The notes below the pieces were generated by a model. It was not told where the DNA came from. It did not search any database and saw only the letters and a list, made by a program, of their open reading frames with translations. From the NCBI RefSeq assembly GCF_963921235.1, contig NC_086097.1, forward strand, positions 9,362,001-9,426,000: a stretch of DNA of 64,000 nucleotides. Reading direction: 5' to 3'. A program made the translations under genes and the position numbers. This stretch comes from Mobula hypostoma. Lineage: Eukaryota. This document shows positions 1 through 64,000 of this stretch, piece by piece. How positions within the stretch are numbered: the stretch's first letter is position 1; each line of letters begins with the position of its first letter.

Positions 1-1138
1 AGAAGGGATGCTTATGCGAGAATGCTGTTCTTGGACTATAGTTCTGCATTCAACACCATAATTCCCTCCAGGCTTGACCAGAAGATCAGAGACCTTGGCC
101 TTCACCCTGCCTTGTGCAGCTGGATCCTGGACTTTGTGTCAGATCACTAGCGGGTGGTAAGAATGGGCTCCCTCACCACTGCCCCTCTGACCCTCAACAC
201 AGGAGCCCCTCAGGGCTGTGTCTTAAGCCTGCTCCTGTACTGTCTGTACACCCATGATTGTGCCACCACCCACAGCTCCAGTCTGCCAATTAAATCTGTA
301 GATGATACTAAGATGATACCACATTGATTGACCTTATCTCAAATAATAACAAGGCAGTCTACAGAGAAGCAGTCATCACCTTGACACTTCACCTCTCCCT
401 CAATGTCGCAAAAACAAAGAAGCTGATTGTGGACTACAGGAGGAACAGAGACAGGCTCACCCCTATTGACATCAGTGGATCTGGGGTTGAGAGTGTGAAG
501 CTTTAAGTTCCTAGGCATATACATCACCGATGTTCTCATGTGGTTTGTACATATCAGCTGTGTGTTGAAAAAAAGCACAACAGTGCCTTTTTCACCTCAA
601 ACGGTTGAAGAAGTTTGGTATGGGTCCCCAAATCCTAAGGACTTTCTACAGGGGCACAATTGAGAGAACCCTGACTGGCTGTATGGCTGCCTGCTATGGA
701 AACTGTACTTCCCTCAATCGCACAACTCCGCAGAGTGGTGCCGACAGCCCAGAGCATCTGTAGACGTGAATTTCCCATGATTCAGGACATTTACAGTGAC
801 AGGTGTATAAAAAGGGCCTGAAGGATTATCGGGGACCCAAGTCACCCCAAATACAAACCATTCCAGCTGCTACCATCTGGGAAACAATACCGCAGCATTA
901 AGACCAGGACCAACAGGCTTTGGGACAGCTTCTTCCACCAGGCCAACAGACTGATGAATTCACACTGACACAGTTGTATTTCTAATCTATAATGACTGTT
1001 CTGTTATATATCTTACTGTACATACTATTTATTACAAATTACTATAATTTGCACATTGCACAGACAGAGACGTAACATAAAGATTTTGTTACTCCTCATG
1101 TATGTGCAGGATGTAAGAAATAAAATCAATTCAATTCA
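1..1138 (+). mobile_element. Rex1/Babar-type LINE, degenerate RT and 3' end (cut by window start)
   Basis: Translates to [30 protein letters not shown] and LSLNVAKTKKLIVDYRR, with frameshifts. Ends AATAAA plus an (ATTCA)-like tail. The 3' half matches 30475-30970. Confidence 0.85.
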
Positions 1139-1329
1139 AAAACTTCCAACCCCTCAATGGGAAGTGGTGTATCAACTGTCATGATTTCTGGTGGTTGATT
1201 GGTGGTTGATATGGACTTGATTTCCATGCTTTATCTCTTTGAACCTATGGGAAATGTGCAAGATTCACAGGTAGACACCATAATGTTTCTGTCTTTTCTG
1301 ATATCTGTTGCCTCAAGGCTCAGGGATAT

Positions 1330-2012
1330 TAGATTAGATGAGATTAGATTATAAGGAAACGCAGTCCTCTTTTATTGTCATTTAGTAATGCATGCATTAA
1401 GAAATGATACAATGTTCCTCTAGAATTATATCACAGAAACACAAGACAAACTGACTGAAAAACTGACAAAAACCAGATAATTATAGCATATAGTTACAAC
1501 AGTGCAAAGCAATATCGTAATTTGATCAAGAACAGACCATGGGCACGGTAAAAAAAAGTCTCAAAGTCTCTTGAAAGTCCCATCATCTCACGCAGATGGT
1601 AGAAGGAGGAAAAACTCTCCCTGCTATGAGCTTCCAGCACCGCAAACTTGCCGATGCAGCATCCTGGAAGCACCTGACCACAGCCGACTCTTGAGTCCGT
1701 CCGAAAACTTCGAGCCTCCAACCAGCCCTCCGACACCGAGAACCGAGCACCATCTCTGCCGAGCACTTCGACCCCGGCCCCGGCAACAGGCAATAGGCAA
1801 AGCCGAGGATTTAGGGCCTTCCCCTCCGGAGATTCTCGATCGCACAGTAGCAGCGGCAGCAAAGCGGGCATTTCAGAAGTTTCTCCAGATGTTCCTCTGT
1901 GCTTCTCACGTCTGTCTCCATCAAATCAGAACTGTGCACGGTTCCTACTTACAAATAAAATATCATTTCAGAGTGGCCGCACGCACTGCGTCGCACCGCC
2001 ATCTTCTCCTCC
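1330..2012 (-). mobile_element. Non-autonomous retroposon (~680 bp) with GGAGGAGAAGATGGCGG head and (AATCT)n tail, copy 1
   Basis: Colinear with 38886-39560. Minus-strand AATAAA followed by a short tandem tail. No conserved ORF and no obvious tRNA boxes. Confidence 0.75.
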
Positions 2013-3222
2013 CCTCCTATCTTAAATATCTTGTTACAATAATGACAACATGAGGAACTCAAACAAAATGGCAAGGAATGGGACATCCAAGGCTTTCTGA
2101 GAACAACTTGTGTCACAGAGAAGCCATCAATCCACATGTTGAAGATGGCTTCAGGTGTATGTGTGGAAGTTGTGGTCAGGTAAGTGTTAACATAATGTGC
2201 AGGCAAGGGTAATTGGCAAACTGAGTGCAAACAGCCCTGGCAAGAAAAGTCTTTGAAGCGCATAGCTTCCCTTTCCACACCAGGTGTCTGGAGATGATAA
2301 GTGATCCAAGGCACACACATTAACTAAAGGACAATTGCTTTTCTAACTTCAAAGTATCATCAGTTGTCAGCTTGTAGTATCTATTGACTTTTAACACCTC
2401 TATTGTGAATGGTGATTGATCTTGCAAGTAAGGAATTCAAACATCTAGTTTACCAAATAGTCAATATCCTTAACTGCTAGCCAATTCTGTATAAAAATAG
2501 CATTTATCTGCTCAGATTTCAGAACATTGAGGTGATGGGACCATGCTGCACAAATAAAATAAAGTGCGGTTGAGGAACGAGTGCATTTGTTCAAAGTCCA
2601 GTTAATTGGTGATGGCATATGGAGACCCCTTTCTTCATACATACAAATCAGGGACTCCAAACCACTGGCGTGAAGTTCATTTGAAAGCAGACCTCTGATC
2701 TCACAATAACTGAAACCAAAATGTCACAATGAAATACTCTGGTGAAAATCTTAGGAATTCCAACCACTACCAGCAAACTTGCCTGATTGCCGATGTAATC
2801 AATGTATCACATCCATCTAGTTATTCAGATTACCACATCAGCCCTTAAATGTGTATCAGAAATCAGCAGGGAAAAGTAACTATAAGACATCGGATCAGGA
2901 TCAGGCCATATGTCCTATCAAGACTGCTCCACCGTTCATACATGGATGATTAATTATCCCTCTTAAACCCTTTCTCCTGCCCTCTCCCTACAGCCTTTGA
3001 TGCCCTGACTAATCAAGAATCTATCAACCTCCACTTTAAGCGTCATCAATGACTTGGCCTTCACAGCTGTCTGCGGCAATGAATTCCATAAATTCACTAT
3101 CCAAAGAATTTTTTTTCTTATCTCAGTTCTAAAGGAACATTGTCTGTATTCTGAAGCTGTGCCGTTTGGTCCTAGATACCCACACTATTGAAAATGTCCT
3201 TTCCATATCCACTCCAGACATC

Positions 3223-4100
3223 TGTTACATACCTCAAGGAGATCTTGTGACTTTCTTGTGAGAATGATGTAATGGTCTTTTGGAGGTCACCTGATGTAAT
3301 TTTCCCGCTGATATGAGGTCACGAGATGACATGTTCACCATGGGTATAAAAGGGAAGACCTCAAGTGACGCAATTAGTTTTCAGTTTTCCAGCTAGAACG
3401 TTCGTCATTGTCTCCGTTCTGTTGCGTATTTGCTTTATGACGCAGTTTCATTTTTAAAACAGAGCTTTACATTCTATTGTAAGGTACAATAGTGCTGGAC
3501 TGGCAGTTTACTCAATTTCTGCTAGATTTGTTGATGTACCTTTTAAGAAGTACGGGAGAGTGAAGACTTTATCGAAGTACAGGACCTGAAGGATTAAGAG
3601 AAGTTGGTATCGTTCGGCAGTTTAATAAAGGATCGACCTTATTGAGTCTTCGTTGAAGAAGTAGCGACCTGCATCGAAGATAACTCTTGCCAAAAGAGTA
3701 AAGAAGTTCATGCAAGGTGCTCTCTAGAAATTAAGGTCAGTTGTTTTAAGCCGTTTATTTTCTTCATCGTGAATCCTTTGGACAGAACCAGCAGGAAAGT
3801 CGCGTCTATGAAGAAATCCTTCTCCAGAGAAGTCTCTGCCAATTGAATGTATAAACCTGTTGGACTTTCGAATTTACTATTTTAAGAACTGTATTTTGAC
3901 TTTACCGTTTTAAGAACTGTTTTCATATCTATTGCTTTAAGAATCAGTACCGAGTGACGATTTGTTGAGCAGCCGCATAGCAGTTAACTTCCAGTTAAGG
4001 TTTTCATTTGTATTTTATTGTTTATCGATGCTTAATAAATGTTTGGTTGTTTTTATATAACCTGACTCGATTGATATTCATTGTTGCCGGTTACGTAATA
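3223..4100 (+). mobile_element. Solo LTR (Gypsy-like), 878 bp
   Basis: Termini TGTTAC...GTAATA (decayed GTAACA). 4-bp TSD CATC (3219-3222, 4101-4104). TATAAAA near 3345 and AATAAA near 4034. Confidence 0.8.
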
Positions 4101-4713
4101 CATCCCACCTCTCCCGGAAGTTCTGGGAGTCTCCCGTATATTGATAGCGGCTCCCTGACGCCCAGAAATTAAATACAATAACCTGGAAATTGATTTTTTT
4201 TGAGAACGAGACGGAGGGAGGGGGGAAGAGAGAGAGTGACAGAGAGAGCATCCTGATTTGTCTCTCTTTGTGCTAAGTAGATCTATCAGTTTTTGCTGTG
4301 GGCGGACTTTACAGTTGACATCGCTCTCTCTTTCATTGCCCATCAGTTCAGTTTCGTGTCCTGCAGCGCCACGGCAGAGTGTTCCAAAAAAAGAAAATGT
4401 AAAACGTAGGTCACCCCAGACTACACTAAAGTGTACCCCTGCCTAATAGGGGTCAAAAATAATGACAGTGTTGCTCGCTGCACTGTTTGCAACAGTGACT
4501 TTTCTATTGCCCATGGTGGGTTAAGACTGTAAAAGACACGTTGAGGTGAGTTTAACAGGTGTCATTCGTTCATTAGACTTCAGGCAAAATGCTCAAATCC
4601 ACCAAGCAAGCCACGTAACAGTACAAGGAAAGTTTGCAAAAGAAGTAGAAAAGCTATTTGCATTAGTATTTGACTATTAGCATTGAGACTGCCAACAAAA
4701 TACTCAACAAGGA

Positions 4714-4714
<1 letters not shown>

Positions 4715-4768
<54 letters not shown>
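4715..4768. repeat. (TA)n(TG)n microsatellite
   Basis: Read directly from the sequence. Confidence 0.95.
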
Positions 4769-4772
<4 letters not shown>

Positions 4773-6105
4773 AATAGTTTCAATATGTGCTCAAATAAAT
4801 TGTGTTCTTTCATAATCAAATGTCCTGTGTATATACACCCTTGGAGGTCGACGGGGGGGATATAGGGTTGCGGGAGGTGGGGGTGGTGGTGCTACCTCCC
4901 TGAAATGAGTTTTTGCAGGGTGGGATGTCTGTCCACTCAATCTAATCCTTGCAATATTGGATAGGTTTCAATGAGATTCCCCCACCACCATTCTTCTAAG
5001 CTGCAGTGTGTGCAGGCCCGGAGCCATCAAATGCTCCTCCTAAGTAAGGAACCACGCACTGTTAGTTTTAGCAGCTTATGCTGATAGGTAGAAGACTTTG
5101 CATTATGGTCTTCCAGTATCCGTACAGAATGCTCCAAGTGAAATACATGGTCCAAGTTACTACTACTTAATACAACCATTCCCTCCGTGGAATATCTTCA
5201 GCTGGGCCGGACTCACATCTTTCCATTTGCCAGATGAATTATCCCAGCTGAGAGAGCCAACTTGCTACTAATTACCCTTGGCTCTGTGCTGTGTTGTTGG
5301 ATTCCATCCAATAAGACTTATTTGAATCAACACAGAAATGTCACAGCCTGAAGTTGGGCCAATTATGTTCCAGTGTCTACACCAAGATAAAATCTATTTT
5401 TTTTTAAATTTTCTTTGAAGTGTTTGTGCTGATCAAAGTGAGGAATGACATTGCTGAGGAATAATTCTCATAGCATTTCATTCCCCCACTGCATTGTCAT
5501 CCCTCACCTTAATGAGCACAACATCATGCAAACATATGTCATTAAGTATACTTGCTAATGTGCTAGTCTGCAGAACAGTGAGTTGTTATTGTACTACCCA
5601 GGAGGATTAAAATCAAGAGCTATTGAACCTTACAGTAAGAGTCCCAGAATGAGCTCTTCAAGGTAATCCAACCCCCCTGATAATAATATAACCCTTCATT
5701 ATATCCATGTAGATTGACATTAAACATTTAACCCAGAAGCAACCAATTTTGATTTATCCACAACTTTGTTTCAGGACATGCTTCTTCAAATGTTCATATT
5801 CCTTATGATGTAAAAAAAAACTATGTTGTCAAAAACGCCTGACAACATTTAATGAAACCATTCAGCCCAGCATAGAATGTCAGATATTTGATTCAAAATT
5901 TCAACCTTCAAAACTGCTTAGTGTCATTTCCAGTACACAAATGTAAAGGAGAACAAAATAATTGCTACTCTGGATCCAAAGCAACACAGAAAATACAAAA
6001 AATAAAGAGCAACACCCACAGAATGCTGGAGGAACTCAGCAGGCCAGGCAGTGCCTATGGAAAAATGAACAGTTGACGTTTCAGACCAAAACATAAGATA
6101 ATTTG

Positions 6106-6172
6106 CAATACTGCGCAAAAGTATTTGAAACATACATATAGCCAGGGTGCATAAGAATTTTGCACTGCACTG
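6106..6172. mobile_element. Palindromic Tc1-like mini-MITE (degenerate); another partial copy near 6272-6330
   Basis: Decayed CAGTACTGTGCAAAAGTCTTAGG-type TIRs, as at 61916-61982. Confidence 0.6.
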
Positions 6173-6794
6173 TATATTGGTTAAATAGGTTGAAAAATAA
6201 CAGTAAGAGTACTTAGCATTGTATTAGCTCAGTAATGTTAAGCGTTATTTGGATACCGGAAAGGCGTAATATACAGTACTATGTAAAGGTCTTATGCATC
6301 TAAGCTATACATGTGTGCCTAATACTCCTATGCAGTTAGGTATATCCATTGATTCATTATATACTGTATCTAGAAAGTGCTATTGGACTGTAAGACATGA
6401 GAGCAAAACGGGGCCATTTGGCCAATCGAGTCTGCTCTGCCATTCAATCATGGCTGATTTACTATTCCTTTCACTCCCATTCTTCAGTCTTTTCCCTGTA
6501 AACACACTTTTCCTATTGGATTGAACCCCAGTGAATTTCTTCTAAAAGCCAATTCCTTCTGCACAGCTTCTGCATTAATTATTGCTATTGGTGAATGTCT
6601 GATTTATTTTTCCAAAAGCTATAGTTTAGAGTTTCCCCCAGTCTTTTAGATGGTGAATTCTACATCGTCACTGTTTGATATGTAAAATTGGCTCAGTTAT
6701 TAATGGAGATATTCATCTCTTACAACTCATTACAATGGAATAGAAAAGGCATGTAACACATAAAATGTTATAGTAGCCATGGGGGATTTCAATA

Positions 6795-7790
6795 TAAGAA
6801 CATAAGACATAGGAGCAGAATTAGGTCATCTGACATATCGAGTCTGTTCCACCATTCAATCATGGCTGATCCTTTTATCTCCTCCTCAACCCCACTCCCT
6901 GACGTTCTCCCCGTAACCTTTGATGCCATGTCCAATCAAGAACCTATCAATCTCTACCTTAAATACACCAGTTGACCTGGCCTCTGCAGCTGCCTGTAGT
7001 AACAAATTCCACAGCTTCACCACCCTCTGGCTAAAGAAATTTTCCGCATCTCTCTTAAGTGGGCACCCCGCTATCCTGAGATTGTGCTCTCTTGTCCTAG
7101 ACCCCACCACCACGGAAACAACCTTTCCAAATCTACTTTGTCTCGGTCTTTCAACATTTGAAAGGTTTCAATGGGATCCCCCCCTCATCCCTTTGATTCC
7201 AGTGAGTACAGACCCAGAGCCATCAAATGTTCTTCGCATGATAACCCTTTCATTCCCAGAATCATCCTTAAAAACTGCATCTGGACCCTCTCCAATGCCA
7301 GCACACCTTTTCTAAGATGAGGACAGTACCCAAGGTGAGGCCTCACCGGTGCCTTATAAAGCCTCAACACGATATCCATGCTCTTGTATTAAAGACCTCT
7401 AACAATGAATACTAACATTGCATTTGTCTTTCTAACCATCGACGCAACCTGCAAGCTAGCCTTCAGGGTGTTCTTCACAAAGACTCTCAAGTCCCTTTGC
7501 ATCTCAGATTTTTAGATTTTCTCCCCATTTAGAAAATAGTCTACACATTTATTTCTACTATTGAAGTGCATGATCATGCATTTTCCAATGTTGTATTTCA
7601 TTTGCCATTTTTTGCCCAACCTCCTAATCTGTCTAAGGCATTCTTCAGCTTAACCGTCCCTCCACCAATCTTCGTATCATCAGCAAACTTGGCAGCAAAG
7701 TCATCTATTCCATCATCCAAATCATTGATATGCAGCATAAAAATATGCAGTCCTAACACGGACTCTCACAGAACACCACTTGTTGCCTTC
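6795..7790 (-). mobile_element. CR1 LINE 3' fragment (RT C-terminus and 3' UTR)
   Basis: LRLYKAPVRPHL, NFFSQRVVKLWN and antisense AKFADDTK. Octamer-type tail near 6795. Confidence 0.9.
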
Positions 7791-7799
7791 TTCCAGACA

Positions 7800-8056
7800 G
7801 CCAATGCTCTAACCACATTAGTAACTAATAGCTTTCCTGGTAGATTGGTGTAGGATCCCAAGAGAGAACATTTGTAAAATGCTTATAAGATGACTTTCTG
7901 AGCAGCTTTTGGTTGAGCTCATGAAAGGCACAGCAATTCTGGATTGGGTGTTATGTTATGACCCAGATTTGGTTAGAGAGCTTAAGGTAAAGGAACCCTT
8001 ACAAGAGAGTGATCATAATATGACAAAATTTGCTTTAGAGTTTGAGAAGGAGAAGC
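7800..8056 (+). mobile_element. CR1 ORF2 endonuclease fragment
   Basis: AILDWVLC...ELKVKEPL.ESDHNM is an APE C-terminal motif. Confidence 0.75.
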
Positions 8057-8369
8057 TCTTTGTAACTTTGAAAGGAGATGCTGGAAACCCCAACAAAGAC
8101 AGATGTTATCGGAAGCATTCAACAGGACAGAAAGTATCTTTTGAAAGAAAAACAGTTAATATTCCGGGTCCAAAATGTTAAACATTCCCCCACCTGCGGA
8201 TGGTTCCTGACTTGCTAAGTGTGTCTAGTTTTTTTGTTTCATTTCATAATTTTGGCCTCTTCAATTATATTTTTCGTAACCTGATGAAGGAGGACAATCA
8301 TATTTACGCCACCATTTTCACATAACTGAAGTCCTCCACCCTTCAGAAATCTCTCTTCTGTACCATACT

Positions 8370-8900
8370 CTACCCATCCATGTACTGATCCAAACTTCTC
8401 TTAAATATTGAAATCAAAATCTCATCCAGTATTTGTGCTGACAGCTCATTCCATATGCACTGAGTTAAAAAGTTTCCCCTTGTGTTCCCCTTAAACATGA
8501 CACTTTTTACCCTTAACCCATGACCACTAGTTGTAGTCTCATGACCAGCCTCAACGGAAAAAAGCCTGCTTGCATTAACCCATTAACCCTATCTATACAC
8601 CTCATAGTTTTGTATACGTCTCTCAAATCTCCCCTCAGTCTTCTAGGTTCCAGGGAACAAAGTCCTAAACTACTCGTTCTTTCCTTATAACTCAGTTCCA
8701 GTGGCATCCTTGTAAATCTTCTTTGTACTATTTTAGTCTTATTTACATCTTTCCTGTAGGTAGGTGACAAAAACTGGTCACCATACTCTAAATTAGATCT
8801 CATCAATGTCTTATAGCACTTCAACATAGCATTCCAACTCCTGTGCTCAACTTTTTGATCTACGAAAGCCAATGTGTCAAATGTTTTCTTTATGACCTGA
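8370..8900 (-). mobile_element. CR1 LINE 3' fragment
   Basis: YKTLMRSNLEY...SPTYRKDV...VQRRFTRM...RRLRGDL. Confidence 0.85.
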
Positions 8901-10032
8901 CATGTCTGGTGCATCCTTATTTGTTGAAATGGGGACACTGATCTTCATTTATAAAAAGGAAGAGAAGGTCAAATTATTTGTTTCTTTCTCTATTTTCTGC
9001 TTTCTTTTAATTAAGTTATATCAACAATACATTCTAACTATTTTTAGATGTATCTAAACTTACACGGAAAGTGGAAGTTGAGTTTTACCCTCTTGAGATC
9101 ACAGCTTTACAAAAGAAATTAATGGAAATCAATCCAAATGGTGTTTTCCAAAGATCAAAAACAGTAGTGAGCCACCTCCCACCTGTGCCTGATTATTTTT
9201 AAAAGCTCTGTTGGTTTGGAAGAGAACAATTATTACATACTCAATTAAGTATATGTCTACATAAATTATAATGAATGGTCTTGGCCTGAAATGTCGACTG
9301 TTTATTCCTTTCCTTAGATGCTGCCTGACCTGCTGAGTTCCTCCTGCACTTTGTGTGTGGATTAACTTGTGTTTATTATTTATTTACATTCCTACATTGA
9401 TATTATTATATTGGTAGCTACACGGACTCTACCTTGAGATTTCTACCACCAAATTAACCTGCAACTGGAGGAGTAAAAAAAGTCAGATTTTTTTTTGTGC
9501 AGTCCTGAGAAATACCATCATATTGCTGTTTTTATTTATATAATGCCTTGACACAGGAGGGAAATGATTGGCACAGCTCAACTTGTGAAAGGTCTTTGTG
9601 GCTCTATTATATTAGATAGCTGTAGTGTTATGCAAATATCTCATTAGTAGTATTTGTTAGTTCCGTGTTAAACTCTAATTTTATAAATGATTTGTCCTAC
9701 GACACCTTTGAAATAAAATTAGGACGCTTATATCTGTGATGCACTTGGAATTGCATTTGACTCCATGTTCCCTGTTCCTGTTTGCCTTGCTTATCATGAC
9801 GGCTTGATCTAACCTTCTGTTTAAATGCACCATCATTTATAAGCCTGTCACTCAATTCGGAAGGCCAGTGCTGTTCTCAGTGGAAAAAAAATGACAAATG
9901 TTCCCCATGGGAATATGGTGTTCAAATCATTGCTATCTGAATCAGAATCAGGTTTAATATCATCGGCATATGTTGAGAAATTTCTTTTGCAGCAGCAGTA
10001 CATTGGAATATATAGTAATAAAAAACTATAAA

Positions 10033-10050
10033 TTACAATTACAATTATAT

Positions 10051-10098
<48 letters not shown>
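10033..10098. repeat. (TG)n(TA)n microsatellite
   Basis: Read directly from the sequence. Confidence 0.95.
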
Positions 10099-10102
<4 letters not shown>

Positions 10103-10125
10103 AAATATGTATATTATGTGGAATA

Positions 10126-10557
10126 GAGAGCAAGTTTTTAAATCTGGTGGGAGCGAAGGATGTTGGGAATGGTGAGGATGGAGTATTGCAGGAGGAGTGT
10201 GGGATAGATGGCAGAGAAGGAGTGCCAGGGCAGAGGGTGGCATGTGTGCAGACATAATCAGCCCCTGAGATGTCGGACAAGGTAATTTGATTTCAAACAA
10301 TTCTTTTATTGATCATTAGAGAATTCTTTCCGGTACAGCCCGCTCCCTCCTCTCTTCCTTCCCCTTTTCCCAACCACGATTCTCCTCTCCCTGTTCCCCT
10401 TCCCACTCTCAGTCCACAACAGAGACCCATATTAGAATCAAGTTTACCATTACTCACATATGTCATGGTTTTTTTGCAGCAGTACAGTGCAATACGTAAA
10501 AGAGTCTTAGGCACCCTAGCTATATATATGTCTCTCAGACTTCTACGCAGCAGTGTA
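10126..10557 (-). mobile_element. Composite repeat associated with the Tc1-like palindromic MITE, copy 1
   Basis: Colinear with 36595-37113 and with 60658-61984 (opposite strand). MITE palindrome at about 10490-10557. Confidence 0.65.
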
Positions 10558-11089
10558 TATGAAAATTAAAAACATGGTGCAAAAAGAGAACAAAAAAAAT
10601 AGTGAGGTTGTGTTCATTGTCAATTCAGAATTCTGATGGTTGAGGGAAGAAGTTGTACTTAAAACATTGAGTGTGTGTCTTCAGGCACTTGCAGCTCCTC
10701 CTTGATGGTATCCATTGGAAGAGGGTGTGTGCTGGGTGATTGGTTCTTTCACAGAATCCACCCAGAACATCAGTCATCCCTGAAGAACCAAAAGATTTGA
10801 GTTTTTTCTCTATTTACATTTATATACAAATACTTCTCTGCAATGTTTTTTGCTTGTTAAAACGTACGGTGTCTATTTCATTGCTGCTGTGAGATCCTGG
10901 AGTCCACAGATGTCTTTTCCATCGTTATATTACATTGAAAATTTTGTTGGTTTGGTTGGGCCAACATCAGGAAAAGCTCTGTTTCTCAAAGTCTCACACA
11001 TTTAGTTTGTTCAGAAGTGATTTATGCAGGCAATGACGATCTAAGCTACCTTGTTAATTTATGTGCATCAATTTATTAATCCATAGTGT

Positions 11090-11510
11090 TTGATGGCTCT
11101 GTGCCTGTACTCACTAGTTTAGAAGAATGGGGTGAAATCTCATTGAATTTTGAAAGGCCTTGATAGAGTGGATATGGAGAGGATGTTTCCTATAGTGGGT
11201 GAGTCTCAGATGAGAGGGCACAGCCTCTGAATAGAGGGACGTCTATTTAGAACAGAAGTGAGGAGGAATTTCTTTAGACACAGGATAGTGAATCTGCAAA
11301 ATTCATTGCCATAAAGGGCTGTAGAGTTCAAGTCATTGAGCATATTTAATGAGGAATTAGTTTCCTGATTAGTAAGGAAATCAATGGTTAAGTGGAGCAT
11401 AGAAGAGAATGGGATTGAGAATGATAATAAATCAGCCATGATGAAATGGTAGAGCAGAGCAGATTTGATGGGCTGAATTGCCTAATTCTACTCCTACGCC
11501 TTATGGTCTT
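11090..11510 (+). mobile_element. CR1 LINE 3' fragment
   Basis: GGGCACAGCCTC...GAGGAGGAATTTCTTTAG...; ends CTTATGGTCTTA. Confidence 0.85.
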
Positions 11511-11844
11511 AATTCCCTTGCTGATCAGCCAGATTGCAGCCCACATAGTGAATCATCCTCAGTGAAATAGGTACTTTCACCCCTCAGATACTGCTCATCC
11601 TGCTGAGTTCCTACAATCTACGTTTGCTATTGTAACTTGGTGACTGATAGTCAGCACTAACTCAGTGGGATAGAGGTTCTCTCCATGGGTCAATGGCTAC
11701 TAATTACAATGATCACAATGGACCACATTGAAAGGGGTCTGGATTAAGAGAGTACAAGTTTTCTAGTTAAAGCAGTGAAAATCAAAATAGGTGAAGCACA
11801 AAAGGCAAATCCTTGACTAATGAGGATGATGGAATCTGTGACCA

Positions 11845-11898
11845 AACTTCGCCAAGGACAGTCCCGCGCCTGGTTCTGAAGGAAGGAAGGTTGGACAC
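11845..11898 (+). ncRNA. Degenerate twister ribozyme (type P1; part 3' of the cleavage site)
   Basis: AA-CUUC-GCC-AAG-GACAGUCCCGCGCCUGG-UUCUGAAG-GAAG-GAAGG-UUGG follows the twister layout AA-P2-GCC-N3-GCCGGUCCCAAGCCCGG-Nx-P2'-GAGGG-P1'. P2 CUUC/GAAG pairs perfectly. Confidence 0.6.
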
Positions 11899-12096
11899 GG
11901 GACCAGCAACCCATCCCATAAAACCCAGGGCTACAGAAGCGCCAAGAGAAGCTTTGAAGACCTCATTACTGGGAGAGGAAGGATTCTCAAAGATGTACTA
12001 CACCTGGGGACAACTTGAAAGAGTAACCCAGGATAGAGGACTCACTGTTGTTGGGGGCATATGCTGCAGTAGGGATGATGGGCCTCAGTAAGTAAG
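11845..12096 (+). mobile_element. Short RTE-tailed non-autonomous retroposon with twister-like head, copy 1
   Basis: Colinear with 23265-23557. 3' end resembles an RTE terminus (CCCAGGATAGAGGA...GCATATGCTGCAGTAGGG...AGTAAGTAAG). Confidence 0.7.
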
Positions 12097-12239
12097 AGAT
12101 GTGAGCCAATTGGAGGGCAGGGTGGTTAAGATCATATTGACAATTAATTAATGCATATCTCTCCTCTGCTGCTTTTGTTTGAATACAAATACTTAATTGA
12201 GTTTTATGATTTAAAGTATGACCAGTTCAAATTCCTCTG

Positions 12240-12820
12240 CACTGGTGAGAGTCGTTGTAAACTGGGGGACTGCTTCTTTGTATACCTCTGTTCCATCCGC
12301 TAACAGAGGAACTTCCCAGTGGCCAAGCATTTTAATTCTTATTTCTATTCCCATTCCGACATGTTGGTCCATGGGCTCCTCTACTGCTGTGATGAGACCA
12401 CTCTCTGGGCGGAGGAGCAACATCTTATATTCTGTCTATGTAGCCTCCAACCTGATGGCATGAGTATCGATTTTTCTCCTGGTTAAAAAACATTCCTCCT
12501 TCTCCTCTCTTCTATTCCCCACTCTGGCTATTTACATCTTCTCATCTGGCCATCATCTTTCCCCGGGTCCCCTCCTTCCTTCCTTCCTCCTCTAGTCTCG
12601 CCTGCTATCAGATTCCTTCCTCTCCAGCCCTTTATCTTCCCGATCCACATGGTTTGACCTATCACCTTCTAGCTATTCTCCTTCCTCTCCCCCCACCTTT
12701 TTAATCTGGCGTCCACCCCCTTCCTTTCCAGTCCTGAATAAGGGCCTTGGCTGTTGACTGTTTATTCATTTCCATAGATGCTGCCTGACCTACTGAGTAC
12801 CTCCAGCATTTTGTGCATAT
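12240..12820 (+). mobile_element. Neptune-like PLE 3' fragment (end of GIY-YIG domain plus terminal repeat with decayed hammerhead)
   Basis: Homologous to the 3' part of 32524-35468. Contains the GATGCTGCCTGACCTACTGAG terminal motif. Confidence 0.75.
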
Positions 12821-13193
12821 CACTTCCAATTCATGTTTGTGTAGTTATGTTTAGTTTTACAGGTCTATGCTGTTGAGTCACATAAAACCACAAGATGTAC
12901 ACTCATTTTCTGAGCATAATGGAGGATATTCTGAATAATACCTTGTAGCCTTATATTTTATTTCTAATTTAATACCCTTGCTATCTTGTAACCTTACAAG
13001 AGTGTTAATTGGTTTAAACTCTCAGCAGTTCACTTTATCTCCTGGAATGCTTTACAGGACATGGTAATTTCAAAGCAGGTGAACATTACCACCACAGGCA
13101 ATCACTTTCCTTTTTGACTTACAGCGCAATCCCAGTGAAGGTTTTCTAATCAAAGGCTTGTATAATGTATAAAGGCTGTATAAAGGCTTTGTA

Positions 13194-15427
13194 GAAACAA
13201 AGGTTCTGAACTTAAAGAGGGGTAACTTTGAAGGTATGAGACATGAATTAGCTAAGATAGACTGGCAAATGACACTTCAAGGATTGACGGTGGATATGCA
13301 ATGGCAGGCATTTAAAGGTTGCATGGATGAACTACAACAATTGTTCATCCCAGTTTGGCAAAAGAATAAATCAAGGAAGGTAGTGCACCCGTGGCTGACA
13401 AGAGAAATTAGGGATAGTATCAATTCCAAAGAAGTAGCATACAAATTAGCCAGAGAAAGTGGCTCACCTGAGGACTGGGAGAAATTCAGAGTTCAGCAGA
13501 GGAGGACAAAGGGCTTAATTAGGAAGGGGAAAAAAGATTATGAGAGAAAACTGGCAGAGAACATAAAAACGGACTGTAAAAGCTTTTATAGATATGTAAA
13601 AAGGAAAAGACTGATAAAGACAAATGTAGGTCCCCTGCAAACAGAAACAGGTGAATTGATTATGGGGAGCAAGGACATGGCAGACCAATTGAATAATTAC
13701 TTTGGTTCTGTCTTCACTAAGGAGGACATAAATAATCTTCCAGAAATAGTAAGGGACAGAGGGTCCAGTGAGATGGAGGAACTGAGCGAAATACATGTTA
13801 GTAGGGAAGTGGTGTTAGGTAAATTGAAGGGATTGAAGGCAGATAAATCCCCAGGGCCAGATGGTCTGCATCCCAGAGTGCTTAAGGAAGTGGCCCAAGA
13901 AATAGTGGATGCATTAGTGATAATTTTTCAAAACTCGTTAGATTCTGGACTAGTTCCTGAGGATTGGAGGGTGGCTAATGTAACCCCACTTTTTAAAAAA
14001 GGAGGGAGAGAGAAACCGGGGAATTATAGGCCGGTTAGCCTAACGTCGGTGGTGGGGAAACTGCTGGAGTCAGTTATCAAGGATGTGATAACAGCACATT
14101 TGGAAAGCGGTGAAATGATCGGACAAAGTCAGCATGGATTTGTGAAAGGAAAATCATGTCTGACGAATCTCATAGAATTTTTTGAGGATGTAACTAGTAG
14201 AGTGGATAGGGGAGAACCAGTGGATGTGGTATATTTGGATTTTCAAAAGGCTTTTGACAAGGTCCCACATAGGAGATTAGTGTGCAAACTTAAAGCACAC
14301 GGTATTGGGGGTAAGGTATTGGTGAGGGTGGAGAATTGGTTAGCAGACAGGAAGCAAAGAGTGGGAATAAACGGGACCTTTTCAGAATGGCAGGCGGTGA
14401 CTAGTGGGGTACCGCAAGGCTCAGTGCTGGGACCCCAGTTGTTTACAATATATATTAATGACTTGGATGAGGGAATTAAATGCAGCATCTCCAAGTTTGC
14501 GGATGACACGAAGCTGGGTGGCAGTGTTAGCAGTGAGGAGGATGCTAAGAGGATGCAGGGTGACTTGGATAGGTTGGGTGAGTGGGCAAACTCATGGCAG
14601 ATGCAATTTAATGTGGATAAATGTGAAGTTATCCACTTTGGTGGCAAAAATAGGAAAACAGATTATTATCTGAATGGTGGCCGATTAGGAAAAGGGGAGG
14701 TGCAACGAGACCTGGGTGTCATTATACACCAGTCATTGAAAGTGGGCATGCAGGTACAGCAGGCGGTGAAAAAGGCGAACGGTATGCTGGCATTTATAGC
14801 GAGAGGATTCGAGTACAGGAGCAGGGAGGTACTACTGCAGTTGTACAAGGCCTTGGTGAGACCACACCTGGAGTATTGTGTGCAGTTTTGGTCCCCTAAT
14901 CTGAGGAAAGACATCTTTGCCATAGAGGGAGTACAAAGAAGGTTCACCAGATTGATTCCTGGGATGGCAGGTCTTTCATATGAAGAAAGACTGGATGAAC
15001 TGGGCTTGTACTCGTTGGAATTTAGAAGATTGAGGGGGGATCTGATTGAAACGTATAAGATCCTAAAGGGATTGGACAGGCTAGATGCAGGAAGATTGTT
15101 CCCGATGTTGGGGAGGTCTAGAACGAGGGGTCACAGTTTGAGGATAGAGGGGAAGCCTTTTAGGACCGAGGTTAGGAAAAACTTCTTCACACAGAGAGTG
15201 GTGAATCTGTGGAATTCTCTGCCACAGCAAACTGTTGAGGCCAGTTCATTAGCTATGTTTAAAAGGAAGTTAGATATGGCCCTTGTGGCTACAGGGGTCA
15301 GGGGGTATGGAGGGAAGGCTGGGTTCTGAGTTGGATGATCAGCCATGATCATAATAAATGGCGGTGCAGGCTCGAAGGGCCGAATGGCCTACTCCTGCAC
15401 CTATTTTCTATGTTTCTATGTTTCTAT
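13194..15427 (+). mobile_element. Young 5'-truncated CR1 LINE
   Basis: Uninterrupted ORF2 segment and 3' UTR, with (TTTCTATG)n tail at 15405-15427. Confidence 0.97.
13236..15329 (+). CDS. CR1 ORF2 reverse transcriptase, 697 aa (endonuclease missing through 5' truncation)
   Basis: [47 protein letters not shown]. No stops or frameshifts. Confidence 0.95.
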   Translation: MRHELAKIDWQMTLQGLTVDMQWQAFKGCMDELQQLFIPVWQKNKSRKVVHPWLTREIRDSINSKEVAYKLARESGSPEDWEKFRVQQRRTKGLIRKGKKDYERKLAENIKTDCKSFYRYVKRKRLIKTNVGPLQTETGELIMGSKDMADQLNNYFGSVFTKEDINNLPEIVRDRGSSEMEELSEIHVSREVVLGKLKGLKADKSPGPDGLHPRVLKEVAQEIVDALVIIFQNSLDSGLVPEDWRVANVTPLFKKGGREKPGNYRPVSLTSVVGKLLESVIKDVITAHLESGEMIGQSQHGFVKGKSCLTNLIEFFEDVTSRVDRGEPVDVVYLDFQKAFDKVPHRRLVCKLKAHGIGGKVLVRVENWLADRKQRVGINGTFSEWQAVTSGVPQGSVLGPQLFTIYINDLDEGIKCSISKFADDTKLGGSVSSEEDAKRMQGDLDRLGEWANSWQMQFNVDKCEVIHFGGKNRKTDYYLNGGRLGKGEVQRDLGVIIHQSLKVGMQVQQAVKKANGMLAFIARGFEYRSREVLLQLYKALVRPHLEYCVQFWSPNLRKDIFAIEGVQRRFTRLIPGMAGLSYEERLDELGLYSLEFRRLRGDLIETYKILKGLDRLDAGRLFPMLGRSRTRGHSLRIEGKPFRTEVRKNFFTQRVVNLWNSLPQQTVEASSLAMFKRKLDMALVATGVRGYGGKAGF

Positions 15428-15580
15428 AATGACTCTCAGTCTGTAACAAGGACAGAAATCTCACTTTGGGCAAAATTTCTGTTTTGGTTGGAATTAGTAA
15501 TTGAGGCAGAAACCTACCTTAAAGTTCTGCTTCTTTTCCAAATTAAGCTTACATTTCAGGTCCTGGTTCAAACTCAGCAG

Positions 15581-15722
15581 AGTGGCACATACAGTAGCTG
15601 GTAGATCTGCTTACTCAGTGCACAACTGACTTGAGTTCAGTCCTTGCCTCGGGTACGGCATGGTATTAACATACTCCCCTGTACTGTGTAGGTTTTCTCT
15701 CGAACATATAGACTTGTAAGTT
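15581..15722 (+). mobile_element. Degenerate tRNA-derived (V-SINE-like) SINE; a similar copy lies at 16511-16745
   Basis: Decayed A/B boxes. The second copy shows the V-core-like GAGTTTGCATGTCCTTCCTGTGGATTTCCTCC. Confidence 0.45.
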
Positions 15723-16190
15723 CAAAGTAAAGTTCTATGTTAATTTATTATCAAAGTACATGAATGCCTCCAAGTACAACCCTGAAATTCATTTTCTTGC
15801 AGGCATATTCAATAAATCTAATAGAATCAATGGAAGACTGCATCAACTTGTGCTTTCAACCAGAGTGCAGAAGACAACAACCTGTGCAAGTACTAAATAA
15901 ATAACTAAACAAGCTGGAAGTATCGAGAACATGAGATGAAGAGTCCTTGAACGTGAGTCTATTGGTCAAGAAAACATTTCAATGATGCTGCTTTCTTGTG
16001 ACAGCATTTCTTGCAGATGTGCTCAGTGCTTGGGAAGGCTTCAACTGTGATAAATTGGGCTGTATCCACTCCTTTTTGTAGGATTTTCCATTCAAAGGCA
16101 CTTGTGTTTCCATACCATGCCGTGATCCAAAGAGTCAATACACTCTCCACTACACATCTGTAGAATCTTGTCAAGGTTTTAGAAATCATG
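15722..16190 (-). mobile_element. Rex1/Babar-type LINE 3' fragment
   Basis: TLTRFYRCVVESVLTLWITAWYGN. Confidence 0.75.
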
Positions 16191-17074
16191 GGGAATTTCT
16201 GTTACCATCTTCATAATTTGACTTTTATGTTAATTAGCCACTGTAAATTGTTCAGATGTGGAGTGAGAAATAGGATCTGGTGAGAGTTGATGCAAATACT
16301 GGAAAATAAAAAAAGGGTTAATGCAGATCTCTTGTGATTATTATAGTAGCTGTTGTAATATAGGGACAGTTGCAGCAAATTTGCACTGTAAGTGTTCACA
16401 ATGCACAACGTGAAACGTCTGGTTAGATGAAATGTGATTGACGTGTGAATATGAGATTGAGCGTGGTGGCAAACTCCCCTGTTTTTCTCCTTTCTAGAGC
16501 AATCAAATCAGTGGTGTCATAGTACTGAGACAGCTGTCTCACCAATCTAGTGGCCTGAACTCAGTGCTGACTCTGATACATGTCGAGTTTGCATGTCCTT
16601 CCTGTGGATTTCCTCCTGGTGATCAGGTTTCTTCCACATGCACTCCGAAGGTTAAATCATCACTATAATTGCCTGGAGAGTGAGTGTGAGTGTTAGAGTC
16701 TGTAGCAGTCATCAGGAATGTGCAGTAAAATGGGATCAATGTCAACTACTGCTAAGAACAGAGAACATAGAACAGTACAGCACAGAAACAGACCCTTCGG
16801 CCCACAACTTTGTGCCAGACCAATTAAATTAGTAATCAAATGACTAACTAAACTAATCCCTTCTGCCCACACAATGTCCATATCCTACTATTTTCCTTAC
16901 CTTCATGTGTCCATCATTCCAGGCACCCACCACTCTCTGTTTAAAGATAAAATTTGCCCATCACATTACCTTACAAATTACCCCCTCTCCTTCAATGCAC
17001 ACCATCCGTCTACTCAACACACAAAAAGTGCTGGAGAGACTCAGCAAGCAAAGCAGTATCTTTGGACAAGAGTA

Positions 17075-17112
17075 CAGTCGATGTTTCGAGCCGAGACCTT
17101 TCATCAGGACTG
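17075..17112 (-). ncRNA. Minimal type-I hammerhead ribozyme motif (CpG-decayed)
   Basis: CAGUC-CUGAUGA-AAGGUCUCGGCUC-GAAA-CAUC-GACUG. Confidence 0.65.
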
Positions 17113-17445
17113 GAGAAAAAGAAAGATGAGAAGTCAGAGTAAGAAGGTGGGGGGAGGGGAAGAAGAAATACAAGGTAGTAGGTGATAGGTGAAAGCAGGG
17201 GTGAGAAGTAGTACAATAAACAGCTGGGAAGTTGGTTGGGGAAAGAGATACTGGGCTGGAGAAGGGAGAATCTGATAGAAGAGGACTGAAAGCCATGGAA
17301 GAAAGAAAAGGGGGAGGAGCACCAGAGGGAGGTAATGGGCAGGTAAGGAGAAAAGGTGAGAAAGGGAAATGGGAATAGGGAATGGTAATGTGTGGGGGGG
17401 GGGGATTATTGGAAGATTGAGAAATCGATGTTCATGCCATAAGGT

Positions 17446-20400
17446 AAGACCATAAAACCATAAAATATAAAGGCAGAAGTAGGCCATTTGGGTCATCAAG
17501 TCTGCTCTGTTATTCAATCACGGCTGATCCAATTCTTCCAGTTATCACAACTCCCCTGCCTTCTCCCTATACCCTTTGATGCTCTAGCTAATCAAGAACC
17601 TATCTATCTCTGCTTTAAATGCACCCAATGACTTGGCCTCCACAGCCACTCGTGGCAACAAATTCCACATCTTTACAACCCTCTGACTAAAGCAATTTCT
17701 CCACATCTTTGTTCTAAATTGACGCCCTTCAATCCTGAAGTCGTGCCCTCTTGTCCTAGACTCCCCTACCATGGGAAGTAACTTTGCCATATCTAATCTG
17801 TTCAGGCCTTTGAACATTCAAAATGTTTCTATGAGAATCCCCCTCATTTTCCTGAACTTCAGGGAATACAGTCCAAGAGCTGCCAAACGTTCCTCATACG
17901 GTAATCCTTTCATTCCTAGAATCATTCTGGTGAATCTTCTCTGAACCCTCTCCAATGTCGGTATATCCTTTTTAAAATAAGGAGCCCAAAACTCTACACA
18001 ATACTCCAAGTGTTGTCTAATGAGTGCCTTATAGAACCTCAACACCATATCCCTGCTCTTATATTCTATATCTCTGGAAATGAGTGCCAACATTGCATTC
18101 ACCTTCTTCACCACCGAATCAACCTGAGGTTAATCTTTAGAGTACCTTGCACAAGGACTACCAAGTCCCTTTGCATCTCTGCATTTTGAATTCTCTCTCC
18201 ATCTAAATAATAGTCTGCCCATTTATTTTTTCCACCAAAGTGCACGGCCATACACTTTCCAAAGTTGTATTTTATTTGCCACTTCCTTGCTCATTCTCCT
18301 AAACTATCTAAGTCTCTCTGCAGGTAATCTCTTTCTTCCACACTACTCGCTCCTCCACCTATCTTTGTATCATTGGCAAATTTAGCCACAAATCCATTAA
18401 TCCCAGAGTCCAAATCATTGACATACATCATAAAAAATAGCAATCCCAACACAGACCCCTGTGGAAATCCACTGGTAACTAGCACCCAGCCAGAAAAGCA
18501 TCCCTTTATTCCCACTCTCTGTTTTCTGCCGATAAACCAAAGCCCCACCCACGCTATTAACTTCCCTGTAATTCCATGAGTTCTTATTTTGCTAAGCAGC
18601 CTCCAGTATGGTACCTTGAAAATCCAAGTATACCACATCCACTGCATCTCCTTTGTCTACCCAGCTTGTAATTTCCTGAAAAAATTGCAGTAGGTTAGTC
18701 AGGCAGGATTTTCTTTTCAGGAGACCAGGCTGGCTTTGGCCTATCTTGTCATGTGCCTCCAGGTACTCTGTAATCTCATCCCTAGCAATCGATTCCAACA
18801 TCTTTCCAACCACTGTTGTGAAGCTAACAGGTCTAAAGTTTCCTTTCTGCTGCCTCCCACCCTTCTTAAAGAGCAGAGTAACATTTGCAATTTTCCAGTC
18901 ATCTGGTACAATGCCAGGATCTATCAATTCTTGAAAGATCATTTTTAATGCCTCCACAATATCTCCAGCTATTTCCTTCAGAACCTGAGGGTGCATTCCA
19001 TTTGGTCCAAAAGATTTATCCACCCTCAGACCATTAAGCTTCCTAAGCATCTTCTCAGTCATAACTTTCACTGCACACGCTTCACTTCCCTGACATTCTT
19101 GAATGTCCGGTATACTGCAGACGTCTTCCACTGTGAAGACTGATGCAAAACACACACTCAGTTCCTCTGCCATCTCTGTGTCTCTCATTACAATATCTCC
19201 AGTGTCATTTTCTATTGGTCCTATATCTACCCTTAACTCTATTTTATCCTTTATATACTTAAAAAAGTTTTTAGTATCTTCTTTGATATTGGTCGCCATC
19301 TCCCTTTTATAATTCATCTTTTCCTTCCTAATGAACTTCTTAGTTTCCTCCTGCAAGTTTTTAAAAGTTTCCCAATCCTCTATCTTGCTACTACCTTTGG
19401 CTTCATTGTATGGCCTCTCTTTTGCTTTTACTTTGGCTCTGACTTCACCTGTCAGCCACGATACTGTCCTTCTTCCATTCAAAAATTTCTTCTTATCTAG
19501 AATATATCTGTCTTCCACTTCCCTCATTTTTCGCAGAACCTCCATCCATTTCTGCTCACAGTCCTTCCTGCTAGTGTCCCTTTCCAGTCAACCTTGACCA
19601 GTTCCCCTCTAATGCCATTGTACAGTAATTTATTTTATTCCACTGAACTACCGACACATTGGAATTTAGTTTCTTCTTCTCAAATTTCAAAGTGAAGTCG
19701 ATCATATTGTTATCACTGTTCCCTCAGGTTCCTTAACCTTAAGCTCTCTTATCACCTCCGGATCATTGCACAACACCCAATTCAGCACAGCTTAACAACA
19801 AGTTGTTCTAAAAAGCCATCCCTTAGACATTCTGCAAATGCTCTCTCTTGAGGTCCAGAACTGGCCTGTTTTCCCAGTCTATTTTCATGTTAAGATCCCC
19901 AACAATTATCATGACATTGCACTTCTGACACACCTTTACTTTCTCCTGCTGTAATTTGTAATCCACATCCCAGCTGCTGTTTGGAGGCCTGTATACAACT
20001 GCCATTAGGGTCCTTTTACCCTTGCTATTTCTGAACTCAACCCATAGAGACTCTACACCTTCCGATCCTATGTTATCCCTTTCTAATAATTTATTATTAT
20101 TTCTTATACACAGGGCCACATAGCCTACTAAACTATCTTTCCAATACACCGTATATCCTTGGACATTCAGGATCCCAAATGGCAGACATCCTTTAGCCAA
20201 GTTTTAGAGATGGCCACAATGTTAGACTTGCCAGTCTGTAGCTGAGTTTCAAGATTGCTCATTTTATTTCTTATGCTGTGTGCATTCAAATACAACACTT
20301 TCAGTTCAGTATTTGCTTCGTTCGGTTTTAACTGCATCACGCCTTTATTGCTCTTTAACTCATCCCACAGGCTGTGATTAAGCCTCATCTCCTGCCTGTT

Positions 20401-20668
20401 CTTCCCATAATCTCTGTTGCATGCTATTTTTGATTTATTTGTTTTCCCCTTCCTTAGCCCTCTCACTCCAGTTCCCATCCCCCTTGCCAAAGTAGTTTAA
20501 ACCCTCCCTAACAGCTCTATTAAACCTGCCTGCTAGGATATTGGACCAATTTGGGTTCAGGTGTAACCCGTCCTTTTTGTGCAGGTCGTACCTCCCCCAG
20601 AAGAAGCCCCGGTGAACTAGGAACCCGAAGCCCTGCCCCCTACACCAGTCCCTCTGCCATGCATTAAT
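17446..20668 (-). mobile_element. Near full-length degenerate CR1 LINE (end of ORF1 esterase, APE, RT) inserted in the PLE
   Basis: VLYLNAHSIRNK, VVYRPPNS, VGDLN, NFRPVSFTT, GFPQGSVLG, KFANDTK. DGLHLN-type ORF1 motif near 20550-20610. Multiple frameshifts. Confidence 0.92.
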
Positions 20669-21849
20669 ATGCCTGAGGTTGGAAGCTATCCAGACAGAAT
20701 ATAACGTGTTGCTCCTCCATCCATCAGGTGTAGCCTCATTGCAAGAGTGGAGGAGGACATGGACGGACGTGTTGGAATGGGACTAGGAGGTGGAATTAAA
20801 ATGGGTGGCCACTGGGAATCTGGGAATTTCTGGGGGATGAAGAGTAGGTGCCTGGCAAAGTAGTTTCCCAATCTACGTCAGGTCTCACCGACATACAAGA
20901 GGCCTCACCGGGGGTACCGGAGATAGTAGATGAACCTAACAAACTCACAGGTGAAGTGTTGCCTCACCTGAAAGGACTGTTTAGGGCCCTAAATGGTAGT
21001 GAGGGAGGAGGTGTAGCAACTGATGTGGCACTTGTTCTGCTTGCAAGGATAAATACGATGAGGGACATCGGTGGGCGGGGACAAATGGATAAGGGAGTCG
21101 CACAGGGATTGATCCCTGCGGAAAGCCAAAAGTAGGGGGAGGGAAAAATATTCTTGGTGGTGGGATCCCATTGGAGGTGATGGAAGTTACTGAGAATTAC
21201 GTGCTGGACGTAGAGGCTGATGGGGTGGTAGGTGAGAAAAAGAGGAACCCTATCCTTGATGGGCTGGCAAAACCTATCAACGTCCCAAATCTTTACCACC
21301 CCACCACCCACTTTCACCTATCACTTTGTGTTTCTTCCTCCCCTTCCCCCGACCTTCTTACTCTTCCTCATCTTTTGTTCTCCAGTCCTGAAGAAACATC
21401 GACTGTACTCTTTTCCATAAATGCTGCCCGACCTGCCGAGTTCGTCCAGCATTTTTTGTGTGTCGCTTGGATTTTCAGCATCTGCAGGTTTTCTCTTGTT
21501 TCTGTCTGTCTACTCCATGCCTCTCAAACTTATAAACTCTATCAGATCTCTCCTCAGCCTCTGCCACTCCAGAGAAAACAACAAAGATTTGTCCAACCTC
21601 TCGTTACAGCGTATGTCCCCTAATCCAGGCAACATCCTGGTAAACCTCTTCTGCACCCACTTCAAAGCCTCAACATCCTTCCAAGAAATTGTGCTGTTGC
21701 TGGAAATCCAAAGTAACACAAAAATTCTGGAGGAACTCAGCAGGTCAGACAGCATCTATGGAGAAGAATAAATAGTAGACATTTTAGGTCAAGACTATTC
21801 ACCAAGACTTTCATGGCCCAAAATATTGATTGTTTATTCCTCTCCATAT

Positions 21850-22235
21850 ATGAGGAGCCTTGGGACCCACACCACCAGGTTCAGGAATAGTAATTACATA
21901 CTCAACTGTCAGGCTCTTGAACCAATGTTGATAACTTCACTTGCCCTATCACTGAACTGTTACTATTACCTGTGGACTCACTTTCAAGGACACTTGATCT
22001 CATGTTCTCGATTATTTATTGCTTATTCATTAATTATTATTATTTCTTTTTTCGTTTGTATTTCTATAGTTTGTTATCTTTTGCACATTGGTTGTTTGTC
22101 TGTCCTGTTTGGTGCAATCTTTCACTCAACCTACTGTGTTTCTTGGACTTGCTAAGTATGCCCAGAAGAAAATGATTCTCAGTCTGTATATGGTGAATCT
22201 TTTGATGATAAATTTATTTTGAACTTTGACTTTGA
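21850..22235 (+). mobile_element. Rex1/Babar-like LINE 3' end; related 3'-end fragments near 23700-23980 and 24330-24495
   Basis: RSLGTHTTRFRNS, followed by an ATAAAT...TTTGAACTTTGA tail. Confidence 0.6.
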
Positions 22236-22696
22236 AAAAGCTTTGCTGTTGCCCTATATTAACTTGTATATCTTGTTACTATTGAAATATCTTTCTAATA
22301 AGATATTTAATGGATTCTTAGCCACTGATTTATGATTAACAGATACATCTGTACAATACAATAATACTAATCCCTTAGTGCAGCGAAAGTATTTGAGTTA
22401 TGCAAAAGTTCAAAGGTTAATTAATTATCAAAGTATATAACTCCGATATTCTTATTCTCCAAAATATCTCAGTGAAACATAACTAAGGGATTAGTTCAGT
22501 ACACATAACTACAAAAGAACATTATTTTTGACACAGAAAGAAGGTTATCACTTCACAGAAACTCTTCTACATTTATTAATGAGAGATGGTAAATTCTTCT
22601 CTGCACTATAAAATCGGAATAGTTACCTTTTCATAGAACAACACTGCATATTCAAGCACCTAGATATTGCATTATGTGGATTTATGCATTAAATCA

Positions 22697-23225
22697 CAGA
22701 CATCCCACCTCTCCCGGAAGTTCTGGGAGTCTCCCGCATATTAATAGTGGCTCCCTGATGCCCGCAAATTATATACAATGTCACGGAGATCTTTTTTTTT
22801 GAGAGTGAGCGAGCGAGTGAGAGAAAGCAAGAGAGAGCGTGCGAGCGACCACGAGAGAGAGAGAGAGCGAGAGCGTGCCATGGCAGAGTATTCCAAAAAA
22901 TATATAAAACGTACGTCACCCCAGACTACAATAAAGTGTACCCCTGCCTAATAGGGGTCAAAAATAATGACAGTGTTGCTCGCTGCACTGTTTGCAACAA
23001 TATCTTTTCTATTGCCCATGGTGGGTTAAGACTGTAAAAGACATGTTGAGGTAAGTTTAACAAGTGTCATTCGTTCATTAGCATAGCAGTTATTTAAACT
23101 AGCTGGCTAGCTGCTAAGGAGCTACTCTATTGCAGACATCCCACCTCTCCAGGAAGTTCCGGGAGTCTCCTGCAAATTGATGGTGCTACCTCCTTGAAAT
23201 GAGATTTTGCAGGGTGGGATGTCTG
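22697..23225. mobile_element. Non-autonomous hAT-like DNA transposon, copy 2
   Basis: Same TIRs as 3215-4931. 6-bp TSD AAATCA (22691-22696, 23226-23231). Internal second left end starting at 23133. Confidence 0.85.
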
Positions 23226-23264
23226 AAATCATTCAATTTTATCAGAAACTTAATCACTGATTAT

Positions 23265-23557
23265 TACTTTGCCATGGACTGACCTAAGCTTGGCTGGGTA
23301 AGCAGGGAAGTTGGGCATGAGGCTAGTAACCCTATCATAAAAACCCGAAGCTACAGAAGCACCAACAGAAGCTCCAAAGACCTCATCCTGAGTAGGGGAA
23401 GGATCTTTACCTAGAAGATATACGGCATTGTGTGCTGAAAGTGGAAGCAACAGAAACCATAGGGACAATCAATGGTCTATCAGCCCAGGTCAGAGAACTC
23501 TCACCAGCTGCTGTTAGTAGCCTATGTCCCAGAAGGAGTGATGAGATTCGGAAGAAG
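23265..23557 (+). mobile_element. Short RTE-tailed non-autonomous retroposon with twister-like head, copy 2
   Basis: 13-bp TSD AATCACTGATTAT (23252-23264) / AATCACTAATTGT (23558-23570). (GAA)n tail. Colinear with 11845-12096. Confidence 0.75.
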
Positions 23558-24007
23558 AATCACTAATTGTGATATAGTAATGGAGTTATAAAGCTTGAAA
23601 ACAGGCCCTTAAGGTCAACACCTCCATGCCAGCTGTGGTGCCCACCAAACAGGGATCCATTTCGCTATATTTGGTCTATATCCTTCTTACTTGTCTCTGC
23701 ACTGAACTGAGCCTGTGGCCTGCAACTAACAGGCTTCCGACGGCTGTGGACTCATTTTGTGAACTTCAGTTATGAATGCTATTTGTTTACTTTTATTGTT
23801 TGCACAATTTGTTTTTCTTTTTCTCTCTCTCTCTCTGCATGCTGGATGTTTGACAGTCTTCTTTTGTTTTAATGAGTTCTACTGGGTTTCATTGTTTTGC
23901 GGCTTCCTGCCTGTAAGAAGACAGATAATACATACTACAATGTATACCTACTTTAATAATAAATGTACTTTGAACTTTTAAATTGCTTCTATCCATGTCA
24001 TAGACAT

Positions 24008-24180
24008 GAACACAAGAGATTCTGCAGATGCTGGAAATCCAGAACAACACAAACAAAATGTTGGAGGAAATCAGCAGGTCAGACAGCATCTATGGGAATG
24101 AACAAACAACTGACATTTCAGGCTGACGCACTTCATCAGGACTGGAAAAGAAGAGGTAAGAAGCTAGAATAAGAGCTGGT
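24008..24180 (-). mobile_element. Neptune PLE terminal-repeat fragment with decayed hammerhead
   Basis: CTGCAGATGCTGG...GCAGGTCAGACAGCATC...TTCATCAGGACTGG. Confidence 0.75.
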
Positions 24181-24734
24181 AGCAATTTCTATTAATCTAT
24201 TAACCATTTGTTAATATGTCTTAGTTAAAAATGCCAGTTTTTTAAAACCATTTCATACTTCTTCTGCCTCCTGGATTTATCATTTTATTTTACCTGTAAT
24301 GCTTGAGATCACTCTAATTCTAGCCTCTATTTTCATGTTCCTGCATACTGGTTGGTTTTCAGTCTTTGATTGTGTGTAGTTTTTCATTGATTCTGTTTGA
24401 TTTCTCTGTTCTACCATGAGTGCCTACAAGTAAATAAATCACAAAGTTGTCTGTGGTAAATTATAAAAAGTGGTAAATTTAGTTTGAACTTTGAATGAAT
24501 GATCCCTAAAGACCTGTGACTGCAAGCTCTGGAAATCACTCTCAGAATCTCTACCCTTCTCTCCTTCATCACTTCCTTTGACTGATATCTCAGTCAGAGC
24601 CCTGGTGTATTTTCATGTGAGATTAACCTCATTTTGTTTGGAAATACTCCTGTGAATTGTCTTGAAAACTTGAGGATATTAACTCCTCTATATAAACACA
24701 CATTCTTTCTTTTGAAAGGTCATGTCAGTGATTA

Positions 24735-25102
24735 GGACACATTGAACCATATCAGATATTGAAAGGAGTAGATCGATTGGATGTGAAGGGAATGTTTCCA
24801 ATAGTGGGGGAGTCTAAGACCAGAGGGCCCGGCCTTATAATATAAGGACATCCCTTTAGAACAGAGATGAGCAGAAATTTCTTTAGCCAGGTGGTGGTGA
24901 ATCTGTGGAATTCATTGACACCGACAGCTGTGGCGGAAAAGTCATTAGGTATATTTAAAGCAGAAGTTGATAAATTCTTGAATAGTCAGGGTGTCAAAGG
25001 AGAATGGGAGTGAAAGGGATAATAAATCACCCATGATGGAATAGTGGAGTAAACTCAATGGGCTGAATGGCCTAATTCTGCTCATACGCTTTGTGTTCTT
25101 AT
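24735..25102 (+). mobile_element. CR1 LINE 3' fragment
   Basis: Typical CR1 RT C-terminus and 3' UTR. Confidence 0.8.
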
Positions 25103-25295
25103 GCTGCAGATTAATAGTGGATTAGAGGATACAGCATGAGGCAAATACATTCTTGTTCCTTATAACTCAATATGGTAGTCTGTCTCTCTGCCATTAGATA
25201 GAAGTTATTGGAAGTATGGGATCTCTCTTTCAGGCATTAATTGTTTCTAACATAGAGCCACCGATTCTCTTCATAACTATATCTCTTAAATCAGT

Positions 25296-25422
25296 AACAC
25301 AAAATAATCTGCAGATGCTGGGGTCAAAACGACACTCACAACTCACTGGAGGAACTCAGCAGGTTGGGCAGCATCCGTGGAAAAGATCAGTCGACGTTTC
25401 GGGCTGGAACCCTTCATCTGGA
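25296..25422 (-). mobile_element. 127-bp PLE terminal insertion beginning at hammerhead stem I
   Basis: 11-bp TSD CTTAAATCAGT (25285-25295, 25423-25433). Hammerhead core mutated to CAGAUGA. Confidence 0.8.
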
Positions 25423-26190
25423 CTTAAATCAGTCAAGCTGAAGGACTAAAAAGGAATCAAGAGAAAGTAGCAAATAACATGAAAAGTTAAGTCAAACCAG
25501 GTTAAGAAGGACAAATAAAGAGAACTAACGGTGAAATAAATAGTGCCACAGATAAAGTGGAACATGACACAAAACTTCCTCATCATGTACCTACAGTAGA
25601 TCAACACACAAACACAAGCCTGAAATGTCAACTGTTTATTCCTCTCCATAGATGCTGCCCGACCTGTTTCGTTCCTCCAGCATTTTGTGTAGGTTGAATT
25701 AAATATGCTCTTGACTTGAATGAATACTCCGGTGATACTTGGTCCCGAAGTATTTGAAAATCCCAGAGATATCCTTTAATAGCCATTTAAGCCACAACCC
25801 TGGGGCTGAACTGGCTGTTAAAGCTGTCTATTAACTTGAATTAGATAGGCAGAAGCAGTTAAAAACTAATTATACAAATTAAACTATTAACAATTATAAA
25901 ACTAAGTATAAAAATATTTATGAAAAATTTAATACTTTTAATGTCTGAAAGAAAGAGATTCCACATGTCTGATAGTTTGTTTCCAATGACAAACAGTTTG
26001 AATCATGCTTATTAATAATTAGGGCCCGCATAAAATGAACAAATGTTGGTTATGGCAAGCCCTTGAAAAATTCAGAAGATGGTAGTCCAACCGATATGAG
26101 AGGACAAAAGAAATTATACTTACACGTTTATGTATTGGACATTGTAGGATGAAAAATTCTCTGTTCAGAATTAATGATGGTGGTGGGGGG

Positions 26191-26422
26191 CATCAATCTG
26201 TCTCGAAGGACGATGGAGTCCAAGCCTGGGCAGAAGGTTTGGAGATCCTGGAATGCCTAATAATCAAGATCCTCCTCTTGGCCTCACCAATGTAATCCAA
26301 AGGAGAGCAAAACAATAAAGTTTGGCACCAGCTTGGCTGCAGGAGTTGCTGAAAAGTTTTCTTTCTTGGTTTTCTCTTGTAGACTTCGTCTCTCTGGAGG
26401 CTGCTCACAAGGCAATGGGGCT
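26191..26422 (+). mobile_element. Probable RTE-related short interspersed element
   Basis: AAGATCCTCCTCTTGGCCTCACCAATGTAATCCAAAGG...TTTGGCACCAGCTTGGCTGCAGGAGTTGC resembles RTE-type leader sequence as I recall it. Single copy in this window. Confidence 0.35.
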
Positions 26423-27419
26423 ATTAACCCATAACTGGGATTAATATACATGTTGAGAATTAATATGCGTGACAATGGTATCTGTAGGGAGTGTACTTGT
26501 CAAGAAATGGTGCAGCATATATTGTCTGAATGCAGTTCTTCTGAGGTGCAAAGGAAACACTTAATGGCTAAGTTGAGATAATTGGGACAGACACCATTTA
26601 ACATGGAAAGTATATCACAATATCACTGCTAACATAATGAGCACAAGTGCATATTTGTCTTTCTGAAAACCAGGAGACTCTTTGATTCTATTTGAGATAT
26701 ATTTGGCAGGGGGTGTAATTTAGTGGGTATACTATCTGTCTCTTTGCTTCACACTCCAACTCAGTAGGTGGTAATGCACCTTATGCTGGTCTGCCAACTG
26801 CCATTAAATGATACACAAAGAATGGCAATCCCTTGTGTGATGAGTACCAAGTAAATGAAGAACCCCACACTGATTCAATTCATGTCACTAGGAAGTCCTG
26901 CAATTAGATGCCACCTCTGTGAAGACAGCTTTTTTTGTGGAAAGAGTCAAATTAAACACCAGCATTTGAACATGCGAAGCACTAAACCAGTCAGATTTGT
27001 CAATGGGAGACAGGATTAAGGACCTTTCATCAAAACTGGAAGAGCAAGAAGCTAAACAGATTCATGGTTACAAAGAGTATGAAGGGGGGAGAGGACAGAG
27101 GAATGGGTTGCAGATTAAAATGACAATATTTTGAAGAAACAGCTGACAGACAAAACTGAAACAAATGTACAACATTTATGAAGGAGGTGTGTTTATCTAA
27201 AATACTAAGTACTGAAAGTTGTAATGTATCCATTTGGGAGAAGATGACAGTAGATTAAACGGTCAGCACAACATTGTGGGCCTAAGGGCCTGAAGGGTTC
27301 TACATTCTGTGATGTACTGTATCTAAGCATCAGTATAGCAACACACAAGGTCTGCTGAAGTGGGGGAAAAAGAACGAAAGTGACAGGTAGATGGGATTTC
27401 GGTTCCCCATATGGACTGT

Positions 27420-27790
27420 TTAGACTATAAGACATGGGAGCAGAATTATGCCACTTGGCCCACTGAGTCTGCTCTGTGATGCCATGATGGCTGATTTATT
27501 ATTACTCTCAACCTCATTCTCCTGCCTTCTACCCATAACCTTTCACATCCTTCCTAATCAAGAACCTATCAACCTCCGCTTTAAATTAAATAAATAGTGC
27601 AAAATGAGGGAAGAATGTTTTTAAAGCTTGTGTTCGTGGATCATCTTCCTTTGTGGTGAACATTATACTCCATGACTGACACAGCCATCTGTGGCAATGA
27701 GCTCCACAGGTTCACCATCCTCTGGCTAAAGAAATTCCTCCTCATCTCGTTTCTAAATGGACATCCCTCTCTTCTGAGGATTCTGTCCGA
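27420..27790 (-). mobile_element. CR1 3' fragment with a small internal insertion
   Basis: Tail AGACTATAAGACAT and 3' UTR homologous to 6795-7100. Confidence 0.75.
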
Positions 27791-28644
27791 TTAATTCTCT
27801 GTCACGAATCATCTGCATTGTTCCACTGATAGCCAACATCATTTCAGCAAAGTACATTCTTTCTTTTTGCACTAATGTATTTTATATATATTTCTTACTG
27901 TAATTTACAGATTTTTTTATTATTTTGTATTGCAATGTAGTGCTGTTACAAAGTAACAAATTTTGCCACATATGCCAGTAATATAAGACCTGATTTTGAG
28001 TTGCATTATTAATGTCCTGTATCAGGAATTCACCTTGTGCTGTGTAGAAGCAAATGTTCACAAAGGAAGATGACCCATGAACAAAACTTTTAAACCATAT
28101 TTCCTCTCCTTTTGCACTATTTATTAATTATTTTTTTAAAATTATATATCTTCATTGTTATTTGTAGTTTTGTTTAGTATCCTGTATTGCAATGCACTGC
28201 TGCGGCAAAACAACAAATGTCATGATATATGTCAGGGATATTAAACCACATTCTGATTCTGAATATAGGATGAAAAAGTAGCAGCTCATATTTCGGCTAA
28301 GCGTGTTACAGCCCTTGTGACAAAGCCTTGAGTTTAACCTCAGAATTAGAATCAGGTTTAATATCACCGGCATATGTCATGAAATTTGCTGTTCTGCGGC
28401 AGCAGTATAGTGCAATACATAAAAATTTTTATATTAAAGTAAGAAAATATATTTTAAAAATGAAATTAATTAAATAGTGCATAAAGAGCAAAAAAAAAAC
28501 AAAACTGAGGTAGCATTCATGGATTGGTTAATTGTCTGTTCAGAAATCTGATGGCAGAGGGGAAGAAGGTGTTCCTGAAACATTGAGTGTGTAACAGATA
28601 AACTCTTCTTGGGCTTCCAGCCGTGTATAGGTATCAATTATGAA

Positions 28645-28690
28645 CAATGCTTTGATGACAAACTCTGCCATCTTCATCAGGAATGATGCC
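28645..28690 (-). ncRNA. Decayed hammerhead motif of the Poseidon-like PLE
   Basis: CUGAUGA-A-GAUGGCA(GAGUU)UGUCAUC-AAAG: 7-bp stem II, GAAA mutated. Confidence 0.5.
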
Positions 28691-29413
28691 TGGGTTATGT
28701 CCAGTTCAGTGGTATTTATTGCCCGATAATCCTTCTCTCCTGATTGGTTAGTCCTAATCCAATCAGGTTCTGCTCTCCTGCCTTGCTTACAGTCGAATTC
28801 CAGTTCTTATTTAGAGCAAGACGCTCATATTTGTTAAAATGCTTTTCCAATAGTTTTATTTCAATAGCTTCCTTAACCAGGTGGTCCCAAAAACCATTGG
28901 CACAACACAGTAGTTCTATGCAGTTCAAAGTCAATCCTATGGCGAGTGCAATTGCAAATGCAATGTTCTGCTACCATTGATTTCTCCAGGTAACCCAAAC
29001 GGATACAACTGCTGTGCTTCTTGATGCAGGTTTCCACCCTGCATCCCGTCTGGCCAATTATACGCTGCTCTACATTCACAGAGAATCCTGTAAACACCAG
29101 CTGACCTGAGTCCCAGGTCACCTTTGACCTGGAGAAGCTGTGGTTTGAGCTTCCTGACGGATTTGTGGATGGCATTAATCTGATAGTTCTTCAGGATCCT
29201 GGTGCTCCTTCCAGAAACCACGGAATTATAGGGAAGAAGATTTTGAGGCATAAGGACAATGAATTCAGAGCTTTCTCCTTAAAGTCCTCCAAGTAGAAAT
29301 TAACAATTGCCAATGACAAGGTGATCCCATGGTCACTCCCTATGTTTGTTCATAGTAGTTCTCCGTACGGAGCAAGTACGTTGACGTAAGGGTCTGTTCA
29401 AACAGGTCAATGA

Positions 29414-30030
29414 ATAAAGTATTGAGTATAAGAGCCGGAATGTTATGATGAGGTTGTATAAGGCATTGGTGAGGCCGAATCTGGAGTATTGTGTTCAGTT
29501 TTGGTCACCAAATTACAGGAATGATATTAATAAGGTTGAAAGAGTGCAGAGAAGGTTTACAAGGAAGTTGCCGGGACTTGAGAAACTGAGATACAGAGAA
29601 AGGTTGAGTAAGTTAGGACTTTATTCCCTGGAGCATAGGGGAATGAGGGGAGATTTGATAGAGGTATATAAAATTATGATGGGTGTAGATAGAGTGAATG
29701 CAAGTAGGCTTTTTCCGCTGAGGCAAGGGGAGAAAAAAAAAAGAGGACATGGGTTAAGGGTGAAGGGGGAAAAGTTTAAAGGGAACATTAGGGGGGGCCT
29801 TCTTCACACAGAGAGTGGTGAGAGTGTGGAATGAGCTGCCAGACGAGGTGGTAAATGTGGGTTCTTTTTTAACATTTAAGAATAAATTGGACAGATACAT
29901 GGATGGGAGGTGTATGGAGGGATATAGTCCTTGTGCAGGTCAGTGGGACTAGGCAGAAAATGGTTCGGGTCAGCCAAGAAGGGCCAAAAGGCCTGTTTCT
30001 GTGCTGTAGTTTTCTATGGTTTGATTCTAT
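29414..30030 (+). mobile_element. CR1 3' fragment inserted in the Poseidon-like PLE
   Basis: MMRLYKALVRPNLEYCVQFWSP. TSD GGTCAATGA (29405-29413, 30031-30039). Same subfamily as 44916-48377 and 60935-61713. Confidence 0.92.
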
Positions 30031-30474
30031 GGTCAATGACATGCTTATCAAACCTAGACTGCCGGAGGACAAACTGTTCATAATGGGAGCTCTTGTGAAC
30101 AGGGTAACCATGTCGAAACTGACCATTATGTTCTCCAAGTCCAGCTGGATGTCAGTTATCATTTTAACAAAGTCGGTCAAATTTGTGATAGAATGTTCAC
30201 AGTCCCCAACAAAGGGAGACAACATGGTTGTTAAATGCTTAGCGAGGTAGTGAGTCTGAGAATCTATCCCTCTGACGATAGGCCTTGGAGGAAACCTCCC
30301 CGTGTATCTTAGGGAGCACATAAAGTCTTGGCAATACCGTTGCCTGAGGCAGAAGTGTCTTGCATATGTTTGCTGTCAGTCTGGATTTCTTCAGTAAAGT
30401 GGAGGTCTTTACTGAGTGTGTGTCTCCAGGCTCCAGTACCTCCTCCCTGATGGTAGCAATGAGAAGAGAGCATG

Positions 30475-30970
30475 TTTCTACAGGGGCACAATTGAGAGCA
30501 TCCTGACTGGCTGCATCACTGCCTGGTATGGGAACTGTACTTCCCTCAATCACAGGATCCTGCAGAGAGTGGTGCAGACAGCCCAGCACATCTGTAGATG
30601 TGATCTTCCCACTATTCTGGACATTTACGAGGACAGGTGTGCAAAAAGGGCCCAAAGGATCATTGGGGACCTGAGTCACCCCAACCACAAGCGGTTCCAG
30701 CTGCTACCATCTGGGAAACGGTATCACAGCATAAAAGCCAGGACCAACAGCTCCAGGACAGCTTCTTCCACCAGGCCATCAGACTGATTAATTCATGTTG
30801 ACACAACTGTATTTCTATGTTATGTTGACTGTCCTGTTGTACATGTTATTTATTATAAATTACTATAAATTGCACATTGCACATTTAGATGGAGACGTAA
30901 CGTAAAGATTTTTACTCCTCATGTATATGAAGGATGTAATTAATAAAGTCAAATCAATTCTATTCAATTC
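30475..30970 (+). mobile_element. Rex1/Babar-type LINE 3' fragment
   Basis: FYRGTIESILTGCITAWYGNC. Closely matches ~645-1138. Confidence 0.88.
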
Positions 30971-31229
30971 CTGCGTATTGGGCAACCTCTTCAGAAGGCT
31001 TTCATTTCTTTTACAAATACACTGGCACTCTTAGGACAGTTTGGAACTTTTTGAAATAATGTAACTGTTGGTTTGTAGTGTACCTACGTAGAAAAAACAT
31101 GGGAAAATTCAGCAGGTCAAATAACCTCAATGGAAAGAGGAACAGTTAATATATAATGTTGTAACAGTAATATAATGACTACACTATTCATTTTTGTAAA
31201 AAAAAATTAAGCTTATTTTATATGTGATG

Positions 31230-31570
31230 TGTGGAGATATATCTCTACCAAAGGAGGTGTAAGGCACTCCTTCCTCCGCTAGTCTGCAGGCCAATCTTGG
31301 TCAAGGTGTAGCACCTGCTTCGACCCTCAGTCAGGGTCATGTGAAGCCATGGGAACAGGTGGTGGATGGTTGTATGAGCAGTTGATACATATCACAAGCC
31401 CTGGTTATGCAACCACTGACTCCATGCAGCCAATCTCTGAAAAAACATTGATAATGGCTGGGATCACCCAGAAGAAGGCAATGGCAAACCACTTCTGTGG
31501 GAAAAAAATTGCCAAGAACATTCATGGTCATGGAAAGACCATGATCAGCCACATCAGCACATAATGAACA
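31230..31570 (+). mobile_element. RTE-related short element with BovA-like motif
   Basis: AGAAGGCAATGGCAAACCACTTCTG...TGCCAAGAAC...CATGG resembles the RTE/BovA motif GGAGAAGGCAATGGCACCCCACTCC. Boundaries approximate. Confidence 0.5.
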
Positions 31571-32294
31571 ATTAAACTTATCAGTGATGGTCCTTTTATC
31601 AAGGAAAAGACTGTGATGATTCAGTGCCATTGAGAAAAATCAGCTGATTAGCAAAAGCTGGAATTGCAGCGATATTGTCCAAAGTTCAAATGCTTTTTTC
31701 CAGAAATTTGTGATCTTTGCCACTTAAGTAACTGTTACCCTCAAAGCTCTTGGAGATACAGCTGTGAATTTTAATTGGGAAAGTTTATAGAAGGCAGCAA
31801 TATCTGCAAGTTTAGTAACAAAACAAAGCTTGACCTCATTGGCTCTGTTTTTTTTTGTTTTTTTAGTACCTATCAGGTTTATTGGCTTTTTGTAGTTCCT
31901 TTTACCAAGTTGCAAGCTTGTCTGTATGCCACCCCATCCCTGTCCTTCACCAACAATACATCAATCTCAACATATTTTGTGTGATATTGATTTCACTCTG
32001 AAGAATATCACAAATAATCTTATGAAATGCTGATTGCTAGCTGGAACTATCAATAAAATCAAAGGTAGCATAACAAAAGACAATAGATTCTTCATGTGCA
32101 AGCTTGTAAAATGGTTTGAATGGATATTGTTTTGTTGAGGGGCTAGATAACGGATTAGCTAGTTTATCACTCAGTTTATAGTTCTGATGTATTTTACAAT
32201 GTCTTATGAAGTTGGGGCTTTATGAAGTATTGGTCAGACCACACTTGGAGTATTGTGAGAAGTTTTAGTCCCTTATCTAAGAAAGGATGTTGCA

Positions 32295-32452
32295 CTAACA
32301 CAAGAAAATCTGCATATGCTGGAAATCCAAACTACACACGCAAAATGTTGGAGAAACTCAGCAGGGCCTCAGCCCAGAATGTTGACTATGTACACTTTTA
32401 CAGCCTCAGCAGCCTGGCCTGCTGAGTTCCTATAGCATTTTATGTGTGTTGC
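32295..32452. mobile_element. Short inverted dimer of PLE termini
   Basis: A minus-strand terminus with tail is joined to a plus-strand terminus. Degenerate TSD CTAAGAAAGGATGT / CTATGAAAGTATGT. Confidence 0.6.
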
Positions 32453-32584
32453 TATGAAAGTATGTGTTGGCATTGGAGGGTGTCCAGAGGAGGTTCCTGA
32501 AAATGAAAGGATTAATGTTTGAGCAACACACATCAAAGTTGCTGGTGAACGCAGCAGGCTAGGCAGCATCTGTAGGAAGAGGTG

Positions 32585-32622
32585 CAGTTGACGTTTCAGG
32601 CCGAGACCCTTCGTCAGGACTA
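32585..32622 (-). ncRNA. Minimal type-I hammerhead ribozyme motif
   Basis: UAGUC-CUGACGA-AGGGUCUCGGCCU-GAAA-CGUC-AACUG; one CpG change in stem I. Confidence 0.75.
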
Positions 32623-32924
32623 ACTGAAGGAAGAGTGAGTAAGGGATTTGAAAGTTGGAGGGGGAGGGGGAGATGCAAAATGATAGGAGAAGACAGGAGG
32701 GGGAGGGATAGAGCCAAGAGCTGTACAGGTGATAGGCAAAAGGGGATACGAGAGGATCATGGGACAGGAGGTCCGGGAAGAAAGACAAGGGGGGGGGTAC
32801 CCAGAGGATGGGCAAGAGGTATATTCAGAGGGACAGAGGGAGAAAAAGGAGAGTGAGAGAAAGAATGTGTGCATAAAAATAAGTAACAGATGGGGTACGA
32901 GGGGGAGGTGGTACCTTAGCCGAA

Positions 32925-35468
32925 GTTAGAGAAGTCGATGTTCATGCCATCGGGTTGGAGGCTACCCAGATGGAATATAAGGTGTTGTTCCTCCAACCTG
33001 AGTGTGGCTTCATCTTTACAGTAGAGGAGGCCGTGGATAGACATGTCAGAATGGTAATGGGATGTGGAATTAAAATGCGTGGCCACTGGGAGATCCTGCT
33101 TTCTCTGGCGGACAGAGCGTAGATGTTCAGCAAAGCGGTCTCCCAGTCTGCGTCGCGTCTCGCCAATATATAAAAGGCCACATCAGGAGCACCGGACGCA
33201 GGTAATCACCCCAGTCGACTCACAGGTGAAGTGTTGCCGCACCTGGAAGGACTGTTTGGGGCCCTGAATGGTGGTAAGGGAGGAAGAGGGCAGGTGTAGC
33301 ACTTGTTCCGCTTACACGGATAAGTGCCAGGAGGGAGATCAGTGGGGGGGGATGCGGGGGACGAATGGACAAGGGAGTTGCGTAGGGAGCGACCCCTGCG
33401 GAATGCAGAAAGAGGGGGGAAGGGAAAGATGTGCTTAGTGGTGGGATCCCGTTGGAGGTGGCGGAAGTTACGGAGAATAATTTGTTGGACCCGGAGGCTG
33501 GTGGGGTGGTAGGTGAGGACCAGGGGAACCCTATTCCTAGTGGGGTGGTGGGAGGATGGAGTGAGAGCAGATGTACGTGAAATGGGGGAGATGCTTTTAA
33601 GAGCAGAGTTGATAGTGGAGGAAGGGAAGCCCCTTTCTTTAAAAAAGGAAGACATCTCCCTCGTCCTAGAATGAAAAGCCTCATCCTGAGAGCAGATGCG
33701 GCGGAGACGGAGGAATTGCGAGAAGGGGATGGCGTTTTTGCAAGAGACGGTGAGAAGAGGAATAGTCCAGATAGCTGTGAGAGTCAGTAGGCTTATAGTA
33801 GACATCAGTGGATAAGCTGTCTCCAGAGACAGAGACAGAAAGATCTAGAAAGGGGAGGGAGGTGTCGGAAATGGACCAGGTAAACTTGAGGGCAGGGTGA
33901 AAGTTGGAGGCAAAGTTAATAAAGTCAACGAGTTCTGCATGCGTGCAGGAAGCAGCACCAATGCAGTCGTCGATGTAGCGAAGGAAAAGTGGGGGACAGA
34001 TACCAGAATAGGCACGGACATAGATTGTTCCACAAACCCAACAAAACGGCAGGCATAGCTAGGACCCATACGGGTGCCCATAGCTACACCTTTAGTTTGG
34101 AGGAAGTGGGAGGAGCCAAAGGAGAAATTATTAAGAGTAAGGACTAATTCCGCTAGACGGAGCAGAGTGGTGGTAGAGGGGAACTGATTAGGTCTGGGAT
34201 CCAAAAAGAAGCGTAGAGCTTTGAGACCTTCCTGATGGGAGATGGAAGTATATAAGGACTGGACCTCCATGGTGAAAATAATGCAGTGGGGGCCAGGGAA
34301 CTTAAAATCATCGAAAAGTTTAAGAGCGTGAGAAGTGTCACGAACATAGGTCGGAAGGGATTGAACAAGGGGGGATAAAACCGTGTCGAGGTATGCAGAA
34401 ATGAGTTCGGTGGGGCAGGAGCAAGCTGAGACAATCGGTCGGCCAGGACAGGCAGGTTTGTGGATCTTGGGTAGGAGGTAGAAACGGGAAGTGCGGGGTG
34501 TGGAACTATAAGGTTGGTAGCAGTGGATGGGAGATCCCCTGAGCGGATAAAGTCGGTGATGGTGTGGGAGACAATGGCCTGGTGCTCCTTAGTGGGGTCA
34601 CAATCGAGGGGTAAATAAGAGGAGGTATCCGCGAGTTGTCGCTGTGCCTCGGCAAGGTAGAGGTCAGTACGCCAGACTACAACAGCACCCCCCTTATCGG
34701 CAGGTTTAATAATAAGGTTAGGATTAGTGCGGAGGGAGTGGAGAGCAGAGCGTTCCAAAGGAGTGAGGTTGGAATGGGGACAAGGTGCGGTGAAGTCGAG
34801 ACGGTTGATGTCCCGTCGGCAATTAGCGATAAAGAGATCCAGAGTAGACAGAAGACCAGAGCGGGGTGTCCATGAAGAAGAGGAGGGTTGAAGATGCGAG
34901 AAGGGGTCATCGGTGGGGGTGGAAGAGTCCTTCCCGAAGGTGTAGGCTCGGAAACGGAGACGGTGGAAGAAAAGTTCCGCATCATGGCGAACACGGAACT
35001 CGTTGAGGTGTGGGCGAAGGGGGACAAAGGTGAGCCCCTTACTGAGAACAGAGCGTTCTGCCTCCGACAGTTGAAGGTCGGAGGGGATGGTAAAGACCCG
35101 GCACGGATAAGAGCTGGGATCAGAGCGGGGAGGGGGGAGGCTGGGGGTGTCAGTGGAGAGGGGATGGTTGGGGTGAGAGGAAGATGGAGCCTCTGAGGGC
35201 CCAGAAGCTGACGGTGGGATCTGAGGGAGACGGGATTGCAGAGTATTGGTGGGGGAAGGGGAGACGGGAGTCACAATAGCAGCACATGAAGACCCGGCCT
35301 GGAGTTCAAGGCTGGAGTCGCAGTTGGTGGTTGTGCAATCGCTGTGAAGGTGTCCATGGTCGTTGCTGGAGTCCGGGTTTTGAATATGTCCTGAGGTGTT
35401 GGAGCCGCCGAGATCAATGGCAGGGGCCGCAATTGAAAGTTCATGCCTGAGAGCAGATGCGGCGGATG
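32925..35468 (-). pseudogene. Frameshifted PLE RT / GIY-YIG endonuclease ORF
   Basis: ORF pieces 34153-35468, 33845-34270 and 33206-33805 join into RT, linker and endonuclease with a few frameshifts and stops. Confidence 0.9.
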
Positions 35469-35577
35469 CACCTGTCCAGCTCTTGGCTCCATCCCTCCCC
35501 CTCCTGTCTTCTCCTATCATTTTGGATCTCCCCCTCCCCCTCCAACTTTCAAATCCCTTACTCACTCTTCCTTCAGT

Positions 35578-35615
35578 TAGTCCTGACGAAGGGTCTCGGC
35601 CTGAAACGTCGACTG
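35578..35615 (+). ncRNA. Minimal type-I hammerhead ribozyme motif (intact core)
   Basis: UAGUC-CUGACGA-AGGGUCUCGGCCU-GAAA-CGUC-GACUG; predicted cut after C35610. Confidence 0.85.
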
Positions 35616-36159
35616 CACCTCTTCCTGCAGATGCTGCCTGGCCTGCTGCGTTCACCAGCCAGCAACTTTGATGTGTGTTGCTTGAATTTCCAGCATCTGC
35701 AGAATTCCTGTTGTTTGGGATTAATGTTTGAGGAATGTTTGATGGCCCTAGGCATATACCACTGGAGTTTGGATGAATGTGGGGATTTCATTGAAACCTA
35801 CGCAATGTTACTGAAAGGCCTGGGTAGAGTGGATTTGCAGAGGATGCTTCCAATAGTGGAAGAATCTAGGACCAGAGGACATGGCCTCAAAGTACAAGGA
35901 TATCCCTTGATAACAGAAATGTAGAGGAATTTCTTCAGCCGGAATATGGTGAATCTGTGGAATTCATTGCCACGGATGGTTGTGGAGGTCTAGTCCATGG
36001 GTATACTTAAAGCAGTGGTTAATAGATTAGTAAGGATGTCAAAGATTATGAGGAGAAGGCAGGGGAATTGGATTGAGGGGAATAATAAATCAGCCATGAT
36101 AGAATGGTGGAGCAGAATTGATGGCCAAATTGCCTTACTCTAGTCATTAGGGAGAGTTA

Positions 36160-37200
36160 GTATTTGTTTGTGAATGGGAAACAGTGGTTCAAAACTTCAT
36201 AGAAGAAGTGACCAAAAGGGTTGAAGAGGGCAGGATGGTAGACATTGTCTATGTGTACTTTAGTAAGGCTATTGATAAGATCCTGCATGGTAGGCTGGTC
36301 CAATGATCGCATGGGATTCAAGATAAGCTAGCTAACTGGATATAAATTTGGCTTAGTGGCATGAGTCAGAGATAGGGAGGGCTTGTTTTTCAGATTGGAG
36401 GCCTATGACCACAGAGGAGCCGCAGGGATCAGTAATAGGTCCTCTATAGTTTGCCATCAATAGAAATGATATAAGAATGTAAGTGGTATGATTAGTATGT
36501 TAGCAGTTGGCACTAAGTTTCATGGTGTAGTGGACAGTGAGGAAGGTTGTCTACAGTAACAACAGAATTAAGGTGAAATGGAAGAGTGGGAAAAGCATCT
36601 AAGATTTTTGCACAGTACTGTATTTGTCAATGTTGAGTGGAGAACGAGTTGGTAAATCCAGTGGGACCAAAGGCTGTGGGGAATGGCAAGGGTGGAGAGC
36701 ACGAGAGAGGTGGGGGACAGGTAACAGAGGAGTGCCGGGGTGGGGAGGGTGGGTGGTGGCAGCGCAAGTGCAGACCCACCCAGCCCTGAAACACCAGGCA
36801 AGGGCGTTTGATTACAAACAACTCGTTTATTGATCATTACAGAATGGGTGCTTCCTGCTCCCATTCCCTTTCCCCAACCACGATTCCCTGCTTTCCCTGC
36901 TCCCTGCCCTATTCCAAATCTCAGTCTGCAATAGAAACCCATATCAGGACCAGGCATATCACACAAATATATCATGAAATTTGTATTTTTTCTGTGGCAG
37001 CAGTACGGTGCAATAGATAACATTACTACAGTACTGAGCAAAGGTCTTAGGCCCCCCCCCCCCCCAGATACAGGGTATATCTATGTAGCTATATCTATGT
37101 TGTCCGGTACTGTGTAATGGATAGTAAAACCTGGGCAGGATATACACAGTGTATGACAGGGCTACAAGCAGTATTGTATAACAGAGACATCTAGGATTGA
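36160..37200 (+). mobile_element. Old CR1 RT fragment interrupted by the Tc1-associated composite repeat
   Basis: Decayed DIVY.DFSKA.DK and PQGSV.GP motifs. Confidence 0.65.
36595..37113 (-). mobile_element. Composite repeat bounded by Tc1-like TIR palindromes, copy 2
   Basis: CTAAGATTTTTGCACAGTACTGTA at left and TACAGTACTGAGCAAAGGTCTTAGG at right. Interior shared with 10126-10480 and 60725-61915. Confidence 0.7.
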
Positions 37201-37404
37201 ACCCAAATCATTGGAATTGTGGGGCAACAGATTAGTTAGCCATGTCAGGTCATAGTGCTCCTCAGACATGACAAGATAATCACAGAAGAAAAGTTTGTTT
37301 CAAAAATTCCTTCTTGATGCTGGTGTGGTAATTCAGAATGGCATTGTGTACTTAGGGAAAAATTACTTCTTTGAATAGTTCATTCCCCTGCAAGCTTACA
37401 GGCA

Positions 37405-37778
37405 GGCTAACCAGGGTGCACAGCTTCAGAACAGAGGGATGTCCCTCAGAGGTCCCCCAAACAGCGAACCACGGACCCCTTGCTTAATGATCCATGGCAA
37501 TAAAAAAAGGTTGGGAACCATCACTTTGGACAGAGAAGAGGAGGAATTTCTTAAACAAGAGGGGAGTGAATACATGGAACTCATTGCCACAGACCACTGT
37601 AGAGGCCAGGTCACATAAAGAGAAGATTGATAGGTTTTTGATCAGTCAGGATGTCAAAGAATATGGGGAGAAGGCAGGTGACTGGGGCTCAAAGGGATAA
37701 TAAATGAGAATGATGGGAATGGTGGAGAAGACTTAAGGGCCAAATTGCATAATTCTGCTCTTACTTCTATTGGTCTAA
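37405..37778 (+). mobile_element. CR1 3' fragment containing a ~75-bp hAT-Charlie-like MITE (37446-37522)
   Basis: CAGAGGTCCCCCAAAC...CACGGACCCC...AAAAAGGTTGGGAACC lies within CR1 sequence. Confidence 0.6.
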
Positions 37779-38291
37779 TTAATTTGCATTTATCTGTCTC
37801 TTGCCGTGATTTCCCAAGACTCAGTTGCCAAGAAAACACTAAATGTTCAATTTCCTCAGCTGAACTCAAAATGTGGTTCAACACAAACACCCCATGAGAA
37901 TACAGCTAAAACAGAAATCCACTGAAATTCAGTGCGATGATTTAGATTCACTTTGGTTATTATTTCTCCGTGCTTCCCTGTTAGTTTGTTTTGTTTCTCT
38001 GTGATCCCAACTGACCTCTCCATTGTTTTGTCACATCCTTGGCGCTGACTAACCTGAAAAGTATTTAAACACAGGCCATTCTTGTATCAGTACAAATCAT
38101 CATTCTGCAACTCCTACACTGCTGAGGAGTTACCAACACAGGGTCATGAGGGTTTGGCAGGCATTGGGATGGGAAGGATGTGAGTTTTTGCATAGACCTC
38201 CTGAATCCAGATCTATGGAGGGAAGTGTAGAATAAACAGTTCAGCCAGTTGCCAAGTGAAGCAGCAAGGAGCTTTGAGGTTGGACAGGAAG

Positions 38292-38803
38292 TTCAATCTG
38301 CTTCCCACTCCCATTCAGATATATCCATATGTCCATATGTCCATACATGGCCTCCTCTATTGCCATGATGAGGCTAAACTCAGGTTGGAGGAACAACACC
38401 TCATATACCGTCTAGGTAGTGTCCAGCCCCTTGGTATGAACACAGAATTCTCCAACTTCCGGTAATTCCCTCCCCCTCCCTTCTTCTATCCCTATTTCAC
38501 TCTACCCCCTCCCCCAGCTTCCTCATGGTTCCGCCTCCTCCTTCTACCACCCATTGTTTTCAGGGCAATGACGTCAATGCTTCCCCTCCCCCACTCCTTT
38601 GTCTTTCAAATTACTGGTCTTTCAACTGAAGCTACAAGCATTCTACAAATCCTTCCCCATCTTTCATTCTTCAGTCCTGACGAAGAGTTCCGGCCCGAAA
38701 CGTCGACTCATCATTTCTGACTGATGCTGCCCGACCTGCTGAGTTCATCCAGCGTACTGAAAGTGTTGCTTTGATCACAGCATCTGCAGATTATTTTGTG
38801 TTT
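38292..38803 (+). mobile_element. Neptune-like PLE 3' fragment
   Basis: MSIHGLLYCHDEAKLRLEEQHLIYRLGS. Near-identical to the reverse complement of 56030-56530. Confidence 0.92.
38673..38708 (+). ncRNA. Minimal type-I hammerhead ribozyme motif
   Basis: AGUC-CUGACGA-AGAGUUCCGGCCC-GAAA-CGUC-GACU. Confidence 0.8.
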
Positions 38804-38885
38804 AAGTCCTAGTGTGTGACTACTAAGAAGACAGGTGGACACCCAGTAGGATAGCTACAAGAACTAAACCACTGATGTACATAGT

Positions 38886-39560
38886 TTTAGATTATGAGAA
38901 CACTCGGTCCTCTTTTATTGTCATTTAGAAATGCATACATGCATTAAGAAATGATACAATGTTTCTCCAGAGTAATATCACAGAAAACAGAACAAACCAA
39001 AGACTAACACTGACAGAACCACATAATCATAACATATACTTACAGCAGTGCAAAGCAATACCATAATTTGATGAAGAACAAACCATGGGCATGATAAAAA
39101 AAGTCTCAAAAGTCCCCAAGTCAATCGACTCCCGAGTCCCTGATAGCAGGCGGCAAAAGGGAGAAACTCCCTGCCATAAACCTCCAGGCAACGTCAACTT
39201 GCCGATGCCTTGGAAGCAGCCGACACTGAGTCCAACCGTCTGAGAATTTTGAGCCTCTGACCAGCCCCTCCGATACAGCCTCCCAAGCGCCATCCTCTGC
39301 CAAGCGCCTTCGACCTCACCCCGGCCACTGAAACAAGCAAAGACGAGGATTCAGGTCCTTCTACTCCGGAGATTCTGGTTACCACACAGTAGCAGCAGCA
39401 GCAAAGTGGGCATTTCAGAAGTTTTCCAGATGTTCCTCTGTACTCTCACGTCCGTCTCCATCAAATCAGAATTGTGCACAGTTCCCTACTTGACAGATAA
39501 CAGACACCGTCACCCAAGAGGCCGCGCGCGCTGCCGTCGTGCCGCCATCTCCTCCTCCTC
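38886..39560 (-). mobile_element. Non-autonomous retroposon with AGATGGCGG head, copy 2
   Basis: Colinear with 1330-2012. TSD CATAGT (38880-38885, 39561-39566). Confidence 0.8.
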
Positions 39561-40195
39561 CATAGTGAATGTAGATCAGACATGGAGATGTCAAGTGGAC
39601 CAGATACTGCATGCGCAAATGAAGAACACCCCTGATTCAACTGCGTCCAACAAGCTGGAGACATTACAGTCACCGGACTGACTCCTCAGTGACGATGTCA
39701 CTGACAGCAGCACGACACCAGAAACCAAGAACGTTGTCTTAGACAAGACACCTACCATATCTGATGCTACTCCACAGCTCTAGGGGCGTTACCAGAACAT
39801 TATCATTGTCATGAAACCTGCCAAACCTGAGGTCCAGAGGTGCTATCCTGAAAGAAACTGAGGGCCAACCAAAAGGCTGAACCTGTAGAACCGTGAAGTT
39901 AGTTATGCACTGTTACTGTGAAAGCACGGTTATTTGGAATATGAGTTTATGAAAGGAAAATTGAATGTTTTGTACATATACAGATTTATGTTGCATTAAT
40001 CTAAAAGGGAGGAAGTGTAATATATGTATCTATTTCTTTTAGATTAATGACCATCCCCTAGCATGACATATTGATTTGTTGTCTACGCAAGTGCATTGAT
40101 CTCTCTCTCCCTGAATATACCAGTTAAAGCCACCTCCGTGTGCTTGCCTTTATTTAATCAATATATATATATAGTTGTGTGCAGACACAACATTA

Positions 40196-40359
40196 CTTGG
40201 CTTACATTTCTTCTCCATTCTGATGTTTGTCCTGAGCAATACCAGAACCTCTTGGCCAGGTCTACATGCTTTTATGTACTGAGTTGCTGCCATATAATTA
40301 GCTGATTAGGTATTTGCATTAACAAACAGGTGCACCTAGTAGAGTGAGCACTGAGTGTA
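40196..40359. mobile_element. Tc1-like non-autonomous element end; a better preserved copy lies at ~55615-55797
   Basis: The 55797 copy ends CACCTAATAAAGTGGCCACTGAGTG-TA. The interior is shared between the two copies. Confidence 0.65.
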
Positions 40360-40612
40360 TCTGTACCCAATCTGGACAACCCCATCTTCCCTTCCGATGT
40401 AACCATCCACCTCTCCACAAGTGTAAGGAACTGGCAGTGATTTTTACCACGTTAGCATGTTAATTTCCCACTTTAATTAGCACATAATGCGTAGTGGAGT
40501 AATATTTGTGTTAATATCCAATTTACAGAGGTACCTGATGGTAAGTTATGGGGTGAGAGATGTAAGCAACCCAAATGGGGAAAAAGCATATTTCTCCTTT
40601 CTATCTTATTAT

Positions 40613-40903
40613 TTTTTTTAAATTAATTTCGCGATGCTGTGTGGAACAGGCTCTTCCAGCACAACGAGCTGCACTACCCAAACTTAACCGTAGTCTAATC
40701 ACGAGACAACTTACAATGACCAATTAACCTACTAAATGGCTCTTCTTTGGAATGTAGAAGAAAAATAGACCACCCAGAGGAAACCCATGACCTTATTGGG
40801 AAGATGTGCAAACTCCTTACAGATGGTGCCGGAATTGAACTCATAACCCTGGAGTGCCCTGAGCACTGATAGCATTATGCTAAACACTATGCTACAGTGA
40901 TAC
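40613..40903 (-). mobile_element. tRNA-derived V-SINE-like SINE
   Basis: Minus-strand A box (TAGCATAGTGTTTAGC), B box (GAGTTCAATTCC) and V-core-like GGAGTTTGCACATCTTCCC...GGGTTTCCTC. Confidence 0.7.
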
Positions 40904-41229
40904 CTTATGTACTATTATTGGGGTTGCTCTCTAGCTGTTGGTTACCCACCTTACACTCACTTTTGATTTTTACCTGTACAGTTATTCATCCAATAGAGGT
41001 TTCGTACTCAGATGATTAAAGTGGCACAGTTTGGGGAAGGAGTTCAGCCCCAGTCTCCTAGAATGATGGAAGAGGAGAGAATGCCCCAAACCCCACTCCA
41101 TATCTTCTTGTTTTATTCTAACAAGGTGTTTTTTCTTGACAGCATACTTCTTAAATGAAGTAATTAGTGAGACGGCTGGTGCAATGGTTTCAATTTCCCA
41201 AATTTCCCTAGATTCCATTAGATTGGAAT

Positions 41230-41650
41230 CCAGTATTTGCTGAATTCAAAAGAATAAGGGTGGATCACATTGAAACCTATTGAATATTGAAAAGGCCTTG
41301 ACAGTGTGGATGTACTGAGGGTGTTTCCTATAGTGGGGGAGTCTAGAACCAGAGGACACAGCCTCAGAATAGAGGGGTGTTCATTTAGGAGAGAGAGGAG
41401 AAGCAATTTATTTCACCAGAGAGTGGTGAATCTTGTGGAATTTGTTTCCAGGGGTGTCTGTGGAGGCCAAGTTATTGGGTATATTTAAGGCAGAGGTTGT
41501 TAGATTCTTGATTGGTTAGTGAATGAAGAGTTGCAAGGAAAAGACTGGAAAATGGGGTTGAGAGGGAAAATGGATAAGCCTTGATGAAAAAGTAGAGCAG
41601 ACTTGATGGGCCAAATAGTCTATTTCTGCTCCTCAGTCTTATGGTCTTGT
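41230..41650 (+). mobile_element. CR1 3' fragment
   Basis: FPIVGESRTRGHSLRIEG...HQRVVNL. Confidence 0.85.
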
Positions 41651-42054
41651 ATAAAGCAGCAGATGTAACTCCTTACTTGACAAGGAAGGTGAATAGGATT
41701 CAGAAAAAAAACTGTGTTGTAGACATCTAACATCTTTCTTTTGGCATGTATTCAGCATATTTGTTAACTTAACACTCACTGTAGAGAAAGTGATAGAGGT
41801 ATTTTTAAAGATGTTATAGCAAAGGAATGAAATGAAGTGTGAAAGGGAAAATCATTTATTGGAATTATTTGAAGAAATAGCCTGTTTTGTGGATAAAAGG
41901 AAGTATGAAAGTTAGATTTTCAGAAGGCATTTGGTAATATGCTACATATTGGGAATTAGGAAAATAAAAGTTTCTGGTGTAGAAGGCAATATTTTAGCAT
42001 AGATGAAAGATTGGTTGGCTATGAAGAAAGAAAAAGTAGATAGAATTTGTTTAA

Positions 42055-43540
42055 GTGGTTCAGCAAATTTGTTCAGGACACCAAGGCTGGGAATATAGTG
42101 GACAGTGAGAAAGACTATCAGAGCTTGCAGTGGGATCAGGACCTGCTAGAAAAATGATCTGATAAATGGCAGATGGAATTTAATGCAGACACTTGCGAGA
42201 TGTTGTACTTCAGTAGGACCAGCCAGGGTAGATCTTACACAGTGAATGGTGGGACACTGAGGAATTCAGTCGAACAAAGAGATCTGGGAATACAGGTGCA
42301 TAATTAATTGGAAGTGGTGGCAAAGGTAGATAGGGTCATAAAGAAAGTTTTTGACACATTGGACTTCAGAAATCAAAGGATTGAGTGCAGGAGACACACA
42401 AAATGCTGGAGGAACTCAGCATCCATGGAAAAGAGTGAACAGTCGACGTTTCGGGCTGAGACCCTCCATTAGAGTCGTCCTTAGCCCGAAACGTAGACTG
42501 CTTACACTTTTTCATAGATGCTGTCTGACCTGCTGAGTTCCTCCAGCATTTTGTGTGTATTGCTTGGAATTGCAGCATCTGCAGATCTTCTCTTGTTTGT
42601 ATTGAGTACAGGAAAATGAATGTTATGTTGAAGTTGTATAAGAGATTGGTGAGGCCTAATGTGAACTATTGTGTGCAGTTTTGGTCACCTACCTACAGAA
42701 CAGGTGTAAATAAGGTTGAAAGAGTAGATAGAAAATTTACAAGAATGTTTCCAGGACTGGAGGACCTTAGTCATAGGGAAAGATTGAATAGGTTAGGACC
42801 TTATTCCTTGAAATGTAGAAGATAGAGACCATAAATATCATAAGACAGAGGAGCTGAATTAGGCCACCATTCAATCACAGCTGATTCATTTTCCCCCTCC
42901 TCAGCCCCTCTCCCTGTAACCCTTAATGCCATGTTCAATCAAGAACCAATCAAGCTCTGCCTTAAATACACCCAACGACCTGGCCTCCATAGCTGCCTGT
43001 GGTAATAAATTCCACAAATTCACCACCCTCTGGCATCTCCGCATCTCTCTTTAAATGGATGCCCCTCTATCCTGAGGCTGTGATCTCTTGTCCTAGAATC
43101 TTCCTCCATAAGAAACATCCTGCCCACATCTATTTTGTCTAGGCCTTTCAACATTTGAAAGGTTTCAATGAGATTCTTCCAGCGGGGAGACTTGATAGAG
43201 GTATATAAATTTACTAGGGATATAGACAGGGTAAATGCAAGCAGACATTTTCCACTGAGGTTGGGTGGACCTACAACTAGAGGGTGAAATGTTTAAGGGG
43301 AACATGAGCTGAAACTTCTTCGGTCAGAGGATCACGAGACTGTGGAATGAGTTGTCAGTGCAAGTGGTGCATGCGAGCTCAATTTCAATGTTTAACAGAA
43401 GTTTGGATAGGAACCTGGATAGGAAAGGTATGAAGAGCTTTGGTCCAGGTGCAGGTGAATGGGAGTAGGCAGTTTAAATGGTTCAGCACAGAATCGGTGG
43501 GCTGAAGGGCCTGTTTCTGTGCTGTACTGTTCCGTGACTC
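42055..43540 (+). mobile_element. CR1 3' portion carrying a PLE-derived insertion and an antisense CR1 fragment (~42825-43180)
   Basis: KLYKRLVRPNVNYCVQFWSPTY, continuing to a 3' UTR near 43500. Older CR1 remnants flank it (~41790-42050 and ~43550-43990). Confidence 0.82.
42393..42600. mobile_element. 208-bp inverted dimer of PLE termini joined within the hammerhead region
   Basis: 13-bp TSD ATTGAGTRCAGGA (42380-42392, 42601-42613). Long imperfect inverted repeat. Confidence 0.85.
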
Positions 43541-44915
43541 TCTGGCACTATTACTTTTGGTTGGCAGATTGCTATAAGTGATTGGCTAGGGGCCTATCTA
43601 GTACCTCAAACTGTATTTCACTTGGATGAGGGTATCAAATGTTTTGTTTACAGGTGCCACAGTTAGATAAAAAAGATGGGCAGACTGGGTTTGTTCTGCT
43701 GGAGTTTAGCAGAGTAACTGGGGAATGATTGAAACATAAGATCCCGAAAAATAGATATTAATAGGATATTTTCCCTGCTGAGATCATCAAGACTCAAGTT
43801 TCACTGTTTAAGAATAAAGGATTTCCCATTTATATTGAAGATGAAGTGAGATATTTTTCTCCTAGCAATGTTTAAGTCTTATGAACATTATTTCCCAAAG
43901 GTCTATAGAAACAGAGTTTAGGATACCTTTGAGACAGAGAAAGAGAGTTAATTATCAAGCCTGCGAATGGCAACTGCAGGGCAGACAGGAATGCCAAGTA
44001 ACATTCAGATGTGTTTCATGATAAACTCTCTGTGGTGCTCCAATTTGGTGGTTTAGTTGTACTCATGATCCCCCAACCTGGAACATCTAATGATTAAGTG
44101 CCGACCATTCTATTTACCAAGAGAGTTTGCCTTAATGATCCTGACTGCTGCTTACGTGCCACCATCGGCTGACTATAATCAGACACTTGAGGTACTGCAT
44201 GCTGTTAAACAAGAAACAGGCTACTTCAATGCATTTCAAATCACGGTCAGGGACTTCAGTTATATTTATTTGAAGCAATCTCTGACCAATTAGCTTCAGC
44301 ATATAACCTGCAGCACCGGAGGTTCCAATACAAGAGACCACTGCTATACTACAATAAGGGAAGCCTACTGTTCCTTGCCCATACTGCGTTTCAGGAAATC
44401 TGTCCTTCTCCTCCCTGCATACAGGCAGAGTTTAAAGAGCAAGGCTCCAGAGATAAGGGTAACAAAGGGCCGGTTGTTGGAGGCCGTGGAGCAGCTACGG
44501 GATTGCTTTGCATCAGTCAACTGGGCCGTGTTCAAGGACTCATTAGAGGATCTGAATGAACACACCACATTTGTCATGGACTGTATAAAAACAGTCGTAG
44601 ATGAGTATGCTCACAAAATCATTCAGAATCCGGACTGCAGCTTACAGAAGCTCTGGATGAACCGGGAGATCCACAGTCTGCTGACAAAGTAAGATACAAG
44701 GGGTCCAGGCACAATCTCCAGAAAGCCAGCTCACGGGTGAAGTGGCAATTTTGGACTAAACTTGAGACAATGAAGGATAGATACTAGATAGCTGTGGCAG
44801 GGCTTGAATGCAATCACCCATTCCAGAGTGAAATCATGAAATCAAGCGCCATAGGTGACAACGGAGCTTCACTTCCAGAGGGACTCAGTGCCTCCTACGT
44901 TTCCTTTGACTGTCA

Positions 44916-47900
44916 AAACATAGAACCAAACCATAGAACCAAACAAACTACAGCACAGAAACAGGCCCTTTGGCCCTTCTTGGCTGTGCCGAACCATTTT
45001 CTGCCTAATCCCACTGACCTGCACACAGACCATATCCCTCCATACACCTTCCATCCATGTATCTGTCCAATTTATTCTTAAAAGTTAAAAAAGAACCCGC
45101 ATTTACCACCTCATCTGGCAGCTCATTCCATACTCCCACCACTCTCTGTGTGAAGAAGCCCCCCCTAATGTTCCCTTTAAACTTTTCCCCCCTCACCCTT
45201 AACCCATGTCCTCTGTTTTTTTTCTCCCCTTGCTTCAGTGGAAAAAGCCTGCTTGCATTCACTCTATCTATACCCATCATAATTTTATATACCTCTATCA
45301 AATCTCCCCTCATTCTTCTACGCTCCAGGGAATAAAGTCCTAACCTATTCAACCTTTCTCTGTAACTGAGTTTCTCAAGTCCCGGCAACATCCTTGTAAA
45401 CCTTCTCTGCACTCTTTCAACCTTATTTATATCCTTCCTGTAATTTGGTGACCAAAACTGAACACAATACTCCAGATTCGGCCTCACCAATGCCTTATAC
45501 AACCTCATCATAACATTCCAGCTCTTATACTCAATACTTTGATTAATAAAGGCCAATGTACCAAAAGCTCTCTTTACGACCCTATCTACCTGTGACGCCA
45601 CTTTTAGGGAATTTTGTATCTGTATTCCCAGATCCCTCTGTTCCACTGTACTCCTCAGTGCCTTACCATTAACCCTGTATGTTCTACGTTGGTTTGTCCT
45701 TCCAATGTGCAATACCTCACACTTGTCAGTATTAAACTCCATCTGCCATTTTTCAGCCCATTTTTCCAGCTGGTCCAAGTCCCTCTGCAGGCTCTGAAAA
45801 CCTCCTCACTGTCTACTACACCTCCAATCTTTGTATCATCAGCAAACTTGCTGATCTAATTTACCACTATTATCATCCAGATCATTGATATAGATGACAA
45901 ATAACAATGGACCCAGCACTGATCCCTGTGGCACACCACTAGTCACAGGCCTCCACTCAGAGAAGCAATTCTCTACCACCACTCTCTGGCTTCTTCCATT
46001 GAGCCAATGTCTAATCCAATTTACCACCTCTCCATGTATACCTAGCGAATGAATTTTTTCCTAACTAACCTCCCATGCGGGACCTTGTCAAAGGCCTTAC
46101 TGAAGTCCATGTAGACAATATCCACTGCCTTCCCTTCATCCACTTTCCTGGTAACCTCCTCGAAAAACTCCAACAGATTGGTCAAACATGACCTACCACG
46201 CACAAAGTCATGTTGACTCTCCCTAATAAGCCCCTGTTTATCCAAATGCTTGTAGATTCTGTCTCTTAGTACTCCCTCCAATAACTTACCTACTACTGAC
46301 GTTAAACTCACCGGCCTATAATTTCCCGGATTACTTTTCGATCCTTTTTTAAACAACGGAACAACATGAGCCACTCTCCAATCCTCCAGCACTTCACCCG
46401 TAGACAGTGACATTTTAAATATTTCTGCCAGGGCCCCCGCAATTTCAACACTTGTCTCCTTCAAGGTCCGAGGGAACACTCTGTCAGGTCCCGGGGATTT
46501 ATCCACTTTAATTTTCCTCAAGACAGCAAGCACCTCCTCCTTTTCAATCTGTACAGTTTCCATGGTCTCACTACTTGATTCCCTCAAATCCAAAGATTTC
46601 ATGCCAGCTTCCTTAGTAAATACAGACGCAAAAAACCTATTTAAGATCTCCCCCATTTCCTTTGGTTCCGCACAAAGCCGACCACTCTGATCTTCAAGAG
46701 GACCATTTTTATCCCTTACAATCCTTTTGCTCTTAATATACTTGTAAAAGCTCTTTGGATTATCCTTCACTTTGACTGCCAAGGCAACCTCATGTCTTCT
46801 TTTAGCCCTCCTGATTTCTTTCTTAAGTATTTTCTTGCACTTCTTATACTCCTCAAGCACCTGATTTACCCCCTGTTTCCTATACATTTCATACACCTCC
46901 CTCTTCTTCTTTATCAGAGTTGCAATATCCCTTGAGAACCAAGGTCCTATTCAATTTGCCTTTAATCCTGATAGGAACATACAAACTCTGCACTCTCAAA
47001 ATTTCCCCTTTGAAGGCTTCCCACCTACCAATCACATCTTTGCCAGAGAACAACCTGTCCCAATCCACGCTTTTTAGATCCTTTCTCATTTCTTCAAATT
47101 TGGCCTTCTTCCAGTTCAGAACCTCAACTCTAGGACCAGATCTATCCTTGTCCATGATCAAATTGAAACTAATGGTGTTATGATCACTGGAACCAAAGTG
47201 CTCCCCTACACAGACTTCTGTCACTTGCCCTAATTTGTTTCCTAACAGGAGATCCAATATTGCATCCCCTCTAGTTTGTCCCTCTATATATTGATTTAGA
47301 AAACTTTCCTGAACACATTTTACAAACTCTAAACCATCTAGACACCTAACAGTATGGGAGTCCCAATCAATGTATGGAAAATTAAAATCCCCTACCACCA
47401 CAACTTTATGTTTCCTGCAGTTGCCTGCTATCTCTCTGCAGATTTGCTCTTCCAAGCCTCGTTGACTATTGGGTGGTCTGTAATACAATCCCACTAATGT
47501 GGCCATACCTTTCCTGTTTCTCAGCTCCACCCATAAGGACTCAGTAGACAAGCCCTCTAATCTGTCCTGCCTGAGCACTGCTGTAACATTTTCCCTGACA
47601 AGCAATGCTACTCCCCCACCTTTCATTCCTCTGCCTCAATCACATCTGAAACATCGGAACCCTGGAATATTAAGCTGCCAGTCCTGCCCCTCCTGTAGCC
47701 AAGTTTCACTAATTGCTACAACATCATAATTCCACGTGTCAATCCACGCCCTCAACTCATCCGCCTTCCCCGCAATACTCCTAGCATTGAAATATATACA
47801 CCTCAGAAGATTTTTACCACCACTCACAACCTTTCTATCAGTGGATTTGCTTAAACTTTCAACATCATTTATTTTCACCCCAGCCACACTGTCAGCTCTG

Positions 47901-48377
47901 GCACTCTGGTTCCCATCCCCCTGCAAATCTAGTTTAAAGCCTCCCCAATAGCACTAACGAACCTCCCTGAAAGGATATTGGTCCCCCTGTGGTTCAAGTG
48001 TAACCTGTCTCTCTTGTACAAGTCCCACCTGCCCCAGAAGAGGTCCCAATGATCCTGAAATCTGAAACCCTGCCCCCTACACCAGTTCCTCAGCCACTTG
48101 TTCCTCCTCCAGAGCATCCTATTCCTACCCTCACTGGCACCTAGCACAGGTAGCAATCCTGAGATTACCACCCTTGAGGTCCTGCTTTTCAACTTCCTAC
48201 CAAGTTCTCTATACTCACTGTCCAGGACCTCTTCACTCTTCCTTGCTATGTCATTGGTACCGATGTGCACCACGACATCTGGCTGGTCACCCTCCCACTT
48301 CAGAATGTCATGCAATCGATCAGAGACATCCTTGACCCTGGCACCTGGGAGTCAACAAACCATCCTGGATTCTCTGT
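44916..48377 (-). mobile_element. Near full-length CR1 LINE (ORF1 esterase part, APE, RT, tail)
   Basis: CIYFNARSI, ISETWL, YYRPPNS, GDFN, LGSSDH-like motif, [19 protein letters not shown]. Few frameshifts. Confidence 0.96.
47929..48377 (-). pseudogene. CR1 ORF1 SGNH/GDSL esterase-like domain fragment
   Basis: LPGARVKDV, VVVHIGTNDI, VISGLLP, RDRLHLN. Confidence 0.85.
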
Positions 48378-49378
48378 CCATGGAGAAACCATCACAAACT
48401 CCCACTGCCCTGATGACCCTGTAATTTCAATCTCTGAGACTGACATGAGAGCCTCTTTCAAGATTGTGAATGCACAAAAAGTATGCAGTGCAGACTGGGC
48501 CTCTGGCCAATTACTAAAGACCTGTGCTGATCAACTGGCTGGAGCGTTCACCGCTATCTTTAACCTCTCGCTTCGGCAGTCTGAGGTTGCCACCTGCTTC
48601 AAGCAGGCCTCACTTATCCCAGTGCCTAGGAAGACCTCAATGACTGTCATCCAGTAGCACTTGCATCCACAGCGATGAAGTGTTCTGAGAGGATGATGAT
48701 GAAACTTATCAACTCCTTCTTGAAAAGTGAGTTGGATCTGCTCCAGTTTTCCAACAGGCACAACAGTTCCACAGCAGACGCCATTTCATTGACTTTTCAT
48801 TCAACCCTGGAACACCTGGACAGCAAAGATGCATAAATCATGATGCTCTTTACCAACTACAGGTTGGTATTCAATGCTATCGTTCCCCTCAAAACCGTTC
48901 AAGAAACTTCAAGACCTTGGCCTCAATACCACCGTGTGCAATTGGATTCTCAATTTCCTCACTTGTAGACAGCAGTCAGTTCAGATTGACAACAAAAACT
49001 CCACGATCTCTATCAGCACAGGTGCACTTCAAGGCTGTATGGTTAGTGCCTTGCTTTACACTTGTCACTGTGTGTGTGGCTAAGCACAGCTCCAATGTCA
49101 TACTTCAGTTTGCTGATGTCATCTCTGTCATTGGCTGGATAAAAGATGGGTGACGAATCAGCATATAGGAGGGAGATTGAAGATCTGGCTGATTAGTGCC
49201 ACAGCAATAACCTTTCACTCAATGTCAGCAAGGAGCTGATATTGACTCAAGGATGAGAAAGGCAGAGGTCCATGTGCCAGTCCTGATCATGAGAATCAGA
49301 AGTGGAGTGGATCAGCAACTTTAAATTCTTTGGTGTTATCTTTTCAGAGGACCTGTGCTGGGACCAGCACATAAAGTG

Positions 49379-49700
49379 CATAGAAACATAGAAAACCTAC
49401 AGCCCAATACAGGCCCTTCAGCCAAACATGTACTTACCTTAGAACTTGCCTAGGCTTACCCATAACCCTCTATTTTTCTAAGCTCCGTGTACCTCTCCAG
49501 AAGTCTCCTAAAAGACCCTATCGTATCCGCCTCCACCACGTCACTGCCAGCCCACTCCACGCATTCACCACTCTCTGTGTAAAAAACTTACCCCTGACAT
49601 CTCCTCTGTACCTTCTTCCTTCTCCCTTCTTAGCCATTTCAACCCTGGGAAAAAGCCGCTGACTATCCACATGATTAATGCTTCTCATCATCTAATACAC
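49379..49700 (-). mobile_element. CR1 3' fragment inserted in Rex1
   Basis: (CATAGAAA)n antisense tail. AGTGCA is repeated in the flanks. Confidence 0.75.
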
Positions 49701-49854
49701 AGACAATTAGTGCAATTATGAAAAAAGCACGGTAATGCCTCTGCTTCCTTAGACGTTTGTGAAGATTCCGCATGACATCCAAAACTTCTATTGACAAAAT
49801 TCTATAGATGTGTGGTGTAGTGTATATTGGCTCGTTGCATTACAGTCTGATATG

Positions 49855-50695
49855 GAAACAAGCCCTTTAGCCAATCTCGTCCATGCTGAAATATTAACTT
49901 CCCTAGTCCCATTAACTTGCACCCAGACCATAGCTCTCTATCCCCATTTCTTCTCTGTGGATTGTCACCTTGTCGTGGTGGAGAAGCTTGTGTGGTCCTG
50001 TGATCCCGAGAGCAATGCCGTCTAGAGCTATGCTCCTGGTAGGGTCACCCATGGCAGTAAGGTCGAGGGTGAGGTCCCTGATAAAGAACAATCCAACCAA
50101 GACCTCTACGTTGGAACAGGTGGACGAAGTTACCTCGAACTCAACGGCTATGAAGGCGGATGAAGGCTGCAACAAATCCATCAGCTCCAATCGTCGTGGT
50201 TTCCATGCCATTGGAATCAGTTGGTTGATTTGTGAAGTATCGTGTGCTTCTTGGAGTGCAACGTCAAGCATACATTAAACAAATACACACACAGGTGTCT
50301 TCACTCTGTGGGCCACTTCTTCAGAACGAAGACCATCATCCTCGACCTCAAGGGATAGCCATGATGACAACAATGATACCCATCTAATTCATGTACCTAT
50401 GAAATTTCTCTTAAATATTGAAATCAAATCTGTATCCTCCTCTTCCACTGGCAGCATTTTCCACTTCCCTCACCACCTTCTGAGTGAAGAAGTTCCCTTT
50501 CATGTTTCCTTTACACAATTCGGCTTTTACCCTTAACCCATGATCTCTAGTTGTAGACTCACCCAAGCTCAGTGGAAAAAGCCTGCTTGCATTTACTCTG
50601 TCTGTACGCTTCATGATTTTGTATACCTCTGTCAATCATCCCCTCATTCTCCTACACACTAGGGAGTAAAGTCTTCATCTATTCAACCTTTCTGT
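49855..50695 (-). mobile_element. CR1 3' fragment acting as host for an RTE-derived short element
   Basis: EVYKIMKRTDRVNASRLFP...GNFFTQKV. Confidence 0.8.
49950..50375 (+). mobile_element. Short non-autonomous element with RTE (Expander/Rex3/BovB-type) 5' leader
   Basis: CACCTTGTCGTGGTG...GAGCTATGCTCCTGGTAGGGTCACCCATGGC...AAGGTC. (GAT/GAC/AAC)n-like tail. Imperfect TSD ATCCCCATTT / ATACCCATCT. Confidence 0.7.
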
Positions 50696-52469
50696 GATTC
50701 TGTCATGGATTTCAGAGCAGGAGGTAAAGGAATACTCCTCAATAAATAGTGAAATATTACCTCTAAAGGGCATATTTTTTATTTTAAAATAATAATCCTT
50801 TGTATTATATTCCTCAGCCAGAGGAAATATCCTTCCTACACACCAATGAACCCTATAAGTGATCCCATAATATCTGTTATAAACTCATTTCCTTAGTCAG
50901 AGATTCCATGTTGGCAATATTTTTAAACTCCCAGAACCAATTTAGAACGAAGAAGAGAAGGATAAATTCAAGAACCATTGGACAATCAATACTGAAGAAG
51001 CATTTCACCTGAAACGTTGACTGTTCATTCATTTCCATAGATGCTGCCTGACCTGCTGAGTTCCTCCAGCATTTTGTGTGTGTTCTTCTTGCGTGTAGGT
51101 AAAGGTTGACAGACTGTAAATTTTGTGTAGATCTATGTAGGGAGAGTCATAGAAAAGCACAACAGAGAAACAGGCCCTTCAGACAATTTAGTCCATGCCG
51201 AACCATTTAAACTGCCTACTCCCACCGACTTGCACTCAGACCATCGCCCTCGATACCCTTAGCATCCATATACCTCTCCAAACTTCTCTTATACATTGAA
51301 ATTGAGATGAGAAAAATTATTGCAGAAACTTGCTACAGTATTTTAAATATGTAATTAACAAGATAATCAGATATTTGTATTTCAAATTCAATTACATCAA
51401 CCTAAACTCGTTAATAAACTTCAAGAAATACCGTCCCTCTATTGGTTGTGCTGCATATCAGTGCCAACCTTTCCATTGGAACTTTCTAATGTGGGAGAGG
51501 GAATGATCAATGGGCTTACAGATCACACTGTAGTTCTCTGCATCTGCACTTTGAAGAAACTGTTACTTTGGTTCTATTTCCTCCCTGTTTCCCCAGGGCC
51601 CTAAATCTCAAGTTTTGCATCTTTTAAAAGTCCTTTTTTTGATCTACTTCCAAAATTAATGCATTCCAGATCACAATCTAAAAAATCCTCTGCAAAATAT
51701 GAATAAACAATTAAACCAATATTAACTAACGTGCATTCACACCACTGCATTTACTGACTTTTTTGCATACATTAGCTATTAATTTCCCTCAATTATCAAT
51801 GCAACTTATTTAATATTCCAAATATATTTTACAATAATGCAAAAATCTTTCACACGTAACAGATGAAATTTCATAATAAAAGGAATATTAACGTGCATTT
51901 CATTATTATTTTAACTTTAAATAATAATTTTTGTAAACATATATTCCACATGTACTTTAATCCCAGGTGTCTTTGAATATAGGGGCATTGATTATTACAA
52001 TGTAAATAATTCATTTACACAAAATGCTGGAGGAACTCAGCAGGTCAGGCAGCATCTATGGAAATGAATAAACAGTCGGCGTTTCAGGCTGAGAGCCTTC
52101 TTGAGGACATTGAATTGGTGTCAATTTTGAAACCCATTCTGGCATCTACAGATTTTCTCATATTTATAATTCAATTATATACTGTATGCCTTTTACTTTT
52201 ACAAAATCGATATGTTGAGGTCATATGGCAGGCAGTTTTTAATTTCTCTTAAATATTTTTCTAACAGTTAAAACTACATTTTGATGTAACTTGTCCAATT
52301 TTAATCCACAGGCATTTGTTTCTGAATGGAGTCAGCAATGAGTAGGTAACAAGGGAGACTGAAAGTGTTTTGCATACGGAGATGCTCTTGAGCACACCAC
52401 CTTTGTAAAGCGTTCTTATTTAAGTGACTGTTGCTTTCCTGCCAGCTTGAGAAAGTCTGGCCATTCCCC

Positions 52470-52898
52470 TCTGAACTCTCTCATTGAACTCTCTCGCACT
52501 TCCGGTAATAGCCCCTTCCCTTCTCCTTCACCATTCCCCATACCCTATTTCCCTCTCTCACCTTATCTCCTTACCTTCCCATCACCTCCCTCTGGTGCTC
52601 CTCCCCCTTCTCTTTCTTCCATGGTCTTCTACAGTCTCCTATCAGATTCCCCCTTCTCCAGCCCTTTACCTCTTTCACCTATCAGTTTCCCAGCTCTTTA
52701 CTTCACCATTCCCCCTTTCCTGATTGCACCTATCACCTACCAACCTGTACTTCTTCCTGCCCTCCTCCCACTTTTTTGCTCTAACTTCTCTTCTTCCTCC
52801 AGTCCTGATGAAGGGTCTCAGCCTGAAACATCAATTGTTTACTCTTTTCCATAGATACTCTTTGACCTGCTGAGTTCCTCCTGCATTTTGTGTGCGTT
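52470..52898 (+). mobile_element. Neptune PLE 3' terminal-repeat fragment with hammerhead at 52800-52837
   Basis: CAGTC-CTGATGA-AGGGTCTCAGCCT-GAAA-CATC. Confidence 0.8.
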
Positions 52899-55500
52899 CA
52901 CTGAATCATGACTGAAAGAAGATTCTAGTTGGAAGCTCACTGTCCAAGGATACCTATTGTATCGAAAGACAGGCAGGAAAACAGAGACGGCAGAGTTGCT
53001 CTGATGGCAAAAAATGAAATCAAATCATGAGAAAGAGGTGACATAGGGTCAGAAGGTGTTGAGTCATTGTGGATAGAGCTAAGGAACTACAAGGATAAAA
53101 TGACCCTCATAGGAGTTATATACAGACCTTCCAAAAAGGAGTAAGGATGTGGACAAGAAGTTACAATGGGAGATAGAAAATGCATGCTAAAAGGGCAACG
53201 TTATTACAGACATGGTGGCATTCAATATACAGGTAGATTGGGAAAATCAGGTTTGTGTGGGATCCCAAGAGTGGGAATTTCTGGAATGCCTCTGTTATGG
53301 CATGGGGGATCAATAGGGGATCAACTATTCTAGATTGTTCTTGCGCAATGAACCAGAATTGATTACGAGAGCTTAAGGTAAAATAACCCTTTGGGTAAGT
53401 GATCATGATATGATTAAATTTGAGAAGGAGAAGCTGAACTCAGATGTATCAGTGAGAGAGGAGATGGCCAGAACTGATTGGAAAAGAGTACTACCAGGGT
53501 TGACAGCAGATCAGCATATGCTAGAATTTCTGGAAGCAATTTAGGAGGCACAGGATATATACATCCTAAAGAGGAAGAAATATTCTAAAGCGGAGATGGC
53601 ACAACCATGACCAACAAGAGAAATTGAAGCAAACATGAGAGCCAAAGAAAGGACTTAAAATAGATCAAAAATTAATGGGAAAATAGAGGATTGGGAAGGT
53701 TTTTTAAAACCATCATAAGGCAATTTAAAATGTCATTAAGGAGATGAAGATGGAATACAAAAGTAAGCTAGCCAATAATATTAAAGATGTACTAGAAGTT
53801 TCTTCAGAGACATGAAGTGTAAAGGAGAGGCGCGAATGGATATCGGACCGCTGGAAAACAATGCTGGAGAGATAGTAATGGGGGACAAGGAAATGTCAAA
53901 CAAACTGAATAAGAATTTTGCATCAGTCTTCACCATGGAACACATTAGCAGCATGGTGAAAATCCCAGGTGTCAGGGGTCTTAAAGTGTGTGAAGTTACC
54001 ATTACCAGAGAGAAGTTTCTTGGGAAACTGAAATGCCTGAAGGTAAGATAAGTCACTTGGATCAGATGATGTATACCTCAGGGTTCTAAACTAGGTAGCT
54101 GAAGAAACTGTGGAGATATTATTAATGATCTTTCAAGCATCACTAGATTCTGGAATGGTTCCAGAAGACTGGAAAATTGCAAATGTCACCCCACTCTTCA
54201 AGAAGGCAAAGAGGCAGAAGAAAGGAAACTATAGGCTAGTTAGTATGACCTCAGTGGCTGGTAAGATGTTGGAATTGATTATTAAGGATAAGGTCTCAGG
54301 GTACTTGGAGACACATTATAAAATAGACTGCAGTCAGCATGCTTTCCTCAAAGCAAAATCTTGCCTGACAAACCTGTTGTAATTCTTTAGAGAAATAACA
54401 AGTAGGATAGACAAAGGAGAATTGGTTGATGTTGTGTACTTGGATTATCAGAAGGCCTTTGACAAGATACCACACATGAGGCTGTTTAACAAACTATGAG
54501 CCCATGGTATTACAGGAAAGATTCTAGCATGAATAAAGCATTGGCTGATTGGCAGGAGGCAAAGAGTGGGAGTAAAGGGAGCCTGGTCTGGTTGGCTGTT
54601 GTTGATTCCACAGGAGCCTGTGTTTGGACCGATTCTTTTTACATTATTTGTTAATGCTTTGGATGATGAAATTGATGGCTTTGTTGCAAAGTTTGCTAAT
54701 GATATGAAGATGACTGGAGGGGCAGGTAGTTTTGAGGAAGGACTTAGATTGGGAGATTGGGCAAAGAAATGGCAGATGGAATACAGTGTCAGGAAGTGGA
54801 TGGTCATGAACTTTGGTAGAAGAATTGAAAGGGTTGACTATTTTCTAAATGGAGAAAATACAAAAAAACTGTGGTGCAAAGTTAATTTGCAGATTGAGTC
54901 GGGGTGAGGAGGGCAAATGCGATTTTAGCGTTCATTTTAAGGGGGTGAGAATATAAAAGAACAGATGCCAAGTTGAAACTTTATAAAGCACTGGTGAGGC
55001 CTCACTTAGAGTATTGTAGGTAGTTCTAGGGTCCTTATCTTAGAAAGGATGTACTGAAACTGGATAGGGTTCAAAACAGGTTTACAAAAATATTTCAAGG
55101 ATTGAAAGGCTTGTTATATGAAGAATATTTGATGCGATTCAGAAGAATGAAGGGTGTCCTTACTGAAGCCTATCAAATGGTGAAAGCCCTGATATTGGAT
55201 GTGGAGAGGATGTTTCCTGTGGTGGGAGAGTCTAAGACCAGTACAGCGACTAAAAGGAATTTGTTAACCAGAGAGTGGTGAGTCTGTGAAATTCTTTGTC
55301 ACAGGTATTCATGGAGACCAAGTCTTTATGTATATTGAAGGCTTATGTATATTTAGGTTCACGATTGGTCAGAGCATGAAGGCATATAGGAAGATGGCGG
55401 GAGACTGGGGCTGAGAGGGAAAATAGATCGGCCATGATGAAATGGCAGAGCAGACTTAATGCCCTAATTCTGCTCCTATATCTTACAATATTATGGTCTT
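52899..55500 (+). mobile_element. Degenerate CR1 LINE ORF2 (APE and RT) plus 3' UTR
   Basis: VPEDWKIANVTPLFKK, NYRLVSMTS, KFANDMK. Many stops. Confidence 0.9.
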
Positions 55501-56029
55501 AAAAGCCAATACAATCCTAATTTGCCACCTGCCTTCTTCTAGACAACACCTATCACCCAATATCATCTCTCATTCATTACCTCCTTTTTCATCTGTTGCT
55601 GACAAATCTGTCTATCCCCATCTCCTCTTAGATCACATTTCTTCCTATTCTGATGTTTGGTCTGAACAACAACTGAATCTCTTGACCATGTCTGCATGCT
55701 TTTATGTATTGAGTTGTTGCCCCGTGATTGGCAGATTAAATATTTACACTAACGAGCAGGTGTACAGGAGCACCTAATAAAGTGGCCACTGAGTGTACAT
55801 CTTGAAATGCATTCAAGTTGTGTTGGGTTGATGTTGATTAGTAGCTGATAAATTGCTGCTGACTTTGTTTAAGGTTTCCAAGTCAAATAGTAAGATGTTC
55901 AGGTTTATGGTATTGACATCCCACGTTGAAGAGTAGTCATCTACATGGGGAACACTCAGTGAGGAGAATGGTTTTGCATTTCCCATCTGACCACATTTGT
56001 TCACACACATCCGATACTTAATTGGGCTG

Positions 56030-58024
56030 TAAACACAAAATAATCTGCGGATGCTGTAAAAGATCAAAGCAACATTTTTAGTACGCTGGATGAACTCAGC
56101 AGGTCAGCCAGCATCAGTCAGAAACGATGAGTCGACGTTTCGGGCCAGAACCCTTCGTCAGGACTGAAGAATGAAAGATGGGGAAGGATTTGAAGAATGC
56201 TTGTAGCGTCAGTTGATAGACCAGTAATTTGAAAGACAAAGGGGTGGGGGAGGGGAAGCATTGACGTCATAGCCCTGAAAACAATGGGTAGTAGAAGAAG
56301 GAGGCGGAACCATGAGGGAGCTGGGGGAGGGGGTAGAGTGAAATAGGGATAGAGGAAGGGAGGGGGAGGGAATTACCGGAAGTTGGAGAATTCTATGTTC
56401 ATACCAAGGGGCTGGAGACTACCTAGACGGTATATGAGGTGTTGTTCCTCCAACCTGAGTTTAGCCTCATCATGGCAGTAGAGGAGGCCATGTATGGACA
56501 TATCTGAGTGGGAATGGGAAGCAGAGTTGAAGTGGGTGGCTACTGGGAGATCCTGTCTGTTGTGGCGGACGGAGTGGAGGTGCTCGACGAAGCAGTCCCC
56601 CAATCTGCGTCCGGTTTCACCGATGTAGAGGAAGCCACACCGGGAGCACCGGATGCAATAGATGACCCCAATAGACTCACAAGTGAAGTGTTGTCTCACC
56701 TGGGAGGACTGTTTGGGGCCCTGAATGGTTGCAAGAGAGGAGGTGTAGGGACAGGTGTAGCACTTACGCTTACAGGGATAAGTGCCAGGTGGGAGATCCG
56801 GAGGGAGGGACGTGTGGATAAGGGAGTCGCCGAGGGACCGATCCCTGCGGAAAGCAGAGAGGGGTGGAGAGGGAAAGATGTGCTTAGTGGTGGAGTCCTG
56901 TTGAAGGTGGCGGACGTTGCGGAGGATAACGTGCTGGATCCGGAGGCTGGTGAGGTGGTAGGTAAGGACAAGGGGAACTCTGTCCCTGTTGTGGTTGCGG
57001 GCTGAAGTGCAGGAAATGGAGGAGATGTGGGTGAAGACATCATTGATGCTGGTAGAAGGGAAACCACGATCCTTAAAGAAAGAGGACATTTGAGATGTCC
57101 TGGAACAGAAAGCCTCATCCTGGGAGTAGATGCGGCGGAGACAGAGGAACTGGGAATAGGTAATGGCATTTTTGCATGTGGCGGGGTGGGAAGAGGTATA
57201 GTCGAGGTAGTTATGAGAGTCAGTGGGCTTGTAGAAGATGTCAGTGGACAGTTTGTCTCCGGAGATGGAGACCGAGACATCGAGAAAGGGGAGAGAAGTG
57301 TCGGAGATAGAGTAAGTGAATTTGAGGGCTGGGTGGAATTTTGAGGTAAAGTTGATGAAATTGACGAGCTCAGAAGGGTGCAGGAAGCAGCACCAATGTA
57401 GTCGTCAATGTACCGAAGGAATAATTGGGGAGCAGTACCAGAATAGGTCTGGAGTACAGACTGTTCCACATAACCAACGAAGAGGCAGGCGTAGCTGGGT
57501 CCCATGCGAGTTCCCATAGCTACACCTTTAGTCAGAAGAAAGTGGGAAGAGCCAAAAGAGAAGTTATTAAGTGTGAGAACCAGTTCCGCCAACCGGAGGA
57601 GGGTAGTGGTGGTGGGGAACTGGTGAGGTCTATTGTCCAGGAAGTAGCGGAGGGCTTTGAGGCCTTCTTGATGGGGAATGGAGGTGTATAAGGATTGGAC
57701 ATCCATAGTAAAAATGTAGCTGTTGGGACTGGGGAATTGGAAGTTATTGAAGAGGTGGAGGGCATGGGATGTATCCCGGATGTAGGTGGGGAGGGACTGA
57801 ACTATGGGTGACAAAATGGAGTCCAGGTAGGCAGATACATGTTCGGTGGGACACGAGCAGGCAGAAACTATGGGTCTACCGGGACAGTCAGTCTTGTGTA
57901 TCTTTGGGAGGAGGTAAAACCGAGCGGTACAGGGTGTGGGAATAATGAGTTTAGCGGCTGAGGATGGAAGGTCTCCTGAGTTGATAAGGGCAGTGATGGT
58001 GTGGGAGACAATGGTTTGATGTTT
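56030..58024 (-). mobile_element. Neptune-like Penelope element, 5'-truncated (RT and GIY-YIG)
   Basis: FTMDVQSLYTSIPH, GVAMGTRMGPSYA, LRYIDD, PCKRKCYTCPY, GVIYCIRCSRCGFLYIGETGRRL. 12-bp TSD TTAATTGGGCTG (56018-56029, 58025-58036). Confidence 0.96.
56130..56165 (-). ncRNA. Minimal type-I hammerhead ribozyme motif (intact)
   Basis: AGUC-CUGACGA-AGGGUUCUGGCCC-GAAA-CGUC-GACU. Confidence 0.87.
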
Positions 58025-58644
58025 TTAATTGGGCTGATAACCACAGTTGGACTGTCATTACATCTGCCAAAAGCACTCTGTGATGCCCAGTCCCCTGTTT
58101 TATCTCAGTGTCAGTCACTATATTTCATTGTCCCTTCATTGAAGGTTCCATCTTATCTTTGGATCTCATTGGTTTCCCATAAGATATAACTAGAAATATA
58201 ACAACAAGCAACCCTGTTGTAGCTGAGAACTGCTTTATGTCAGAAAGCAGGCAATCTGTACTATGTAGTGGATTTCACAAAAAAATATTTATTGATGATC
58301 TGTCTGTCATTCCTGGTTACACATCACAGATTTTAATATCCTGTTGAAATATAGTACGTGCTGCAAGACCTTCACAGTTATTAAAATATTCACAATGTTA
58401 TTGATCGAATTTTTTACAGCAGTTCTCAAAAGTGTCTTTCATGGAACAATACTGTGTTATTCAAACATTTAATTAAATTTCTTAATATTTCTTTTTGTTT
58501 TGTTTTACAATATTGAATACCACAAAAAAAGTGATAATGATCTCATTCCACCAAATGTAAAATTCATAACTCCTCTCTTTATGCCAACAAGTTTGCATGA
58601 ATATACAACCCCTCCCACGCAAACCCTCCCCGGCAACCCCCCCC

Positions 58645-58647
<3 letters not shown>

Positions 58648-58687
<40 letters not shown>
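58648..58687. repeat. (CA)n microsatellite
   Basis: Read directly from the sequence. Confidence 0.95.
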
Positions 58688-58690
<3 letters not shown>

Positions 58691-59194
58691 TAAGCAAGAT
58701 TTTAACGAGGGCATTTTGCATGGACAAACAACTGTGCTCCCACCCGCCCCACATGCATACACATACACACACATACGCGTGAGCAATATTTTAACAAGGC
58801 CATTTTTCTCTCGTTCTATAGGTGACATGCATAATGGTACAAAATTCAGAGCAGTAGGAAAAACAGAAAAACAACCAACCTTGCTCCACCACTGCTCCAC
58901 TGAGTATCTCCTTGAGAAAAGAAGTGGGATCAGCTGATATATCCATTTTATTTATTTCCCTATTTTACTTAGAGGTAAATACAGAACAATCTTTTCTGAC
59001 TCAACGATCTGTGGGTTGCAGAGTGCTGTAGATCGTACGGCTAGAAGGACCTGTTCTGAGCTGCATTTCTAAATAAGTAAATAAATCTCTTTGAATTCAG
59101 AATCCAACAGTAGATGCTTGAATATATCTTCAATCATTATAGTTGGATCATTTCCATCATTATTTTCAGTGTGAACAAATGGTTCCATTGAGGT

Positions 59195-59470
59195 ATAGAG
59201 CACTTCAGCACACAAAAGGGCTTTTTGGCCAATCCAGTCTGTGCTGAACTGTTATTCTGTCTAGAGCAATCAACCCAGACCTGCACCATACCTCTCCATA
59301 CCCCTCCATACCCCTCCCATCCAAGTATTTACCCAAGCTTATCTTCAATGTTACATTCAAACTCATATCCACCACTTCTACCGGCAGCTCGTTCAACACT
59401 TTCAGCACCGTCTGACTGAAGAAACTCCCTCACGTTCCCTTAAATATTTCACCTTTCACCCTTAACCTAT
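59195..59470 (-). mobile_element. CR1 3' fragment
   Basis: LNELPVEVV...YLDGRGMEGYG. Confidence 0.75.
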
Positions 59471-59499
59471 TGACTAACCTTTACAGTGGGAGTCCACAG

Positions 59500-60200
59500 T
59501 GTCATGTTCCACAATTAAGTGTGGAAATATATGAAAACCTAGCTTCTTCGAGTCTAGTGGTAAATAGATAGTCTTACAATGATGAGTAAAGTTCAGTTCA
59601 GTTCGTGGTATTGAGTTGAGTAGTGATGGAGAGAGAGAGAGAGGGAGAAATTTGACTCTTCAGGTGAGCTGACGCTGTCGATCTTCCCGTTGTCCTCCGA
59701 AATCCTTTAGAATTCACCGACAGCGACCACAACAAAGGGGACCGCTCTTCTGTGTTGGAATGATCAACCCAGGCAAGGGTTGGACGCACAAATAACTCCC
59801 CACTGGTCACTCCCTTTTCACACTGCGAGAGCCACTGATCGATCCGCCTGATCGATCCGCCTGATCGATCCTCCAAAACCCACCTTTTTTGTGGGCACAT
59901 CAAAGCTCATTCAGTGTCCAGAACCATGTGTCTCCAGGTCTAACAGCTGCCCTTCTATTTATCTCACCGTGCTGAACACCAGCTGTCCATCAAATAGCTC
60001 CTCCTTTCTCTCTCTGTAAGAACACAGAAGCTGCTAGTGTCCTTGTAGAAAGTGTAAACAAACTGTGAGCAGTCTTCACCTCTCTCTGTCTCTCTCTCTC
60101 TTTCTTTCTCTCTCTTTTTAACAAGGTGTCTGGTGTTGAACAGCTCTCTCCGTCTCTTTTAAAAGCACAGTTCATAGGGGTAATTCAGGACCCCGTCGCA
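59500..60200 (-). mobile_element. Probable solo LTR, 701 bp
   Basis: Minus-strand termini TGCGAC...ATGACA. Flanks ACAG / ATAG, a 4-bp TSD with one transition. Strand is inferred. Confidence 0.6.
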
Positions 60201-60657
60201 ATAGTAACTGAAAAGATACCTCTGCTGGGACAATGGAGTTCACACGGATGACCTCTGAGGACAGACACTCGAGCAGGCACTTTAAATTAGTATTGTGGGG
60301 GGTAAATTTCGGGATACACAAACCCCTCTAATTATTGATTACTTGGCTGAAGATGTTTGATGTAGTCCAACTAACGTTACCTCACTTTCTGAATGTTAGG
60401 CCAATGCATTTAATAATGTCTTACGGCCATGTGGTTTTACAAAACCCATCCCTAGATTGGCTTCCGACTGTGAACCAGCAGTCATATTTTTGTTTCAGAT
60501 AGCGGACCTTGTTCATTCAGAACTGATTACTGCCTGTAGTTTACATTCTGAAATTCTCATGACATCTGGTTCTCATTTGTATTAATAGTTACTGTATCTT
60601 AAACTTGTATGGGGTAATTTTATCAACTAATTCCACCAGTAGTGAGCATCCTTTATG

Positions 60658-61984
60658 TACATCACTGCAAAAATCTTCGGCTCATATATAGCTAGGGTGC
60701 CTAAGATTTTTGACAGTACTGTGGTAATTTTATGTATTGCACTATACTGCTGCTGCAAAAAATGATATATGTGAGTGATGATAAAACTGATTCTGATATG
60801 GGTCCCTGCTGTGAACTGAGAGTGGGAAGGAGGCCTGGAAAAGGGGAATCATGGTTGGGAAAAGGGAACGGGAGAATAGAGGGTGCAGGAAGCTCCGGAT
60901 AGACATTCTGTAATGATCAATAATGTAATGGTTTGGAAGGACAAACCAAGGTAGAACATACAGGGTTAATGGTAAGGCACTGAGGAGTGCAGTGGAACAG
61001 AGGGACCTGGGAATACAGATACAAAATTCCCTAAAAGTGGCATCACAGGTAGATAGGGTCGTAAAGAGAGCTTTTGGTACATTGGCCTTTATTAATCAAA
61101 GTGTTGAGTATAAGAGCTGGAATGTTATGATGAGGTTGTATAAGGTATTGGTGAGGCTGAATCTGGAGTATTATTTTCAGTTTTGGTCACCAAATTATAG
61201 GAAGGATATTAATAAGGTTGAAAGAGTGCAGAGAAGGTTTACAAGGATGTTGCCGGGACTTGAGAAACTCAGTTACAGAGATAGGTTGCATAGGTTAGGA
61301 CTTTATTCCCTGGAGTGTAGAAAAATGAGGGAAGATTTGATAGAGGTATATAAAATTATGATGGGTACAGATAGAGTGAATGCGAGCAGGCTTTTTCCAC
61401 TGAGGCAAGGGGAGAAAAAACCAGAGGACATGGGTTAAGGGTGAGGGGGGAAAAGTTTAAAGGGAACATTAGGGGGGGCTTCTTCACACAGAGAGTGGTG
61501 GGAGTATGGAATAAGCTGCCAGATGAGGTGGTAAATGTGGGTTCTTTTTTAACATTTAAGAATAATTTGGACAGATACATGGATGGGAGGTGTATGGAGG
61601 GATATGGTTCATGTGCTGGTCAGTGGGACTAGGCAGAAAATGATTTGGCACAGCCAAGAAGGGCTAAAAGGCCTGTTTCTGTGCTGTAGCTTTTCTATGG
61701 TTTCTATGGTTTCTAATAAACCAATTATTTGGAATCAGATGAGCTCGTCTGTTTGTCTGGTGTCTCGCGGCTGTACCCACTGCACCCCCACTGCTGGCAT
61801 TCTTTCTCTGCCACCTGTCCCACATCGCTCCCATGGTGCTCCACCTTCACCGTTCCCAACATACTTTGCTCCTGCCAGACTTACAAACTCACTTTCCCTT
61901 TCATGTTGACAGCTGCAGTACTGTGCAAAAGTCTTAGGTTCTGTAGCTATATCTATGTGTCTAGGACTTTTGCACAGTACTGTA
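60658..61984 (+). mobile_element. Composite repeat bounded by two Tc1-like palindromic MITEs, copy 3 (split by a CR1)
   Basis: Palindromes at ~60658-60722 and 61916-61982 (CAGTACTGTGCAAAAGTCTTAGG...CTAGGACTTTTGCACAGTACTG-TA). Confidence 0.7.
60935..61713 (+). mobile_element. CR1 3' fragment
   Basis: EQRDLGIQIQNSLKVASQV...; (TTTCTATGG)n tail. Confidence 0.93.
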
Positions 61985-62247
61985 CTTTCAACAGGTGAGG
62001 TGTGACCTGCTGCATGCTTATTTTTATTTAGGACTTCAAGCATTTTCAGATTGGCTAACATTTTTCAGCAGTGAAATTCAAGTATCTGATAGCACTCACT
62101 GATGCTTTCTGCAACGTCAGATTGGGTGAGCGAGAAATGTTTTGAAAGAGCCATTAAGTGAGTAAATTCAGCATGCCACATTTGCGTACAAAGATTCCAA
62201 AAAGCTTGCAATTGGAATGTTGACCAGTTTTGGTGAATGGCTAATCA

Positions 62248-63030
62248 GAAACCAAGAGGTTCTGCAGATACTGGAAATCCAGAGCAACAAACACAAAATA
62301 CTAGAGGAACTCAGTAGCTAAGGCAGTATCCATTGAAATGTATAAACCAGGGTGCCACTCTTACATTTTCTTTTCTCTTCCCCTGCCCATCATCTCACTC
62401 TGGTGTCTCTCCTCCTTTCCTTTGTCCCATGGTCTGGTCCATTCTCCTCTCCTATCAGATTCTTTCTTCTTCAGCCCTTTACGCTGTTCATTCAGCACCT
62501 CCCAGCGTCTTGTTTCGTCCTCCTCCACCCACCTTCTTATTCCGGCATGTTCCCCCTTCCTTTCTGGTCCTGAAGCAGGGTCTCAGTCCAAGATGTTGAC
62601 CATTTATACCTCTACATAGATGATGCCTGACTTGCTGAGTTTCTCCAGTATTTTGTCTGTGTTGCTTTTAAAGAATAGTCACTTCCCTAAAATACTGTAT
62701 TAATTAAGTTTGCTTTCCCATAAATGCTCTGCCGTACTGAATTTAAAGTCGTAACAACACTTATATTCCTTCTGGGTCACCTCCAAACTGATGGCATGAA
62801 TATTGATTTCTCCTTCCGGTAAAATATTTTTCCCCACTCTGGTCCCTTACCACTTCACCTTCCAGCTATTCTCCATCCCCTCCCCCCACCTTTTTATTCT
62901 GGCATCTTCCCCCTTCCTTTCCAGTCCTGGAGTAGAATCTCGGTCCAAAACATTTACTGTTTGCTCATTTCCATCGACGCTGTCTGAGCGGCTGCGTTCC
63001 TCCAACATTTTCTGTGCGTTGCTTTGGATG
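62248..63030. mobile_element. Neptune PLE terminal-repeat fragments (inverted dimer 62248-62666; plus-strand fragment ~62755-63030)
   Basis: Terminal motif GATGCCTGACTTGCTGAGTTTCTCCAG and decayed hammerheads near 62565 and 62922. Confidence 0.7.
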
Positions 63031-63233
63031 AATTGTCACTTCCCTAAATTATTGATTGAGTTTGTTCTCTCATAAATGCCCTCTGTTGTACGGATCTTAG
63101 AGCATTAGAGTTATGCAGCATGGAAGCAGGCCGATTGGCCCAACACATCCAAATGGAACAAGTTGCCGACATGAGCTGGACTTATTCACCTGCATTTGGT
63201 CCATTTTACTCTGAAACTTTCTTATTTATGCAC

Positions 63234-63522
63234 TTATTTATTTATTTATTGAGATATCGCATGGACTAGGCCCTTCCAGTCCTTCAAGCTGCACCACAGG
63301 GCAATCCCCCAATTTAATCCTATTCTAACCACAGGGCAATTTACAATGAACAACTAACCTACCAAGCGATATGTCTTTGGACTGTGGGAGGAAGTCAGAG
63401 CATCTGAAGGAAACACAAGCAGTCATGGGGAGAACGTAAAAACTCCTTACAGGTAGTGATGGGAATTGAACCCAGGTTGCCTGTACTGTAAAGTGTTAGG
63501 CTGAGAACTACACTACTGTGCC
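63234..63522 (-). mobile_element. tRNA-derived V-SINE-like SINE
   Basis: Minus strand GGCACAGTAGTGTAG...GGGTTCAATTCCC...GGAGTTTTTACGTTCTCCCCATG. (AAAT)n tail. Confidence 0.72.
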
Positions 63523-63524
63523 AT

Positions 63525-64000
63525 GTCATATCAGAATCAGAATCCTTTATTACTGCCAAGTATGTGGACACATACAGGGAATTTGATGCCAATTTCCCTG
63601 AGCTCTCGCTGTACAGAATCAAAAAGCAAACAAAACAATAGCGCAAATAATTGTGAACTATATACAATGAGGTATACCTGTGTATGTACAGGTGGACTTG
63701 GTTTATAACAGACTAAAATTCAAGTGTTCATAAGACTGATGGCATACGGAAAGAAACTGCCCTTGTACCTATTTGTCCTGGCATAGTGATCTAAAGCGCC
63801 TACCAGAAGGAAGGAGTTGGAACAGGTGATGTCCAGGGTGTGATGGATCTACAATGATGCTGCTTGCTCGCTTCCTGACTCTAGATGCATATAAGTCCTG
63901 GATCGAGGGCAGCTTCACACCAATAATCCTTTCTGCAGCCCTGACGGTTCTTTGGAGCCTATTCTTGTCTTGTTTGGTAGCTGATCCAAACCAGACAGTG
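63525..64000 (-). mobile_element. Rex1/Babar-like LINE 3' end (cut by window end)
   Basis: Antisense HPGHHLFQLLPSGRRFRS. (ATTCTG)n tail near 63530. Confidence 0.75.

Follow-up and report, generated by a model that had tools for sequence, protein, structure and literature searches.

For years, to our knowledge, the twister ribozymes of eukaryotes had no confirmed biological role, and the sole role that we know to have been proposed for them is the 5′ processing of Perere-3, shown in one flatworm. Perere-3 is an RTE LINE of Schistosoma mansoni that carries a twister at its 5′ end (Liu et al. 2021, Nucleic Acids Res 49:10573, PMC8501958). The available text of that report describes a twister whose cleavage leaves a 5′-AA end regardless of the base at −1, target-site duplications (TSDs) that adjoin the AA of the cleavage site, and a TSD that itself forms the 5′ strand of helix P1. 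A Perere-3 twister that lacks P1 is still weakly active, as many as four mismatches in P1 leave active variants, and the element ends in a tail of a short repeat, (GTAA)n (PMC8501958). A second ribozyme class is found in the same position in other retroelements: R2, RTE, baggins and L1Tc are non-LTR elements that carry HDV-like ribozymes 5′-terminally, as the available text of their review describes (PMC6765202).

The window, the whole 64-kb stretch of DNA analysed here, holds two copies of a short repeat with the same signature. Their family is quite probably a dead, non-autonomous retroposon that arose by internal deletion of a Perere-3-type RTE LINE and whose 5′ end was defined by a twister. 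Two points go beyond the sequence-only reading of the window that preceded this analysis: the element derives by deletion from an RTE LINE, and the mechanism is already in print for Perere-3. The family is apparently the first characterised example in a vertebrate-sized genome and the first that is non-autonomous. A literature search that reached a minority of the subscription journals returned no published twister-headed element that is non-autonomous, SINE-like or vertebrate; the supplement of Liu et al. does list vertebrate variants.

Anatomy and decay of the window copies

The copy under study spans positions 23265–23557 of the window on the forward strand, on which its parts, its duplications and the other window copy also lie. 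It is 293 bp long, starts with TACTTTGCCATGG and ends with GATTCGGAAGAAG. Its left TSD, AATCACTGATTAT (23252–23264), matches the right one, AATCACTAATTGT (23558–23570), read directly from the sequence, at 11 of 13 positions, and both mismatches (G/A and A/G) are transitions, which bears out the earlier description of a 13-bp duplication with two transitions. The left repeat adjoins TACTTTGCCATGGACTGACCTAAGCTTGG..., the right one ...GATTCGGAAGAAG. The score of this pair, 8.5, falls between the 95th (7.5) and 99th (9.0) percentiles of the 504 mismatched flank pairs that served as null; the duplication is therefore modest alone and becomes convincing only together with the family.

Five segments follow one another between the duplications. 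The first is a decayed twister-derived head (23265–23314, family positions 1–50), delimited by alignment to 66 other heads and by nhmmer. It corresponds to the 3′ cleavage product that starts at the A of N^AA, this A being mutated to T here, and contains the 5′ strand of P2, an L4/P4 remnant (GACCTAAGCTTGG), a remnant of the P2 3′ strand and GAGGG (GCAGGGAAG), and the P1 3′ strand TTGG. The second is a remnant of a LINE 5′ UTR (23315–23421), recognised by alignment of the family to resident LINE 5′ UTRs; it includes a hairpin, GGCATGAGGCTAGTAACCCTATC, that is kept in the resident RTE LINEs. The third, whose approximate limits of 23422–23481 were read from the copy itself, is what is left of the parent LINE's first ~16 codons, with the start codon mutated to ACG and a 9-bp insertion. 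The fourth, at approximately 23482–23546, is a remnant of the last ~23 codons of that ORF, for which the family reads ..AQDRGLWRAAVGGLCPSRGDGL.., and the fifth is a short 3′ tail, TTCGGAAGAAG (23547–23557), where the family has CTTAAG(AAG)n. In nhmmer, positions 2–278 of the family HMM map to 23266–23549.

The head of this copy is 73% identical to the family consensus. L4, the P2 3′ strand and GAGGG are all mutated, and the conserved twister core that the family keeps is lost here. Read from these mutations, the copy is a decayed relic with a destroyed ribozyme core, from which activity would not be expected. Rfam returned no match at gathering score in the entire 64-kb window, and at E ≤ 10 it returned five weak matches in 23100–23700, no twister among them. 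One snoRNA-like Rfam match (23533–23610) scores 23 bits where gathering requires 50 and was taken as chance. Another abundant repeat (..GCAGATGCTGGAAATCCAGA.CAACAC.CAAAATG.TGGAGGAA.TCAGCAGGTC..) lies at 23990–24100 of the window, in L033 and in the right flank of L005; it recurs inside or beside several twister-headed family copies.

The other window copy, at 11845–12087, belongs to deletion form B and matches HMM positions 1–279 with nhmmer at E 1e-47. The two copies are 72% identical over 141 bp in blastn. The upstream copy starts with AACTTCGCC, in a register identical to that of the copy at 23265, and blastn and nhmmer agree on the common 5′ register that had been claimed for the pair. No convincing TSD surrounds it, the best duplication scoring 5, under the null threshold, and it too is unrecognised by Rfam in the scan of the window. 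The two copies have decayed in complementary ways, again as had been noted: the upstream copy keeps GTCCC and has GCG for the family's AAG, and the copy at 23265 keeps AAGC and has GACCT for the family's GTCCC. A core had been reconstructed from both; the family majority reads GGTCCCAAGCCCGG. Tails also vary, with CCAA- or GTAA-like repeats in place of (AAG)n at window positions 12076–12100 and at the 3′ ends of L036 and L039.

The genome searched comprises 3.48 Gb in 200 contigs. A better-kept copy used as query gave at least 3,559 first-look candidates and the copy at 23265 at least 1,098, both counts being floors and not copy numbers; each query yielded 39 scored non-self matches, at 75–81% and 70–84% identity, respectively. 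The family HMM of 279 positions, built from an alignment of 30 loci and the upstream window copy, gave 77 matches at E ≤ 1e-5 in the DNA of the sampled loci. These copies were mostly chosen by whole-length similarity, with 5′-truncated copies under-represented. One locus, L044, carries three separate copies and no tandem array. Identity to the consensus averages 86% in 62 near-full copies and is 80% in the copy at 23265 and 79% in the upstream one. Head and body have decayed alike (86.2% against 85.7%), which argues for an old family under neutral decay, to all appearance inactive.

The twister head and its 5′ end

The head, judged by its sequence, is a type-P1 twister without P3. The Rfam model RF03160 gave nine matches among 62 scored candidates genome-wide (39.0–46.9 bits, E 3.7e-6 to 6.7e-4) and none in 14 control genomes, and every one of the nine is a family head with the family body behind it. 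No family head reaches the gathering score of 67.2 bits, which is explained by the lack of P3, an optional hairpin, and by a P1 that forms by accident. The cmscan alignments of L031, L032 and L034 match UAAC.CCGC, CGGUCCCAAGCCCG, AAAGG.GGAGGG and the P1 3′ strand. The core nucleotides (UAA, GCC, GUCCCAAGCC, UAAA and GAGGG) stand in the correct order both in the family majority and in the cmscan-aligned heads. The genome has 29 exact matches to a four-segment core and the reversed control not one; the linker is always 6–7 nt long, so that P3 is absent.

Pairing was scored in 67 aligned heads. The helices and pseudoknots expected of a twister are there: the share of paired cells is 88% for P2, 78% for P4, 82% for T1 and 69% for T2, where the partners of T1 and T2 are those that we take from the literature to apply in these heads. 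All 15 assigned pairs together, P1 included, are paired in 73% of cells, against 40–51% in slid controls. Helix P1 itself is not inherited. The flank upstream of it is unconserved and its cells are 52% paired, which is chance level next to the slid controls, and this is the state expected of a retrotransposed 3′ cleavage product. Covariation in the 67 heads does not rise above shuffles, as expected because the copies are dead, and the double changes in P4 lie at CpG sites; support for the fold comes only from the consensus and the Rfam model.

A sceptic might put the resemblance to a twister down to chance, or to convergence of a GC-rich hairpin region, on what would then be merely a 5′-defined fragment of a LINE, and could point to the scores under the Rfam gathering cut-off, the missing P3 and the lack of covariation. 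We consider this extremely improbable, given genome-wide E-values down to 3.7e-6 with empty control genomes, and a four-segment core found 29 times forward and never reversed. It is also at odds with the close match to twisters of the same LINE clade: CUCC/GGAG in P2, GUCCCAAGC in L4, GAGGG, and UUGG in the P1 3′ strand are common to this head and the T-variant twisters of Perere-3 in Table 1 of Liu et al., and in these four segments it does not differ from S. mansoni twisters of that table whose activity is experimental (PMC8501958).

The twister reading of the head places its 5′ end at the site of cleavage, and this is where the end of the family lies. Among 51 copies that were not chosen by way of the head, information content is 0.02–0.21 bits at positions −15 to −1 and 0.95–1.76 bits at +1 to +14. 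The base at −1 is A in 18, C in 10, G in 6 and T in 17 of these copies, and the four upstream P1 positions read CCAA in full in one of the 51. BLAST gives a similar result: with a near-consensus copy as query, in which the first A is base 6, 30 of 39 alignments start within bases 1–7 and the other nine at 16–30. No sampled copy has homology upstream of the first A, in a sample that is biased to full-length copies.

Duplications point to the same base. In 63 near-full copies (L001, L040, L053 and L054 were left out as duplicates), set against the same 504-pair null, 27 have a TSD above the null 95th percentile and 36 do not. These 27 significant TSDs end at offset 0 (10 copies), +1 (7) or +2 (3) from the first A, offsets that are indistinguishable because the element begins with AA; the remaining seven end at −7, −5, −4, −2, −1, +3 and +4. 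In the null, 162 of 504 pairs fall at offsets 0 to +2. The TSD of the copy at 23265 was scored as ending at −2 owing to its A/G mismatch and ends at offset 0 by eye, so that a twister remnant at the extreme 5′ end with a TSD adjoining the AA position is found in this copy as it is in the family. TSD lengths range from ~8 to 22 bp, with a median of 12.

The sequence-only reading had anticipated a sharp peak of 5′ junctions at the A, and this is where conservation begins and where 20 of the 27 significant TSDs end, at 0 to +2. It had also proposed a search for loci that retain the upstream P1 strand. No copy has conserved sequence upstream, and where P1 is formed it makes use of flanking target DNA. 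Such is the case in L037 and L031, in both of which the P1 5′ strand is flank; in L037 the TSD, AGAGACCCAAT, itself provides the strand CCAAU. At the level of the family, the shared 5′ end and the missing P1 5′ strand thus fit the 3′ product of a twister, as that reading had supposed. From the family pattern and the analogy with Perere-3, we infer that the twister cleaved itself at N^AA.

Ordinary SINEs owe their sharp 5′ ends to a transcription start, and the end of this family might likewise be a Pol III or Pol II start at the first A, with the twister-like head a relic. In favour of such a start one can cite that cleavage is deduced here from sequence patterns, and that the copies stand without P1, a condition that makes a twister less active (Liu et al. 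2021, PMC8501958, available text). Against it, the element has no tRNA-like head according to ARAGORN and no other RNA gene known to Rfam. The end also coincides with the cleavage site, one position out of ~55 in the ribozyme, and the same coincidence holds for the mapped cleavage of Perere-3 (PMC8501958). A transcription start is unlikely on balance, and an end defined by twister cleavage is the preferred reading.

One locus departs from the simple arrangement of a single copy between its duplications. On the reverse complement of L059, at 1410–1764, one TSD pair (..CATAATAAA..) encloses a fragment of a head (family positions 2–87), a few additional bases and a complete copy. This looks like a template jump of the reverse transcriptase, made at a true RNA 5′ end onto another RNA.

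An internally deleted RTE LINE and its resident relatives

The family element is ~280 bp long and consists of the twister, a 5′ UTR, ~16 N-terminal codons, 23–45 C-terminal codons and an (AAG)n tail. Translated in frame, the 3′ half gives ...AQDRGLWRAAVGGLCPSRGDGLKKK, and the N-terminal reading of L024, MKLCGESG.HRADQPS, is similar to the way in which full RTE ORFs begin. The peptide profile of the element gave one weak match in a word-indexed protein search, and an exhaustive profile search gave six, of which only P0001 was informative. P0001 is a 164-aa protein from a public contig, found by a profile of ten element translations. The two halves of the L024 peptide match it at E 3e-4 (N-terminal part) and E 3e-8 (C-terminal part), the longer deletion form C (L097) matches residues 112–143 at E 1e-10, and the translation of the upstream window copy matches its C-terminal part at E 4e-12. 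The translation of the copy at 23265 is too decayed to match by itself (E 0.3).

P0001 leads to the full proteins. Of 1,029 candidates, 601 are longer relatives of it at E ≤ 1e-5, and the best 120 of the 601 are mostly single ORFs of ~1000 aa that combine an endonuclease (PF03372/PF14529), a reverse transcriptase (PF00078) and a PF20049 domain. Among the relatives listed, the named hosts are four Schistosoma species, snails, a tubeworm, amphioxus, loaches, a bichir and a lungfish. The N-termini (MTLCSES..., MKFCGQS...) and C-termini (...ERAAQDRALWRTIVGGLC...) of these RTE ORFs line up with the two coding remnants of the element, which are homologous to RTE-clade ORFs including the schistosome relatives. 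No intact ORF bearing an endonuclease and a reverse transcriptase domain is present in the element, where only the first ~16 and the last 23–45 codons are left. On this homology the element reads as an internally deleted, non-autonomous RTE LINE. It exists in at least three deletion forms, which keep from 23 to ~45 C-terminal codons.

Two other candidates for the origin of the head were rejected. A tRNA-type SINE finds no counterpart, ARAGORN returning no tRNA-like gene in five loci, and a Pol III SINE head was set aside after Rfam gave no ribosomal or signal-recognition RNA in the family loci or in the window. Besides the twister, Rfam gave four weak matches to miRNA families in five loci, all outside the element, and the fold of the whole element is unremarkable (z = 0.56). 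Two unrelated predicted proteins, P0003 and P0005, contain repeated ..RPxSQ(D/N)(R/K)(G/D)(S/V)WRAAV.. units that match the C-terminal motif of the LINEs; these units may be exonised fragments of the element.

The genome also holds related LINEs, with 52 matches to the full RTE ORF. One of them, L070, has an open frame of 1018 aa and an (AAG)n tail after the stop codon, and the same tail lies 3′ of the stop codon in L072 and L076. Family positions ~40–217 align to the 5′ UTRs of L070, L071, L073–L075 and L082 at E 5e-14 to 1.5e-19, and the alignment with L070 covers positions 40–219, from GAGGG-UUGGG and the next hairpin onward. Upstream of this point, where the twister would have its first ~39 nt, the six LINEs have ~75 nt of a different sequence, and a third lineage (L077 and L079) has ~170 nt there. 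The regions with the shorter segments lie at 1240–1400 of L070, 230–330 of L073 and 250–350 of L074 (all on the reverse complement), at 200–300 of L071 and at 170–260 of L075; those with the longer ones lie at 100–290 of L077 and at 80–240 of L079 on the reverse complement. The replacement segments in these sister LINEs may be swapped 5′ processing or promoter modules. On the first of these readings, the 75-nt and 170-nt sequences may be processing elements that have so far escaped recognition, possibly new ribozymes. Two independent LINE copies, L074 (reverse complement, 220–250) and L075 (140–180), begin exactly where a different abundant repeat (..AATTCT.CTCCTGTGTCT..) has its 3′ end, a common start that could reflect target preference or a shared 5′ extension.

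Searches for a parent with both the twister and a full ORF returned other lineages and short elements. Rfam found no ribozyme in L070 or at four other LINE 5′ ends of lineage ii, and no twister in six related metagenome loci. In 17 LINE-end stretches, found with the full RTE ORF or its C-terminal part, two other lineages occur and no recognisable twister; five LINE 3′ ends picked for likeness to P0001 all belong to the L070 lineage. No full-length twister-bearing LINE was found among the 27 of 29 exact-core matches examined, all of which are short elements.

The latter result bears on how the short elements multiplied. They may never have had masters of their own, the deletion forms having arisen repeatedly from the RNAs of a full-length twister LINE in which alone cleavage took place. 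The existence of at least three forms that differ in the length of the ORF C-terminus would agree with repeated origin, as would the template jump that L059 appears to record. Within each form, on the other hand, many copies share one breakpoint, which fits amplification of a few founder deletions, and no full-length parent turned up among the intact heads examined. Repeated origin from a full-length LINE therefore strikes us as distinctly improbable, and we retain a non-autonomous family that was itself amplified, the 5′ end of each insertion probably being set by the twister.

The full-length ORFs P0012, P0025, P0027, P0055, P0081, P0099, P0113 and L070 are 54–76% identical over ~1000 aa. 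These values come from comparisons between genera, among schistosome flatworms, snails, amphioxus, fishes and the present genome. Such identity is high for hosts so distant and may reflect horizontal spread of the LINEs. A wider proposal is that the twister is the ancestral 5′-processing module of one animal-wide RTE lineage and has been swapped repeatedly within single genomes, an idea that we offer tentatively and rate as rather doubtful.

The proposed cycle and its known counterparts

The preferred reading can be written as a cycle of six steps, of which the third, fourth and sixth rest on patterns in the sequence and the first, second and fifth are drawn from the family pattern and the analogy with Perere-3. 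The element, which has no recognised promoter of its own, would first be transcribed inside longer host transcripts. The twister would then cut before the first A and release an RNA that starts with AAC... and lacks the P1 5′ strand. An RTE reverse transcriptase, acting in trans, would use the LINE-derived 3′ end and the (AAG)n tail, and target-primed reverse transcription would give rise to the TSDs. When the cDNA reaches the last base of the RNA, the new copy would start at the A of the cleavage site, directly after the TSD. Its new flank would serve as a random P1 5′ strand; most copies would for this reason be poorer ribozymes, and only some would be able to act as sources. Insertion would be followed by neutral decay, as in the copy at 23265, with its 80% identity to the consensus and its destroyed core.

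A family of thousands of copies that bears the Perere-3 signature in a large animal genome indicates that the partnership of twister and RTE LINE is old or mobile and not a peculiarity of schistosomes. It also suggests that this partnership is able to drive non-autonomous elements. Most twister relics of animals can be expected to escape the Rfam thresholds, because retrotransposed copies are necessarily without half of P1.

Comparison with Perere-3, as the available text describes it (PMC8501958), shows the same arrangement in both elements. Each has a type-P1 twister at its 5′ extreme, a TSD at the AA, a P1 5′ strand supplied by the flank or the TSD, a place in the RTE clade and a repeat tail. 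Unlike Perere-3, the present element is non-autonomous and ~280 bp long, its ORF gone except for both ends; its head is without the P3 that the Perere-3 twisters have, and its tail is (AAG)n instead of (GTAA)n. The host also differs, being an animal with a genome of 3.48 Gb, and the family is old and inactive.

The likeness to elements with HDV-like ribozymes concerns the function of the ribozyme, which in both cases would free a promoter-less retroelement from a co-transcript and set its 5′ end (PMC6765202, available text). The two ribozymes differ in what a round of retrotransposition costs them: an HDV-like ribozyme cleaves at its own 5′ border and remains complete, whereas a P1-type twister loses one P1 strand per round. 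Short, internally deleted derivatives of the HDV-like class are the R2 SIDEs and NARTc, and there as here the non-autonomous deletion derivatives retain the ribozyme and the 3′ end. The family further resembles the hammerhead retroposons, the SINE-like Sm-alpha elements of schistosomes and the retrozymes, in being short, non-autonomous and equipped with a small self-cleaving ribozyme, as the available texts present them (PMC6765202, PMC7229834). Those elements carry a hammerhead and are processed from multimers or circular RNAs; here the ribozyme is a twister and the copies are dispersed single insertions with TSDs.

The last comparison is with the SINEs derived from tRNA, 7SL and 5S RNA, which the family matches in length, copy number, LINE-derived 3′ end and TSDs. 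Unlike these canonical SINEs, it has no head of the Pol III type, and its 5′ part consists instead of a ribozyme, a LINE 5′ UTR and coding remnants.
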